A stretch of 64,000 bases of DNA, taken from positions 196,647 to 260,646 of the forward strand of contig CACJJR010000001.1 of NCBI GenBank assembly GCA_902593795.1, read 5' to 3'. Within the stretch, counting starts at the first letter, position 1; the number at the start of each line of letters is the position of its first letter. The translations under genes were made by a program, and so were the position numbers. Of this stretch, positions 1 through 64,000 are shown one piece after another. The DNA comes from an uncultured Candidatus Actinomarina sp. (lineage in GTDB: Bacteria > Actinomycetota > Acidimicrobiia > Actinomarinales > Actinomarinaceae). Below the pieces are notes generated by a model. It ran no database searches and was not told where the DNA came from. It saw only the letters and a list, made by a program, of their open reading frames with translations.

Positions 1-1
1 A

Positions 2-499
2 ATTGTTGGATTTATAGGGATTCTGTATTTGTTTATTACAGGAGAAACAGGCTTGTTGAACGATGGGGATATTTTACTTGGCGGAACATTAGCATTTTTT
101 GGTGTCCAGTGTATTGCATTGGCAACGGTTCTAAATAGAAAATATGCACCAAAGTATAAAGTTGCAACCTGGCTTACATATCAATATCCGCTAGTAATTA
201 TTTTAAGTATCGCTGCTTATATAATTTTTGATATAGAGCCGCAATCTTTATCAACATCTCAAATAATCAGAATAGGAGCGTTGGTAATTTCAAATCTTAG
301 TGCTTTTACAGCTTTTACTTGGCTTATTAGAAGGGTAAGCGCTTTGCAAGTTGCATCTGTAGACTACCTTGTTCCAATTGTCGGAGTTACAGCAGGTGTT
401 GTATTTTTAAATGAAGCATTTAATTCCAATATTGTTATTGCATCTATTTTTATTTTCTTCTCATTGTTACTAAACACCAAAGAGGAATTTTCAGAGTGA
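2..499 (+). CDS. DMT/EamA-family membrane transporter, C-terminal portion (5' end cut off by window start)
   Basis: ORF runs to window edge; polytopic hydrophobic protein with duplicated EamA-like TM pattern; no stop upstream in frame. Confidence 0.45.
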   Translation: MVGFIGILYLFITGETGLLNDGDILLGGTLAFFGVQCIALATVLNRKYAPKYKVATWLTYQYPLVIILSIAAYIIFDIEPQSLSTSQIIRIGALVISNLSAFTAFTWLIRRVSALQVASVDYLVPIVGVTAGVVFLNEAFNSNIVIASIFIFFSLLLNTKEEFSE

Positions 500-1069
500 G
501 TTAAGTTCTCTCTTGACTTTTTTTAAATCCTGCCATGTCAGCCACTTAGGCTTACCTTTTTCTTTTGATGGATTCCTTAGTAAATACGAAGGATGAAAAA
601 TTGGCATACACTTAATACTATCTTTTGTAATCCACCCTCCTCTCAATTTAGAAATAGGTTCACTAATTTCAAGATAAGACTGAACTGCAGTAGATCCTGC
701 TAATACGATAATTTTTGGTTTAATCATTGTAATTTGTTCAGTTAACCACGGACTACATTCTGAAACTTCTTGTAAGAAAGGCTTCCTATTATTTGGTGGC
801 CTACACTTTACGATATTTGATATATAACAGTCTTTATTTGTATCTATACCTACAGATAAAAATATGTTATCTAACATTTTTCCAGCTCTTCCAACGAAGG
901 CCAAGCCTTGGTCGTCTTCTTGTTGCCCCGGCGCTTCACCTATAACTAAAAGTTTGGCATTGGGATTTCCTCGACCAAAAACTACATTTTGTCGTGTGGA
1001 AGACAATGAGCATTTAATACATGCAGTACATTCTTTTTCTAAGATTTTAAATTTTGCTTGATTTACCAT
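491..1069 (-). CDS. Uracil-DNA glycosylase, family 4 (Fe-S type)
   Basis: N-terminal CxxC cluster, GEAPG motif and FHPSYLLR (HPS) motif characteristic of family 4/5 UDGs; 192 aa. Confidence 0.8.
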   Translation of the reverse strand: MVNQAKFKILEKECTACIKCSLSSTRQNVVFGRGNPNAKLLVIGEAPGQQEDDQGLAFVGRAGKMLDNIFLSVGIDTNKDCYISNIVKCRPPNNRKPFLQEVSECSPWLTEQITMIKPKIIVLAGSTAVQSYLEISEPISKLRGGWITKDSIKCMPIFHPSYLLRNPSKEKGKPKWLTWQDLKKVKRELNSL

Positions 1070-1406
1070 CGTATAAAATTTTAGCTAAATTTGTTAAATT
1101 GAACACCCCAAGAACAAAGTTCAAGGGATTTTTTGTATACCAACAAATTACAGGGAGCAATTTTTATGATTACTAATTTCATTATGGATTAGCGAATTAA
1201 ACACCTAATAAAATTGAGTTAAATAGTAAGTAAATTTAAAAAAGGTTAGGAAACGAGAAAACCCTTGAAAACTCCGCAATCTGTTTCCAGATTTCCTGTC
1301 TCAAGGGTTATCTCTTGATACTTCTTATAATGATCATCTATAAAGACTTTCTTCATAAAAAGTAATTTAAATCTAACTAAAGATGTTTTAAAAATCAAAA
1401 CAAATC

Positions 1407-2342
1407 TTAAGAATTTTTCCCACTTTTTCTTCTAGTAATAATCAAATTGAACAGAATTGCAACAACAGTTATGCCTAATAGAGCACTTAAAACAGTAGAT
1501 AAGAAATTATTATTGATTGCATTAATCCCATAATCGTCAAGAAGCAAAACAACTCCATCAGTTTGAGTAAATCCAAATTCTTCAGCAACCGACTCTAATC
1601 CATCTGGTGAGGATGAAGCAAAAGGTGTAATAAGACTTAAAAGCAATATCAAAATAATAAATAATCCATAAAAAGAAACTTTTGTTGTATTTTCACCGCT
1701 TCTGTCGTATGCGTAAACCAAATCTGGCCTGACGCGCATTAGTAGAGTAATTATTAAGGCAGTAATTATTCCTTCTCCCAACCCAATAATTAGATGAGTT
1801 GTAACCATAGCTATCAAAACTGTACCGACTGGAATAGATATTGTTCCGCCAATTGCGTATTGAATAGTAAACGCTATTGATGAAAAAACTACACTTAGAA
1901 TCCCGGCAAGGACACTAACAGTCACAATAGAGGTTTTATTTTTACCAATAAATTTTATCCAATATTTTACGATAAACCAGCTTGTTGCACTGGTAACTAT
2001 TGCCATATTTAGAACATTCACACCTAATGCACTAAGACCACCATCAGCAAAAAGTAGAGATTGTATTATGACAACTACTGATAGACAAATCAAACCTAAT
2101 CTTGGTCCTAAAACAATTACAGCAAGAGCCCCGCCAAGAAGATGACCACTTGTTCCAGCAGCCACAGGAAAATTAATCATTTGAAGAACAAATATTAATG
2201 CAGACATCATTCCAGTTAAAGCTATAAATTTATCCGCAATTAAGTCTTTTGCTGATCTTACATATGCCCACAAAGTTCCAAAACTTATTACACCAGTTGC
2301 GGCAGACATAGTAACATTCATAAATCCGTCAGGTACGTGCAT
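1407..2342 (-). CDS. ECF-type Ni/Co transporter substrate component, fused CbiM/NikM-CbiN/NikN
   Basis: Starts MHVPDGF (CbiM/NikM N-terminal signature), multi-TM; C-terminal ~90 aa has CbiN/NikN-like two-TM module with SSPDGLE loop. Confidence 0.6.
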   Translation of the reverse strand: MHVPDGFMNVTMSAATGVISFGTLWAYVRSAKDLIADKFIALTGMMSALIFVLQMINFPVAAGTSGHLLGGALAVIVLGPRLGLICLSVVVIIQSLLFADGGLSALGVNVLNMAIVTSATSWFIVKYWIKFIGKNKTSIVTVSVLAGILSVVFSSIAFTIQYAIGGTISIPVGTVLIAMVTTHLIIGLGEGIITALIITLLMRVRPDLVYAYDRSGENTTKVSFYGLFIILILLLSLITPFASSSPDGLESVAEEFGFTQTDGVVLLLDDYGINAINNNFLSTVLSALLGITVVAILFNLIITRRKSGKNS

Positions 2343-2395
2343 ACAAAATTATAAAACTAAGTGAACCTTATTGCAAACACATTGCAATAAGATGT

Positions 2396-3133
2396 TTAAA
2401 TAATTTTTTGCTCTCTAAACCACTGATGAATTTCACTCAATACAAATGTTCTGGTGTCTTGATTAAGGATCTCATGTTTAGAGTTCTCTACTTTGATAAA
2501 CTTTACATTTTCTAATTTAGAAATTTTGCTACTTGCTTTAACAGGTACAATTTTGTCTCCAGAACCGTGCAGGACCAATGTGGGTATTTTTAAATTTTGT
2601 ATATTTTCATTTACAAATTTTTGTTCATTATTTATTTCACTTCCAAACTTAAAGGTAAGACTTCTAAAGACCAGTGGATCATTAAAATAGTTTTCAACAG
2701 TTTCTATATCAGTAGATAAATTTTTCTTAGTTACCGGTGAAGGTGCTCGTAATTTTGGAAAAATCTTTGAAAGTCCTCCTGACATATTTTTAATAAATTT
2801 TGGGTAATAATCATCAAAGTGAGGGGCGGAGAGAATTAGATAGTCAGGCTTTATCCTATTTCTCAAAATTGCTGAAACTGATACTAGCGATCCATAGGAG
2901 TGGGCAAAAATAATTGTTTTATCTTTTTTTTCTAGTTCACTAAAAGCACTTGAAATTGCAGTCAAGTTCTCTTCCCATGACTCAATATGCCCTTTTTCAT
3001 TAAGTTCTCCATGTCCAGGCAAATTAAATGAAAAAGCCTCAATACCTAGTTTTTCTAACCATGCAACATTATCTTTGTGACGTCCTTTGTGTTCAAATAA
3101 TCCATGTAGTACTAATGCTCCAAAATTAGACAC
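2396..3133 (-). CDS. alpha/beta-hydrolase (lysophospholipase/monoacylglycerol lipase-like)
   Basis: HG oxyanion motif near N-terminus (LVLHGLFEH), nucleophile elbow AHSYGS, C-terminal His; 245 aa. Confidence 0.7.
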   Translation of the reverse strand: MSNFGALVLHGLFEHKGRHKDNVAWLEKLGIEAFSFNLPGHGELNEKGHIESWEENLTAISSAFSELEKKDKTIIFAHSYGSLVSVSAILRNRIKPDYLILSAPHFDDYYPKFIKNMSGGLSKIFPKLRAPSPVTKKNLSTDIETVENYFNDPLVFRSLTFKFGSEINNEQKFVNENIQNLKIPTLVLHGSGDKIVPVKASSKISKLENVKFIKVENSKHEILNQDTRTFVLSEIHQWFREQKII

Positions 3134-3165
3134 AAGCTCTCCTTTTTTTTATTAAATTAATAATA

Positions 3166-3876
3166 ATGAATATAGACTTCATAAAAGTACCATTTTTAAA
3201 TAATCCTTCTATGCAAAAGTATGATGGACCATTGTTCAACCATAATCCTGATAAAAAATATTTAGTTAAAAAAAAGGAAGAATTAGAGAAATATGGGGGT
3301 GATTTATACGGACAAACAAAACAATTTAAAAATTCCAACTTAAACAGCAAAGTTAATCAACTCCTAGGGCTAAATAAAAATGAGTCTTTTTTAAACACAG
3401 CAATGGAAATTGAAGAAGATTTGGCAGTAATGTATGAGGGAAATCTTGAAGCTATATGTTTTTGCTTTCCTAGCGGATGGATCCCAAGTAATGAATTAAA
3501 ATCAAATTTTTCTAAATTACATATGCCTGTTGCAGATAATGATCAGTTAATAAAATCAAGTAAAAAACTTACAGAACATATGACTAAAAAAACTATTCGA
3601 AGATGGGTATGGAATTTAACCACTATTTCGAATTTAAGCAATCACCCAAACGAAAATCGACCTGAGATTACTGATTTTGAAAGTCTATATTTCAGACTTG
3701 AAACACAAATATCAGTTCCTTTAGATAATAAATCAAGTTTATTTCTTGTAAAAGTAGAAGTATTTCCACTAAAGGAAGTTTGGGATGAAATAATTCTTGA
3801 AAGTATTAATTCAATGAGTGAAAATATTTTACATTATAAAAAATTAATTGAAATAAAGAAATTTTTAAATAGCTGA
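3166..3876 (+). CDS. hypothetical protein
   Basis: Long ORF with no overlapping alternative; no recognisable family from sequence alone (possible DUF3445-like). Confidence 0.4.
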   Translation: MNIDFIKVPFLNNPSMQKYDGPLFNHNPDKKYLVKKKEELEKYGGDLYGQTKQFKNSNLNSKVNQLLGLNKNESFLNTAMEIEEDLAVMYEGNLEAICFCFPSGWIPSNELKSNFSKLHMPVADNDQLIKSSKKLTEHMTKKTIRRWVWNLTTISNLSNHPNENRPEITDFESLYFRLETQISVPLDNKSSLFLVKVEVFPLKEVWDEIILESINSMSENILHYKKLIEIKKFLNS

Positions 3877-4128
3877 TTTTTTTTCTTTTACAATTAAATA
3901 CAAGATTAAACCAGTAAGTATCGTTGTTAATGAATTGGTTGTCATCAAAGGTATGTCGTTTAAATAACTTCCATATAGAAACCACGATAAAGAACCAAAG
4001 AAAAGAAATAAGTATGTCAGCATAGACAAACCCTCAACATTTCTTGTTTTTAAAGTTTTTATTGCTTGAGGCAAGAAAGACACAGTTGTAAAAAAAACAG
4101 CAAAATATCCAAATATAACAAAACTCAT
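3865..4128 (-). CDS. SemiSWEET / PQ-loop (MtN3-like) small sugar transporter
   Basis: 87 aa, three predicted TM helices, conserved PQ motif in TM1 (SFLPQAIKTLKTR). Confidence 0.65.
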   Translation of the reverse strand: MSFVIFGYFAVFFTTVSFLPQAIKTLKTRNVEGLSMLTYLFLFFGSLSWFLYGSYLNDIPLMTTNSLTTILTGLILYLIVKEKKSAI

Positions 4129-4157
4129 TACTAACTAAATTTTATACCCTACAAGAA

Positions 4158-5279
4158 TTATGAACTAAACAAATCATTAATTACCAAACTTACGTACTCT
4201 GCAAAGACTGACTTCGCATCATTCCAAGATATCTCGTAAATTAATTCAAAAGCTTCCTCAAAGTCTTTACCAGAAGCCATTACTGCATACATGTGCATAG
4301 CTGAATCAGCACCGGCCATTGCATTCATAGCTTCTACAGTTAAGAATCCGATAGAGTATCCTAGTACATAATCAGGATTCCTTATACACACACCTGGAAT
4401 GCTGTTGTTGTAGTAATTTAAAATTGTAGACGGTGAGTATTCATTATAAGGCGCTTTTATATGCCTACCAGTTACTTGCGATGATCTTATATCTAAGTAT
4501 TCTTCATATGTTCCTACTCCAAGTGATAAACCAGCTGCATGAGCAATCCCTTCATTCAACCAGCATGGAGAAGCATCATTAGCACTTTGTTGTGGATTTC
4601 TTGCATTTCCAATCCATTGAGCAGCAACAACTGAATGAGTTACTTCATGAATATGAAGAGGTCCATATCTATATGCATCTATTGAATCTGCGTTATTGAT
4701 ACCAAATGTACCTACACCAAAATGTGGAGGTCTTTGATATATTCCTGAGTTAGCTCCACTGCAGACTCCATCGCGACATGGCGCTCTAGCCATATCACCT
4801 TCAAATCCTGAACTATTCAATTCATTAATTGCCCAGTCAAGATCTCCATAGTTGTAGAAAAATCCATAATATTTTTCTGGCAGAGAAAAGTTTTGCCAGA
4901 AACTTATACCCTTCTGTATATATTGTTCGTTATCTAAAAAATATAGATCAGTTGAGGGACCAGTATTTAAAATTATTTCAAAAGTTTTATTTTCAAATTT
5001 TATATTTTCATTAGATATTCTCTGATAATCATTCCACGCAAATTGTGGCACATTATTAATATATGTGCTTAATTCTCCAATACTCACATACTCACAATCG
5101 TCACATTTATTTTTTACAATTGTCGTAGTGGTTGTATCTTGAACTGTAGTCGTGGTTGTATCTTGAACAGTGGTAGTTGTATCTATATTGTTTGAACTTG
5201 ATGCCACCTCATTATTGCCATCCTGAGATCCTCCACATGTAAAAAATAAAAGAAAACTTATTATTAAATATTTTTTCAT
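4158..5279 (-). CDS. secreted/lipoprotein zinc metalloprotease with Thr-rich repeat linker
   Basis: N-terminal signal peptide with Cys (LLFFTCGGS), tandem TTTTVQD linker repeats, HExxH motif (HIHEVTHS). Confidence 0.6.
   Translation of the reverse strand: MKKYLIISFLLFFTCGGSQDGNNEVASSSNNIDTTTTVQDTTTTTVQDTTTTTIVKNKCDDCEYVSIGELSTYINNVPQFAWNDYQRISNENIKFENKTFEIILNTGPSTDLYFLDNEQYIQKGISFWQNFSLPEKYYGFFYNYGDLDWAINELNSSGFEGDMARAPCRDGVCSGANSGIYQRPPHFGVGTFGINNADSIDAYRYGPLHIHEVTHSVVAAQWIGNARNPQQSANDASPCWLNEGIAHAAGLSLGVGTYEEYLDIRSSQVTGRHIKAPYNEYSPSTILNYYNNSIPGVCIRNPDYVLGYSIGFLTVEAMNAMAGADSAMHMYAVMASGKDFEEAFELIYEISWNDAKSVFAEYVSLVINDLFSS
5122..5185. repeat. in-frame ~24-nt tandem repeat (about 2.5 copies) encoding the Thr-rich linker of the metalloprotease
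   Basis: ggttgtatcttgaac unit repeated directly in sequence. Confidence 0.5.
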
Positions 5280-5309
5280 ATTTTAATCTTACAGAAGGTT
5301 TTTTAAAAT

Positions 5310-5387
5310 TGGTGGGCCTAGTTAGATTTGAACTAACGACCTCATCCTTATCAGGGATGCGCTCTAACCAGGCTGAGCTATAGGCCC
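5310..5387 (-). tRNA. tRNA-Ile (anticodon GAT)
   Basis: Reverse complement folds as GGGCCTA acceptor, anticodon loop CTGATAA, TTCAAAT T-loop, CCA encoded. Confidence 0.85.
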
Positions 5388-5475
5388 ATATGTCTAATTA
5401 ACATTAGTCTATCAATAGAAATATTTAATTTTTTTTTTCATTTACTGTAATATTCTGTGCATAATATTAATGCGA

Positions 5476-5548
5476 GGGGATGTAGCTCAGCTGGAAGAGC
5501 ACCTGCTTTGCAAGCAGGGGGTCGTGGGTTCAAGTCCCATCATCTCCA
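5476..5548 (+). tRNA. tRNA-Ala (anticodon TGC)
   Basis: GGGGATG acceptor with G3:U70 Ala identity pair, anticodon loop TTTGCAA, T-loop TTCAAGT; CCA not encoded. Confidence 0.85.
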
Positions 5549-5568
5549 CAACAAGCTAACCTAAATAT

Positions 5569-5754
5569 ATGGATAAAAAAGATTTAGAAAATTTGTCTGT
5601 AAGCGAGTTAAAAAAGCTTAAAGAATCAATTAATGATGAAATAGAAAACAAGCGTGTTCGCCAAACGCTTTCTAATGCAAACAGGAAGGGACTAGCTTTA
5701 GTTTGGGTAGCTATTGGAATAGCAATTACTTTATTTAGGCTCTTTGCTTCGTGA
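5569..5754 (+). CDS. small protein with C-terminal TM helix
   Basis: 61 aa; stop overlaps next start (ATGA); operonic with glpD-like gene. Confidence 0.3.
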   Translation: MDKKDLENLSVSELKKLKESINDEIENKRVRQTLSNANRKGLALVWVAIGIAITLFRLFAS

Positions 5755-5984
5755 TGGAGTACTTAATAGCCTTATTTATAGGTATAGTCATATTTAGGTT
5801 TTTACGAAACTCTATATCATCTTTAGCAAGCATACCTCCTGAATTAGACACAGATGATGTTGTAGAAATATCACAATCATTTATATGTAATAAATGTGGT
5901 ACAGAGCTAACAATCAATAGACAATCAGTTGTCGCAAACGAGCCTCCTAAACACTGCAAAGAAGCAATGGAACCTGTAGATTAA
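5751..5984 (+). CDS. small protein with N-terminal TM helix and C-terminal Cys pairs (possible zinc ribbon)
   Basis: 77 aa; CNKCG...HC motif; TAATG coupling to downstream gene. Confidence 0.35.
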   Translation: MMEYLIALFIGIVIFRFLRNSISSLASIPPELDTDDVVEISQSFICNKCGTELTINRQSVVANEPPKHCKEAMEPVD

Positions 5985-7447
5985 TGAATTTTTCGAGACC
6001 TGAACAATTACAGGAGCTTGAAAGCAAATCCGAATTTGACCTTTTGATCATTGGCGGTGGGATTGTTGGTTCTGCTGCTTTACAAATGGCTTCATCTAAA
6101 GGCCTAGATTCAATTTTGTTGGAAAAAAATGATTTTGCATCAGGAGCTTCAAGTAGAAGTACAAAACTTTTGCACGGAGGAATAAGATATCTTCCCCAAT
6201 TACAATTTGGTTTAGTTAAAGAAAGTCTCCTAGAGCAAAAAATATTAGTTAAATTGCTTGGAGACCTTTATAAACCTCTAAAACTTCTTGCACCAATATA
6301 TAAAGATGATGGATTTTCAGACCTACCAAAAATATTCCAATTTAATGCTGTCTCTTCAATTGCATTCAAAATTGGATTAACCTTATATGATTTTCTTGGA
6401 TCTAGAGATAAAAACCAAAAACATCTAAATATAGATAAATCTGAAACCAAGAAGCTATTCCCAATATTAAAACAAGAAAAATTAAAAAAAAGCTTTATGT
6501 TTCAAGATGCTCAGACAGATGATGCAAAACTGGTAGTAACCCTGCTAAGAAATGCTGTTGAGATAAATAATGCAAAAGCTATAAACTATATGGAAATAAA
6601 AGATATAACTAAAAGTTCATCAAAATATAAAATTAAAGTTTTAAACACACTAAATAACAGAGATCACACTTTATACGCTACTAATATTATTGCAGCTACT
6701 GGAGTGCATAATTTACCAGGAGAATACAAAGAAAAATCTTCAAAAATTAAATATAGTGGTGGTGCTCATCTTGTTCTTCGAGGAGATCCATTAAAAATTA
6801 ACGGACATGGAATACTCCTTCCAAGAACGGAAGATAATCGAATTATGTTTGTTTTACCTTGGTTTGGGAATACGATTGTTGGAACTACCGATACCGAATC
6901 ATTTTCAGGAACATTAGATAGACCTTTTGCAAACAATCAAGATAAAGAGTATCTAATTAGACATGTTAAAAAATATTTTGACATTGAAGATATAGAGTAC
7001 ATCTCTTCATGGTCGGGCGTAAGGGCGCTAATAGATAATAAGTTAACTTCAACAAAAAATGTTTCAAGAGGTCACTTTTTCAAAAATATCGATGATAAAT
7101 TTATTCAAATTTCTGGAGGGAAATTAACTGGTTTCAGGTTAATAGCAAAAGAGAGCCTCGAATTATTATTTGATAAGAAATTTGACCTAGAGCGTTTAAG
7201 CTTTACAGAAGAAGTTCTTGAGTTATCAAACCAATTTAGTGAAACAGATTTAGAAATATGTTTTCAACACTATTGTATTGCTAAACCATCGGACTATATG
7301 TTAAGAAGAACTCACTTAAGCTGGTTCAATGAAAATGGTGGAAAAAATGAGATTAGAAAGATTATTGGGAAGTTTGAAAATAAAAACATAGAAAAAGAAA
7401 CATTAAAAGAGCTGGATGATGAGGGACTGTTGTATAAAAATAACTAG
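5984..7447 (+). CDS. glpD: FAD-dependent glycerol-3-phosphate dehydrogenase
   Basis: N-terminal GGGIVG FAD fold; blocks matching E. coli GlpD (KLLHGGIRYL; IMFVLPWFG..IVGTTDTE; WSGVRAL). Confidence 0.75.
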   Translation: MNFSRPEQLQELESKSEFDLLIIGGGIVGSAALQMASSKGLDSILLEKNDFASGASSRSTKLLHGGIRYLPQLQFGLVKESLLEQKILVKLLGDLYKPLKLLAPIYKDDGFSDLPKIFQFNAVSSIAFKIGLTLYDFLGSRDKNQKHLNIDKSETKKLFPILKQEKLKKSFMFQDAQTDDAKLVVTLLRNAVEINNAKAINYMEIKDITKSSSKYKIKVLNTLNNRDHTLYATNIIAATGVHNLPGEYKEKSSKIKYSGGAHLVLRGDPLKINGHGILLPRTEDNRIMFVLPWFGNTIVGTTDTESFSGTLDRPFANNQDKEYLIRHVKKYFDIEDIEYISSWSGVRALIDNKLTSTKNVSRGHFFKNIDDKFIQISGGKLTGFRLIAKESLELLFDKKFDLERLSFTEEVLELSNQFSETDLEICFQHYCIAKPSDYMLRRTHLSWFNENGGKNEIRKIIGKFENKNIEKETLKELDDEGLLYKNN

Positions 7448-7698
7448 TTATAGTTTGTAGTCATAAGAAATCCTGCACCAATTAAACCTAAACCACTCCA
7501 GAGATACCATCTAGAAACAGAGCCTGGCAATAGGGTTAGATAATTTAAAACAATAAGCAATACACCGAGAATCATTAGAGACGACATCAATATGACATAC
7601 CATCGAGATGAAGGTTCATTACTTGATGTCATTTGACTAGAAATATTTTTTGATTTGGTAGGTCTATTATTTTGTTTTCTTTTTTTTGAAACCGGCAT
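7444..7698 (-). CDS. CrgA-like small two-TM cell-division protein
   Basis: 84 aa, basic N-terminus plus two TM helices; located next to pknB/PP2C module as in Actinobacteria. Confidence 0.45.
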   Translation of the reverse strand: MPVSKKRKQNNRPTKSKNISSQMTSSNEPSSRWYVILMSSLMILGVLLIVLNYLTLLPGSVSRWYLWSGLGLIGAGFLMTTNYN

Positions 7699-7714
7699 AT
7701 TTTACAAATTAGTA

Positions 7715-8545
7715 TTAATTAGAATTTATTTCAATAATATTTTTCTTTAAAATTATAAGATTGTCTTTCTCTAACCCATGAAGAGCTTTTTCAATTTTTT
7801 CTTCTTTTTCATCAATTTTTATATATATTTCGTCTCTTTTAATTTTATTATTTTCAAGTAAAAGTTTTAGTAGCTTTCCTCGTAGTTCTCTATTCGACCC
7901 TCTAAATTTTTCAATTGAATTATTTTTCTCAAAAAAATACTTACTACAAGTAATTTCTAATGGACAGATGTCACATTTAGGATTTGAACTTTTACATATA
8001 TAACTTCCAAAATCCATAAATGCTTGATTTAGCTCCCTAGAATTTACTTTTTTTAAAAAGTAATCAGAGTTATCCTTTATAAAATCTTTAGTATTATCGA
8101 TTCCAAAAAATCTACTAAAAATTCTTTCCACGTTTGTGTCTACTGCTAAAACTTTTTCACCGTATGCAAATGAAAGAAGAGCATTTTTTGTATATTGCCC
8201 GACACCGGGTAAAATTTCAAAATCTGGATATATTTTATCAAAACCATTTTCAGCAAGAATTTTTGATGATTCATAAAGCCTTCTTGCCCTATTGTTATAA
8301 CCTAATCCGGACCATATTGTTAGAACTTTTTTTAGCGATGAATTGGACATGGATGTTGGTGATGGAAATTCTTTTATAAATTTTTTATAGTAAGTATCAG
8401 CCCTTTCTATTTGTGTTTGTTGAGACAGTATTTCAATAAGAAGAATTTTCCATGGGTCTTTTGTTTCTCGCCACGAAAAAGTTCTCTTATTTTTTTTATA
8501 CCAAATAAGTAAAGTTTTCTTTAGTTGCTTAGTCTTAGTTTCCAA
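7715..8545 (-). CDS. HhH-GPD family adenine DNA glycosylase (MutY-like, lacks C-terminal MutT-like domain), 4Fe-4S
   Basis: EILSQQTQ motif (MutY-type), HhH-GPD element LPGVGQYTKNA, C-x6-C-x2-C-x5-C Fe-S loop. Confidence 0.65.
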   Translation of the reverse strand: METKTKQLKKTLLIWYKKNKRTFSWRETKDPWKILLIEILSQQTQIERADTYYKKFIKEFPSPTSMSNSSLKKVLTIWSGLGYNNRARRLYESSKILAENGFDKIYPDFEILPGVGQYTKNALLSFAYGEKVLAVDTNVERIFSRFFGIDNTKDFIKDNSDYFLKKVNSRELNQAFMDFGSYICKSSNPKCDICPLEITCSKYFFEKNNSIEKFRGSNRELRGKLLKLLLENNKIKRDEIYIKIDEKEEKIEKALHGLEKDNLIILKKNIIEINSN

Positions 8546-10304
8546 ATGTTAACTCTACGACGCCTTCTGGTTCCAAGAACTCACCTTTTCTAGGTATTTG
8601 TTTTCTAACTATTCCGTTGGTCTCACCATTTACTGTTACAACTAAATTAAGTTCTTCAAGGACTTTAATAGCATCTTCATAATTCAATCCCTCAACCTCA
8701 GGAACTTCTATTTTTATACCAAGCGATACTATAACTTGTATTACTTGGTCTGGGGCTACAATCTCACCAACTTCAGGTAATGTTCCTGATACTAAACCTA
8801 TTTCAACATCTTCTGAGTACTCTTCTATTAATTCATACTCAAAACCAAGAGTTTCTAGTATTTGAATAGCATCTTCTGGAGATTTTCTGGAAAGATCACT
8901 GATTTTTATAAGACTAGGTCCTTTGGAAACAACTAAGTCAACTGTTGAACCGGGACTCATTTTTGTACCAGCAACAGGGTTTTGAGAAATTATGAAACCT
9001 CTTGGTATATTATCATCATTAACTTCAAGTAATTGTCCTAAGGCAAAACCACTCTCTTCAACAACATATATTGCCCTATCAGTCTCTATGTCTAAAACAT
9101 ATGGAATAGGAAATGCTTCAGGCCCCACAGAAACAATGATTGTTACTAATGAGTCAGGATTCACTATAGTATTTGATTGTGGTTGAGTTTGAATTACGGA
9201 TCCAGAAGGAACAGAAGAGTCGGCTGCATTCTCAATACCAACTTTAAAACCCAGATTTTGAAGATCTTCCAATGCCTGTGCTTGGTCACTTCCAGTAAGA
9301 TCCGGAATCTCTATTAAAGTTGGCGCACCTCCATCAACAGGAAGACCATCGAAAACTTGAGTTAGGGTCCAGACTGTCCCTATAACTACTCCTATTGACA
9401 TAAGAAGCGCTGGTAAAGTAAATCTTAATTTAATCTTTGGATTAGTGAGATCTACTAAGTTTTCTCTAGTTTGTTCAGACTGTAAAGATTTTCTTTGCTG
9501 AAGGAGAGTTGCACGCAGGTCTTCGGCAGATTTAAACCTATCGTAAGTTGCTTTCTCAAGCAGTTTCATAATTGCACTTTCGACACCTTTAGGTAGGTCT
9601 CTTCTAAAACTAGATGGTTTTTCTGGTCTCTCAGTTAAATGCTTAGTTGCAGTAGATATGGGAGTATCTCCTGCAAATGGGGGTTTTCCAGATATGAGTT
9701 CGTAGAGGACTGTTCCTAATGAGTAAAGATCAGACTCTATAGAAACAGGTTTGCCTTGTGCTTGCTCAGGAGAAATATAGCTTGCAGTCCCCAGAATAGA
9801 ACCAGTTTTTGTAATATCACTTTCTTCATTTTGTAGTGAAACAATACCAAAATCTGTTACCTTCACCTTTCCATCAGGGGTAATCATAATATTTCCTGGT
9901 TTGATATCTCTATGCACCAATCCTTTCTCATGCGCAGCATGCAAACCGCTAGATACCTGAGCACCAATAAACAAAATATCACTGAGGCTGATAGTTCTAT
10001 TTTTTGCAATTATAGAAGTTAAGGTATTTCCTTCTATATACTCCATAACAAAAAAAGGTTCGTCTTCAATTCCCCAGTCAAAAATTTGAACAATATTTGG
10101 ATGGTTTAAGTTAGCTGCAGTTTTAGCTTCTCTTTTAAATCTTTCTACAAATGTTTCTTGATTAACATAGTTCGGCTTCAATGTTTTGATTGCAACTAGT
10201 CTCTCAAGTTGGGTATCGCGTGCTTTATAAACAAAAGCCATACCACCCTCGCCTAAAATTTCGAGAATTTCGTATCTGTCTTTTACAATCTGTCCTATTT
10301 TCAT
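8535..10304 (-). CDS. pknB: Ser/Thr protein kinase with C-terminal PASTA repeats
   Basis: Hanks kinase motifs (VAIK, HRDIKPGN, DFG, SPEQ), single TM, 3-4 extracellular PASTA-like repeats. Confidence 0.85.
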   Translation of the reverse strand: MKIGQIVKDRYEILEILGEGGMAFVYKARDTQLERLVAIKTLKPNYVNQETFVERFKREAKTAANLNHPNIVQIFDWGIEDEPFFVMEYIEGNTLTSIIAKNRTISLSDILFIGAQVSSGLHAAHEKGLVHRDIKPGNIMITPDGKVKVTDFGIVSLQNEESDITKTGSILGTASYISPEQAQGKPVSIESDLYSLGTVLYELISGKPPFAGDTPISTATKHLTERPEKPSSFRRDLPKGVESAIMKLLEKATYDRFKSAEDLRATLLQQRKSLQSEQTRENLVDLTNPKIKLRFTLPALLMSIGVVIGTVWTLTQVFDGLPVDGGAPTLIEIPDLTGSDQAQALEDLQNLGFKVGIENAADSSVPSGSVIQTQPQSNTIVNPDSLVTIIVSVGPEAFPIPYVLDIETDRAIYVVEESGFALGQLLEVNDDNIPRGFIISQNPVAGTKMSPGSTVDLVVSKGPSLIKISDLSRKSPEDAIQILETLGFEYELIEEYSEDVEIGLVSGTLPEVGEIVAPDQVIQVIVSLGIKIEVPEVEGLNYEDAIKVLEELNLVVTVNGETNGIVRKQIPRKGEFLEPEGVVELTFGN

Positions 10305-10306
10305 AA

Positions 10307-10960
10307 TTAAACTATATTTATAATAACCGCAGTTACATTGTCTTTAGGCTCTTGAAGCAAGACCTCACTAACTAAAGTATCGGCACTAATCCCTTCCTGA
10401 AGTTTTTTCTTCATATATTCTTCACCTATTTCGTTATACAGCCCATCGGTACATAGTAAAATCACATCCCCTTTATTTAATTGAAGATCTTTTGTTTGAA
10501 TATTTAGTTTTTCTTTTGTACCCAAGGCTTGCAGTAATACATTTTGAAACCCAGGAACATTTTCATCTTCAGTTAGTTTAATTAATTGCCTTTTTGAAAG
10601 AACATAGCATCTCGAATCTCCAACATGAGCAACATGTAAAACACCTGATAGATCTATTTTTACTGCAGTCATGGTTGTGCCCATTCCCTCAGAGTCAGAA
10701 TTGTTATTCTGGTATTCATAAATTTTTTTATTAGCATTTTGTACATATGAAACTAAATCATTAAATTCTTCATTCATAACCGAAGATGCTATATCACTTG
10801 CTACTTCACCTTTTTTGTGTCCACCCATACCATCAAAAACACCTGCCTTAAATGGCAACATGCCACTCCCAGAAATATTTGGATATGCAGCATCCTCATT
10901 CTTTTTTCTTACAGGTCCACACTCACTTTTTACAGACCAAACAACTTTAAAATTATCCAC
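10307..10960 (-). CDS. PP2C-family Ser/Thr phosphatase (soluble, PstP-like catalytic domain)
   Basis: PP2C metal-binding Asp motifs (FDGMGGH, DGLYN); 3-nt gap to pknB. Confidence 0.75.
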   Translation of the reverse strand: MDNFKVVWSVKSECGPVRKKNEDAAYPNISGSGMLPFKAGVFDGMGGHKKGEVASDIASSVMNEEFNDLVSYVQNANKKIYEYQNNNSDSEGMGTTMTAVKIDLSGVLHVAHVGDSRCYVLSKRQLIKLTEDENVPGFQNVLLQALGTKEKLNIQTKDLQLNKGDVILLCTDGLYNEIGEEYMKKKLQEGISADTLVSEVLLQEPKDNVTAVIINIV

Positions 10961-11061
10961 TTATCAACAATCTTAGTTGTGAAATGTATTTGTTTTCTTA
11001 CACTTAATAAAGAAGTAGAATATCTCACGAGAAGTAAATTCTTTGAAAAGTTGGTAATTAA

Positions 11062-12042
11062 ATGAGAAATATTTTTAGATATATTTTGTTAGTAATAGTC
11101 ATTTCAATTATGTCTACTGGTCTATTTCAATACTATCAAAATTTTGATGAAGCTAGATCTTATAACAACTTTTTAGATAGTGCAGGATTAATATCTTCAC
11201 TTCACTATGAAGCTTCAGATGAATTTAAAAAAATTCTTGATTTTTCTGAAATTAGCCGAGAAGAGTTTGAAGATAAGATAAATAAAGTAGTTTCAAATTC
11301 TAAAGAGGCTTATGAAATAATTAACAATACAGAATCTTCACTGACTCTGAAGGAAAAAGAATTACTTTCTCTAGCTACTATGTATTGGCTACAAGGCTTA
11401 GAGTTATTTGAAGTATCTATTATTACACTCATTGACAATCCAGATTCAGCAAAAATTCAAAATTCTATTGCTCAAAGTATTTCTGACATGTCTATAGGAG
11501 ATAGATCTTATTCTGAGTTTTTATTTTTAATTAAGCAGAATGCTTTGAATGAGGGTACATTCCTACCAGTGCTTTATGATATTGAATATGTCGGACTGGA
11601 AGATAATTCATTTAGATTTGCAGATTTACTAGTCGAGAAGGCAAAATCTAGTACTGGAGGCTTATTCCTTCGTAGAAACATAGCTATTTCTGGGGCTGAA
11701 TTTAAACCTATTCCAATTGCAATTACTGAAGATGATTATTCAGTACTGTTAAATGAAAAAATAGAGTTACAAATCGTTCTTACAAACGAAGGTAATGTTG
11801 ATGCTTACGATGTTGTGATTTTAATACTTATAACTGATGAGTATGGTGAAACTGTTTATGAACAACAATCTAAAATTGACTCAATTGGACCTCAAGAAAG
11901 CAGAATATTCTATAGTGATGCAATTAATATAGAACCAGGTGTTTTACATGAGTGGTTTATAAAATTAGAAGAAGTAGAAAAAGAGGAAGACTTGAATGAT
12001 AACTTATTTAGCGTATTTGGGTTCATTCCTCCTGAAGGATAG
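11062..12042 (+). CDS. hypothetical membrane-anchored protein
   Basis: N-terminal TM then ~300 aa soluble region; 4-nt gap to serS (co-transcribed). Confidence 0.35.
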   Translation: MRNIFRYILLVIVISIMSTGLFQYYQNFDEARSYNNFLDSAGLISSLHYEASDEFKKILDFSEISREEFEDKINKVVSNSKEAYEIINNTESSLTLKEKELLSLATMYWLQGLELFEVSIITLIDNPDSAKIQNSIAQSISDMSIGDRSYSEFLFLIKQNALNEGTFLPVLYDIEYVGLEDNSFRFADLLVEKAKSSTGGLFLRRNIAISGAEFKPIPIAITEDDYSVLLNEKIELQIVLTNEGNVDAYDVVILILITDEYGETVYEQQSKIDSIGPQESRIFYSDAINIEPGVLHEWFIKLEEVEKEEDLNDNLFSVFGFIPPEG

Positions 12043-12045
12043 AAA

Positions 12046-13299
12046 ATGCTAGACCCTGCATTATTAAAAAATGATTTAGAAACTCTTAAATTAAATATTT
12101 CAAGAAGAAACTTAAATGTAGATATTGACTTTTTAATAAATCTAAATGAAGAAAGAAAAAAACTTAGATTTGAAGCTGAACAAAAGCGTTCTGAACAAAA
12201 AGAGATTGGGAAAGAAATTGCAACCGCTGATGATAAAAGTAAAGAAGGCCTATTAAGTCAGGCATCAAGTATAAGTAATGAAGTCAAAGCTTTATTTGAG
12301 AAAGTTGACCAAAAGGATGAAGAATTTTTTAATAATTGGGTTAAAATTCCAAATATTATTTCAGAAACATCTCCAGACGGAAAATCCGACAGTGATAATT
12401 TAGAAATTAAAAAAATTGGCAATATTAAGGAAATGAAAAATCCGAGAGATCATTTAGAAATTGCATCAAAATTAAACCTTATAGATGTAGAAAAGGCTTC
12501 TGAGGTATCAGGTTCTAGATTTGCATATTTATTTGGAGATTTAGTCAAAATTGAATTCAATCTTGTTTCGTGGGCTTTAAATAAGCTATCAGACAAAGGT
12601 TTTACTCCAACTGTCCCACCTGTATTGGTTCGAGAAAATGCGCTATATGGAACAGGTTTTTTTCCTGATGATGCCGAACAAGTATATGAAATTCCTAATG
12701 ATGATTTATTCCTTGTAGGCACTTCAGAAGTGCCTTTGGCTGCACTACATACAAATGAGATATTAAATATAAAAAATTTACCACTCAGATATGCAGGATT
12801 CTCTACATGTTTCAGGAGGGAAGCTGGCACATATGGAAAAGACACAACGGGTATCTTTAGAGTTCATCAGTTTGATAAAGTTGAGATGTTCTCCTTTTGT
12901 GACCCTGTAAAGTCTAAAGAAGAGCATGAGTTTATCCTTTCTGTAGAAGAAGAATTATTGCAGGCTTTAGAAATTCCCTACAGAGTAGTAGACGTATGTG
13001 CTGGAGATTTGGGCGCATCTGCTGCGAAGAAGTTTGATATCGAAGCTTGGATTCCAAGTCAAAATACATACAGAGAAGTTACATCTTGTTCAAACACTAC
13101 AGACTATCAAGCAAGAAGGCTGAACATAAGGGCAAAAGATGAAGGTAGCACATCAGTTCTTCATACTTTAAACGGTACAGCAATTGCAGTTGGAAGGATA
13201 CTAATTGCACTCATTGAGAATAATCAAAATACAGACGGGTCAGTTGTATTTTCTGATAAGGTAGCTGAAATAATAGGGGTCGAGCAGTTAGGCAAGTAA
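12046..13299 (+). CDS. serS: seryl-tRNA synthetase
   Basis: N-terminal coiled-coil arm plus class II core motifs (FRRE, GLDTxxxF-like, GSALAVGRxLxA). Confidence 0.9.
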   Translation: MLDPALLKNDLETLKLNISRRNLNVDIDFLINLNEERKKLRFEAEQKRSEQKEIGKEIATADDKSKEGLLSQASSISNEVKALFEKVDQKDEEFFNNWVKIPNIISETSPDGKSDSDNLEIKKIGNIKEMKNPRDHLEIASKLNLIDVEKASEVSGSRFAYLFGDLVKIEFNLVSWALNKLSDKGFTPTVPPVLVRENALYGTGFFPDDAEQVYEIPNDDLFLVGTSEVPLAALHTNEILNIKNLPLRYAGFSTCFRREAGTYGKDTTGIFRVHQFDKVEMFSFCDPVKSKEEHEFILSVEEELLQALEIPYRVVDVCAGDLGASAAKKFDIEAWIPSQNTYREVTSCSNTTDYQARRLNIRAKDEGSTSVLHTLNGTAIAVGRILIALIENNQNTDGSVVFSDKVAEIIGVEQLGK

Positions 13300-13839
13300 C
13301 AAACTAGAGATCATACTTAAGGCAAGTAGTACATATACCAGCCTTTCTAATTTTGCATTTTTCAAGAGAAAGTTTTGCAATGCTTCACCTAAAAATAACC
13401 AGGTTATTACACACGGACCACCAACTAGTAAATAAATTAAATTTGCTTGCAAGTGAGGGATGTCAAAAGCCGTTAAGCCAGATACTGCCATTACAACACC
13501 CTTAGGATTTACCCATTGGAAAAGTGCTGCCTGAAAAAATGTAAAAGGCTTTTCAGAGCTATTAGTTTGTTTATCCGAAGTTTTTGTAAGTGCAATTTTA
13601 TATGCAATATAAGTAATTACAATATATCCAGCATATTGCAGATACTGAAAAACAACTTCAGGAATATAAGATAATAAATTTCCACCTAGAAAGAAAAGGA
13701 AATTAAACCCCAACCAAATTCCAAAAAAATGAGGAAGTGATTTTTTTCTTCCAAACCTTATTCCAGAGGCCATTAACATCGAATTATTTGGACCAGGAGT
13801 TATAGAGGTTACAAAAGCAAAAATTCCAAATTCAAACAT
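13288..13839 (-). CDS. LysE/RhtB-family amino-acid exporter
   Basis: ITPGPNN hallmark near N-terminus, ~6 TM, 183 aa. Confidence 0.7.
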   Translation of the reverse strand: MFEFGIFAFVTSITPGPNNSMLMASGIRFGRKKSLPHFFGIWLGFNFLFFLGGNLLSYIPEVVFQYLQYAGYIVITYIAYKIALTKTSDKQTNSSEKPFTFFQAALFQWVNPKGVVMAVSGLTAFDIPHLQANLIYLLVGGPCVITWLFLGEALQNFLLKNAKLERLVYVLLALSMISSLLLA

Positions 13840-13870
13840 TGTTATATATTAGATAGATAAATTATTAATG

Positions 13871-13959
13871 CGGAGGGGGTGGGATTTGAACTCAGGGAGT
13901 CTATAGAGACTCACGACATTTCGAGTGTCGCGCACTAGACCGGACTATGCGACCCCTCC
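13871..13959 (-). tRNA. tRNA-Ser (anticodon CGA)
   Basis: Reverse complement: GGAGGGG acceptor, anticodon loop CTCGAAA, long variable arm, TTCAAAT T-loop. Confidence 0.8.
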
Positions 13960-13979
13960 AGATGTGTATTATTAACATT

Positions 13980-14438
13980 ATGGATTATAAGACTGATGAA
14001 AAAAAGATGAAAGTTGCGCTTGAACAAGCAAATTTAGCTTTTGATAAAAACGAGGTACCTGTTGGCGCAGCAATATTTGATAGCAACAATAATTTGATTT
14101 GTGCAAATCATAATCGTAGAGAAGTTGATAATAACCCAACAGCTCATGCTGAAATACTCGTATTGCAAGAGGCAGCACAAATATTAGGTAGTTGGCGGCT
14201 TGAAAACACAACACTTGCAGTTACGTTGGAACCAGATGCGATGTGTGCTGGTGCAATAGTCATTGCAAGAATAAAGAAACTTATATACGGGGCAGCTAAT
14301 TTAAAAGCCGGTGCAGCATATTCACTTTACAATATTCCACAAGATGCTCGTCTTAACCACCATGTCGATATAAAAGATAATATTCTCTCCCATGAATCCG
14401 AAGCTATATTATCCTCTTTCTTTGACAGCAAGAGATAA
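13980..14438 (+). CDS. tadA: tRNA-specific adenosine-34 deaminase
   Basis: CDA-fold HAE zinc motif and (P-D-A-M-C-A-G-A) second motif; start moved to first ATG clear of the tRNA. Confidence 0.8.
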   Translation: MDYKTDEKKMKVALEQANLAFDKNEVPVGAAIFDSNNNLICANHNRREVDNNPTAHAEILVLQEAAQILGSWRLENTTLAVTLEPDAMCAGAIVIARIKKLIYGAANLKAGAAYSLYNIPQDARLNHHVDIKDNILSHESEAILSSFFDSKR

Positions 14439-14464
14439 CTAAAATAGAATCTCAGGTTTTTTTC

Positions 14465-14553
14465 GGAGGGATCGCATAGTCTGGCCTAGTGCGCACGCTT
14501 GGAAAGCGTGTAAGGGTTTATCCCCTTCGAGGGTTCGAATCCCTCTCCCTCCG
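14465..14553 (+). tRNA. tRNA-Ser (anticodon GGA)
   Basis: GGAGGGA acceptor, anticodon loop TTGGAAA, long variable arm, GAGGG/CCCTC T-stem. Confidence 0.85.
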
Positions 14554-14574
14554 CAAAAAAAAAAGAAGACATCT

Positions 14575-14660
14575 GGAGGGATGGCCGAGCGGACGAAGGC
14601 GATAGTCTTGAAAACTATTGTATGTATTCCATACCGTGGGTTCGAATCCCACTCCCTCCG
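14575..14660 (+). tRNA. tRNA-Ser (anticodon TGA)
   Basis: GGAGGGA acceptor, anticodon loop CTTGAAA, long variable arm. Confidence 0.85.
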
Positions 14661-14667
14661 CTGACTT

Positions 14668-14757
14668 GGAGAGGTGACTGAGTGGCCTAAAGTGCTCGCC
14701 TGCTAAGCGAGTGGGGAAGAAATTCCCTCGAGGGTTCGAATCCCTCCCTCTCCGCCA
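14668..14757 (+). tRNA. tRNA-Ser (anticodon GCT)
   Basis: GGAGAGG acceptor, anticodon loop CTGCTAA, long variable arm, CCA encoded. Confidence 0.85.
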
Positions 14758-14758
14758 T

Positions 14759-14832
14759 GCGCCTGTAGCTTAACTGGATAGAGCATCTGATTACGGATCA
14801 GAAGGTTGGGGGTTCGACTCCCTCCAGGCGTG
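14759..14832 (+). tRNA. tRNA-Arg (anticodon ACG)
   Basis: GCGCCTG acceptor, anticodon loop TTACGGA, 5-nt variable loop; begins 1 nt after the previous tRNA. Confidence 0.85.
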
Positions 14833-14843
14833 CTTATAATCTT

Positions 14844-15503
14844 TTAATAATTCCAAAGAGGTTCAGTCAAATTCCAATCTGGTGACTCACCCCATTTGTT
14901 AAGATATGTAACTTCTTCCACTGGCTTTCGTGCTGCAACTCCCCACTTACCAAGAGGATATCCGGCAGTAATAGTTGCATTTAACGTCCAACCTTTGTCG
15001 CTTGGTACATTAAGAACTTTATAAACATCCTCTGTTTTAAAGTTCATAACTGTAGTTAAGCAAGTGCCAACCCCATGACCTCTAGCGGCAAGCATTAGGT
15101 TCCATATTGCAGGATAGATTGATGATCCAGTTGGATCATTTCTAGAAAAAGCTAAAACCAATAAGGGTACTTTGTGGTAATTTTCTGCCAGCCAACTTGC
15201 GGAGTTGCTAATTCTTTTTACCGTTTCAATTTCATCTTTATTTTTTAAGCTTGATGCACCAAGGTCTTCCGAATCATTGTAAAAAGATTTAACATAATAA
15301 TCCCAAGTTTCACGATATATATCAGCGAGTTCTTCTCTAGTCTTCTTATCAGTAACTACAAGAAATTTCCAATCTTGTCGGTTTGAACCACTAGGAGCAC
15401 GAATTGCAGAATCCATTATTGATTTTATAACATCATCAGGAATTGAATCTTCTTTTACCCGCCTCATTGCTCTTGTCGTATAAAGAGCTTCAAATACATC
15501 CAT
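14844..15503 (-). CDS. nitroreductase-family oxidoreductase
   Basis: SNRQDW..FLVV and nitroreductase fold pattern; 219 aa. Confidence 0.7.
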   Translation of the reverse strand: MDVFEALYTTRAMRRVKEDSIPDDVIKSIMDSAIRAPSGSNRQDWKFLVVTDKKTREELADIYRETWDYYVKSFYNDSEDLGASSLKNKDEIETVKRISNSASWLAENYHKVPLLVLAFSRNDPTGSSIYPAIWNLMLAARGHGVGTCLTTVMNFKTEDVYKVLNVPSDKGWTLNATITAGYPLGKWGVAARKPVEEVTYLNKWGESPDWNLTEPLWNY

Positions 15504-15529
15504 AAAAATATTTTACTAAGATAATTTGT

Positions 15530-16339
15530 ATGGTTGATAAGTTAATAAAAGAAATTAAGAATGATGTTGCATATATTTGGATTAATAGACCTGATAAAAA
15601 AAATGCTTTAGATTTTGATGTTTGGTTCGGAATACCTGACTTAATAGATGAAATAGTCGAAAAAGATGAGGCAAAGTGTATTTTACTTCTTGGCAAAGGC
15701 GATTCATTTTCTGCGGGTATAGATATTACTGTTTTAATGCAAGATATGAATTTAAATGAAAATTTATCTTCGACTGCCAGTGACAGAAGAGAGACGATGA
15801 AGCTCATATCAGATCTACAAAATGCATTTACAAGAATCGCTAAATCACCTATTCCAACAATTGCTTTAGCACATGGTTTTTGTATTGGAGGAGCTACAAG
15901 TATGATTTCAGCTTGCGATATCAGGCTCTCTACTCGTGATGCTACTTTTTCTATTGGCGAGACAAAATTAGGTCTAGTTGCAGACGTAGGGATTTTACAA
16001 AGAATGCCAAAAATTGTTTCAAAAGGGGACTTAAGAGAGTTAGCCTTTACCGGAAGAAAATTTAATGGAGAACATGCAGAAAAAATACGTTTTGTAAATA
16101 GTACCTATGACAGCGTAGAAGAATTATATAAAGCAGGACAAGACCTTGCTGAAGAAATTGCTTCAAACTCAAAGCATATAGTTCAAGGAACTAAGGAAAT
16201 TTTACATAAAGGAGAGGACCTAACTACAGATCAAGCTCTTGACCTTGTAAAACTTTGGAATACATCTTACCTAATTTCTGAAGACCTCAAAGAGGGAGTC
16301 ATTGCTTTCCTAGAAAAAAGAGATCCAGATTTTAGTTAA
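15530..16339 (+). CDS. enoyl-CoA hydratase/isomerase (crotonase) family protein
   Basis: Crotonase oxyanion-hole region (AGIDI...), FCIGGA motif. Confidence 0.75.
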   Translation: MVDKLIKEIKNDVAYIWINRPDKKNALDFDVWFGIPDLIDEIVEKDEAKCILLLGKGDSFSAGIDITVLMQDMNLNENLSSTASDRRETMKLISDLQNAFTRIAKSPIPTIALAHGFCIGGATSMISACDIRLSTRDATFSIGETKLGLVADVGILQRMPKIVSKGDLRELAFTGRKFNGEHAEKIRFVNSTYDSVEELYKAGQDLAEEIASNSKHIVQGTKEILHKGEDLTTDQALDLVKLWNTSYLISEDLKEGVIAFLEKRDPDFS

Positions 16340-17312
16340 TTTTTTCAAAGGTTGATATAGCAAACCTATCTGTCATTCCTGCAACATAGTCTACAGAGTT
16401 TGCAATATCACTCTGATCTTGAACATAATTTATTGGAAGTTTGTCTGGATTTTTTTCATAATAAATTACTAAAGCTTCTACAATTTTTTTTGCTTCAGCT
16501 CTTTGAGATATCGTCTCTTCACGAAGATATACTTTATCAAACATAAATTCTCTTAACTCATTCATAATCTCTAAGATTGTTTCGTCCATTTGCAAACTAC
16601 CACTCGAGGATGCTTTGAAGACCCCTGATATTAATGAGTTAATCCATGTCTTTCCTGGAGAACCAAGAACCGCAGTGATTCTTTTGGGTATATCTTCCTC
16701 TCTCAACACACTTGCTCTTATAGCATCTTCAACATCGTGCGATAGATAAGCAATCCTATCTGCAAAGCGACAAATCAAACCTTCTGGGGAGAAGGGAGGT
16801 TCTTCATATCTCCAAGGATGTTTTTCAATTCCGTTAATGGTTTCCTTTGTTAGATTAAGAGGTTCAATTATTGATAGCATCCTTACAGAATTTTCTGAGT
16901 GGCTCCATCCACCATCTAGTATTTCATTCAAAACTTCTTCACCAGTATGACCAAAAGGTGAATGGCCTACATCATGACCTAAACAAATTGCTTCAGTTAA
17001 ATCAGGGTTTAATCCTAGAGTTCTCGCAATAGATCTTCCAACTTGAGTTACATTTAAAGTATGTGTCATTCTAGTAATAAAATGATCACCATCTGGATTG
17101 ATAAAAACTTGTGTCTTATGTTTTAGCCTTCTGAATGTTTTAGAGTGGATGATTCTATCACGGTCTCTTTCAAAACATGTTCTGAAAACATCAGGTTCTT
17201 CGTTTACATTTCTTCCTAAAGAGTTAGAAGCAAAAGTTGCATTGTTAGATAAAGTAACACGTTCATTTTGTTCTCTCCAGAGCCTATCACGAAGGATAAA
17301 TGAATCGTTCAT
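16332..17312 (-). CDS. dGTP triphosphohydrolase-like HD-domain phosphohydrolase
   Basis: HSKTFRRL..K.QVF, H..D HD motif (GHDVGHSPFGH). Confidence 0.75.
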   Translation of the reverse strand: MNDSFILRDRLWREQNERVTLSNNATFASNSLGRNVNEEPDVFRTCFERDRDRIIHSKTFRRLKHKTQVFINPDGDHFITRMTHTLNVTQVGRSIARTLGLNPDLTEAICLGHDVGHSPFGHTGEEVLNEILDGGWSHSENSVRMLSIIEPLNLTKETINGIEKHPWRYEEPPFSPEGLICRFADRIAYLSHDVEDAIRASVLREEDIPKRITAVLGSPGKTWINSLISGVFKASSSGSLQMDETILEIMNELREFMFDKVYLREETISQRAEAKKIVEALVIYYEKNPDKLPINYVQDQSDIANSVDYVAGMTDRFAISTFEKIN

Positions 17313-17321
17313 ACAACTACT

Positions 17322-17900
17322 CTACAAGTTGTAACTTTCTAGTAAAGAATTTAATTCTAACCAATTATTGAGATCCTTTGTCCCTGCAATCGGTCTATTG
17401 TATGGGCGCACAAATCTTAGGATTAGCTTGTCAGGAACATTTTCAACAAAGCTCTTTAACTGGTGCGGTGCATCGTCGATATAAACATCACAATCAATTT
17501 TCCATTTGTCTTCTAAAAAATGAATTTCTTTGGAGGGAATTTTATTTTCACCAAGCCAAACAAGAGTATCATGAATTGACCACCATGGCTTTGACGATAT
17601 AATTACAACTTCATGGCCGGACTTAGAGACTTCATACAGGACCTCGACAGCATTATCATAAGTTTTTAAATTTCTAAATATTGACGAACCATTAAAATCT
17701 TTTGCCCAATTCCAAAAATCAATTTCCTCTTCAAAATGGGTAAGTGGTTTAGACAAACCCCATTCTGTAATATTTTCTTCTTTAATTTCCTTATTGAAGT
17801 CTATTTTGTACTGAGAGGTCCATCCTTCGGTAAAATCAGCAACAACACCGTCTAAATCTACACCAATTCTCATTTGACTTAGTCTAATTGTATGATGCAT
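17322..17900 (-). CDS. HAD-family 5'(3')-deoxyribonucleotidase-like
   Basis: DLDGVVADF (HAD motif I) at N-terminus, ~190 aa NT5C-like. Confidence 0.55.
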   Translation of the reverse strand: MHHTIRLSQMRIGVDLDGVVADFTEGWTSQYKIDFNKEIKEENITEWGLSKPLTHFEEEIDFWNWAKDFNGSSIFRNLKTYDNAVEVLYEVSKSGHEVVIISSKPWWSIHDTLVWLGENKIPSKEIHFLEDKWKIDCDVYIDDAPHQLKSFVENVPDKLILRFVRPYNRPIAGTKDLNNWLELNSLLESYNL

Positions 17901-17932
17901 TATGGAAAGTAAAGATAGTAAGATTTATTAAT

Positions 17933-19486
17933 ATGCAAGAAGCACTTTATAGAAAACACAGGCCAGCCACTCTTGAGGAGTTGGTGGGGCAACCAGATGC
18001 GGTAGCACTCATAAGTGAACAAATTAAAAAAAATAATTTAAGTCATGCTTACTTGTTCTCAGGACCTAGAGGAGTTGGCAAAACTTCTTTAGCCAGAATT
18101 ATTGCAACCACAATCGGCTGTGACCCAGTATTTGATATAACTGAAATAGATGCAGCTTCTCATAATAAGGTTGATGATATTAGAGAATTAAATGACAACA
18201 TTAATTTTATCGCAAGCAGTCCAGGTAAAAAAAGGGTCTTTATACTAGATGAAGCACATATGCTTTCTAATGCTGCATCTAATGCTTTTCTTAAGACTCT
18301 TGAAGAACCTCCTGAACATGTAATCTTTATACTTGCTACAACAGAGCCTGAAAGAGTAATCGAAACTATAAGAAGCAGAACTACACACTTAGCATTTAAA
18401 AGAATAGGCAGTGAGGAAATAATTACTTCTCTGGAAAAAATTAGTAAGAAAGAAAAAATAAAATTATCTAAAGAAATTTTAGAGTATATATCTAATCAAA
18501 GTGATGGATCTTTACGGGATGCTATCAATTTATTTGAACAAACTTTTTCTACATTTGGAAACAAAGCAACAATTGAGGAGCTTTACAGTATTTTAGGCAA
18601 AGTAACCACTGCAGATTTACACCAGATAATTGAAGCAATGGGAACACAAGATACATCAACCGTTCTAAAGATACTTCGGGATAATTATAGAAGTGGATTA
18701 CAGGCTATTGATATTCTGAATTCAATAACAGACTTGTTTAGAAATATATTTTACTTTAAGTATCTTCCTGAGGATGAAAATTTCACTTCATTAAGTGATT
18801 CAGAAAAAGATCTAGTAAATAGCTGTAATGATATTATTTCTGCAAAAGACCTCTCAAAAATTTTAGACATGCTTGATGATATCAATCAAAATATCAAATC
18901 TTCACCCTCTCAGGAACTAAAGCTGGAATTATTTCTAGTTAGGTTAATTAAGCCACAACTAGCTACAGACATTAAATCTGTAAGTAGGAGAGTTGATATT
19001 TTAGAAAGTAGAGAGCAAGAAGATACTAAATATCAGGAAAAAGAAAATTTAAAAGATAAAAAAAAACTAATTAATGAAGCAAAGCCTGACAAAAAAGAGA
19101 CTCCTAAAAAAAAGGCCCCTTCCTCAAAAAATAAAGTAGGAAAGAAAGATATTGAAAACTTCGATGTTTATTGGCCAAAAATATTACAGGAAGCAAAATC
19201 AGTTCTTACACCTAGAAAATATTCGTACCTAACGCTTGTTAAGCCAGAGGTTGTTGATTCTGAAAATTTAGTTTTATATATAGATAGTGAAAACGAGTAT
19301 TTGATAACAGAACTTCGAAAGTCAGAGGATGTTATTGAATTAATTAAATCAAGTGTTGCGAAAAAAATTGGAGTGGATATTTCTATAAGCATACAACCGC
19401 ATGAAAGTCCTCAAAGTGGTGATCAAACAAGTGAAGAAATTCAGAGCAATATTAATGAAATATTTGATGTAGAAAGTATTGATTAA
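17933..19486 (+). CDS. dnaX: DNA polymerase III subunit gamma/tau
   Basis: AAA+ clamp-loader motifs (GPRGVGKTS Walker A, ILDEAHML, SRT sensor); start trimmed to internal ATG. Confidence 0.85.
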   Translation: MQEALYRKHRPATLEELVGQPDAVALISEQIKKNNLSHAYLFSGPRGVGKTSLARIIATTIGCDPVFDITEIDAASHNKVDDIRELNDNINFIASSPGKKRVFILDEAHMLSNAASNAFLKTLEEPPEHVIFILATTEPERVIETIRSRTTHLAFKRIGSEEIITSLEKISKKEKIKLSKEILEYISNQSDGSLRDAINLFEQTFSTFGNKATIEELYSILGKVTTADLHQIIEAMGTQDTSTVLKILRDNYRSGLQAIDILNSITDLFRNIFYFKYLPEDENFTSLSDSEKDLVNSCNDIISAKDLSKILDMLDDINQNIKSSPSQELKLELFLVRLIKPQLATDIKSVSRRVDILESREQEDTKYQEKENLKDKKKLINEAKPDKKETPKKKAPSSKNKVGKKDIENFDVYWPKILQEAKSVLTPRKYSYLTLVKPEVVDSENLVLYIDSENEYLITELRKSEDVIELIKSSVAKKIGVDISISIQPHESPQSGDQTSEEIQSNINEIFDVESID

Positions 19487-19824
19487 TTTTCTTTAAGATT
19501 TAATTCACTCAAAGCAACAGTAATTCTTCTAGATCCTTGATTTTGTGCACTTTTACAAAGTTCAATAAAACTTCTAAGTTCACCAGTACGAAATTTTTTT
19601 AATTCATCTCCTGATTCTACTTTTGTGTTTCTTTCTCTTTCTAATAGCTTAATTTCTATCTCTTTAGCTCTTGCTAGATAAGTGCTGCTTACTTCAAATA
19701 ATGTATCAACACCGTCAGCTATGGGTGGCTTCATATGTCCCATTAAGACATCTATATATTCATTGATTTCATTGTGCAAATCTTGAGCACTAGACAAACC
19801 TTTTTTAAGTGGAAATTTTTGCAT
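19483..19824 (-). CDS. hypothetical protein (translationally coupled to murJ)
   Basis: 113 aa; TAATG overlap with murJ stop. Confidence 0.35.
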   Translation of the reverse strand: MQKFPLKKGLSSAQDLHNEINEYIDVLMGHMKPPIADGVDTLFEVSSTYLARAKEIEIKLLERERNTKVESGDELKKFRTGELRSFIELCKSAQNQGSRRITVALSELNLKEN

Positions 19825-21302
19825 TATCTTCTTTTAGTAATATTAATATACTCAAAGTTTAGCAAACTTAGTGAGACAAAAATTATAACGATAGTTAGCA
19901 CTAAGCTAACAATTAGATTTACTATCCCAGTAAGTGTAATTATGATTTCACACATTAAATATACAAAAGAAATCGTCAATGAAATTTTAATAAACTCAAA
20001 AACAAGTTTTTTATTTAAGACCAATTCAGAATTAAATTTAAGATATGAGAGCAAAGTTGCACAATAAATATATAAGGAAATAATAATAATCCATGCATAA
20101 GCTTCTGCATCTTTAGCAGTGTTAAAAAGCACAAGAGAACTGAGCAACGTTATAAAGCTGCCAATTACAACAGGAAACCAGAATCGTTGTTGAACATAAT
20201 ATGACCTTGTAAGTACTTGATTAATTGACCAAGGTATTATCGCTAAAGAAATAATTGTAAAAACTGAACTTACTCTAACGGTATCTTCATTGGTAAAGGC
20301 ACCACGTTCATAAATTATTCCTATTAAATATTCAGCATTTATAATTGCAAACACCATAAGCGCACCACCAATAAGGAACAAATAAGACATTTGCTTCTTG
20401 ATAAGTTGTACTAATTCTTCAATTTCATTCTTTTGAAAAAGTCTTGAAAGTAATGGATAGCTTGCAACACCAACTGCTTGAGCAACAATTCCAATTGGCA
20501 GGAGAGCTATTCTTCTTGCGTACCTAAACGTTGCTATGCTTCCGGCTGCAAGAAAAGAACCAAAAATCCTAAATAACTGTTCGTCTATTACTGCAATAGA
20601 TTGACCTAAAATCAAGGGAAGTGAAATAGTGATGTAATTTTTTATGTGGATGAACTTTGGCGAAATAAGATAAAAACTTAACCCAGATCTCTTTGCACCA
20701 TATATCTGAATTAAAAAGTGACCTAACACAGAGCCTATTAGAGTTCCGATAGCAAAACCCTTAATTGTCCCTTCAGGCGTTGAAGAGTTTATCCATCCAA
20801 AAAAAATAATTGTTGAATTGTACACTACAGGGGCTATCGCGGCGTATTTAAAATTATCATGAAAATATTGATAAGACATGAGTATTGCACCTACGAAGAA
20901 AAATACTTGGCTAAAAATAATCGGTGTAAATACTTCTACAAAAAAATCTAACGATGTTACACCGAGTAATTCTGCAAATTGAAATCTAAATGAGTATGTT
21001 ATCAGTGAAAATATTACAAAAATTAATGACATACCATAAAGTATTGAAAGAAAATAATTGTTTAATTCACTTTTTTTCTTCTCACTCATAATGGGAATTA
21101 AAGTAATTGCAAGATACCCACCTGCCGAAAGATAAAATAAGAAATCAGGAATTATAAATGCTAAATCTAATGTATCAGTAGCTTCAGAAACACCAGCCCA
21201 ATTAGCAAGTAGTATTTCTCTAAAAAATCCAAGCAATCTACTTGCGGCATATGAAAAAGTAATTATGGTTATTGAGCCAATTAATTTTTTATAATTTTCC
21301 AT
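19824..21302 (-). CDS. murJ: lipid II flippase MurJ/MviN
   Basis: ~14 TM MOP-superfamily protein with MurJ N-terminal pattern (FFREILLANWAG). Confidence 0.8.
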   Translation of the reverse strand: MENYKKLIGSITIITFSYAASRLLGFFREILLANWAGVSEATDTLDLAFIIPDFLFYLSAGGYLAITLIPIMSEKKKSELNNYFLSILYGMSLIFVIFSLITYSFRFQFAELLGVTSLDFFVEVFTPIIFSQVFFFVGAILMSYQYFHDNFKYAAIAPVVYNSTIIFFGWINSSTPEGTIKGFAIGTLIGSVLGHFLIQIYGAKRSGLSFYLISPKFIHIKNYITISLPLILGQSIAVIDEQLFRIFGSFLAAGSIATFRYARRIALLPIGIVAQAVGVASYPLLSRLFQKNEIEELVQLIKKQMSYLFLIGGALMVFAIINAEYLIGIIYERGAFTNEDTVRVSSVFTIISLAIIPWSINQVLTRSYYVQQRFWFPVVIGSFITLLSSLVLFNTAKDAEAYAWIIIISLYIYCATLLSYLKFNSELVLNKKLVFEFIKISLTISFVYLMCEIIITLTGIVNLIVSLVLTIVIIFVSLSLLNFEYINITKRR

Positions 21303-22167
21303 GAAAATCTTTCATTTTAGATAGTAATTCATAAGGAACCTTTATAGGGGAATTTTCATAACCTATGCCTAGTAAGTTGTTTGGTTTTCTGTGTCCATGA
21401 AAATCACTTCCACCTGAAACTAAAAGTTTTTGGTTTTCGCATATACTCAACAATGTATTTATTGTGTTATGGGTATATCCGGGATAATAAACTTCAACTC
21501 CATCTATGCCGATATCTTTTAATGATTGAATATAATCATGAAATTTATTATTTATCCAGTTGTCAGATTTGGAATACTGTTGATTACTCATAAGTGTATG
21601 AGGATGTGCAAGAAAGACTAAAGATTTAGAATTTTTAGCTAGCTTTACTATTTCATCAATACTTAATTGATGATTATCAATATCATCAATTTTTCCATTC
21701 CCTAAATATTTTGCAAAAGCTTCAGAAAGGTTAGTAACGTATTCTTTTTTGACCATAAGTTCTGCAATATGGGGCCTTCCTGGCACTTTGGTTTCTAAGT
21801 CATCAAGGTCTTTTTTTTCTATAGTTATTCCAAATTCTTTTAAATTATCAAGGATTGAATAGTTTCTTTGAATTTTATTTAGCCTTAGTTCATGAAGCTT
21901 ATTATTTAAAGGAGAGTCTTCTTCTAGGAAATAAACAAGTAAATGTGTACCTCCAAATTTGTTATCATTCTCAAGAAGCTTCCAACTAACACTAATTTCC
22001 GCTCCATGAATAATTTCTATATCACTTCGTTTGGGAACTTTTGTTAAGTATTCATGATCAGATATACAGATTGCTTCCAATTGAAGCTCATTAGCAGACT
22101 CCAATATAGCCTCAATTGTTTCCGTTCCGTCAGAATTTATTGAATGAACATGTAAATCTATACTCAT
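21289..22167 (-). CDS. PHP-domain phosphoesterase (TrpH/YciV-like)
   Basis: N-terminal DLHVHS..SDG PHP motif; overlaps murJ start. Confidence 0.7.
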   Translation of the reverse strand: MSIDLHVHSINSDGTETIEAILESANELQLEAICISDHEYLTKVPKRSDIEIIHGAEISVSWKLLENDNKFGGTHLLVYFLEEDSPLNNKLHELRLNKIQRNYSILDNLKEFGITIEKKDLDDLETKVPGRPHIAELMVKKEYVTNLSEAFAKYLGNGKIDDIDNHQLSIDEIVKLAKNSKSLVFLAHPHTLMSNQQYSKSDNWINNKFHDYIQSLKDIGIDGVEVYYPGYTHNTINTLLSICENQKLLVSGGSDFHGHRKPNNLLGIGYENSPIKVPYELLSKMKDFHGKL

Positions 22168-22223
22168 AAAAACTAGAGTACTAGGGTCTTTAATTCTTTA
22201 ATAAATTAATTAGACTGTTTCCT

Positions 22224-23432
22224 ATGGCATTAATAGTACAAAAATTTGGTGGAACAAGTGTTGCAGACACTGATTCTCTCAGAATCGTTGCAGAGAGAAT
22301 TATTGAATGCAAAAAGAACGGATATGATGTAGTGGTTGTTCCGTCTGCAATGGGTTCTAGTACAGATGAGCTAATTCAATTAGCTAATAATCTTTCTGAA
22401 AACCCAACACCAAGAGAAATGGATATGCTTCTATCAGCAGGTGAGAGAATAACTATGTCATTGTTGTCAATGCACTTAAATAGTTTGGGATACACTTCAT
22501 TTTCGCTAACTGGTTCTCAAGCTGGCATTATTACAACTTCGAAACACGGACAAGCAGAAATAGAGGAAATTACTGGCGAAAGAGTTAAAGATGGTCTAGA
22601 TAATGGAGATATTGTCATAGTCGCTGGTTTTCAAGGATTCAATAGAGACACAAAAGAAATAACAACACTTGGCAGAGGCGGTTCTGATGCAACCGCGGTA
22701 GCCCTGGCCGCAGCTTTAGGAGCAGAAAGGTGTGAAATATTTACTGATGTAGAAGGAGTGTACACTGCAGACCCAAGAGTGGTTAAATCAGCAGAATTAA
22801 TTTCGGAAATAACCTATGAAGAAATGTTGGAGATGTCCTCTTCTGGGGCTGGAGTTTTGATGGCTAGGTCTGTAGAATTTGGCAGAAGGTATAATGTACC
22901 AATAATTGTAAAATCTACTTTCAAAAATAATGAAGGTACTGAGGTAAAAGAAAAAGTAATGGAAGAAGCATTAGTAAGTGGAGTGACCCATAATACAAAA
23001 GAAGTTAAGTTCACTCTTTTTGAAGTTCCAGACCAACCCGGCATTGCGGGAACAGTCTTTGGTTCTTTGTCAGAAATTGGAATAAATGTGGATATGATTG
23101 TTCAAAATGTTTCTAAAGAATCAATTACTGATATATCTTTTACTGCACCCACAGAGCAAAAAGATAAAGTTGAAAAAGAATTAATTGATATCTCAAATGA
23201 ACTTAATGCAAAAGGTTATGACATTGATGAAAATGTTGGAAGGGTATCAATAATTGGTGCTGGTATGAAGTCAGAATCTGGAGTAGCTTCAAAAATGTTT
23301 AAAATTTTAGGAGAACATTCTATAAATATATCAATGATTTCAACTTCACCTATTAGAATTTCTTGTGTGATTGATAGTAAAGATATCGAGACTGCTTTGG
23401 AAGTTCTGCATAAGGAATTTATAGAAAAATAA
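22224..23432 (+). CDS. lysC: aspartate kinase
   Basis: KFGGTSV amino-acid-kinase N-terminus, two C-terminal ACT domains. Confidence 0.9.
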   Translation: MALIVQKFGGTSVADTDSLRIVAERIIECKKNGYDVVVVPSAMGSSTDELIQLANNLSENPTPREMDMLLSAGERITMSLLSMHLNSLGYTSFSLTGSQAGIITTSKHGQAEIEEITGERVKDGLDNGDIVIVAGFQGFNRDTKEITTLGRGGSDATAVALAAALGAERCEIFTDVEGVYTADPRVVKSAELISEITYEEMLEMSSSGAGVLMARSVEFGRRYNVPIIVKSTFKNNEGTEVKEKVMEEALVSGVTHNTKEVKFTLFEVPDQPGIAGTVFGSLSEIGINVDMIVQNVSKESITDISFTAPTEQKDKVEKELIDISNELNAKGYDIDENVGRVSIIGAGMKSESGVASKMFKILGEHSINISMISTSPIRISCVIDSKDIETALEVLHKEFIEK

Positions 23433-24418
23433 TGAAGATTGCAATTGTTGGTGCAACAGGCCTTGTTGGTAGCAACATTATTCAACTATGTGAAAAAAAT
23501 TTTAATCCAGAAGTTGAATATACTCTCTTTGCCTCAAAATCTTCTGATGGCAAAAAAGTAACAATTAGCAATAGAGAATATTTCGTTAAGGAACTAAAAA
23601 AAGAAAATATCGAAGCATATGATATTTCGCTTTTCTCAGCTGGCGGAGAAAGATCCAAACATTATGCTAAATATTTTGTTAATAATGGGTCATTTGTAAT
23701 TGACAATTCTTCTGCTTTTAGGATGAATGAGGATGTACCACTTGTTGTACATGGAATAAATGAAAATGAAATTACAACAAGTTCAAAATTAATCTCTAAT
23801 CCAAACTGTACAACTATGGGACTTGTAATGGCATTAAAGCCTCTACATGACGAGTATACTTTAGTATCTATGACTCCAGTTGCATATCAAGCTGTTTCTG
23901 GGTCAGGTTCTGAGGCAGTACAATCTTTAAACAATGAAACTTTATTGGGTGATAAATTAGATTCAAATTATAAAGATACATATTACCCAAAACCAATAGC
24001 CAGAAATGTAATTCCTTTAGCAGGCAACTTAACTGATAATGGATATTCAGATGAAGAAATGAAGTTTGTAAACGAATCAAGAAAGATCCTTGGAATACCA
24101 AATTTGATTGTTGAACCTTCTAATGCAAGAGTTGGGGTTAGAACTGGTCATGGAACTTTTTGCTCTGCAGTGTTTGAAAATGAAATTGATTTGGAAGAAT
24201 GCACTAATTTATTAAACAATTTTGAAGGTGTAGAAGTATGGAATGATTCATTACCAACTCCAATTGACGTTGAAGGAAAAAATGAAGTATTAATATCTCG
24301 GCTTAGACAGGGACTTTCGTCTAAAAATATTTTAAATTTTTGGGTAGTGTCGGATAATTTACTCAAGGGAGCTGCTTTGAACGCAGTACAGATTGCAAAA
24401 TTTGTAGAGAAATTATGA
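23432..24418 (+). CDS. asd: aspartate-semialdehyde dehydrogenase
   Basis: GATGLVG Rossmann start, NCTT active-site Cys region; ATGA overlap with lysC. Confidence 0.85.
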   Translation: MKIAIVGATGLVGSNIIQLCEKNFNPEVEYTLFASKSSDGKKVTISNREYFVKELKKENIEAYDISLFSAGGERSKHYAKYFVNNGSFVIDNSSAFRMNEDVPLVVHGINENEITTSSKLISNPNCTTMGLVMALKPLHDEYTLVSMTPVAYQAVSGSGSEAVQSLNNETLLGDKLDSNYKDTYYPKPIARNVIPLAGNLTDNGYSDEEMKFVNESRKILGIPNLIVEPSNARVGVRTGHGTFCSAVFENEIDLEECTNLLNNFEGVEVWNDSLPTPIDVEGKNEVLISRLRQGLSSKNILNFWVVSDNLLKGAALNAVQIAKFVEKL

Positions 24419-25065
24419 TTTCAACAACAGACAATATAGCCCAAAAAAAAAGAAAAGTTCTTGGACCACTTGGACGGTTTTTGTTAAAGATATTTAGATG
24501 GGAAATTAAAGGAAAGATTCCTAATTTAGAAAAAATGATACTGATTGGGATTCCACACACAGCAATGAGGGATGCATGGTATGGACTTTTAGCAGTTTGG
24601 GCTTTAGATTTAAAAATTAACTTTTTTGGTGCTGCTTGGGTGTTCACTAGGCTTCCAAGCTTGTTTACAGTATCTAAAAATTTAGATAGATTAGGAATTC
24701 CGTGGCCATTCTGGTGGTTACAGAGATATTTGTTGCTGAAACTCGGAGGCATACCTGTTTATCGTGTAAATTCTCGAGGATTAATTAGGGGAGCTGTTGA
24801 GGAATTCAAAGTGATGGATAATTATATTCTTGTTATAGCTCCAGAAGGTGGTGTTGAAGCTGTAGATCAATTTAGAAGTGGTTTTTACTATTTAGCAAAA
24901 GGATTAAACATACCTTATGTGCCGATTGAAATTGATTTCAAAAATAGGTGTTTTGGAATTCAGGAACCAAAATTTATAAACGGTACATTTGAACAAGAGT
25001 CAGAAAGAATAGCTAAATTATTTGATGGAGTTATTGGAGCAACAAGAACTTTTAAAATGTTATAA
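24415..25065 (+). CDS. PlsC-family lysophospholipid acyltransferase-like
   Basis: HxxxxD motif (HTAMRD) and APEGG block. Confidence 0.55.
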   Translation: MISTTDNIAQKKRKVLGPLGRFLLKIFRWEIKGKIPNLEKMILIGIPHTAMRDAWYGLLAVWALDLKINFFGAAWVFTRLPSLFTVSKNLDRLGIPWPFWWLQRYLLLKLGGIPVYRVNSRGLIRGAVEEFKVMDNYILVIAPEGGVEAVDQFRSGFYYLAKGLNIPYVPIEIDFKNRCFGIQEPKFINGTFEQESERIAKLFDGVIGATRTFKML

Positions 25066-25735
25066 ACAATGGAACAAAAAGACTTAAGATATAATTTCCA
25101 ACTGGTATCTGCTTCAAACCTAGCAAATTAATTCCTACTCCCACAAGCAAAACTCCTCCAATTCCAGCAATTGAATCAGCAACAACTTGATCAATTGATC
25201 CACCAAGTCCGAGTGCACACAGTGTAAAAAATCCTTGATAGATAAGAATGGAAACTCCAGAGTACACTGCGCCCTTTCCACCACTTGAAGTTAGGAATAG
25301 AACTAGAAAACAATCAAGTGCAGTTTTGATTAAAAGCAATTCTATATTACCTTCAACAACATCAAGAAAGGGACCAACTATTGCAAGAGGTCCAGTGATT
25401 ACTATTAATGATGCAGTTAAATAACTTTCTATAAACTTATTTTTCTCTGAACTTTCTTTTTCAAATTTATTATGAAGGTACTCTCCAAAATTTTTTATCC
25501 TTTCTTCAATTTTTAAATATGTTCCGATAATTGCACCAATTAACACTGCAATTAATGTAAGTAAAAATTCAGGACTTTTTAAAGACTCTCTTATTCCCAA
25601 TGTCAGAACTAGAAGACCAAGGGGTAGTAAATTATTTTCAAAATTTTTTATTTCTTTTTTAACAAAGATTCTTGTTACGATTCCAACACCAATTACAGCA
25701 AAAGAATTAATTATTGTACCAATTCCTGGAATCAT
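25052..25735 (-). CDS. polytopic membrane protein (DUF554/YqgA-like)
   Basis: ~6 TM, Gly-rich helices; no catalytic motif. Confidence 0.4.
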   Translation of the reverse strand: MIPGIGTIINSFAVIGVGIVTRIFVKKEIKNFENNLLPLGLLVLTLGIRESLKSPEFLLTLIAVLIGAIIGTYLKIEERIKNFGEYLHNKFEKESSEKNKFIESYLTASLIVITGPLAIVGPFLDVVEGNIELLLIKTALDCFLVLFLTSSGGKGAVYSGVSILIYQGFFTLCALGLGGSIDQVVADSIAGIGGVLLVGVGINLLGLKQIPVGNYILSLFVPLFITF

Positions 25736-26298
25736 TAGTTATTAAAGTCGTTGTGACTCCTACTTGGAGTAGGCCCTTCTTGACCCTGGTATTTGCTACC
25801 GTAAATACCAGATCCATATTTAGATTCTGAAGGTGAATTGAGATAATAAAAAGAAATTTGTCCGATTTTCATTTCGGGATAAATTTTTATTGGTAAATTT
25901 GCTACATTTGAAAGTTCTAGTGTCAAGTAACCTGAAAACCCAGGATCTACAAAACCCGCAGTAGAGTGAATCAATAACCCAATCCTGCCAAGAGAACTTT
26001 TACCTTCAAGTCTTGCAACAACTTTATTAGAAAGAGACACTTTTTCAAAAGTAGTTCCAAGAACAAATTCACCGGGATGAAGTACAAAGGGCTCTTCCAT
26101 AGATGAAGTAACAAGAGTTGTAAGGTCATCTTGTTTTGCTTTTGGGTCTATGTGGGAATATTTATGATTTTCAAAAACCCTAAAATCGGCACCTACCCTT
26201 AAATCAACACTTGATGGTTGAATAAATTCTTCAATTAATGGGGAGATTTCAATGTCTTTATTTTTAATTGAACTTTTTATATCAACATCTGATAACAA
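25735..26298 (-). CDS. dcd: dCTP deaminase
   Basis: MLSD start and dUTPase-like fold motifs typical of Dcd (GxFxPG, TLELSN). Confidence 0.85.
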
Positions 26299-26344
26299 TT
26301 TATTCCCCTCACTCTTTGAATATGATACTCGATTTTAAAAAATT

Positions 26345-26545
26345 TTATCTGTTTATTAAGGAGGCGATAGACCAGAGAGTTATTATTAGTCCAACAATAG
26401 TTAAAAATACTGACCTCTTGATATAAAGGTTTTCATAATTTTCATTTTTGTTGAAAAAAGCAGCTACATTTCCAGCAACCATTGCTGCTCCAATACCTAG
26501 CAGTAGAAGAATAATTGTTAAATCTAGTGCAAATGGATCATTCAT
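26345..26545 (-). CDS. small two-TM membrane protein
   Basis: 66 aa hydrophobic ORF in otherwise empty gap. Confidence 0.25.
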   Translation of the reverse strand: MNDPFALDLTIILLLLGIGAAMVAGNVAAFFNKNENYENLYIKRSVFLTIVGLIITLWSIASLINR

Positions 26546-26555
26546 AACTTATATT

Positions 26556-27413
26556 ATGATAATGAATATGTTCAAATCTAGTGAAGTGATAGAAATATTT
26601 TTAAATTATGATATTTCAAATACAAAAGATGAAAGTAAATATGAAATATCAGAACTAGATGGCATAACAAATACAAGCTTTGTTGTAGGAGTTGATAACA
26701 AAAAGTTTGTTTTAAGAATCCCCGGAGACAACCCAGATGTAATTAATAGATCATCTGAAAAACAGAATAGTACAAAGGCACAGGAATATGGGTTAACACT
26801 TCCATATTTAATTTTTGATGAAAATACAGGAATTAAAATTTCACAATTTTTTGATATTTATACATACAAACTTTCAGATTTTAAAAATGAAAATATGAGA
26901 AATAATGCGTTTAATGTATTAAACAAATTACATAAATCCGATTTAGTATTTGAAAATAATTTCTCACCTTTAACTGTATTTAAGGATATTGCAGACAGTT
27001 CAAACCCAATAGAAGAAGAAGCAAAAGAAGTAGGGATTAAAATTGTGAAAACACTAAATGATATTGGTATTAATAATAGTCCGTGTCATCAAGACCTTTA
27101 TTCAGGAAACTTTATTTTGCACAAGGATAAAACTTTCTTGATAGATTGGGAGTACTCATCAATGGGGGACAATTATTTTGACTTTGCTGACTTATTTTGG
27201 CAAAATGAATTTGATTTAGATATAAATCTCCGCAATGATGCGCTTAACGAAATTGGAATTTCTAAGAAGGATGAAGTAGAAAAATTTGAAAACTTTGAAA
27301 TTTTATCAATGATTACATGGGGTTTATGGGCTTTAAAAAGATCCCCTAATGACAGCGGTGGTCATATGGCTTTAAACAGGGCAATCAAAATTAGCATTGA
27401 TAAAAAACTTTAA
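26556..27413 (+). CDS. phosphotransferase-family kinase (choline/ethanolamine-kinase-like APH fold)
   Basis: Brenner motif HQDLYSGNFIL and IDWEYSSMGDNYFDFAD; start trimmed to first in-frame ATG clear of opposite ORF. Confidence 0.65.
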   Translation: MIMNMFKSSEVIEIFLNYDISNTKDESKYEISELDGITNTSFVVGVDNKKFVLRIPGDNPDVINRSSEKQNSTKAQEYGLTLPYLIFDENTGIKISQFFDIYTYKLSDFKNENMRNNAFNVLNKLHKSDLVFENNFSPLTVFKDIADSSNPIEEEAKEVGIKIVKTLNDIGINNSPCHQDLYSGNFILHKDKTFLIDWEYSSMGDNYFDFADLFWQNEFDLDINLRNDALNEIGISKKDEVEKFENFEILSMITWGLWALKRSPNDSGGHMALNRAIKISIDKKL

Positions 27414-27484
27414 AAAGATTTTCAATTAATGATGAAAATCCGTTAGACTTTCGCAGTCAGGAAAAAAGGAAAATTGTTTAATTT

Positions 27485-27580
27485 ATGGGATCTTTGATTA
27501 AAAAAAGGCGTAAAAAAATGTCAAAACATAAATATCGTAAACGTCGTAAATCAAATAGACATAAGAAGAAAAGCGTTTAG
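27485..27580 (+). CDS. 31-aa ultra-basic micro-protein resembling actinobacterial ribosomal protein bS22
   Basis: MGSLIKKRRKKMSKHKYRKRRKSNRHKKKSV; matches the MGSVIKKRRKRM-type N-terminus I recall for bS22; absent from the ORF track because of size. Confidence 0.55.
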   Translation: MGSLIKKRRKKMSKHKYRKRRKSNRHKKKSV

Positions 27581-28429
27581 CTAAACATCTCTCTCTTCAT
27601 TTAAGAAATCTTCGATTTGTTGAACAAGATTGTCTTCTGAAAAATTATCTTCAATACTGACGTCTGCTTCTTCCAGCTTAGAAACATACTCAGCTAGATC
27701 TTCTGAATTTTCCATTGCTTTGTTAATCTTTAACTCAAACTGCTGGCCTTCACTTTGGATTCCAGAGTCATCGATTTCGATTTTTAAAATTTCTGATGTT
27801 TTATTAAGAAGTGCACTCATCCCCTTAGGGTATCCGCCACTACTTAAATAATGAGGTACTGCTGCCCACAGCCCAGCAGTCTCAATACCACTATCTCTCA
27901 AATTTTGACCGACAACACTTGTTATGCCTGTAGGTCCAGAATAATTAGGATTAAGCACATTGTGTCTTGAATGGAAAGTTGGATCACCGCTCACACCGAA
28001 TATTGGAACAGGCAATGTATGTGCTACCTGTCCAAAGAAAGCACCTAATGTTACAGCTTTTTTTACTCCAAGCTCGAGGAGAGTATCTGAAATATTTCTT
28101 GAATAATCTTTCCATTTCATGGAAGGTTCCTCACCAAAGACAAGTATTAAGTCACTTTTTAACTTGTAGTCTTCGATTGAGTAAAAGGAAGTTTGAGGCC
28201 AATGAAAGTTTCTTTCTCCAAAGTCTTTAACCTCTACAACGGGCCTTCTCATTTGATAGTTGTAATAAGAATCTGAATCTAGTTCAGCAAATGGTTCTAC
28301 ATCATACGTACTACTCAAATTTTCTACGCATCCTGTTGCAGTGTTTCCAGCATCGCTCCAACCCTCGAATGCAAGAACTGCAACGGGTTCTGATAAAAGT
28401 GGCTTTCTATACCAAACTACATCTTCCAT
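27581..28429 (-). CDS. PAC2-family (proteasome-assembly-chaperone-like) protein
   Basis: 282 aa, N-terminal LAFEGWSDAGN pattern typical of actinobacterial PAC2 proteins. Confidence 0.45.
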   Translation of the reverse strand: MEDVVWYRKPLLSEPVAVLAFEGWSDAGNTATGCVENLSSTYDVEPFAELDSDSYYNYQMRRPVVEVKDFGERNFHWPQTSFYSIEDYKLKSDLILVFGEEPSMKWKDYSRNISDTLLELGVKKAVTLGAFFGQVAHTLPVPIFGVSGDPTFHSRHNVLNPNYSGPTGITSVVGQNLRDSGIETAGLWAAVPHYLSSGGYPKGMSALLNKTSEILKIEIDDSGIQSEGQQFELKINKAMENSEDLAEYVSKLEEADVSIEDNFSEDNLVQQIEDFLNEERDV

Positions 28430-28472
28430 ATTTGAAGGATAATGTTGAAACAGATTTATTTAAGATTTAATT

Positions 28473-30554
28473 CTAGAGTTTTCTTGATGAGTTAACTACT
28501 ACAGAGATACTTGAAAGGGCCATTGCTAGAGCAGCTAAATTAGGTGTAATGATGCCTATTACTGCAATGGGGATCATCAAAGTGTTGTAAATAAATGCTA
28601 GAAAGAGGTTTTGGTATATTCTAAGTTTTGATTTTTTAGATAATTTGAATATTTTATTTAAAGTTTCTAAACCACCCTTGTGAATTAAAATATCACCAGA
28701 AACTTGTGCTATTTGACTACTTGAAGATGTAGTTACTCCAACATCTGCTTGCTTGATAGAAGGAGAATCATTAATACCATCACCGATAAAAATAACTTGA
28801 TTGCTTTCTTGCTTGTTTTTTATAAACTCTAATTTTTCTTCAGGATTTTTGCCAAAGTGATATTCATCTACGTTAAGATTGTCAGCAAATTTTTTAACAT
28901 TAATTTCTTTATCACCTGAGAGAATTATTATTTCTTTTTCTAACTTAAGTTCATTCAAAAAGTCTGTTGAAACGGAGGATTCCTCTTCTAAGTAAATAAT
29001 ATAGACTTTCTCATTGATTGTAACCTTTAGAGAGGACTCTTTCGAGTCAACATTATTTTGAATCTTAATATGTTGTCCTTCAACCACTCCTTCTATACCA
29101 ACACCTGATTGTTCTTTAACGTCTTGAGCTGAAAGCAGTGTTATTTCTCTTATCTCGGATTGATAAACTATACTTTTTGCAATCGGATGTTGTGAGAAAT
29201 TCTCAACACTTGCAACCCACTGTAAGAAAATTTCTTCAGACATAATCTCATCTGGCATTTCTATTTTTGTAATTTTAAAAATTCCTGACGAAAGAGTTCC
29301 TGTTTTATCAAAGATCAGTGTATTAATGTCACCAAACTTTTGTAGAATATCAAAATTCTTAAAAAGAAAGCCACGTGCTTTACTTTTTGTTGCTGTTTTA
29401 AATAAAACAATAGGTGTTGCAAGTCCTAATGCGCATGGACATGCAATTACAAGAACAGCAATTGAATTTTTCAATGCTTCTATCAATACAACATCTTGAA
29501 TAAAGTATTTGTATATAAACGTAATAAGACTTATAAATAAGACGCTAGGTACAAAAAATTGTGTAATTTTGTCTAGAGATTTTTGAATTTCTGGCTTTGT
29601 ACCTTGAGCCTTTCTTATCAAATCTTCAATGATGTTATATGTTGATTTTTGGTAAGATTCTTTGACCTCAACTTCGAGACTTCCTTGCAAATTTATACTT
29701 CCCCCTACTACTGCATCACCAATGTTCTTTGGTAAAGGAATTGACTCTCCAGTTAAGAGGCTTTCGTCAACTGTTGTTTCTCCCTTGATAACTTTTCCAT
29801 CAACAGGAATAATTTCACCTGCTAAAACAATAAATACATCTTTGGTTTGCACATCCTTCGTGTGTATTTCGATATTTTCATCATTTCTCTTAACAATTAG
29901 TGTTTTAGGCATTCTGCTCTTAATGGATTCAGAAGTTCTTACAGATTCTTCAATAACCCTGTCTTCAATTGACTTTCCAATAAGTAAAAATGAAATAATA
30001 AATGCTCCGGTATCAAGAAACATTTTATTTTCTCCTGCTGATGAGACCAACTCAGAAGGCAAAATAGAAATTAGTAGAGAGCTCAAGCTCCCTAAAGAGA
30101 TTAAAGTGTCCATGTTAAAATCAAGATTTTTAATTTTTTTATAAGCAGAAATATGAAAATTTCTTCCTAGAAAGAGTACAACAATAAAACCAACAATATA
30201 GGCTACGGTGTCAAACCCTGCTTCAAAAAGATACTTCAGCGATAAAGTCATTATCAAAGAAGTTATGGGTAAAAGTAACTTAAGTTTTATTTTTTTATCT
30301 ACAACTTCATCTGATGCTTCTTTGGCTTTGTAACCAATTTTATTTACAGATTTTATTATTTCTTCTAAGTTATCATTCTCGTCTGTAACATCAACAATTG
30401 CAGATTTTAGAGGAAAGCTTACAGATGCATCTAGAACATTTTTATTTTTAGAAAGAATTCGCTCAATACGTGCTGCACAGGCAGCACAGGTCATTCCATC
30501 AATATCTAGATTTATTGATTTAACTTGACTGGACAACTGTGTAACCTTGCTCAT
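28473..30554 (-). CDS. copA: copper-translocating P1B-type ATPase
   Basis: N-terminal HMA (GMTCAACAARIE), CPC in TM6, DKTGT phosphorylation motif, GDGINDSP. Confidence 0.9.
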   Translation of the reverse strand: MSKVTQLSSQVKSINLDIDGMTCAACAARIERILSKNKNVLDASVSFPLKSAIVDVTDENDNLEEIIKSVNKIGYKAKEASDEVVDKKIKLKLLLPITSLIMTLSLKYLFEAGFDTVAYIVGFIVVLFLGRNFHISAYKKIKNLDFNMDTLISLGSLSSLLISILPSELVSSAGENKMFLDTGAFIISFLLIGKSIEDRVIEESVRTSESIKSRMPKTLIVKRNDENIEIHTKDVQTKDVFIVLAGEIIPVDGKVIKGETTVDESLLTGESIPLPKNIGDAVVGGSINLQGSLEVEVKESYQKSTYNIIEDLIRKAQGTKPEIQKSLDKITQFFVPSVLFISLITFIYKYFIQDVVLIEALKNSIAVLVIACPCALGLATPIVLFKTATKSKARGFLFKNFDILQKFGDINTLIFDKTGTLSSGIFKITKIEMPDEIMSEEIFLQWVASVENFSQHPIAKSIVYQSEIREITLLSAQDVKEQSGVGIEGVVEGQHIKIQNNVDSKESSLKVTINEKVYIIYLEEESSVSTDFLNELKLEKEIIILSGDKEINVKKFADNLNVDEYHFGKNPEEKLEFIKNKQESNQVIFIGDGINDSPSIKQADVGVTTSSSSQIAQVSGDILIHKGGLETLNKIFKLSKKSKLRIYQNLFLAFIYNTLMIPIAVIGIITPNLAALAMALSSISVVVNSSRKL

Positions 30555-30729
30555 CTAGCATCTCAGATACAAGAGATAAGTTTAAGTCACTAGTAGATTT
30601 TACTGCTACTGATTTTTGTTCAATATCTACAGCCACACTTACTACAGATTCAATATTGCCAACAGTTGATTCAATAGTTTCTTTACAATGTCCACAACTA
30701 ATTTCAGGTACGGTGAATTTTGTTTCCAT
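30520..30729 (-). CDS. copZ: copper chaperone CopZ (HMA domain)
   Basis: 69 aa, MxCxHC-type metal site (SCGHCKETIE). Confidence 0.8.
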   Translation of the reverse strand: METKFTVPEISCGHCKETIESTVGNIESVVSVAVDIEQKSVAVKSTSDLNLSLVSEMLDEQGYTVVQSS

Positions 30730-30758
30730 ATGTTTATTTTAATAATGTTAGGTTATAA

Positions 30759-30788
30759 AATAAGCCCCTTTTTAACAAGGGGCTTATT
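30759..30788. promoter_or_regulatory. perfect 12-bp-arm palindrome AATAAGCCCCTT-N6-AAGGGGCTTATT between small CCCH gene and copZ (operator or terminator hairpin)
   Basis: Reverse-complement arms read directly; C4/G4 tracts resemble CsoR-type operators; also foldable as a hairpin. Confidence 0.4.
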
Positions 30789-30790
30789 GA

Positions 30791-30828
30791 AAATCTCTTG
30801 GGGGGGAGATTTCGTTAAGGGGGGTTAA
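30791..30828. promoter_or_regulatory. two tandem G-tract motifs flanked by short inverted repeats (AAATCTCTT-G7-AGATTT; TTAA-G6-TTAA)
   Basis: G6/G7 runs are conspicuous in this AT-rich DNA; architecture resembles RcnR/CsoR type-1 sites. Confidence 0.35.
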
Positions 30829-30831
30829 AAC

Positions 30832-31026
30832 TTAAGCAGTTTCTTGGAGAATTCTGCCTCTTACCCTTGGGTATTTCACTGGAGCGTGATTGAAGCAATG
30901 ATCTCTTTTGTTGTAAATACTAAGTTGAGTGCTGCAAGATTCATCTTTGCATACTCTGCCCTGGTCAAAACTTTTTGATGGCCTAATACCACCTTTAATT
31001 TGACTAGCTTTTAATCCGTCTGTCAT
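30832..31026 (-). CDS. small CCCH zinc-ribbon-like protein (paralog of 54245..54448), unknown family
   Basis: 64 aa; C-x4-C-x12-C-x2-H, shared HAPV.YPRVRG C-terminus and ASQ.K.G.R.SK N-terminus with the dnaK-upstream paralog. Confidence 0.5.
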   Translation of the reverse strand: MTDGLKASQIKGGIRPSKSFDQGRVCKDESCSTQLSIYNKRDHCFNHAPVKYPRVRGRILQETA

Positions 31027-31045
31027 TTTTATCCTTTATATACTT

Positions 31046-31061
31046 TGTGAATATATTCACA
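31046..31061. promoter_or_regulatory. perfect CRP/FNR-type palindrome TGTGA-ATATAT-TCACA
   Basis: Exact match to TGTGA-N6-TCACA consensus, centred ~27 nt upstream of the small CCCH gene start codon. Confidence 0.45.
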
Positions 31062-31091
31062 AGCTTAACACTTTTATTTTAGATGACAACC

Positions 31092-32990
31092 TTATTTTGA
31101 CAAGTTTTTTTGAGACAAAAATGCTTTATCATTCCATTTCCTGCCCAAAAAATTTTTTACCATATATTCTGCAGGTATAGTCCCTCCAGGCTTGAGAATT
31201 TTGTCTTTATATTCAACCCCAACTTTATTTGAAAGAACTCCCTCATTTTCGAACCTACTAAATAGATCATCACCAATAATTTCAGCCCAGATATAACCAT
31301 AATAGGCTGCATCATAGCCACCGAGAAGATGTCCAAATGCTGCTAAGTGGTTTATGTCGTCAGGATAAGCTATGGTAGTTACTTTTTGAGAAGTTTGCTC
31401 AACTTCAATTAGTGAATCGTTAAAGTTTTCACCATGTAAGTGTTGGTCAGCTAGGCCAAATGAAACTTGACGAAGTGTGAGTAAGCTGACACCGATATTT
31501 TTTGATTTATTTAATTTTGCACATATCTGCTCAGATAATGATTCCCCAGTTTCAATATGTTTTGATATTCTTGTTAAGCACTCTACTTTCCATACCCAGT
31601 GTTCCATAATCTGACTGGGTGCTTCAACAAAATCCCATTCACAGTTTGCACCAACAAATCTTGTGTATTTTGATTTACCAATTCCATTATGTAAAACATG
31701 ACCAAATTCGTGAAAAAGAGTTTCAACTTCGTCAAAGGTCATTAATCCATCTCCTGTATTTGGGTTTGGAAAGTTTGCAACCATTGAACATACGGGAAGC
31801 TCCTGTCTTTCTGTTCCACCGGAAGATATATCAAAGACTGCTGCATGTGTAAATTTTCCATCTCTTGGATGAAGGTCTAAATAAAAATAAGCTAATTGTG
31901 GACCATCTTTTTCCCATAGTGACCAAAGTTCTACATCATCATGCCAAGCATTATGGTTTGATTCACGCTTTATTTTTAAATCAAAAACTTCTTCACAGAC
32001 TTTAAACATTTCATTTTTAACATCATGAATATAAAAATATTTTTTTAACTCGCTATTTTCAACGTTGCTTACTTTGGCTCTTTCTGCCGAAACAAAGTAT
32101 CTAATATCCCATGGAGCAATGTCATTAATTTTAATATTATCTATGACAAGCTCATTCTTTTCTTTATCTGCAGCTTTTTGTAATTTTGGAATTAACTCTT
32201 CATACATGGATGAAACATTTGACGGTCCTTTGGCCATTCTATTTTGCAATCTATATTCTGACCATGTATTAAAACCAAACAAATTTGCTTTTTCATTTCT
32301 CAATACCACCGCTTCTTCAAGAATTGGACTGTTTTCTTTAACGGATCGATTATTAAAGGCTTTCCAAACAACTTCTCTTGTTTTTCGCACAGAACAGTTT
32401 TCTGAAACTGCATTTATATCAGGGTAAGCCATTGTTATAACAAAGTTGCTTCCTTCTTTTCTAAGATTTTGAAGTTCGTTTTGACTCAATCCCTTTAGCT
32501 CATTTTCTAAAAACATAAGTTCAGTTTTATCTTTCGCTATATTTTCTGAGAAGGAAATCCCTAATTCAATAAGTTTCTTTTCAATTTCTGTGAGGCGTTC
32601 TTTTTTTTCTGCTGATAGTCCATGACCAGCATCTTTAAAATCTAGTCCTAAATCCTTATGAAATGAAAGATCTTCTTCATCTAAATTTAAAATATCAATA
32701 TCATTGTATTTTTCATAAAGACCTGAATCGTTGAATATTTCAAGTGCAAAATTTTGAATTTTGGAATCTGCTTCGTTACCAAAATCTCTGATTTTTTCAT
32801 CTGGGTGCACATCTCCAAGAAACGCGACTCTTCCAGAAAGATCATAAATCATACTTTCCATATCATTAAAATTATTTAATTTAACTTCTGATGATGCCTT
32901 AAGATCTTTAATTAACTCTTTACATTCAGAAATAGTATTATCTAAATCTTTTCGTAAACTTTCTACTGTTACGTCTGAATAGTTAAACAC
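31092..32990 (-). CDS. M3-family zinc metallopeptidase (oligopeptidase/Dcp-like)
   Basis: HEFGHVLH HExxH motif with downstream Glu, ~630 aa. Confidence 0.8.
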   Translation of the reverse strand: MFNYSDVTVESLRKDLDNTISECKELIKDLKASSEVKLNNFNDMESMIYDLSGRVAFLGDVHPDEKIRDFGNEADSKIQNFALEIFNDSGLYEKYNDIDILNLDEEDLSFHKDLGLDFKDAGHGLSAEKKERLTEIEKKLIELGISFSENIAKDKTELMFLENELKGLSQNELQNLRKEGSNFVITMAYPDINAVSENCSVRKTREVVWKAFNNRSVKENSPILEEAVVLRNEKANLFGFNTWSEYRLQNRMAKGPSNVSSMYEELIPKLQKAADKEKNELVIDNIKINDIAPWDIRYFVSAERAKVSNVENSELKKYFYIHDVKNEMFKVCEEVFDLKIKRESNHNAWHDDVELWSLWEKDGPQLAYFYLDLHPRDGKFTHAAVFDISSGGTERQELPVCSMVANFPNPNTGDGLMTFDEVETLFHEFGHVLHNGIGKSKYTRFVGANCEWDFVEAPSQIMEHWVWKVECLTRISKHIETGESLSEQICAKLNKSKNIGVSLLTLRQVSFGLADQHLHGENFNDSLIEVEQTSQKVTTIAYPDDINHLAAFGHLLGGYDAAYYGYIWAEIIGDDLFSRFENEGVLSNKVGVEYKDKILKPGGTIPAEYMVKNFLGRKWNDKAFLSQKNLSK

Positions 32991-33027
32991 TCAACTCCTT
33001 TAACTTTTTATATGATACTATTTAGTT

Positions 33028-33264
33028 ATGGAAATCAAACTTGAATTTTGTGTAGTTTGAAACTACACACCTCGTGCAGTTGGCACGATTGAAGACGTTT
33101 TAGAAATATATGGAAATAAAGTTACTTCTATTAATTTGATTCCAAGCGGTGGTGGAGTATTTGAATTTCATTTAAATGAAAAATTATTATTTTCAAAAAA
33201 AGAACTTGGAAGACACTCTGATGATGGAGAAATACTAAAACTAATCGAAGAAGAAGTTGGTTGA
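33028..33264 (+). CDS. selW: SelW-like (Rdx family) selenoprotein, in-frame UGA=Sec at 33058..33060
   Basis: MEIKLEFCVV-U-NYTPRAVG: CxxU redox motif; downstream LIPSGGGVFEF...FSKKELGRH matches bacterial SelW-like PGSGG.FE..WSKK..GRFP; 67 stop-free codons after the TGA. Confidence 0.8.
33072..33088 (+). promoter_or_regulatory. bacterial SECIS-like hairpin for the SelW-like gene
   Basis: 17-nt stem-loop tCGTGC-AGTTG-GCACGa beginning exactly 11 nt after UGA, GU in apical loop; fits the E. coli fdhF minimal SECIS geometry. Confidence 0.55.
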
Positions 33265-33995
33265 GTTTTCCATTTGATTTAACTTTTATAGAAGTAACTT
33301 TTATTGCAATATTACTTTTTATCAGCTCCTCAGTTCAAGGTGTTCTAGGTTTTGGCTTTGCGGTCATTGCTTCACCAATCATCATCCAAATCGAGCCTTA
33401 TCTTGTCCCCCAGTTGCTTTCTTTATTGGGATTGCCATTGGCAATTAGAGTTTTTTACAGAGAAAAAGACCAAGTTGACTTTTCTAAGGTTAAGCCACTT
33501 ATATTAGGTCGACTAATAGGCGGACCAATTGGACTTTTATTTCTGTTGAATCTACCTCAAAGATATCTTTCAATCTCTGTAGGTTTTATAGTATTTATAG
33601 CTGGCGTAGGCTCTTTTTTTGGTTGGGTCATAAATAGGAATAATGTAAATTCTTTTTTAGCAGGAACTTTTTCTGGTATTTTTGGAATGATTGCTGCAAT
33701 TGGGGGTCCCCCAGTTGCTTTACTATATAGAAATACCAAATCGCAAGAATTCAGACCATCACTAAACAGTGTATTTAGTATAGGAATTTTAATTACGCTA
33801 TCACTTTTAATCTTTAGCGGTAACTTATTATTGGACCATATAATACTTTTTCTTCTATTCATTCCATTTGTATTGGCCGGAATTAGATTTTCTAGTTCTC
33901 TTTTTTCCAAAGTATCTGATAACTTTATTGCGCAGTCAGTAACTTATTTTTCAATTATTTCTGGTCTTTATGTTATTTTGAGAAACATAAATTAG
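33261..33995 (+). CDS. TSUP/TauE-SafE (DUF81) family membrane transporter
   Basis: Two-repeat 4TM architecture with GxGxxxxP motifs (VLGFGFAVIASP; IAAIGGPPVALL); start overlaps SelW-like stop (GTTGA). Confidence 0.7.
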   Translation: MSFPFDLTFIEVTFIAILLFISSSVQGVLGFGFAVIASPIIIQIEPYLVPQLLSLLGLPLAIRVFYREKDQVDFSKVKPLILGRLIGGPIGLLFLLNLPQRYLSISVGFIVFIAGVGSFFGWVINRNNVNSFLAGTFSGIFGMIAAIGGPPVALLYRNTKSQEFRPSLNSVFSIGILITLSLLIFSGNLLLDHIILFLLFIPFVLAGIRFSSSLFSKVSDNFIAQSVTYFSIISGLYVILRNIN

Positions 33996-34032
33996 TTTAT
34001 TTCAATTAAGGGAATTATTAACATATAAGCAT

Positions 34033-35529
34033 ATGTTTATGAACGCCACTATTGCCGGCTTGCTATATTTCTTAAGTTTTCCTCCATATGATTTTTGGTA
34101 TTTAATTTTCCCCGCACTTTATATTTTTTATTTTTCACTGCTATCAAAAGAAAAGTCTTTTCTATCAGGTTTCATATTTGGGTGTGTTGCGTACGGTGTA
34201 ATTTTATTAGGAATTCAATCAATAGGACTGGAAGCCTGGATTCCACTAACAATTTTAATGGGATTGATGTACGGAATATTCGCAAAACTATTTTCTTATT
34301 TAAACGAAAAATCTGAAAACAATTTTTATGTTTTATTGTCAGTTGTAGCAGTTTTTGATTTACTTAGAGCGTATTTTCCATTTGGAGGTTTCCCTTGGGG
34401 TTTCCCATCAACAGTATTATTAACTGGCCCTATAGACAGCTTTTACATGACAGGTGCTCGTTTATCTTTTGAAGGTTTTGGACCAACGGGAGTCTCTCTT
34501 TTATTACAATCCCTTCCATTAATCATTTCACTCAGAGTCTTTTCAAAAAATAAACAAAAAAATTATTTTAAAAATTACATAATATTTCCATTAGTAGTTT
34601 TTTCAATATACGTTTTCAATCTTATAATCATTGATTTTAATTATCAGGATTCTGATACAGAAACATCAGAACTAAACATCGCAATCGTTCAAGGCAACAG
34701 TCCGTGTCCTGGTGCAAAAAACAGATGTACTAATGAAAGGCAAAAAATCTATGATAGCCATTTAACCCAAACTCAATCTCTTGATGGGAATTTTGATCTT
34801 ATAGTTTGGCCTGAAAGCTCAACAGGATTTAACAATGATCCTGGAATACATAGTAGAGTTCAAAACGATATTTCTACTCAAGCTTTGCGATTAGATTCAT
34901 TTTTTTTAATAGGAGGAGACAGACCTGTACAAAACCAATATTTTGAAAATTATGGAATCTTTATAAATCAAGATGGTGAGATTGTAGACCAGTATTTAAA
35001 ACAGCACCCTGTTCCCTTTGGAGAGTATATTCCATTTAGAAAATATTTAGATTGGATTCCCCCATTAGCATTAGTTCCTCGTGACATGATTAGGGGCGAT
35101 GGTCAAAAAATATTTATAGTAAACGATACAAAAATTTCAACTGTTATTTCATTTGAAGGTTCGTTCCAAAGATATATTCGAAACAGTGTCCAGGATGGTG
35201 CAGAATTAGTTGTAATCCTTACTAACCAAGCAAGCTACGGAGAGAGCGGCATGTCAGATCAATTTATATTAATGTCTAGGGCAAACGCAATTTCAAACGG
35301 TAGGCCGATTGTACACGCAGCAATAACTGGTAAATCAGCATTTATTGACCATAAGGGAAAAGTAATTTCCAAAACTGAATTATTTGAAACAGTAGTACTG
35401 ACTGAAAAAATTCACGCAAAACAGAAAGAAACTCCTTACAGCAAATATGGAAATTATTTAAATTATATTTTTATAGCATTTGGAGCAATCAGTCTTTTGT
35501 GGCCAAAGAATATATTGAAAAAAATTTAA
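34033..35529 (+). CDS. lnt: apolipoprotein N-acyltransferase
   Basis: N-terminal multi-TM domain plus C-terminal CN-hydrolase domain (E..K..C-type triad region, VWPES). Confidence 0.8.
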   Translation: MFMNATIAGLLYFLSFPPYDFWYLIFPALYIFYFSLLSKEKSFLSGFIFGCVAYGVILLGIQSIGLEAWIPLTILMGLMYGIFAKLFSYLNEKSENNFYVLLSVVAVFDLLRAYFPFGGFPWGFPSTVLLTGPIDSFYMTGARLSFEGFGPTGVSLLLQSLPLIISLRVFSKNKQKNYFKNYIIFPLVVFSIYVFNLIIIDFNYQDSDTETSELNIAIVQGNSPCPGAKNRCTNERQKIYDSHLTQTQSLDGNFDLIVWPESSTGFNNDPGIHSRVQNDISTQALRLDSFFLIGGDRPVQNQYFENYGIFINQDGEIVDQYLKQHPVPFGEYIPFRKYLDWIPPLALVPRDMIRGDGQKIFIVNDTKISTVISFEGSFQRYIRNSVQDGAELVVILTNQASYGESGMSDQFILMSRANAISNGRPIVHAAITGKSAFIDHKGKVISKTELFETVVLTEKIHAKQKETPYSKYGNYLNYIFIAFGAISLLWPKNILKKI

Positions 35530-35563
35530 AAAAGCCTATCTATGAAACTTGTTAGGGATTAAT

Positions 35564-36775
35564 TTATATTTCAGAATCAATTATTGGCAAGCCTCTTGCA
35601 GCAGCAGCTTCCACTGTACCGTCTTGAAATGCTCTTAGTCCAAACTTTGGTAAAACTGCAAAAATATGATCAAATATATCAGATTGTATACCTTCGTATT
35701 CAACCCAATCAATTGTATTTGTAAAGGTATAGAGCTCTAAAGGAACTCCTGTGGTAGTAGGCGAAAGTTGCCTTACTAGTAAAGTCATCGTTTCTGTATT
35801 GAGACCATCATGATTTTGTAAATACTTCACAAGGTATGCTCTAAAAGTTCCTAGGTTCGTGAGCTTTCTTTTTTCTTTTGCTTCATCTACCAAAGAGTTG
35901 AATTTTTCAATATCTTTTATTTTTTCAGAGAGATATTTATTTATAGTCGGTATTTTCATTAGCTTATCGATATCTTTTTGCTCCATAAACCTAACACTCG
36001 AAATATCTATGGAGATTGATCTTTTAATTCTTCTTCCCCCATACTCTGACATTCCTCTCCAGTTTTTTACAGATGTGGTGACGATCTTTGATGTAGGAAT
36101 CGTTGTGATGGTTTTATCCCAGTTTTGGACTTTAACTGTATGTAGGGCAATATCTATAACATCACCATCAGCACCATATTCTGGAACCTCAATCCAGTCT
36201 CCATTATTAATAATGTTATTCTGGCCAATCTGTACAGATGCTATAAATGATAAGATTGTGTCCTGGAACACTAACAATAGAACTGCAGTAAGGGCACCTA
36301 AGCCACTAATGTAGTAACTAACTGGCTGACCAGTCATAATTGCAAAAATAATTATGAATATAAAAGAGTTAACAACAATTTTAATAATTTGAACGTAGCC
36401 CTTAATTGGCTTATTTTTAAGTGATTTAATATTTTCTGAAACCTTATTTAACACATTCAACATTTCAAGAAGGGTAAGGCCAACGAATAATGTTAAAAGG
36501 GCACTAGAAACTCTTTTAGAAATTTCAGTATTAAATATTTCTAAATTGAACTGGGGTGTAGCAATTAAAAAATTAAATAAAACAAGAACGAATACATAAG
36601 AAACTCTATTTAAAAATTTTTTATCTAGGAATAGGTCGTCTATGTATGTACTTGTTTTACTGGCACCACGTTTAATTATTGGAAAAACTACTGATCGCAT
36701 TATTAGATAGGAAGCAGTAAGAATTCCTACTAAATAGGCAAGTGTAAGCAAGACTGAAGCTGTTAAATTATTCAC
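35564..36775 (-). CDS. mechanosensitive channel, MscS family
   Basis: N-terminal TMs followed by MscS beta-domain signature (pore-lining TM3 with Gly/Ala pattern, DGDVIDIAL..V). Confidence 0.8.
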   Translation of the reverse strand: MNNLTASVLLTLAYLVGILTASYLIMRSVVFPIIKRGASKTSTYIDDLFLDKKFLNRVSYVFVLVLFNFLIATPQFNLEIFNTEISKRVSSALLTLFVGLTLLEMLNVLNKVSENIKSLKNKPIKGYVQIIKIVVNSFIFIIIFAIMTGQPVSYYISGLGALTAVLLLVFQDTILSFIASVQIGQNNIINNGDWIEVPEYGADGDVIDIALHTVKVQNWDKTITTIPTSKIVTTSVKNWRGMSEYGGRRIKRSISIDISSVRFMEQKDIDKLMKIPTINKYLSEKIKDIEKFNSLVDEAKEKRKLTNLGTFRAYLVKYLQNHDGLNTETMTLLVRQLSPTTTGVPLELYTFTNTIDWVEYEGIQSDIFDHIFAVLPKFGLRAFQDGTVEAAAARGLPIIDSEI

Positions 36776-36789
36776 ACATTAATCCTAGT

Positions 36790-37530
36790 CTAAAAACCTT
36801 TTTGTTGACTTTTCCATGGGGCTGGTATGTCATTAATAAATTCATCAACACTCGGACCGCTCAAAGACTGAAGTCTATTTTGTCCAATGATATAAGTAAT
36901 GACCAATAAAATTAATGTTGTTTGATTTGATGATAAAAGTTTAATTGTTACAAGTATCTCAGGGGAATTGAAAAAAATTATTTGCAGACCACCCTTTATA
37001 AATAAGTATAAAGTCCAAATTATTGCAACCCTTGTATACGCAGGACGAACAAGTTCATGTAGGTACCACTCTTGGGGCCATTTTCTAATTGCCTTAGAAC
37101 TATAGATAGTGAATGGTTTCCTAATTATTATTGAAACAAAACCAACAACAGCAATTGAAATATCCCTAATGATTCCAGGAATAAAAAAACCAGAAGCACT
37201 TCCTTGAACTCTTGCCAGAAGAAGCGCTACTAATGTTCCTACTAATCCGTAGAATACAAATTTTAAATCTTGCTTTCTAAGAAGACGATAAAGAAACAAA
37301 AGTAGTAACAAAATACCCGTATATAAAATTGCCTGATTAAGAGTTGTAAAATTATTTGTTACTACAAAAAAGATTGGGGCAATTACAGAATCAAAAACCC
37401 CTTCTTGATTAAAATTTAATTCTTTTAGCTCTTCATTGATTTCTAAATATTTTTTATAAAATTTTCTCAATTTATTTGAACTTATTATTAAAAGATTCTT
37501 CATCATTTGAGAGCGAAGTTTCTTTTTCAA
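36790..37530 (-). CDS. polytopic membrane protein (DUF3159-like)
   Basis: ~6 TM; 5' end overlaps purB so true start is probably an internal Met. Confidence 0.4.
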   Translation of the reverse strand: MKKKLRSQMMKNLLIISSNKLRKFYKKYLEINEELKELNFNQEGVFDSVIAPIFFVVTNNFTTLNQAILYTGILLLLLFLYRLLRKQDLKFVFYGLVGTLVALLLARVQGSASGFFIPGIIRDISIAVVGFVSIIIRKPFTIYSSKAIRKWPQEWYLHELVRPAYTRVAIIWTLYLFIKGGLQIIFFNSPEILVTIKLLSSNQTTLILLVITYIIGQNRLQSLSGPSVDEFINDIPAPWKSQQKGF

Positions 37531-38746
37531 TAAAATCTAAAATTAAATTTGAATCAATCTTAAATTTTTCAGAGAGTTTTGTCACAATCTCTTTAGTTGA
37601 GAAATTCTCAAATGTTAAATCCTGTACCGATCTATAAGCTTCATCTCTATCAATATCATTTTTTACTAAGACTGAAAGAATTTTCTGACTGCTTAATTTA
37701 TCTGCTGCATCACTTAGATTTTTTTCTATAGCTTTGTAGTTTATATGAAGACCATTAAAAATTGATATTAAATCTTTAGTGATAAAACAGATTAAGTTAA
37801 AAGTATCTGGAAGGATAATTCTTTCAACGGAGGAATTAGAGATATCTCTCTCATGCCAGAGAACTATGTTTTCCATACTGCTTAACGCATAGCCCCTAAC
37901 AACTCTTGCTAATCCCGTAATTCTCTCACTTGCTATTGGATTTTTTTTATGTGGCATAGCTGATGAACCTTTTTGCCCATCTTTAAACGGTTCACTTAGT
38001 TCTGAAACTTCAGATCTTTGGTAACCCCTAATATTTGTTGCAATTCTTTCAAAACTACTAGCAAGTATTGCAAGGCTTGTGATAATTTCGGCATATCTAT
38101 CTCTTGCTACGATTTGGCTTGCGAAGATTTCCGCTTCTAGTCCAAGTTTTTTAAGAGTTGTTTCCTCAATATTTTCATCTACTACAGTGTGGTTTCCAAC
38201 TGGTCCACTTAGTTTTCCTATAGAAATAGTTTTTACACAATCTTCTAAGCGCTCCTTGTTTCTTTTTATTTCTTGGTGCCAGTTACCAAAAATATTTCCC
38301 AAAAAGGTTGTTTCGGCAAAAACGCCATGAGTCCTACCTATTACAGGCGTATGCATCTCCTGTTTAGCTTTGGCCTCAATCTGTATTAAAAGTTCATCTA
38401 GTAAGTCGATAGTTATAGATAAAGACTGTTTGATTAATAAGCTATTCGCTGTGTCAACTACGTCTGAGCTAGTGAGGCCATAATGAATCCAATTTGAATT
38501 GTCACCAACTTTGGATTGAAGTATATCGACAAATGAAGCTAAATCGTGATTTGTAATTTTCTCTCTTTCATATACTTCATCCTTTAAAACTTCAGTTTTT
38601 TCAATAACCTTAGCTATTCCACTTGGAGAAATATTATTTTCTTCTAAGGTTTCAAGGTATTTTTGTTCTACAAGTTTCCAGGTATCAAATTTATTTTGAT
38701 CATTCCAAATTTTTTCAATTTCGCGGTATTGGTATCTTTCAATCAT
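37472..38746 (-). CDS. purB: adenylosuccinate lyase
   Basis: Fumarase/ASL signature GSSAMPHKKNP, 424 aa. Confidence 0.85.
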   Translation of the reverse strand: MIERYQYREIEKIWNDQNKFDTWKLVEQKYLETLEENNISPSGIAKVIEKTEVLKDEVYEREKITNHDLASFVDILQSKVGDNSNWIHYGLTSSDVVDTANSLLIKQSLSITIDLLDELLIQIEAKAKQEMHTPVIGRTHGVFAETTFLGNIFGNWHQEIKRNKERLEDCVKTISIGKLSGPVGNHTVVDENIEETTLKKLGLEAEIFASQIVARDRYAEIITSLAILASSFERIATNIRGYQRSEVSELSEPFKDGQKGSSAMPHKKNPIASERITGLARVVRGYALSSMENIVLWHERDISNSSVERIILPDTFNLICFITKDLISIFNGLHINYKAIEKNLSDAADKLSSQKILSVLVKNDIDRDEAYRSVQDLTFENFSTKEIVTKLSEKFKIDSNLILDFIEKETSLSNDEESFNNKFK

Positions 38747-40019
38747 CAGTGATAACTATATTTTGGTTCCTTTCAGGCCCTACAGATATAAATGTTATAG
38801 GAACTTCAATAAAGTCCTCAATAGCATTTATATATTTTTTAGCATTTTCAGGTAAATCATCAAATTTATTAACAGAAGTGATGTCTTCAGTCCAACCATC
38901 TAGAATTTCATATACTGGTTCAGCAGTATTTAAAATATTTTGATCATAGGGATAGTCATTAATAACTTCATTTTCATTTTCATATCCTACGCAAAGTTTT
39001 AACTCTTCAAGACCAGAGAGAACATCAAGTTTTGTTATAAAAAGTTCAGTTAATGAATTAACTCTTACTGAGTATTTTAAGGAAATTAGATCTAGCCACC
39101 CACACCTTCTTCTTCTGCCAGTAACTACTCCAAACTCTGCACCTTTTTCTATTAGATAATCTCCAATTTCATTTTCTTGCTCTGTTAGAAATGGTCCACT
39201 TCCAACACGAGAAATATAAGCTTTAGTCACTCCAACAATTTTGTCTAAATTTTTTGGACCGATTCCCGATCCAGTAGCAGCATTTCCTGAGGAGGTATTT
39301 GAGCTAGTTACAAAAGGGTACGTTCCATGATCAATATCTAATAATGTCCCCTGAGCTCCTTCAAATAGAATTGTTTTATTATCTTTTATTGCATTTGCTA
39401 TTAATAGTGATGTGTCTGCAACATGACTAGAAACCATTTCAATATAATCATTAAACTCCTCAATAATCTTGTCAGCTACTAAAGGTGCTTGGTTATATAT
39501 TTTTGTAAGAGTTAAGTTTGTTTCTTCAATATTATTTTTGACTTTTTCAACAAAAATATTTTTATCCAGTAAGTCTTGAACTCTAATGCCTTTTCTCTGA
39601 ATTTTATCTGCATAACATGGCCCAATTCCTTTTTTAGTTGTTCCAATTTTGTTTTCTCCTAAGCTCTCTTCTATAAGTTCATCAAGTAATTTATGGTATG
39701 GCATTACCAAATGAGCATTTGGAGAAATGACTAATTTTTTTGTATTGATGTTTTTTTTGTTTAGCATTTCTAGTTCTTGCTTTAAGAACCCAAGATCGAC
39801 CACACAACCTGAGCCAATTACTGGTGTACAACTAGGGTAAAGAACTCCCGAGGGTGTTAGTGACAATGCTATTTTATCTTCTCCAACAACAATTGTGTGA
39901 CCAGCATTATTTCCACCTTGAAACCTGACTACGTAGTCGGCAGTTGAAGCAAAAAAATCTGTGACTTTACCTTTACCTTCATCACCCCATTGGGCTCCAA
40001 GTACTACGGTAGTGGACAA
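38739..40019 (-). CDS. purA: adenylosuccinate synthetase
   Basis: GAQWGDEGKGK P-loop start, GIGP motif, 426 aa. Confidence 0.9.
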   Translation of the reverse strand: MSTTVVLGAQWGDEGKGKVTDFFASTADYVVRFQGGNNAGHTIVVGEDKIALSLTPSGVLYPSCTPVIGSGCVVDLGFLKQELEMLNKKNINTKKLVISPNAHLVMPYHKLLDELIEESLGENKIGTTKKGIGPCYADKIQRKGIRVQDLLDKNIFVEKVKNNIEETNLTLTKIYNQAPLVADKIIEEFNDYIEMVSSHVADTSLLIANAIKDNKTILFEGAQGTLLDIDHGTYPFVTSSNTSSGNAATGSGIGPKNLDKIVGVTKAYISRVGSGPFLTEQENEIGDYLIEKGAEFGVVTGRRRRCGWLDLISLKYSVRVNSLTELFITKLDVLSGLEELKLCVGYENENEVINDYPYDQNILNTAEPVYEILDGWTEDITSVNKFDDLPENAKKYINAIEDFIEVPITFISVGPERNQNIVITDD

Positions 40020-40172
40020 TTTTTCTCCTTAGGTACAACATAAAATAATAATGGATTTTTCTCGTAATCAGTAGGGGTTTCTTAGCGAATTTAGATTAAA
40101 TTGCAAATTATTAGTTTTTTTCAATAATTATTCATTGATACATAAACATAACTATATTAAATTGAATACAAT

Positions 40173-40192
40173 ACAGCTTCTTTAAAAGCTGT
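40173..40192 (+). promoter_or_regulatory. inverted repeat ACAGCTT-N6-AAGCTGT in 5' leader of the ABC substrate-binding gene
   Basis: 7-bp perfect arms 28 nt upstream of the TTG start / AAAAGGAG RBS. Confidence 0.3.
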
Positions 40193-40219
40193 GTACTTTT
40201 AATTAAAAGGAGATAAACA

Positions 40220-41299
40220 TTGAATAAAAAAGCAATTGTTTTTCTTTTAGTATTTGCAATGGTAATCGTCGCTTGTGGAGACACAACCGAAGAAGTTGCT
40301 GTTGAAGCTACTGAAGAAGAACATGACCACGAAGACGAGTCAACGCTTGAACAAGTTCAAGAAAGAGGATTCCTTAAGTGCGGTGTTAGCACCGGTGCTA
40401 CTGGATTCACTGAAGTAGGGGACGACGGTTCTTACTCTGGATTTGACGTTGACTATTGTTACGCAGTTGCTGCTGCTATTTTCGGCGATTACAGTAAAGT
40501 TGAATTTAAACAACTTACTTCAGCTGAAAGATTTACAGCACTTAGCGCTGGCGAAATCGATGTCTTAATAAGAAATACAACTTGGACTCAAAGTCGTGAT
40601 ACCGAATTAGGTAACGATTTTGGACCAACAACTTATTATGATGGTCAACAATTAATGGGTAGAGTAGCTGATGGTTTGTCAAACAGCTCAACTGTCGCAG
40701 ATATTGACGGTTTAAGAGTATGTACAAATGCTGGAACAACAACTGAGAAAAATATTACTGAGCGTGTTGGTCTTGCAGGTGGAACAATTCAGCTTATTAC
40801 AGTAGAAGCATTCTCTGAAGCAATTGATAAATTTATTGCTGGTGAGTGTGACATTGTAACAACTGACGGTTCTGGACTTGTTGGTAGAAGAGCGGTAAAT
40901 GATGCTCTTAATGATTGGGTAATTTTCCCAACATCACCAATTTCTAAGGAACCGCTTGGTCCTACTTATAGATCAAACGATAGCCAGTGGGCTGACATCA
41001 TTAACTGGACTGTATATGCAACAATTATCGCTGATGAATATGGCGTTACTAAAGCAAATGTAGATTCAGCTGATCTTGAAGCTAACCCAGAATTAGGAAG
41101 ACTCTTTGGTGCAAACGATGGAGAACTTCAAACTAAGATGGGTCTTGATGCAAAGGCTTACTACAACGTTATCAAGCAAGTCGGTAACTATGATGAAATC
41201 TTTTCAAGAAACCTAAATCCATTAGGTCTCTATAGAGAAGGTGGAGATAACGACCGATGGGCAGACGGCGGATTAATTTACGCACCTCCTGCTAGGTAA
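40220..41299 (+). CDS. amino-acid ABC transporter substrate-binding lipoprotein (AapJ/general L-amino-acid type)
   Basis: TTG start after AAAAGGAG RBS; lipoprotein signal LVFAMVIVAC; type-3 SBP fold pattern. Confidence 0.8.
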   Translation: MNKKAIVFLLVFAMVIVACGDTTEEVAVEATEEEHDHEDESTLEQVQERGFLKCGVSTGATGFTEVGDDGSYSGFDVDYCYAVAAAIFGDYSKVEFKQLTSAERFTALSAGEIDVLIRNTTWTQSRDTELGNDFGPTTYYDGQQLMGRVADGLSNSSTVADIDGLRVCTNAGTTTEKNITERVGLAGGTIQLITVEAFSEAIDKFIAGECDIVTTDGSGLVGRRAVNDALNDWVIFPTSPISKEPLGPTYRSNDSQWADIINWTVYATIIADEYGVTKANVDSADLEANPELGRLFGANDGELQTKMGLDAKAYYNVIKQVGNYDEIFSRNLNPLGLYREGGDNDRWADGGLIYAPPAR

Positions 41300-41320
41300 T
41301 CGTTAAAAAATTATTGCGAA

Positions 41321-41347
41321 AAGAGCCTTCGGGCTCTTTTTGCTTTT
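41321..41347 (+). terminator. rho-independent terminator
   Basis: AAGAGCC-TTCG-GGCTCTT stem-loop followed by TTTTGCTTTT. Confidence 0.65.
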
Positions 41348-41395
41348 GTAGTAATTTGAGTTTCATTTAACAGTTCAATCAAGTAATATTTTTCT

Positions 41396-42946
41396 ATGGT
41401 CAAATTGCTAAGTAAAATTGGAGCATTCTTCAGAAATGTTGTTGTTTTAAAGTGGGCAGTACAATTTATTTTCCTCGGTGGCCTAATAGCTCTTATTTTC
41501 AACTATTTAAATATTGCTGTTGGTAATTTAGCTAATACAAATATTGCTTTCTCATGGGGCTTTTTAGGCGAAACTCCTGGAGTTTCTATTGCTGAAGGGC
41601 TTTATACGCTTCCTAAATCTGGTCTTCAAATGCTTCAAACTGGAATGCTTAATATGTTACGTATTACAGTAACGGGGATAATAGCAGCAACATTCTTTGG
41701 TACGATTCTTGGCATAGCACGATTATCTAATAACTATATTGTAGAAAAGACTGCTACCTCTCTTTTAGAGGTCGTCAGGAATGTTCCTCTATTAGTTCAA
41801 ATATTATTTTTTCAGGCTTTAATTCTATCTCTACCAAGATTAGAAGTTTATGATGTTGGATCTGTATTGTTCCATGCCAGTTCTAAAGGGGTAGCTCTAT
41901 CATGGCCAAACAGACAAGATGGAGCATGGATGTTCATGCTATATTTTTTAATAACCTTATACATCAGTAATCGTGTGTACAAACAAAGAGTAAAATTATT
42001 AGAAGAACAAGGAAGAGAAACAAAACCTTTTCTTTGGTCTTTGTCAGCTTTAGTTATTTTGTTTGCTGTTGGCTGGTATGGAGGCTACAGGATTGTTGGA
42101 ATAATCGGATTTGTCTCTGGTTTTATCTCACAAGGTCTTGAGGTACTGCCAGGTATTTTTTATCAAATTTTATTATCTGTTGTAGCAGGCTACATATCGA
42201 TTACATCCGTAAGAAAGCAGATTAGTAGTAAAAGATCTGGAGAATTGCAAGGCAAATATAGTGATGATGACTACTTCAAAATGATTATTACTATTGTTAT
42301 CGCTATTGTGTTCATCGCTTTAATGTTTGCTCCTGTTGGCCAAGGTATTGCCAAATTTTTAGTTGGAGACGAACCAACATTCAAATCTGATTGGGGATTA
42401 CCACAATTTTTTGGTGGAATTTCAAATGCACTTGACTGGTCTATTACAGGCGCTCCCTACGAGTTAAATATGGCTGAAATTGAACAAGTTGGAACAACCA
42501 AATTTAAGAAATATTCGACTGAGGTTGGAAAAAGCTTAACTGTTGGATATTTTGCTACATGGCTTGGTGTTGTTATTTATACAGCAATATTTATTTCTGA
42601 AATAGTCAGAGCTGGAATTATGGCAGTTTCCAAAGGTCAATCTGAAGCAGGATTATCTCTCGGTTTAAGAAGAAGTTCACTACTAAGGCTCATTGTTCTT
42701 CCACAAGCGGTTAGAATCATGCTCCCTCCAATGGGAAACCAATATCTTAATTTAGCAAAAAATACATCTCTAGGAATTGCGGTTGGGTTTCCAGAAGTAG
42801 TTGCTGTTGGGCAAACCCTATATAATCAAGAAGGTCAAACCTTACCGGTTTTCCTTATTTGGATGATATTTTTTAGTACTGTGAGTTTAACTCTTTCAAC
42901 TATTGTTAATTATTACAATCGAAAACTAAAGATAGTAGAGAGATAA
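41396..42946 (+). CDS. amino-acid ABC transporter permease (AapQ-like) with extended N-terminal TM region
   Basis: C-terminal EAA-like permease core (SEIVRAGI...EAGLSLGL); 516 aa. Confidence 0.75.
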   Translation: MVKLLSKIGAFFRNVVVLKWAVQFIFLGGLIALIFNYLNIAVGNLANTNIAFSWGFLGETPGVSIAEGLYTLPKSGLQMLQTGMLNMLRITVTGIIAATFFGTILGIARLSNNYIVEKTATSLLEVVRNVPLLVQILFFQALILSLPRLEVYDVGSVLFHASSKGVALSWPNRQDGAWMFMLYFLITLYISNRVYKQRVKLLEEQGRETKPFLWSLSALVILFAVGWYGGYRIVGIIGFVSGFISQGLEVLPGIFYQILLSVVAGYISITSVRKQISSKRSGELQGKYSDDDYFKMIITIVIAIVFIALMFAPVGQGIAKFLVGDEPTFKSDWGLPQFFGGISNALDWSITGAPYELNMAEIEQVGTTKFKKYSTEVGKSLTVGYFATWLGVVIYTAIFISEIVRAGIMAVSKGQSEAGLSLGLRRSSLLRLIVLPQAVRIMLPPMGNQYLNLAKNTSLGIAVGFPEVVAVGQTLYNQEGQTLPVFLIWMIFFSTVSLTLSTIVNYYNRKLKIVER

Positions 42947-44745
42947 TGAATATCGATATAAAAAAACAAACTAGAGTCATAAAAGAAAATTTATTTTCCT
43001 CTCCTGTGTCTACATTGTTGACTTTTATTACAAGCTATATAATGATAAGTTTCTTTCGAGGAATGTTTGGCTTTGCAACAGCTCCAGATAAAGATTGGTT
43101 ATCGGTATTAAATAATATGCAACTTTATATGGTCCAAGCTTATCCCGAATCTGATTTCATAAGAATCTGGATTTGTGTCGGTTTAGGTTTTATATTTTCT
43201 GGGCTTTCTGTAGGATTATGGGAAACTGAAGAAAAAACATCTCTTAGTAAGCTGTGTTTAACATTTTCAAAAATAGTTTCCGGCATTATTTTTCTTACAA
43301 TTATTGCTCCAACCAATTCTGTTGTGGTAAGCACCGCTACAGGAATAAGAGAACAAGTAGAAGTTTTTTCATATGCTGAAAGAATTCCTTTATTAAGTAT
43401 ATTAATTGGATTATTAGTAGTATTTTTTCTTATCTCAAAAATCAACTTAAGCTTTAACAAGTCATTACTAGTATCAATATATTTATTCGTTCCGATAATT
43501 CTTTTGTGGATTATGAAAATTCCAACTATTCAACTCGATTCTGAAAATCAAAGAGTATTCCCGGATCCTTTAATGCCAATAGCAAATTCTACGAAAATAC
43601 CTTGGACCTTAATTTGGATTTCCTTTGTGGTGGCTTACTTAGTTGGTGTATATTTTAAAAATAAAAAACAGTTCAAAAATGCAGTTTCTATTTCGTGGGT
43701 ACTGCTACCTTTATTGATATTTTCATGGATTTTTAAAAAACCTCTTATTGATCTGAACGAACTTATAAGAAATGACATTCCAGTATTTATTGGATTTTTA
43801 TTGATAGGAGTTTTAACCATATACCTTATTAATAATAAAATTGTTGAGAAGTTCTATAGTTATTATTTAGGTTTTCTTGTAGTCGTTACAATAGCTTCCC
43901 TATTTTTAAAAGTTATCCTACTTGTAAAAGCTGCTTTATTACTACTTTTGCTATTTTCAGCTATTATTCCAGCAGTTTCCACTTCTGCAAAAGGGAAAAG
44001 AAGCTTGACTATTGTGTGGATAGTGTCTTTAACAACAACTGCATTTTTACTTGAAGGAGGAACATCGACTACTCAAATAGTTGTTCCTGGCTCAAGTATT
44101 TTTGGGGGATTCTCACTAACCTGGTTGCTAGCAATATTTGGTACATATGTTTCCTTCCCCCTTGGAGTTCTGTTAGCCTTAGGCAGAAATTCTTCACTTC
44201 CAATTATTAGAGGTGTTTGCACAGGGATAATTGAACTTGTTAGATCTGTGCCATATATTACATGGTTATTTTTTGCTAGCGTTACCATGGCAGTATTTTT
44301 ACCTGACGGCGTAGAGTTCAATCTTATTGTTAGAGTTTTGATTGTTACAGCTTTTTTTAGTGGTGCTTATTTTGCAGAAAATATTAGAGGTGGTCTACAG
44401 TCAATTCCTAAAGGACAATTTGAGGCTGCAGATGCAATTGGTATGAATACTGTGCAAAAGACATCATTAATTGTGCTTCCACAAGCCTTGAGGGCAATAG
44501 TTCCAACTTTAGTTAGTAGTATAATTACGTCATTTAAAGACTCTAGCCTTGTTACAATTATCGGATTATTTGATTTTCTCACAATTGGTCGAATGGTAAT
44601 TGGAAATCAATCAATTCCTATTAACTTCATAGGACACGATAGAGAAAACTTACTATTTATTGCATTTGTCTATTGGATTTTTACATTTACATTATCTAGA
44701 AGAAGTATGAAATTTGAAAAGCGATTAGGATTAGGTGAAAGGTAA
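42946..44745 (+). CDS. amino-acid ABC transporter permease (AapM-like) with ~350-aa extra N-terminal multi-TM extension
   Basis: C-terminal permease core with EAA loop ([24 protein letters not shown]); ATGA overlap with upstream permease. Confidence 0.75.
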
Positions 44746-45478
44746 TAATATGAGCATTATAGAGGCTAAAGATGTAAAGAAATGGTTTGGAGATTTCCAG
44801 GCACTAAAAGGTATATCTATGGAGATTCAAGAGGGAGAAGTACTTGTAGTTTGTGGTCCATCAGGTTCTGGAAAATCAACTTTCATTAGATGTATAAACA
44901 GATTAGAACAACACCAGGAAGGATCAATTATTGTTGACGGGATTGAGTTGACAAATGATATTAAAAATATTGAAGCAATCAGATCTGAAGTAGGGATGGT
45001 TTTTCAGAGTTTTAATCTATTTCCACACCTTACAGTTTTACAAAACATAACTCTTGCCCCTACATGGGTTAGAAAAAAAAGTAAATCTGATTCTGAGCAG
45101 AAAGCTATGGAACTTCTAGAGCGTGTAGGAATTCCAGAGCAAGCAAATAAGTTTCCTGGACAGCTATCAGGTGGACAGCAACAAAGAGTTGCAATAGCAA
45201 GAGCCCTTGCTATGGAACCAAAAATTATGCTTTTTGATGAGCCAACATCAGCATTAGACCCTGAAATGATTAAAGAAGTTTTAGATGTAATGAAAGAATT
45301 AGCAAAATCTGGAATGACCATGATTGTTGTAACTCATGAAATGGGATTCGCTAAAGAAGTTGCTGATAGAGTAATGTTGTTTGATGACGGGTTAATGGTT
45401 GAAGAAAATACTCCAAATGAATTTTTTGATAATCCAAAAAATGACAGAACAAAGCTTTTTTTAAGCCAAATACTTTAA
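44735..45478 (+). CDS. amino-acid ABC transporter ATP-binding protein
   Basis: Walker [10 protein letters not shown], signature LSGGQQQR, Walker [12 protein letters not shown]. Confidence 0.9.
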
Positions 45479-46617
45479 AGTTTATCCCAAAGATTCTTTT
45501 CAGCTAAATCTATTATTGAAGCTCCCATTGCGTATGCTCCATCATAAATAGCTTTATGTCCGCCCGCTGTTATCGTAGCCGCTGCGTACTCTGGTTGATG
45601 ATTAACCGCTTTTTTTTCGCCAATACCAAGCATTGGATGTATAGATGGGAAGATTTGAGATACATTTCCCATATCAGTGGAACCTAAACCTGGCCTCGTA
45701 GCATCTTTTTGCAAAATCATTTCTCTACCTACATCTTGAGCATTTTCCATAAAAAGTTTATACAGTGTTTCATTATTGTTAATTTCCTCATATCTGTAAT
45801 CAGGAGATGTAACTTTTACTTCACATTTTGTTGATAGTGCAGCAGCATTAGCAAAATTATAAAAGTCTTGTTCTAGTTGATTTAGCCCTTCTTCATTAAG
45901 TGATCTTAAATACCATTCAGATTTTGTATATGATGGAATTATATTTGGCTTAAAACCGCCCTCTCTAATCACCCCATGCATTCTATTGCTCTGAACCATT
46001 TGTTGTCTGTAAGTTGATGCATTTACAAATAGTTGTATTTGCGCATCGAGAGCATTAATTCCCTGATCTGGAGCACCCGCTGCATGGGCATCTTTACCAA
46101 AATATTCAACTGTGTATTGTTCAATTGTTGTAAAGGTTGGATTAACCACATCTTCATAGCCTGGATGTATCATCATAGAGCAAGAAGCATCTTCGAAGGC
46201 ACCTTCGTTAATAAGAATAATTTTTCCACCACCACCTTCTTCTGCAGGGGTTCCTAAAAGTTTTACTCTTATACCTAATTTTGATGCAATATCTTTTAAT
46301 CCCAATCCCGCACCTATAGAAGCTGTAGCAATAATATTGTGTCCACAAGCATGTCCGATTTCAGGCAAAGCATCATACTCAACACAAATAACAACTAGAG
46401 GACCATCCTCACCGAATGTTACATCAAAAGCTGTTTCAAGACCATGTGAAGGATAATTTACAGATTTAGAGTTTTTCTGAATGTAGTCAACCAGATGCTT
46501 TGATGTTTTGAATTCTTGAAATCCTAATTCTGGATTTTCATACATCCAGTCACTTACTTCACACAAGCTTTTATGTAACTCATCCAAATAATTTTTAAAT
46601 TCAACTTTGAAGCTCAT
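45475..46617 (-). CDS. M20D-family amidohydrolase (hippurate-hydrolase/aminoacylase-like)
   Basis: HACGHN metal-binding motif, M20 dimerisation-domain pattern. Confidence 0.8.
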
Positions 46618-47888
46618 GATTCAATTTTAGTAAAGAAATCTTCTTGATACACACTAGAATTATTCCAAATTATCCAATCAAGACCCTTGTCCTCAGCTGC
46701 TTTAATATTTAACGCAACATCTTTTGATGAGTGCCAAAATCCTTGAAGGAATGGCCTTAGTTGTTTTTGATCCACCCCTCTTGAAAGGCCTTGATTCAAG
46801 GATGCTGTGACAACTTCATATGGGTGATTATTTGGATAATTATACCCAAAAGAACCTCTTGAATAATGAGATGGGTAAACCATTGGCGAAATAAAATCTA
46901 CCGTGTTTACGATTGTTTCTAAGTATTGACCTATTCCATTATCACTTTTGGCATTTAGAACATATCCGAATATATCTGCTGAAGCTAAACAGCCGATATC
47001 GTGTAAGGCATTTGTAGCACTGAGAAGAAACGAATCAATATTCTTTGTTCTATTTTCAAAGTTACTTTCTTCATCGTAGATAAGACCTTGGTAAGAGGTA
47101 TCTGGATATCGAATATAATCAAATTGAATTTCATCAAAACCAAGCAAGCATGCTTCAAGTGCAATATTTAATATATAATCTTTACTGTTTTGATCGCTTG
47201 GATCAAGAAAGTATTGACCATCTTGTGAGTAGGGAGTGTTTGTTTTTGAATCTATAATTGCCGATTCTGAATATTTTCTTGAAAAAATTGGATCTTGAAA
47301 AGCCACAACACGACCAATCAAATAAATATTCAGTTCCTCCTTCAAATATTTAAGTGTTGTTGAGTCATATTTTATTCTTTCATTATTTAGTTCTTCAACA
47401 GATTCTATTTGACTGTCATACATTAAATGGCCGTTGTCAGTTTTGACATCGAGAACTATCGTATTCACAATTGTATTATTTACTATTTCTTTGATTGGAT
47501 TAATTTTTTCCTCTCTTAATAAATGATAACCACTCAAATAAATGCCTTTAATGCCGTTATTCGTTTTACTAAATGTTTCCCATCTATGTTTGGCGATAAG
47601 AGCATTTACACCCTTCAATGTATCAATTTGTAAACTTTCATATTGATTAAAAAAGCCATTTTGTGAATTGGTTACAGAATTAAGGTTTTTACGAATCTGA
47701 GCTTTTTGCTCTTCCGAAATAATAATTTCTACTTCTTTTACTGGTTCTGAATCTTTTATTAATCCAGCTCCAATTTCAGTAATTAGTTCAAAGTAACTGA
47801 TTCCTTCACTGTTTACATTATTTATGCTTAAAGGAATTACTAATAATGAAATAAATAGTATTAAAAAAAATACCCTGTTCATAATCAT
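46614..47888 (-). CDS. secreted hypothetical protein, possible TIM-barrel glycoside-hydrolase-like (DUF4015-like)
   Basis: N-terminal signal/TM; otherwise weak family resemblance only. Confidence 0.4.
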   Translation of the reverse strand: MIMNRVFFLILFISLLVIPLSINNVNSEGISYFELITEIGAGLIKDSEPVKEVEIIISEEQKAQIRKNLNSVTNSQNGFFNQYESLQIDTLKGVNALIAKHRWETFSKTNNGIKGIYLSGYHLLREEKINPIKEIVNNTIVNTIVLDVKTDNGHLMYDSQIESVEELNNERIKYDSTTLKYLKEELNIYLIGRVVAFQDPIFSRKYSESAIIDSKTNTPYSQDGQYFLDPSDQNSKDYILNIALEACLLGFDEIQFDYIRYPDTSYQGLIYDEESNFENRTKNIDSFLLSATNALHDIGCLASADIFGYVLNAKSDNGIGQYLETIVNTVDFISPMVYPSHYSRGSFGYNYPNNHPYEVVTASLNQGLSRGVDQKQLRPFLQGFWHSSKDVALNIKAAEDKGLDWIIWNNSSVYQEDFFTKIES

Positions 47889-47938
47889 ATTTTAGATTAC
47901 TAATACTAATCTTTCATAGCTAGTTTTATAATATCTAT

Positions 47939-48688
47939 ATGAATAATCAGAACTATTTGAAAGCAGAAAAGTTTTTTGAAGTACCTGTAATGATTTCGGT
48001 TCTTATGTTAATCCCAGTGTTAATAATTGAATATACACAGCAATCTCTCAGCACAGTTGCTTTGTATTTGAACTGGGGAATTTGGATAGTTTTCTTACTG
48101 GAGTACGTAATTTTATTCTATTTTGCAGAAGATAAAATGAGATTTGTTAAAAGCCATAAAATTGAATTAATTATTGTAATTTTTTCATTTCCAATTGTGC
48201 CTGAGGGCTTGGAGTCATCTGGTTTTCTAAGGTTTGCTCGATTGCCTAGATTATTAAATGCATTAAGATTTTTTAGACTTGCAGCTTTACTAAGCAGGTT
48301 CGGAACAACTGTTAAATCAATCTTTAATTCAAAAGGGTTAAGATTTATTGTGTATGCAACGATTGCTATTGTTTTATTCTTTGGATTTCTCTTTTATATT
48401 TCTGAACCAGATGTTCAATCATATAGTGACGGATTGTGGTGGGCACTCGTAACAATAACTACCGTTGGATATGGAGATATTACTCCACTTACAAATCTTG
48501 GACGAATAATTGCAAGCTCTTTGATGATTATGGGCATCGGGTTTATTGCAACAATTACAGCTGCTGTATCTTCTTATTTTATTTCTAGCTTTAACGACAA
48601 AGAACTTACAATTAATGAACTAGGTGATAAGTTAGATAAACTAGAAGAAGAAATAAAAAGCTTAAAAAAGGAAATCAATGAGAAATAA
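47939..48688 (+). CDS. voltage-gated potassium channel (6TM, Kv-like)
   Basis: Selectivity filter TTVGYGD; S4-like helix with Arg every third residue (RFARLPRLLNALRFFRL). Confidence 0.8.
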   Translation: MNNQNYLKAEKFFEVPVMISVLMLIPVLIIEYTQQSLSTVALYLNWGIWIVFLLEYVILFYFAEDKMRFVKSHKIELIIVIFSFPIVPEGLESSGFLRFARLPRLLNALRFFRLAALLSRFGTTVKSIFNSKGLRFIVYATIAIVLFFGFLFYISEPDVQSYSDGLWWALVTITTVGYGDITPLTNLGRIIASSLMIMGIGFIATITAAVSSYFISSFNDKELTINELGDKLDKLEEEIKSLKKEINEK

Positions 48689-50369
48689 CGAATTGCAACA
48701 GCTCTCAAGTGACTTTTTTCAAAACTCTCTAGACTCTTCTCCTACATCAGCAATCATGAGAGGTCACAAGCAATATTTTGATCAAATAGAAGAGATGACT
48801 GATGAAACTTTTAAAAAAGAAACAAAAAAAGTAAATGATTTTATTTCAAGGCTTGAAGGCATAAACCCAGAATCTTTATCAAATAGAGAAAAAGTTACTC
48901 ATGGGATGTTGGAGTTTGCTTTAAGTTCTAACAAAGATTCTTTGTTAGATAGGAGCTGGGAGTTTGGAGCTGGCGTCTCTGGCTTCACAGGATTTCTTAT
49001 TGATTATAACCAACAAATGTTTGTTCCAGATTCAGAATCTGCTGATATGTTGTTAAAAAGACTTGAACTTTATAAAAGACTTTATACACAGATCGCAGAA
49101 GTACAAAAAATCGGCTTAAACAATAACAGGGTAGCTACAGAACGAAATTTACTTAGAACAATTGATCAATTGGAAAATTATTTGGGTTCATCGCTGGAAG
49201 ATGATCCACTATTACTAATTAATTTTTCACCAGAAATTTCAGAATCTTTTATATCTGATTGGAAAGAAAAAGCTAAAAAAATTATAGATGTAAGCATAAG
49301 GCCTACAGTATTAGCTTATTTAGATCAATTAAAAACAGAACACATTCCTAAAGGACGTACAGATGAGCATTCTGGAATAATGTGGATTGAGGGCGGGGAA
49401 GAGACGTATTTAAGAGCATTAAGAAAATACACAGGTCACAAAGATATAACTGTACAAGAAGTTCATAATGTAGGACTTTCTGAAATAGATAGGCTAAAAA
49501 AAGAATTTTTTGAGATTGGAGAAAATGTATTTCCTGGAGTCAGCACTCCAGAAGAAGTCTTACAAAAAATGCAAACAGAGCCTTCAATGAGATATGAAAG
49601 CAAAGAGCAGATGTTACAGTTAGCTGTTGATACTATTGAACGAGCATATAAACCCTTAGAAGAGTGGTTTACAGTATTTCCAAAATCTCCTTGCAAGGTC
49701 TTGCCAGTGCCAGCTGAGTCTGAACAGCATGCTCCACCTGCATATTATTACCCACCTTTACCTGATGGTTCAAGGGATGGGACATATTTTCTTAACACTT
49801 ACAAAGCAGAAACAAAAAGTATTTTTGAAGCAGAATCTGTAGCTTTTCATGAGGCGATACCAGGTCATCACCTTGATAGAACTATTGCAGTTGAGCTACA
49901 AGATGTACCAGACTTTCAAAAGTATGTAGCTTCAACAGCATTTGTTGAGGGCTGGGGACTTTATTCAGAGCAATTAGCTAATGAAATGGGCCTTTATTCC
50001 AATGATGTTCAACAGCTAGGAAGACTTGGAAATGATGCATGGAGAGCTTGTCGTCTTGTTCTTGATACAGGAATGCATGGAATGGGCTGGTCAAGAGACA
50101 AAGCAATTAAGTTTTTCAAAGCAAATTCTCCAATTGAAGCTATAAATGCAGAAATTGAGACCGACAGATATATTGCCTGGCCTGGACAAGCATGTTCATA
50201 TAAAATGGGCCAATTGAAGATTGAAGAACTACGAAGAAAAGCTGAAAATGAACTAGGTGATAAGTTTGATATTAGGTATTTTCATGATGAAGTCTTATGC
50301 GATGGGGGAATAACGCTTCCAATTTTAGAAAATAAGATTGATACATTTATTGCAAAGCATAAAAGCTAA
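48678..50369 (+). CDS. DUF885-family putative metallopeptidase
   Basis: HEAIPGHH zinc-binding-like motif in a ~560-aa protein typical of DUF885. Confidence 0.65.
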   Translation: MRNNELQQLSSDFFQNSLDSSPTSAIMRGHKQYFDQIEEMTDETFKKETKKVNDFISRLEGINPESLSNREKVTHGMLEFALSSNKDSLLDRSWEFGAGVSGFTGFLIDYNQQMFVPDSESADMLLKRLELYKRLYTQIAEVQKIGLNNNRVATERNLLRTIDQLENYLGSSLEDDPLLLINFSPEISESFISDWKEKAKKIIDVSIRPTVLAYLDQLKTEHIPKGRTDEHSGIMWIEGGEETYLRALRKYTGHKDITVQEVHNVGLSEIDRLKKEFFEIGENVFPGVSTPEEVLQKMQTEPSMRYESKEQMLQLAVDTIERAYKPLEEWFTVFPKSPCKVLPVPAESEQHAPPAYYYPPLPDGSRDGTYFLNTYKAETKSIFEAESVAFHEAIPGHHLDRTIAVELQDVPDFQKYVASTAFVEGWGLYSEQLANEMGLYSNDVQQLGRLGNDAWRACRLVLDTGMHGMGWSRDKAIKFFKANSPIEAINAEIETDRYIAWPGQACSYKMGQLKIEELRRKAENELGDKFDIRYFHDEVLCDGGITLPILENKIDTFIAKHKS

Positions 50370-50454
50370 ACAAAAAGATAAGTAAGTTTTCTCAAGAACA
50401 GCAAAGCCCCTGATAAAGTCAAGGTTTGTAATTCTTTGAGAAGAATTCATTTAA

Positions 50455-50670
50455 TTATTCTTCTTCGATATAACTTTTATTAAACATCCAAAGTATTGTG
50501 TAAGCCAAAGCAAGTCCGAATATAAAGAAATTAAAATTTGGAAGTTCGTTAATTTCCAATTCAAAAATACCATCAACTATAGCTATCAAAACTCTGAGAA
50601 CGATTCCAGAACCAATTAGCCTACTAAAACTAAATTTTTTTAAAAATGAAATTATATTTCCGGTATCCAT
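50455..50670 (-). CDS. small membrane protein
   Basis: 71 aa, two hydrophobic helices, downstream of hspR. Confidence 0.25.
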   Translation of the reverse strand: MDTGNIISFLKKFSFSRLIGSGIVLRVLIAIVDGIFELEINELPNFNFFIFGLALAYTILWMFNKSYIEEE

Positions 50671-50680
50671 TGATTTTATT

Positions 50681-51070
50681 TTAGAAGGTTTTTCTTATTG
50701 TTTGATTATTTTTTTTAACGATTTCGTTCTTATAACTTTTATGAATTTCTTTTGCTTTATTTTTAGAATCAATTTTTTCACTTGAGATTTCATTTTCTAA
50801 AGAAATAATTTTTTCTTGTAGTTCTTCAATCTTATCTCTCATCTCATAAATTATTTTTATACCATCTAAGTTGATTCCTCTTTGAGACAGATTTTGAATT
50901 TGTATCAACTTATCTATATCTTCTTGAGAATAACGTCTTGTTCCCCCTCCAGTCCTGAACGGTTTTATTAACCCTTTTTCTTCATAAGTCCGAATTGTTT
51001 GTTGATGTATGCCCGAGAGTGTAGAGGCTACGGATATAAAGTATATTGCGTTTGACTCTTCACTACTCAT
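50681..51070 (-). CDS. hspR: MerR-family heat-shock repressor HspR
   Basis: MerR HTH (ISVASTLSGIHQQTIRTYE), terminal gene of dnaK-grpE-dnaJ operon. Confidence 0.75.
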   Translation of the reverse strand: MSSEESNAIYFISVASTLSGIHQQTIRTYEEKGLIKPFRTGGGTRRYSQEDIDKLIQIQNLSQRGINLDGIKIIYEMRDKIEELQEKIISLENEISSEKIDSKNKAKEIHKSYKNEIVKKNNQTIRKTF

Positions 51071-51932
51071 CTAAATACTTTCTTGGAGAATCACCAGATT
51101 CAAACTGTTCTTTAAATTTTTCCAGATGTTTTTTTGCAGACCTTGATAAGTTCACAGGGGGAGTAATAAATACCTTCACATATAAATCACCGGACCTTCT
51201 TCCTTGAGGAGCTATACCCTCACCTCGAATTTTAAATGTTTTTCCACTAGGTGTTCCAGATGGAATTTTTAATGTGACAGATTTTGTTAATGTGGGAATC
51301 TTAATGCTCGCACCTAGGGCAGCTTCAGTAAAGAGTAGGGGGATTTCTAAAATTAAGTCCATATTGCTTCTTTTAAAGAACTTATGAGGCTGAACGGAAA
51401 CTTGTACCAATAGATCTCCATCAGGTGCCCCAGCAGCTCCAGGACCTCCACGGCCCCTAAGCCTAATTACACTTCCATTATCTACACCTGCTGGAACTTT
51501 TATTTTTATCGATTCGTTTTCTATAGGTAGTACTACTTCAATACCAGAGGCAGCTTCAGCAAATGATATAGTGATATTAGTTTGGTATGTTTGACCTTTT
51601 CTTCTTCCGCCAAAACCAAAAATATCACCAAGGTTTTCAAAGATATCTCCAAAGTCATCAACAGTAAAACCCTGACTAGTGAAACCTCCAAAACCTGAAC
51701 TTCCCATTGCTCTGATTTGATCATATTCTTGACGCTTCCTATCATCGCCTAATACAGCGTGTGCTTCAGAAATTTCTTTAAACTTTTTTTCTGCTTCAAT
51801 GTTTTCTGGGTTTAAATCTGGATGATTTTCCCTTGCTAATTTTTTGTAAGCTTTTTTTATTTCATCTGAGGTTGCATTTTGGGGTACGCCAAGTGTGGCA
51901 TAGAAATTTTTATCTAGCCAATCTCTACTCAC
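51063..51932 (-). CDS. dnaJ: J-domain co-chaperone DnaJ, class B (no zinc-finger domain)
   Basis: J-domain HPD motif, G/F-rich linker, C-terminal beta domains; zero Cys residues. Confidence 0.8.
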   Translation of the reverse strand: MSRDWLDKNFYATLGVPQNATSDEIKKAYKKLARENHPDLNPENIEAEKKFKEISEAHAVLGDDRKRQEYDQIRAMGSSGFGGFTSQGFTVDDFGDIFENLGDIFGFGGRRKGQTYQTNITISFAEAASGIEVVLPIENESIKIKVPAGVDNGSVIRLRGRGGPGAAGAPDGDLLVQVSVQPHKFFKRSNMDLILEIPLLFTEAALGASIKIPTLTKSVTLKIPSGTPSGKTFKIRGEGIAPQGRRSGDLYVKVFITPPVNLSRSAKKHLEKFKEQFESGDSPRKYLDE

Positions 51933-52413
51933 TTTTAACCTTAACCATGGCAGGTCGAATTAGGTTCCCTTGAAATTGATACCCTTTACGTAAAACTACA
52001 TCAATTTTTTGTATATTACCTTCACCAGTATGTTCAACAGCCTCATGTAAAGCAGGGTCAAAATCCTCTCCAGCATCTCCAATTTCTGTGACTTGAAGAC
52101 TTTCTAAAACTGACGACAATAGGCTGCTAAATGTTTCTACTTCTTTGGCAATTTTATCTTGAGACATAGCCATTTCAAAATTGTCTATAAGAGGAAATAA
52201 AGTATTTACAAAATACGCAATAGAGGCTGAGCCAATATTTTCCTTCTCTTTTTCAGATCTTTTTTTATAATTATCAAAGTCAGCAGCAAGTCTTAAGTAG
52301 TCGTCTTTTATTTTTTCGTACTGAGAAAGAGGGACGCTTGATTCATCAGCTTCTATATTTTCATTTTCAGAAGAATCATCAGGTTCTTCAGTATGTTCCT
52401 CTTCGTTACTCAT
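51925..52413 (-). CDS. grpE: nucleotide exchange factor GrpE
   Basis: Acidic N-terminus, coiled-coil then GrpE C-terminal beta domain; overlaps dnaK and dnaJ. Confidence 0.8.
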
Positions 52414-54214
52414 CTTCTATGACTTCACCTTCTACCACGTCATCGGATTCACTTGAAGACGGATCAGGAGTATCATTTTGTGTCTCTGAATATAACTTTT
52501 CAGCAAATGATTGACTAGCTTTAGAAAGCTCTTCAATAGCAACCTTGAGATCATTAACTTCGTTATCTTCATTTTCTAAGAGTTTCTTTAGATTTTCATT
52601 TGCATCAGTAATTGATTTAATCTCATCATCAGTTGCTTTATCTTTGTTGTCTTCCAACATTTTTTCTGTTGAAGTAACCATTCCTTCAGCCATATTTCTT
52701 GTCTCGACAAGATCTTTCTTTTTTGCATCTTCATTTGCATGTTGTTCTGCATCTTTTATCATTCGGTCTATCTCATCGTCTTCTAAAGCAGTTCCACCAG
52801 TAATTGTTATTGCTTGCTCCTTACCAGTGCCAAGGTCTTTAGCATTTACATTGACAATTCCATTTGCATCAATATCAAAAGTTACCTCTATTTGAGGTGT
52901 ACCAGCCATTGCTGCAGGAATATCGGTTAATGTGAATCTACCCAAAGATTTGTTACCAGAGGCCATATCTCTTTCACCTTGCAAGATGTGTATTTCAACC
53001 TGAGTTTGATTGTTTTCAGCAGTACTAAATACTTCTGACCTCTTAGTTGGAATAGTAGTATTTCTTTCGATCATCTTTGTCATGATTCCACCTTTTGTTT
53101 CAACACCAAGTGTAAGTGGAGTGACATCAAGTAAAAGAACATCCTTTACATCACCTTTAAGAACGCCAGCTTGTATGGCAGCACCAGAAGCAACCACTTC
53201 GTCTGGGTTGACACCTTTATGAGGATCTTTACCAGTTAAAGCTTTAACAAGCTCTTGCACTGATGGCATTCTTGTAGAACCACCAACTAATATTATGTGA
53301 TTTATATCTGAAAATTTCATTCCAGCATCAGACAAAGCATTTTCAACAGGTGCTTTTGTACGCTCTACTAAATCAGCTGTAATTTTTTCAAATTCAGACC
53401 TACTTAACTTTTCTAATAAATGTTGGGGACCAGCATCGTTAGCAGTAATGAAAGGTAAATTAATTTCTGTTTCACTAGTCGAAGAAAGTTCAATTTTTGC
53501 TTTCTCTGCACCTTCCTGAATTCTCTGGATAGCCATTTTGTCTTTTGATAAATCAATACCTGTTGATGATTTAAATTTATCAATTAACCAGTCCATAACT
53601 CTCTGATCCCAGTCATCACCACCTAGTTTTGAATCACCAGAGGTTGACTTTACCTCAAAGACTCCTTCAGAAATTTCCAGAATAGAAACATCGAATGTAC
53701 CACCACCCAGATCAAATACTAAAATTTTTTGATCTTGATTATTTTCTAAACCATACGCAAGTGATGCAGCTGTAGGTTCGTTAATGATTCTTAATACGTT
53801 TAATCCAGCTATCTGACCTGCTTCTTTAGTCGCTTGTCTTTCTGCGTCATTAAAATATGCAGGCACAGTAATAACAGCTTCAGTAACGTCATCTCCTAAG
53901 TATGCTTCAGCATCCCTTTTTAATTTTTGAAGTATTCTTGCTGATATTTCTTGTGGAGTATAATCTTTCCCTTCAAAGCTTTCTTTCCAATCAGTTCCGA
54001 TGTGTCTTTTAATTGATCTTATGGTGTTATCAGGATTTGTTATTGCTTGTCTTTTTGCAAGCTCTCCAACCAGTACTTCTTCAGACTTGAAAGCAACTAT
54101 GGATGGAGTCGTCCTATTTCCCTCTGCATTCGCAATTACAGTTGGTTCGCCGCCTTCTAATACTGCAACAACACTATTTGTTGTTCCTAAATCAATTCCT
54201 ACAGCTTTTCCCAT
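52406..54214 (-). CDS. dnaK: molecular chaperone DnaK (Hsp70)
   Basis: [29 protein letters not shown] Hsp70 signatures. Confidence 0.95.
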
Positions 54215-54244
54215 TTTGGATTATCCTTTCTTAAAAATTTCTAA

Positions 54245-54448
54245 TTATGAGATAGGTTCTTGTTCTCTTGGTAAATGGCCTCTTACCCTTGGGTAGGAGA
54301 CAGGTGCATGAAGAAAACAAAATTTCTTTTTGTTGTACACACTTATTACTGTTTCACAAGCATCAAATGCGCATATACGACCTGTAGTGTATTTTTTTGA
54401 CCTTCTAACACCAGGCTTAACTTGAGATGCAGTTAATGTTCCGCTCAT
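54245..54448 (-). CDS. small CCCH zinc-ribbon-like protein (paralog of 30832..31026), unknown family
   Basis: 67 aa; ~55% identical to the copZ-upstream paralog; 30-nt gap to dnaK start on same strand. Confidence 0.5.
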   Translation of the reverse strand: MSGTLTASQVKPGVRRSKKYTTGRICAFDACETVISVYNKKKFCFLHAPVSYPRVRGHLPREQEPIS

Positions 54449-54613
54449 TTTTTACCTTTCTAATCTATACATTATTATATATAAAATCTATGTAAATTTA
54501 CTTAGATTTGTATTAAATATAACATAATACAGATATTAGGCAAAAAAAAATAAAAAAAATTTTAAAAAATGGCTTTATTTAACCTCCTATCATTTAACTG
54601 ATATTATTGAAGA

Positions 54614-55408
54614 ATGGAAAAATTAGATATTCACATAGTTGGTTTGGGTAATTTAGGATCTGCATTCTTAAAAGGTTTAAATAATGTAGAAGATATCAAC
54701 TTGTTTTTATACGATGATTTAGAATCTGTTAGAAATTCTGTTAACAATGAATTTTCTATTATTCCTAAAGACTCAATAATTTCTATTCAAAATGGAGTTG
54801 TTATTCTTTGTATTAAACCTCAAAATATAAATAATTTTTTTGCAAATAACAAAAATAAAATAAGTCCAGATGTTTTAATTTGTTCCCCTGTTGCTGGGCT
54901 AGAAATCAAAACAATTGAGAGCTTTATGGGAAATAAAGTTCTCCGAATAATGCCTAACTTGCTTATCGGCAACAACAAAGGCTTCATTCCGTATGTTTCA
55001 AATTATGATGGAGATTATTTCACTTTTAATGAGAATGTCTTGGAGAAACTTGGTGTTACAAAAGAATTTGACGAGGACATGTTTCCACTTATCACAGCTT
55101 TATCGGGAAGTGGTCCTGCCTGGTACTATGAGTTATCAAGTCAGTTGGTTAACTCTGGCCAAGAATTAGGACTTAGCTTAGATGATTCCGAAATGATAAT
55201 TAAAGAACTCATAAAAGCTCTTCCAGCATTGGTTGCAGAAGACATTTCATTTAAAGATTTAGTCAATAAAGTAAAGTCACCTAATGGGACAACTGAGGCA
55301 GGCCTCAATTCGCTTAATAATGATTCATTTGATAGAATAATTCACGATGCTATTCAAAAAGCAACTCATAAATCTACTGAAATATCAAGAGAACTAAGTA
55401 GTGAATAA
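54614..55408 (+). CDS. pyrroline-5-carboxylate reductase-like NAD(P)-dependent oxidoreductase
   Basis: N-terminal Rossmann GxGxxG (VGLGNLGSAF) and ProC-like C-terminal dimerisation region. Confidence 0.55.
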   Translation: MEKLDIHIVGLGNLGSAFLKGLNNVEDINLFLYDDLESVRNSVNNEFSIIPKDSIISIQNGVVILCIKPQNINNFFANNKNKISPDVLICSPVAGLEIKTIESFMGNKVLRIMPNLLIGNNKGFIPYVSNYDGDYFTFNENVLEKLGVTKEFDEDMFPLITALSGSGPAWYYELSSQLVNSGQELGLSLDDSEMIIKELIKALPALVAEDISFKDLVNKVKSPNGTTEAGLNSLNNDSFDRIIHDAIQKATHKSTEISRELSSE

Positions 55409-57560
55409 GTTTTTAAACAAATATAAAGCAAATGATTACGTGCTTTTGTTTTCTGCAGGAGCAGCAGTAGGAACTCTTTTTTTGTGGGCGGCAAGCTATG
55501 TATTTCCAGAGGGTGAAATTGTAGGTGGAAGAAGAGTATTTGAAAATATTCCTAAAGTGCTTCAATACATATTTTATGTTCTAAGTGCTACAACAATTTA
55601 TATATCAGGTTATTTATTTTCTCTTAGAGTAAAAAACTGGACAAGAGGCAAAGAGGAGAAGCGAAATGTAAAGTTGTCACAGAGAATTTTCAATCTTTTT
55701 GATGGTTTAACTATGAGAACTGTACTTAGATTTAGAGCTGCCGGGTTAATGCACTCGCTTATTTATATTGGGTTCTTAGGTTTGTTTGCTGGGACTATTA
55801 CATTAGAGATTCATCACCTAATGCCACCTTCATTGAAGTTTCTACAGGGCACAACTTATATCGTATATTCATTTACCTTAGAGTTAGCTACTATTGCATA
55901 TTTAATAGGTCTTTTTTGGGCTTTAGCAAGACGTTTAATTGGTACTGAGTACAGAATTAAAACAAAAACAACAATAGATGATTATTTAACTCTTTCCTTA
56001 TTAATTTTTATTGGTATTTCAGGTATTACTACTGAAGCTGGAAGAATAGCCTTAGAAAACTTTCCAGATTATGAAAGATGGTCATTTATTGGATACGCTG
56101 TAGGTGAAATTTTAAATCTTTCAAACCCTGGTCTCTTTCATAGAATTTCATGGGTTCTGCACGTTGTATCATTTTTTGTTTTCCTAATTGCTATTCCATT
56201 ATCAAAGTTGAGACATATTTTTACATCACCAATAAATATGTTTATGTCTCCAAAAGATAGACCAAAAGGCGCAATGAAATTTATTGGAAATTTACTAGAG
56301 GCAGAAGATATAGATTCTGTTGGTGCTGGAATTGTTGACCACTTTACCTGGAAGCAATTAATGGATTTAGATGCCTGTACGGTTTGCGGTCGCTGTACTT
56401 CAGTATGTCCTGCTAATCAAACTGGTAAATCTTTAGATCCTAGAGAGATTATTTTAAAAGTTGGTCAAGTAATGTCTGAATCAGGAAAACCTGCTGTACC
56501 AGCTACTGTTTCAACACCGGGCCCCTTACGCGTTAATTCTGACAATGTATTTGAAAGAATAACTTCTGAAGAGCTATGGGCTTGCACCTCTTGCAAGGCA
56601 TGTGATGAGATTTGTCCTGTAAATATAGAAATTTTGGACAAGATATTGGATATGAGAAGGCATTTAGCTTTAATGGAATCGGACTTTCCTGCTGAGCTTG
56701 GTAAAGCATATGTTGCGATGGAGAACTCATCAAACCCTTGGGGAGCATCTCAAAACGATAGATTGAAATGGACTGAAGATCTGGACTTTGAAGTTCCCGT
56801 TATTGATGAAAAAAACCATGAAGAATATGATTATCTATATTGGATAGGATGCGCGGGGGCTTTTGACGATAGAAATGTTCCTGTAACAAAAGCAGTAGCC
56901 ACTCTTTTAAAGCGAGCCGGGGTTTCTTTTGCTGTACTTGGTCCTAAAGAAGTATGTACAGGAGATTCAGCAAGAAGAACCGGAAATGAATTTGTATTTC
57001 AACAATTAGCAATTCAAAATATCGAAAATATGAATAATCTAAAAGTAGATAAAATTATCACTCAATGCCCACACTGTTTTAATACAATAAAAAATGAGTA
57101 CCCACAATTAGGTGGTAATTATGAAGTAATTCATCATAGCCAATTATTAACTGAATTAGTACAGTCTGGAAGAATTGAAGTTGGAACAAGCGATAAGCCT
57201 TATAAGATAACTTATCATGATTCCTGCTACCTAGGCAGACATAATGATATTTATACTGCTCCACGAGAAATAGTAGGCTCTATTGGTGGAATTGAAATTC
57301 GTGAAATGAAGAGACAGGGAACACAAAGCTTCTGCTGTGGTGCCGGAGGTGGAAGAATGTGGATGGAAGAATCTGTAGGGAAAAAAGTCAATATTGAGAG
57401 ATCTCAGGAAGCTATTGAAACAGGTGCGGATGAAGTTGCAGTTGCTTGTCCTTTTTGTTACATAATGATGGATGATGGTGTTAAGGAATTGGGTTATGGC
57501 GACAATGTCAGAGTAAGAGACGTATCTTTAATTCTCTTAGATAATCTTAAGAAAGATTAA
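55401..57560 (+). CDS. membrane-anchored Fe-S oxidoreductase (HdrD/GlpC-like: 2x[4Fe-4S] + CCG domains)
   Basis: N-terminal ~6 TM, two ferredoxin motifs (CTVCGRCTSVCP; CTSCKACDEICP), two Cys-rich CCG domains (CCGAGGG). Confidence 0.75.
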   Translation: MNKFLNKYKANDYVLLFSAGAAVGTLFLWAASYVFPEGEIVGGRRVFENIPKVLQYIFYVLSATTIYISGYLFSLRVKNWTRGKEEKRNVKLSQRIFNLFDGLTMRTVLRFRAAGLMHSLIYIGFLGLFAGTITLEIHHLMPPSLKFLQGTTYIVYSFTLELATIAYLIGLFWALARRLIGTEYRIKTKTTIDDYLTLSLLIFIGISGITTEAGRIALENFPDYERWSFIGYAVGEILNLSNPGLFHRISWVLHVVSFFVFLIAIPLSKLRHIFTSPINMFMSPKDRPKGAMKFIGNLLEAEDIDSVGAGIVDHFTWKQLMDLDACTVCGRCTSVCPANQTGKSLDPREIILKVGQVMSESGKPAVPATVSTPGPLRVNSDNVFERITSEELWACTSCKACDEICPVNIEILDKILDMRRHLALMESDFPAELGKAYVAMENSSNPWGASQNDRLKWTEDLDFEVPVIDEKNHEEYDYLYWIGCAGAFDDRNVPVTKAVATLLKRAGVSFAVLGPKEVCTGDSARRTGNEFVFQQLAIQNIENMNNLKVDKIITQCPHCFNTIKNEYPQLGGNYEVIHHSQLLTELVQSGRIEVGTSDKPYKITYHDSCYLGRHNDIYTAPREIVGSIGGIEIREMKRQGTQSFCCGAGGGRMWMEESVGKKVNIERSQEAIETGADEVAVACPFCYIMMDDGVKELGYGDNVRVRDVSLILLDNLKKD

Positions 57561-57874
57561 AAATTTCGACCCATAAAAAATTTTTGAATATTTCCATCTG
57601 AATTTCTAATACTGTAAATTATGTATAAGGCAATAGTAAAACTTCCCATTATCATAACAAAAAAAGTCCAAAGAGCTGCTGGTATTACATTTTCTTTATA
57701 AAATATCCAAATACTAAACAATATAAATCCTGAATAAAGATCAACTAAGGAAACAATACCCCATGGCATTCCTGCAATAGGCGAGTCAAAAATTGACACT
57801 TCACCCTGAGCCCAAATAATTACTCCTGCCATAGAAACAGTTATAAAGTATGAAATAAGTTTTGTTATAGTCAT
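57557..57874 (-). CDS. small polytopic membrane protein
   Basis: Start set to internal Met (MTITK) to avoid overlap with divergent gene; 105 aa, 3-4 TM. Confidence 0.35.
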   Translation of the reverse strand: MTITKLISYFITVSMAGVIIWAQGEVSIFDSPIAGMPWGIVSLVDLYSGFILFSIWIFYKENVIPAALWTFFVMIMGSFTIALYIIYSIRNSDGNIQKFFMGRNF

Positions 57875-57906
57875 AAGATAGATTTTAAATAAGGAAAAAA
57901 TAAATA

Positions 57907-58524
57907 ATGAGTGAAAGACAAATATTCTCCAAAATCTTACGTCTTGATAAATATATATACAATGAGCTGATTGTCCTTGACGGAGCTTTACAAAGAGGAA
58001 TAGCAATTTTCTTGGCCGTTACAACTTTAACTACCTTGAGTGCTTTTAGACTTTTTAATAGCTTAATTGAATTCCTTGAGAGCAATCTTGTTTTGTTTAG
58101 TGGTGAAATGTCTGACGAAGAGTTTGCAATGTTTAAAGCCTTGATTGATGAACTTTCTATAATTTTTATTCAACAAGACTCTACCACTACACTACTCTTC
58201 TCATCAATAGCTTCAACAACAGTTACTTCTCTGATAGGTCTTGTTATTTGCTTTTTAATTCTTAAATTTTTGTTTAGAAAAGAACCCAGGCCAATTGATT
58301 TAATTATTATTTCGTTCTTTTCAAGCGCTCCTGGTTTACTTGTATTTCCAGTTCTTTTTATTTCAGATACCTTTATTCAAGCAATATTAGTACTAGTGAC
58401 TTCTTTATACGCTCTTGTTGCTTTTGGATCTGGACTTAAGCAGGTTTATTTATTAAGAAACATTGAAGTAATTTTGGTAATAATAGCTCTTACTTTTGGC
58501 GGTTCAATACTGGGAGGATTTTGA
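57907..58524 (+). CDS. polytopic membrane protein (Yip1-like topology)
   Basis: 205 aa, cytoplasmic N-term then ~5 TM. Confidence 0.35.
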   Translation: MSERQIFSKILRLDKYIYNELIVLDGALQRGIAIFLAVTTLTTLSAFRLFNSLIEFLESNLVLFSGEMSDEEFAMFKALIDELSIIFIQQDSTTTLLFSSIASTTVTSLIGLVICFLILKFLFRKEPRPIDLIIISFFSSAPGLLVFPVLFISDTFIQAILVLVTSLYALVAFGSGLKQVYLLRNIEVILVIIALTFGGSILGGF

Positions 58525-59123
58525 TTATGAACGCAGCAGTTATACTTGCGGCTGGTGATTCAAGCAGAATGGGCTTCCCAAAACAGCTAGCAGAAGTAAA
58601 AGAGAAATCTTTACTACAACTAATTATTGATAAAGTTAATAATAAATTTGAATATTCTTCTGTTGTTTTAGGCTCAGAAAATGAAGTTATTTCAGAAAAA
58701 GTTGATTTTAAAAATTCAAACATCTTGATAAATGAAAACTGGTCAGAGGGCATTACATCTTCTATTAGGACATCATTGTTCTTTTATCAAGGTCAAAAAG
58801 AAATCGATAATGTAATATTTTTTCTTGCTGATCAACCAGAGGTAGAAAGTGAAGTTATAGATAGCCTGATAAATGATCATCATGATGGTACAAAAATTTT
58901 AATTCCACAATATAGATACAAATTAGGATTTCCTATTTTAGTTCCAAGATTATTTTGGCCAAAGCTAGAACTTATAACACAAGACGATGATGTGGATGAA
59001 GAAAAATCTGTTTTTCAGGATTTTGATTTAATCGATTTCTTTATTTCATCAGAAACTGAAACTAAAAATTTAAATTTTAATTTTTTAGAGCCAATCGATT
59101 ATGACGAAGAAAAAGATTTTTAA
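58521..59123 (+). CDS. MobA/MocA-like molybdopterin nucleotidyltransferase-family protein
   Basis: ILAAGDSSRMG..K N-terminal NTP-transferase motif, NENWSEGITSS, FFLADQP. Confidence 0.65.
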   Translation: MIMNAAVILAAGDSSRMGFPKQLAEVKEKSLLQLIIDKVNNKFEYSSVVLGSENEVISEKVDFKNSNILINENWSEGITSSIRTSLFFYQGQKEIDNVIFFLADQPEVESEVIDSLINDHHDGTKILIPQYRYKLGFPILVPRLFWPKLELITQDDDVDEEKSVFQDFDLIDFFISSETETKNLNFNFLEPIDYDEEKDF

Positions 59124-59186
59124 GAGTGGGAAAAACTCTTAAAAAAAATCGTTTGTTTATCTAAATTATTTTGTAAAATTTAAAAC

Positions 59187-59591
59187 ATGAATTCAATTGA
59201 CTCTATAAATGGTATGACACATACCGAAGCAACAAAATTAAGAAGAGCTAGAGTCAGAACAACAACTACTTTCTTACAGATCGCATCTTCCAGGTCTGGT
59301 AGGGCACTACTTACAAAAGAAACCGGTATAAGCTCCCCAAAACTTTTACACTGGGCAAGAAGAGCAGAATTAATGAAGATTAAAAATCTTGGAAGAGATT
59401 ACGCAGACTTACTTGAAGCAGCTGGTGTAGAAAGTGTGTCTGAGTTAAAACGTAGAAACCCTGAATCTCTTCATGAAATGATGGCAAAGATTAATTTAAA
59501 AAGAAATATTGTGGACAGGATGCCTTCTTTAAAAAGAGTATCAAAGTGGATTGACGATTCTAAAGATATAGAAATTAAGGTTTCTTCATAA
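59187..59591 (+). CDS. hypothetical protein, DUF4332-like (tandem helix-hairpin-helix-like repeats)
   Basis: 134 aa with two LL.AAGV.S...L-type repeats. Confidence 0.4.
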   Translation: MNSIDSINGMTHTEATKLRRARVRTTTTFLQIASSRSGRALLTKETGISSPKLLHWARRAELMKIKNLGRDYADLLEAAGVESVSELKRRNPESLHEMMAKINLKRNIVDRMPSLKRVSKWIDDSKDIEIKVSS

Positions 59592-59617
59592 CCAAACATC
59601 CCATCTATCATTAAATT

Positions 59618-61324
59618 GTGAATAAAAAAACCTTAAGAATTACTGGTGCTCAAATGTCATTTCCAGTTGGCGCGATACAGAAGAACAAGCAAACTATCTT
59701 AGACTGTTTTGAAATAGCCGAAGAAAAAGAAACTGACATCTTGATATTCCCAGAGTTGGCTTTAACAGGATATCCTCCAGAAGATTTACTCTTGAGAGAA
59801 AGCTTTATTGGTAAAAACTTTGCAGTTCTAGAAGAGCTTGCAGAGTTTTCTAGCAATACCAGTGGTGTTATTGGTTTTGTCGATAGAAACTTAGATGAAG
59901 ACCATACAGATAAGCAAAAAAGAGGCATAGCAAATGCCGCAGCAATAATTCAAAATGGTGATGTAAAAGGAATTTATCATAAGTGTTACCTTCCAAATTA
60001 TTCTGTTTTTGACGAAGCAAGGTATTTTGCTAAAGGAAATAACCCTGGCAACCTTTTTTGGTACAACGATGTTGCAATAGGAATAAGTATTTGTGAAGAT
60101 ATTTGGATTGATGAAGGGCCTTCATTACAACAGGTTGAAAACGGAGCATCTTTAATAATAAATATAAATGCTTCACCTTATGACCAAAACAAAAGTAACT
60201 CCCGAAAAGAACTTGTAATCAGTCAGGCAAAAAAACTTAAAGTACCAATAATTTATTTAAATATGGTTGGCGGTCAGGATGAACTTGTTTTTGATGGCGG
60301 TTCATTTGTTGTAGATGGGAAAGGAAAAGTAATTTATCAAGCCAAGCAATTTGAGGAAGAATTATTTCATATTGATATAGATCTTGAAGTAAAAAAACAA
60401 CCTACTGGATCAACTTTAGAGATTAGAGAAAAAAGCACAGAACTAGAAAATTTACAGTCATCTGAAATACTCTCAAAAAATGAATCTTTATACGCAGCAC
60501 TAGAACTTGGCCTTTTCGACTATGTAAAGAAAAATAATTTTGAAAAAGTACTTATAGGGCTATCCGGAGGAATTGATTCAGCATTAACAGCTACAGTTGC
60601 GGTAGATGCTCTTGGTTCTAAAAATGTTATTGGTGTTGCAATGCCATCTAAATATAATTCAAAAGAATCTCTTCTTGATGCCAAGTCATTAGCTGAAAAT
60701 CTTAAAATAGAATTTAAGACTATAGAAATTGAAAGAATAGTAGAAAATTTTAGAGCTACATTAACTGGCGTAATCAATGAAGAGCTTGGACAAACAACTG
60801 ATGAAAATATACAGTCAAGGGTTAGGGGTAATATTTTAATGGCTCTTTCTAACCAAACCGGAGCCATGGTTGTATCTACAGGCAATAAATCAGAAATGGC
60901 AGTTGGCTATTCAACACTTTACGGCGATCTAGCGGGAGGCTTTGCGTTATTAAAAGATTTATATAAAACAGAAGTTTATAATTTATCAAATTTTAGAAAC
61001 ACAATTTCCAAGGTAATACCACAAAACACAATTGATAAGGAGCCAAGTGCAGAACTTAGGCCAAATCAGTTTGATAAAGATTCACTTCCAGAATATGACC
61101 TGCTTGATAAAATATTACATTTGTACATTGAGGAAGACAGCTCTTCAGAAAAAATTATCTCTACTGGAATTGATGAAAAAATTGTTTATGATGTCTTGTC
61201 TAAAGTTGATAGAAATGAATATAAAAGAAAACAGGTTGCTCCAGGGGTAAAATTAACTGAAAAAGCATTTGGCAAAGATAGAAGAATGCCGATTACAAAT
61301 ACATATATTAGAGAACGGGATTAA
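59618..61324 (+). CDS. nadE: glutamine-dependent NAD+ synthetase
   Basis: N-terminal CN-hydrolase domain plus C-terminal NAD-synthetase PP-loop (GLSGGIDSA). Confidence 0.85.
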   Translation: MNKKTLRITGAQMSFPVGAIQKNKQTILDCFEIAEEKETDILIFPELALTGYPPEDLLLRESFIGKNFAVLEELAEFSSNTSGVIGFVDRNLDEDHTDKQKRGIANAAAIIQNGDVKGIYHKCYLPNYSVFDEARYFAKGNNPGNLFWYNDVAIGISICEDIWIDEGPSLQQVENGASLIININASPYDQNKSNSRKELVISQAKKLKVPIIYLNMVGGQDELVFDGGSFVVDGKGKVIYQAKQFEEELFHIDIDLEVKKQPTGSTLEIREKSTELENLQSSEILSKNESLYAALELGLFDYVKKNNFEKVLIGLSGGIDSALTATVAVDALGSKNVIGVAMPSKYNSKESLLDAKSLAENLKIEFKTIEIERIVENFRATLTGVINEELGQTTDENIQSRVRGNILMALSNQTGAMVVSTGNKSEMAVGYSTLYGDLAGGFALLKDLYKTEVYNLSNFRNTISKVIPQNTIDKEPSAELRPNQFDKDSLPEYDLLDKILHLYIEEDSSSEKIISTGIDEKIVYDVLSKVDRNEYKRKQVAPGVKLTEKAFGKDRRMPITNTYIRERD

Positions 61325-61329
61325 GCAGC

Positions 61330-62154
61330 GTGTATTTTATAAATGAGGAAGAGGTTGAGAAAGAGCACTTTCACATACCAGTTGAAAATTTAGCTGTATG
61401 GCGAGGTGATGGAGTTTTTGAAGCATTAAAGATACATGATTATTACCCTTTTGGTATAGACAAGCATATTGAAAGACTAAAGCAGTCTTGTAGAAAACAA
61501 TTATTTGAAAATGTTGATTTCAACCTTATTGAGAATAATATTTTAAAAATTGCGTCACAGTATAAAAATGGCTACGTCAGGATTCTTATTTTGAGAAATA
61601 GCTCTGATGAAGATTTTACAATTTATTCTTTTTATCAACTGCCAATTAATATTCCAGAGAATTATAAATTAGAATCTCAACCTGCTCCCTGGCATCCTGG
61701 GGGAGATTTTGAAGTTAATAGTGATAATATTGTTGGGTCTAAATCAACTTCATATGCATACAATATTAAACAGACAAGAGAAGCTATAAGGAATGGGTTT
61801 AGTGATGCGTTGCTTCTTAGTAGCAAAGGAGTAGTTCTAGAAGGCCCCACGTTCTCAGTGGGGTGGATTAAAGATGAGATAATATATGTTCCAGATTTAG
61901 ACCTGGGGATACTCGATTCAATTACTAGGAAATATTTGCTTGAATTTGGAAGTAAAAATAAAATTAATACAGCAGTATCTAGAGTGACTATAGATGAGTT
62001 GTATATGGTAGATACAGTTTTTGCTATGTCCACTGCCAAACATGGAATATTTGTATCTAAAATTGATGACAAAGAGTACAAGCAATCACCTTTATTGAAC
62101 ACTATTCAAGATTTATTCAAGAAAGAAGTTTTAAAGGAAAAACAAGAAAGTTAA
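61330..62154 (+). CDS. class IV (fold type IV) PLP-dependent aminotransferase / aminodeoxychorismate-lyase-like
   Basis: BCAT/PabC-like length and N-terminal RGDGVFE pattern. Confidence 0.7.
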   Translation: MYFINEEEVEKEHFHIPVENLAVWRGDGVFEALKIHDYYPFGIDKHIERLKQSCRKQLFENVDFNLIENNILKIASQYKNGYVRILILRNSSDEDFTIYSFYQLPINIPENYKLESQPAPWHPGGDFEVNSDNIVGSKSTSYAYNIKQTREAIRNGFSDALLLSSKGVVLEGPTFSVGWIKDEIIYVPDLDLGILDSITRKYLLEFGSKNKINTAVSRVTIDELYMVDTVFAMSTAKHGIFVSKIDDKEYKQSPLLNTIQDLFKKEVLKEKQES

Positions 62155-62164
62155 GGAGGGTAAA

Positions 62165-63193
62165 GTGAGACTTACAGAGTATTCTCATGGCTCTGGTTGA
62201 GCATGTAAACTCTCCCAAGGAGAGCTTGCTCAGGTTCTGAAGCAATTACAACAAAATAATCACAACAATTCTGAAATTTTAGTTGGACTAGATAACCCTG
62301 ATGATGGCGCAGTTATTGATTTGGGAAATAATTTAAAAATAGTTCAAACTGTAGATTTTTTTACACCTATCCTTGATGACCCTTATGACTGGGGTAGAGT
62401 TGCTGCTGCGAATGCATTGTCTGACATATACGCCATGGGTGGAGTGCCTATTTCTTCACTTCAGTTAGTAAGTTGGCCAAGAGATGAGATAGGATTTGAT
62501 ATCTTATCAAGAGTTATTAATGGCGGTTCAGATGTGATGAAATCAGCAAAGTGCAGTATTGTAGGCGGGCATAGTATTGATGATAAAGAGCCAAAATATG
62601 GCTTTGCTGTGACAGGGATAATTAATGAAAAAATATATAAAAAAACTGAAATTAAAAAAGGTGATAGACTCTTTTTGACCAAACCACTTGGCTCAGGAAT
62701 AATTGCGACAGCAATCAAAAAAGGTAAAGCTGAAAAAGAAGCTATAAGTCAAGTTACAGAGATTATGACAACATTAAATGATAGAGGTTTAGCAGTAGCC
62801 AATAATCTAAATGCCAACGCTGTTACAGATGTCACAGGCTTTGGACTTCTTGGGCATTTAAGTGAAATGTTGATTAATGATAATTTGTCAGCAAATTTAA
62901 TCTTTAACGACATTCCAATAATTGAGTATGCAAAAAAATATTTTGAGGAGGGAATTTATCCGTCTGGCAGTCAAAGAAATTTTAATACTTTGAAGGATTC
63001 CATAACATTTGAAAATGAAGACGAAGCATTACTATTATCTGATGCTCAAACTAGTGGAGGTCTTTTAATTGCTGCCCCTAAGGAAACAAATGTAGATTTT
63101 AGCGACATTGAAAAATCACATGGAGTAATAATAAAAGAAATTGGGAATATAACTGATAGATATAATAAAAAAATAAATATTATTAGTAATTGA
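62165..63193 (+). CDS. selD: selenophosphate synthetase (selenide, water dikinase), Sec-containing; UGA=Sec at 62198..62200
   Basis: GTG start 10 nt after AAGGAGGG RBS; RLTEYSHGSG-U-ACK aligns with E. coli RLTQYSHGAGCGCK (Sec at Cys17 position); downstream DFFTPILDDPYDWGRVAAANALSDIYAMGG matches SelD core. Confidence 0.85.
62207..62227 (+). promoter_or_regulatory. candidate SECIS hairpin for selD
   Basis: CTCTCC-CAA-GGAGAG stem-loop (extendable by 2 bp) starting 9 nt after UGA. Confidence 0.4.
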
Positions 63194-63999
63194 TGATAAA
63201 AACATTAACTAAAATATTCGCACTAACAGCAGTGACTAAAAGCTTACTTGAAACGAAGAAAAGTCAGTCTGAGGGAACAACTCAGTTACATCCAAGTAAA
63301 ATTCCCGGAAGAACTCTATTTATCAGAGAAAAAGAGTTTTTTGTTAGAGAGAATACTGTAGAGGGAACAGTACCAGTTGTATTTCTTCATAGCTGGGGAT
63401 CTGACTCTTTAGGAAGCTGGTTTAAAATACTCCCAAAAATAAAGAAAGAGAGTTCGTTTGTAGCAATCGATATGCGTAATCATGGAAAGTCTGATGCTAG
63501 CTGGGATAGATGGGATGTTGACGAGAATGCAGATATTGTTATAAGTATTTTAAAAGAGCTAAGTATTTCAGAATGTAATATAGTTGGATGGTCAATGGGC
63601 AGTGCTGTTGCGATGTCTGTAGCAAAAAAAAATAAATCACTAGTAAATAAACTTGTTTTGATAACCCCATTCAGCTGGCTTGGTGGAGCCGTCTACAATG
63701 ACAAACTAGCTTTCAAAGTTTTTGTAAGTTTTGTACGAATTAGGGAACGACTATTCCCAAACTTTAATCCAAAATCTAAATTTTCATTTTTAAGAAAATC
63801 AAACTCTATAAATGACGAATATACAGAATGGGCATGGAACAACTTACATAAGTCAAAAGACGACTTTATTTATGCAGATGGAGGAAGATTTGTTGTACCA
63901 TACGATGCACGTCCTTGGATAGAAGAGATAGAAGCTGAAACATTGGTCATTACAGGTGGCAAAGATAAGCTTGTACCTGAGGAGACATCAAACGATGTT
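63193..63999 (+). CDS. alpha/beta-hydrolase, 3' end beyond window
   Basis: ATG overlaps selD stop (TGATG); HG-type N-terminus (VVFLHSWGS), GWSMG nucleophile elbow; frame open to window end. Confidence 0.6.
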   Translation, partial: MIKTLTKIFALTAVTKSLLETKKSQSEGTTQLHPSKIPGRTLFIREKEFFVRENTVEGTVPVVFLHSWGSDSLGSWFKILPKIKKESSFVAIDMRNHGKSDASWDRWDVDENADIVISILKELSISECNIVGWSMGSAVAMSVAKKNKSLVNKLVLITPFSWLGGAVYNDKLAFKVFVSFVRIRERLFPNFNPKSKFSFLRKSNSINDEYTEWAWNNLHKSKDDFIYADGGRFVVPYDARPWIEEIEAETLVITGGKDKLVPEETSNDV

Positions 64000-64000
64000 G

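Follow-up and report, generated by a model that had tools for sequence, protein, structure and literature searches.

SelD proteins that are themselves selenoproteins have been known since the 1990s (Guimaraes et al. 1996, as cited in the preprint discussed below). The SelD proteins of Haemophilus influenzae and Aquifex aeolicus (PDB 2YYE/2ZOD) are among the closest described systems, and we take both to be natural selenoproteins. Like the Actinomarina protein considered here, they carry selenocysteine (Sec) at the equivalent of E. coli Cys17, in the flexible glycine-rich loop at the N-terminus, and their genes have an in-frame hairpin after the UGA. The SelD of A. aeolicus aligned with Actinomarina SelD at E = 1.6e-66. 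E. coli SelD has a cysteine at position 17, and hence needs no SECIS. Among prokaryotic selenoprotein families, SelD has been described as the second most widespread (PMC13188914, PMC1794560), and 38 examples of the Sec-containing form had been recorded in 2006 (PMC1794560).

Sec-containing SelD is thus a long-known arrangement, and it has already been reported for Actinomarina. The preprint 'Actinomarina, resolved' (bioRxiv, April 2026; doi 10.64898/2026.04.03.716425) used deep-Sep to predict that SelD is a selenoprotein in this group, and the protein it describes is the same as ours, with the MRLT... prefix, a length of 342-346 aa and the assignment K01008. The Sec form was found there in about half of the genomes (deep-Sep made no SelD call in 57 of 113), with Cys presumed in the rest, and no SECIS was found, Rfam models being likewise negative (doi 10.64898/2026.04.03.716425). 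Our analysis of one selD locus and its relatives differs from the preprint on both points, in the distribution of the UGA form and in defining a conserved, covarying hairpin downstream of it.

The window, by which we mean the whole 64-kb stretch of DNA analysed, belongs to Candidatus Actinomarina. Its best genomic match was the single-cell genome SAG AG-390-E09, with 95% protein identity in SelD, and the remaining genomic SelD matches came from MAGs assigned to Actinomarina, Actinomarinales or 'Acidimicrobiaceae'. The GC content of the window is 33%. The host is a marine actinobacterium with a genome of ~1.1 Mb and 33% GC.

Standard gene calling places a 290-aa ORF at the right of the window. 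A first-pass annotation had read this ORF as an N-terminally truncated SelD, whose frame continues upstream through an in-frame TGA to a GTG codon preceded by a strong ribosome binding site. Each element of that reading was found where it had been placed (Table 1): the frame is open from GTG 62165 through TGA 62198-62200, the site ahead of the GTG is AAGGAGGG, and the called ORF lacks both the N-terminal catalytic loop and a Shine-Dalgarno element ahead of its TTG. GGAGG motifs equivalent to AAGGAGGG precede the selD start in all orthologues. Translated from the GTG, the N-terminus reads VRLTEYSHGSG, then the UGA, then ACKLSQGELAQVL...

Table 1. Positions of the features described in the text, numbered from the first letter of the window.
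Feature	Position	Strand	Description
Class IV aminotransferase gene, upstream neighbour of selD	61330..62154		Pfam PF01063; stop TAA 62152-62154
Shine-Dalgarno element of selD	62153..62160	+	AAGGAGGG, read directly; 4 nt before the GTG; overlaps the stop codon of the aminotransferase gene
selD, full-length CDS	62165..63193	+	342 codons; GTG start 62165-62167; predicted Sec-UGA at codon 12; stop UGA 63191-63193
In-frame UGA, predicted Sec codon	62198..62200	+	Equivalent of E. coli SelD Cys17 by alignment to 3U0O
Gene-caller ORF	62321..63193	+	Same gene, N-terminally truncated artefact; TTG start, 290 aa
Hairpin H1	62210..62224	+	CUCUCC-CAA-GGAGAG; lineage-variable, possible accessory or spacer helix
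Hairpin H2	62226..62245	+	UUGCUCAG-GUU-CUG[A]AGCAA; probable SECIS core, putative SelB-binding hairpin
SelW-like/Rdx gene	33028-33264		78 codons; ATG 33028; in-frame TGA 33058-33060; stop TGA 33262-33264

Profile searches support the longer gene model. With the TGA replaced by C, the 342-aa read-through product matched TIGR00476 at 379.7 bits (cutoff 125), covering positions 1-309 of the 311 in the profile, and NF002098 at 358.2 bits (cutoff 299). Only with the N-terminal extension were these SelD equivalog models matched over their full length, from profile position 1. The Pfam domains PF00586 and PF02769 (AIRS and AIRS_C) were found in close relatives. In a phmmer comparison with E. coli SelD (PDB 3U0O; E = 8.7e-78, residues 1-329), query residues 1-17, 'mrlteyshgsgcackls', aligned with E. 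coli residues 6-22, 'IRLTQYSHGAGCGCKIS'. The UGA falls on Cys17, as the first-pass annotation had supposed, while C14 falls on Cys19 and K15 on Lys20. The two proteins share the N-terminal motif RLT.YSHG.G-C/U-.CK. By these model matches, the gene is full-length selD, encoding selenide, water dikinase (selenophosphate synthetase).

We compared orthologous loci to assess whether the UGA is conserved, which also bears on the possibility that it is a true stop. Twenty orthologous DNA loci were assembled, from 8 species-representative genomes, 8 usable metagenome contigs and 4 contigs reached through database proteins. All 20 carry TGA at codon 12, over a range of 44-95% protein identity, and the most distant of them (locus L021), a 44%-identical relative with 67% GC, has kept it. 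The first-pass annotation had named a frameshift in orthologues, in place of TGA or TGC, as evidence against its reading; the comparison returned TGA throughout. Upstream of the TGA, the peptide MRLT[EQA][YFW]S[HR]G[SAG]G is retained across loci while its codons vary. Leu3, for instance, is encoded by CTT, CTC, CTG and TTA among the loci, and across codons 2-11 the codon differs in 42% of the pairwise comparisons in which the amino acid is identical. The 11 codons before the TGA therefore show a protein conserved across lineages on changing codons.

If the UGA were a true stop, selD would be a pseudogene or would encode just the 290-aa protein from TTG 62321. Standard gene callers do output that version, nine database clusters are annotated in the same way, and database relatives of 290 or 303 aa show the same N-terminal truncation. 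We can nonetheless give this reading scarcely any credence. Between GTG 62165 and the region of the called start, 33 codons keep their protein sequence despite synonymous turnover, in lineages as distant as 44% identity; every lineage has a Shine-Dalgarno element ahead of the upstream start, whereas TTG 62321 has none. A truncated SelD would miss the glycine-rich loop with Cys/Sec17 and Lys20, and a nonsense mutation would not have been retained as TGA across 20 independent assemblies.

Public protein databases present the catalytic position in another form. Among the 120 nearest database protein clusters, 111 have the motif HG[AS]G-W-ACK, with tryptophan at the position of the UGA, and the other 9 are N-terminally truncated; Cys at the Cys17-equivalent position was found in none of the 120. 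Taken at face value, the 111 clusters (HGSGWACK) would favour read-through of the UGA as Trp, or as Cys or Gly, by near-cognate suppression or by reassignment under genetic codes 4 or 25. The W-type entries that we inspected, however, run on past their terminal TGA codon or codons, and several end in ...NWW, which is a terminal TGA-TGA read through to TAA. On look-up, their DNA does not translate to the listed proteins under code 11. Tryptophan at the SelD catalytic position in databases is a gene-calling artefact, arising from the use of code 4 on short low-GC contigs.

Stop codon usage in the window bears on reassignment directly. TGA terminates 8 of the 58 genes in the window, selD included, and past those 8 stops just 0-19 further codons are found before the next in-frame stop. 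TGA thus ends these genes without meaningful extensions, and we conclude that UGA is not reassigned in this organism; reassignment is ruled out by this usage. Moreover, a Trp or Gly in place of the catalytic Cys17 would be at odds with known SelD proteins, and the conserved, covarying hairpin right after the UGA (see below) is a signature of SelB-dependent decoding. The one further observation in favour of read-through as a standard amino acid is the failure to find Sec machinery genes in the window or in the fetched loci, and against it stands the tRNA-Sec reported in all complete Actinomarina genomes (doi 10.64898/2026.04.03.716425). Overall, we regard decoding of the UGA as Trp, Cys or Gly as very improbable.

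The search for the Sec machinery was as follows. ARAGORN found no tRNA-Sec in the 64-kb window or the 20 loci, and an Rfam search of the window at gathering thresholds was likewise negative. Used as tblastn queries, E. coli SelA and SelB (NC_000913.3) gave no matches in the window or in any of the fetched loci (about 30 were searched for selA, selB and selC), and among the 24 largest or unassigned ORFs of the window, NCBIfam and Pfam profiles detected neither protein. The left part of the window contains a PASTA-domain Ser/Thr kinase (PknB-type) and dnaX, which in actinobacteria usually lie near the origin. With origin-proximal genes on the left, selC would be expected to the right of the window end, which would explain its absence. 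According to Table S8 of the preprint, the distance from dnaA, as a fraction of the chromosome, is 0.075-0.086 for selD and 0.100-0.112 for selC (doi 10.64898/2026.04.03.716425); these positions put selC about 25-29 kb beyond selD, outside the window.

The presence of selA, selB and selC in Actinomarina is reported by a single source, the preprint, which is not peer-reviewed (doi 10.64898/2026.04.03.716425). In 84 of 84 complete genomes it records selC (tRNAscan-SE), selA and selD (KofamScan, strict thresholds) and a divergent selB that scored below threshold. No YbbB was reported in these genomes (doi 10.64898/2026.04.03.716425).

The distribution of the UGA form can now be compared with the preprint. 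As judged from the sequences sampled, the UGA form of SelD appears to be universal in Actinomarinales. The preprint's value of about half of the genomes (doi 10.64898/2026.04.03.716425) is probably a detection shortfall, because TGA is present at all 20 loci and Cys in none of the 120 nearest clusters.

Evidence that Sec decoding operates in the organism came from a second gene in the same window. A TGA-tolerant ORF scan located a 78-codon gene (Table 1) whose predicted product, MEIKLEFCVV-U-NYTPRAV..., matches the Pfam family Rdx (PF10262; SelW/SelT/SelH) at 2.6e-15, with the UGA lying within the CxxU redox motif. Database relatives of this protein show the same code-4 artefact as SelD: 78 of 96 have CVVW or CMSW, and in the remaining 18, mostly shorter, N-terminally truncated entries, the motif region is absent. 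The CVVC form was found in none of the 96. Some of these relatives are named 'selenoprotein W-related protein' by JGI. The SelW-like/Rdx protein is very probably the one behind the most abundant 'uncharacterised 78-aa' selenoprotein family of the preprint.

The Rdx gene also has a hairpin, UCGUGC-AGUUG-GCACGA, which begins 11 nt after its UGA. An orthologue with 69% identity has CCGUGC-AGUUA-GUACGG, with a compensatory change from U-A to C-G, and in a 49%-identical relative the stem is 7 bp long and its cap is a GUU triloop. The window therefore holds two unrelated genes, each with a UGA at a canonical Sec position and a downstream GUU-type loop, which argues that Sec decoding is active in this organism. 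Scanning the window for other TGA-interrupted ORFs, or for TGA with a G-loop hairpin, returned the Rdx gene only, the rest being off-frame noise inside genes. The gap at 30555-31091 contained a CopZ-like 69-aa ORF and a 64-aa ORF, and no selenoprotein.

We conclude that the product of selD is very likely a Sec-containing SelD, its codon 12 UGA being read as selenocysteine. Gene identity and the position and conservation of the codon came directly from the searches and alignments; the inserted residue itself we infer.

Two hairpins follow the selD UGA. H1 begins 9 nt after it, and its loop begins 15 nt after it. This is the hairpin to which the first-pass annotation had drawn attention, and it does exist at that place and distance; the conserved hairpin is, however, the second one. 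H2 comprises 8 bp with one bulged 3' base, and its GUN triloop begins 33 nt after the UGA. The Actinomarina element differs from that of the selD genes of H. influenzae and A. aeolicus in that it has two hairpins, the conserved one, with its GUN loop, lying 33 nt from the UGA. E. coli SelD lacks the ELAQVL segment, whose codons form H2, and has KVLETIL instead.

To control for the coding sequence, each of seven lineages was compared with 1000 synonymous recodings drawn from the window's own codon usage. H2 was more stable than the recodings in all seven lineages, with 0, 14, 0, 3, 25, 31 and 0 per 1000 recodings at least as stable. For H1, the corresponding counts were 0-7 per 1000 in the window lineage (0 of 1000), L005, L003 and L006, and 30-79 per 1000 in L002, L007 and L023. 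H2 also lies within the stretch of selD with the lowest synonymous divergence. Among eight lineages, the 15-codon windows that start at codons 14-20 have a synonymous divergence of 0.30-0.34, the lowest in the gene, against a median of 0.56 over the 333 windows of selD. Leu21 is CUU in all 20 sequences, including that from the 67% GC genome.

Covariation was scored on an alignment of 11 lineages. The loop-closing pair of H2 (columns 36-40) is GC in 5 lineages, AU in 5 and unpaired in 1; the change pairs Gln23 CAG/CAA with Leu25 CUG/UUG, and is synonymous at both sites. The fourth pair (columns 33-43) is UA in 8 lineages, AU in 2 and CG in 1, the third base of Ala22 covarying with the first base of codon 26. 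The lower stem occurs in two alternative registers: 7 lineages have the bulged 3' base, and 4, in shifted register, have none. Synonymous divergence, recoding controls and covariation together show that H2 is under selection at the RNA level. An alternative fold from RNAalifold on 8 sequences, in which a long stem pairs the UGA with GCUCA around H1, was rejected, its covariation term being unfavourable (+0.38) and only one pair having changed on both sides. Rfam families gave only chance matches at 62100-62400, even at permissive E-values.

We then compared both hairpins with the bSECIS consensus of the bSECISearch model, which describes a loop of 3-9 nt that has a G, as a rule with G or U after it, within its first two positions, a stem of 4-16 bp, a UGA-to-loop distance of 16-37 nt and an energy cutoff of -7.5 kcal/mol (PMC13188914). 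The loop (GUU), stem (8 bp) and spacing (33 nt) of H2 all lie within these ranges, the spacing being close to the upper limit; the corresponding distance in the Rdx gene of the same genome is 17 nt. The folding energy of H2 alone, -5.5 kcal/mol, is weaker than the model cutoff, and that of H1 and H2 together (48 nt), -14.2 kcal/mol, is well below it; a 71-nt stretch folds at -20.7 kcal/mol, and the comparison with the cutoff thus turns on the stretch that is folded. The selD element departs from the consensus in that H1 intervenes between the UGA and H2, and in that the bulge of H2 is on the 3' strand and is missing in some lineages. H1 falls outside the consensus both in its loop and in its spacing of 15 nt. 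It is also weak in several lineages, and H2, rather than H1, was taken as the probable SECIS core.

An alternative is that Sec is decoded with H1, or an H1/H2 composite, as the SelB-binding element, and that H2 alone is secondary. H1 has features that would fit such a role: its distance of 9 nt from the UGA resembles the 11 nt found in the Rdx gene of the window, it is strongly non-random in the window lineage, and 83% of its cells are paired across the 11 lineages, with two pairs changed on both sides. The 67% GC relative also retains it, with 7 bp. Yet H1 is reduced to 4 bp or shifted in register in L002, L007/L016 and L023, and where it was recoded in L002, L007 and L023 it did not stand clearly above the recoded sequence. 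Its loop varies among CAA, CAG, ACCUA and CCC, with no conserved G at the first two positions, and the GUU loop motif is common to the Rdx hairpin and H2, not H1. We therefore consider a primary role for H1 or the composite unlikely; probably it is H2, rather than H1, that binds SelB, and H1 may have some accessory or spacing role.

Folding of H1 would take its 15 nt out of the 33, and the distance between the UGA and the G of the GUU loop in H2, counted to that G, would then be 18 nt. The Rdx gene has the same distance, a correspondence that we offer as a speculative lead only.

In the mechanism that we propose, translation would start at GTG 62165, and decoding of the UGA would put Sec where E. 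coli SelD has Cys17, within the glycine-rich loop of the N-terminus (HGSG-U-ACK). The most likely route is the standard bacterial one, in which SelB carrying Sec-tRNA(Sec) would bind a hairpin that the mRNA forms shortly after the UGA, and would deliver the tRNA once the UGA reaches the A site. The best-supported candidate for the SECIS core is H2, with its GUU triloop cap. H1, which separates H2 from the UGA, may do no more than shorten the distance. The final UGA of selD has no SECIS-like hairpin after it, and terminates translation.

These observations highlight a problem of annotation. Standard callers either shorten selD to 290 aa or, where code 4 is applied to short low-GC contigs, write Trp at the catalytic residue, and most public copies of Actinomarina SelD are wrong at the catalytic position. 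To what was reported in 2026, the present analysis adds a covariation-supported candidate SECIS hairpin for the selD of Actinomarinales, where Rfam models find nothing, and evidence for a universal UGA form of SelD rather than one in about half of the genomes. It also adds the very probable identification of the 78-aa selenoprotein as SelW-like/Rdx, and the finding that H1, the hairpin first noticed, is not the conserved one.

An abundant and extremely streamlined ocean bacterium thus retains Sec decoding, with its selenium-activating enzyme under selenium control, as already reported in 2026. Two more far-reaching readings, which we consider less likely than not, are that the selD signal is a composite of H1 and H2 in which H1 serves as a foldable spacer, and that Sec-containing SelD, instead of alternating with a Cys form, is fixed throughout the order Actinomarinales and in one or more distant relatives of high GC. 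If the first is true, selD would have a variant SECIS architecture. If the second is true, one of the smallest free-living cells would depend on a SelD that needs its own product to be made.

The Rdx/SelW-like gene of the window is a predicted second selenoprotein gene, with its UGA in a CVV-U redox motif followed by a hairpin. The TTG start of the adjacent TauE/SafE gene shares bases with the Rdx stop codon (TTGA), and this overlap suggests that the two genes are translationally coupled. A 2026 preprint describes an 'uncharacterised 78-aa' selenoprotein family in Actinomarina (bioRxiv 10.64898/2026.04.03.716425), which is probably the same gene. Its third selenoprotein group is labelled 'K07090'; no internal TGA was found in the TauE/SafE ORF, and we speculate that this group is the Rdx ORF mapped onto its overlapping neighbor.

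Coordinates of the features discussed (window positions, except for the last row)
Feature	Position	Strand	Details
Rdx/SelW-like gene	33028-33264	+	78 codons; Pfam PF10262, 2.6e-15
Sec-UGA of Rdx/SelW-like gene	33058-33060	+	in CVV-U motif
Hairpin of Rdx/SelW-like gene	33072-33088	+	UCGUGC-AGUUG-GCACGA; begins 11 nt past UGA
TauE/SafE-family membrane protein gene	33261-33995	+	PF01925
Copper P-type ATPase gene	28473..30554
CopZ-like ORF	within 30520-31026	-	69 aa; CGHC motif; upstream of copper ATPase gene
Cys/His-containing ORF	within 30520-31026	-	64 aa; upstream of copper ATPase gene
serS	12046..13299		adjoins tRNA cluster
tRNA cluster	13870-14833		four tRNA-Ser (CGA, GGA, UGA, GCU), one tRNA-Arg
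Distant selD (L021)	2558-3559		metagenome contig Ga0114129_10017638, 67% GC; 44% identity to window SelD

None of the 96 database relatives of Rdx carried Cys at the Sec position, and 78 had Trp there because they were called under genetic code 4, which reads TGA as Trp. Public metagenome protein sets give the Sec codons of both selD and Rdx as Trp (HGSGWACK and CVVWNY; SelD relatives P0001-P0120, Rdx relatives P0121-P0216, DNA loci L023-L026), and in entries of both genes true TGA stops are overrun (...NWW, ...GWAFHLT). Both features arise because gene callers picked code 4 on short, low-GC contigs; therefore, the catalytic residue is wrong in most database copies of SelD and Rdx.

Neither of the two small ORFs upstream of the copper ATPase gene contained an in-frame TGA. 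SerRS also charges tRNA-Sec; no tRNA-Sec was found in the tRNA cluster adjoining serS (12046-14833). The preprint places selC inside a hypervariable region (HVR) in 32 of 84 genomes. In part of the rows of its Supplementary Table 8, selA, selC and selD lie at 0.109, 0.890 and 0.911 in genomes marked 'selC in HVR = Y', and at about 0.90-0.93, 0.10 and 0.08 in those marked 'N'. In these rows the two sets of positions are approximate mirror images (1 - x), so the HVR placement may be an artefact of chromosome orientation.

The selD gene is closed by UGA-UGA-UAA (63191-63199), the first UGA of which is overlapped by the ATG (63193) of a downstream alpha/beta-hydrolase gene. One UGA of selD is thus predicted to be read as Sec and another terminates; the hairpin downstream of the Sec-UGA would make the difference. 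The distant selD, from a high-GC organism, retains the Sec-UGA and a near-identical copy of H2, the hairpin that follows it in the window: GAGCUUGCCCAGGUACUGGGCAA, with a perfect 8-bp stem and a GUA loop. This copy contains codons such as CUU and GUA, which we would expect to be uncommon at 67% GC. Retention of UGA and H2 at this divergence and base composition indicates, on sequence comparison, that the element predates the Actinomarinales.
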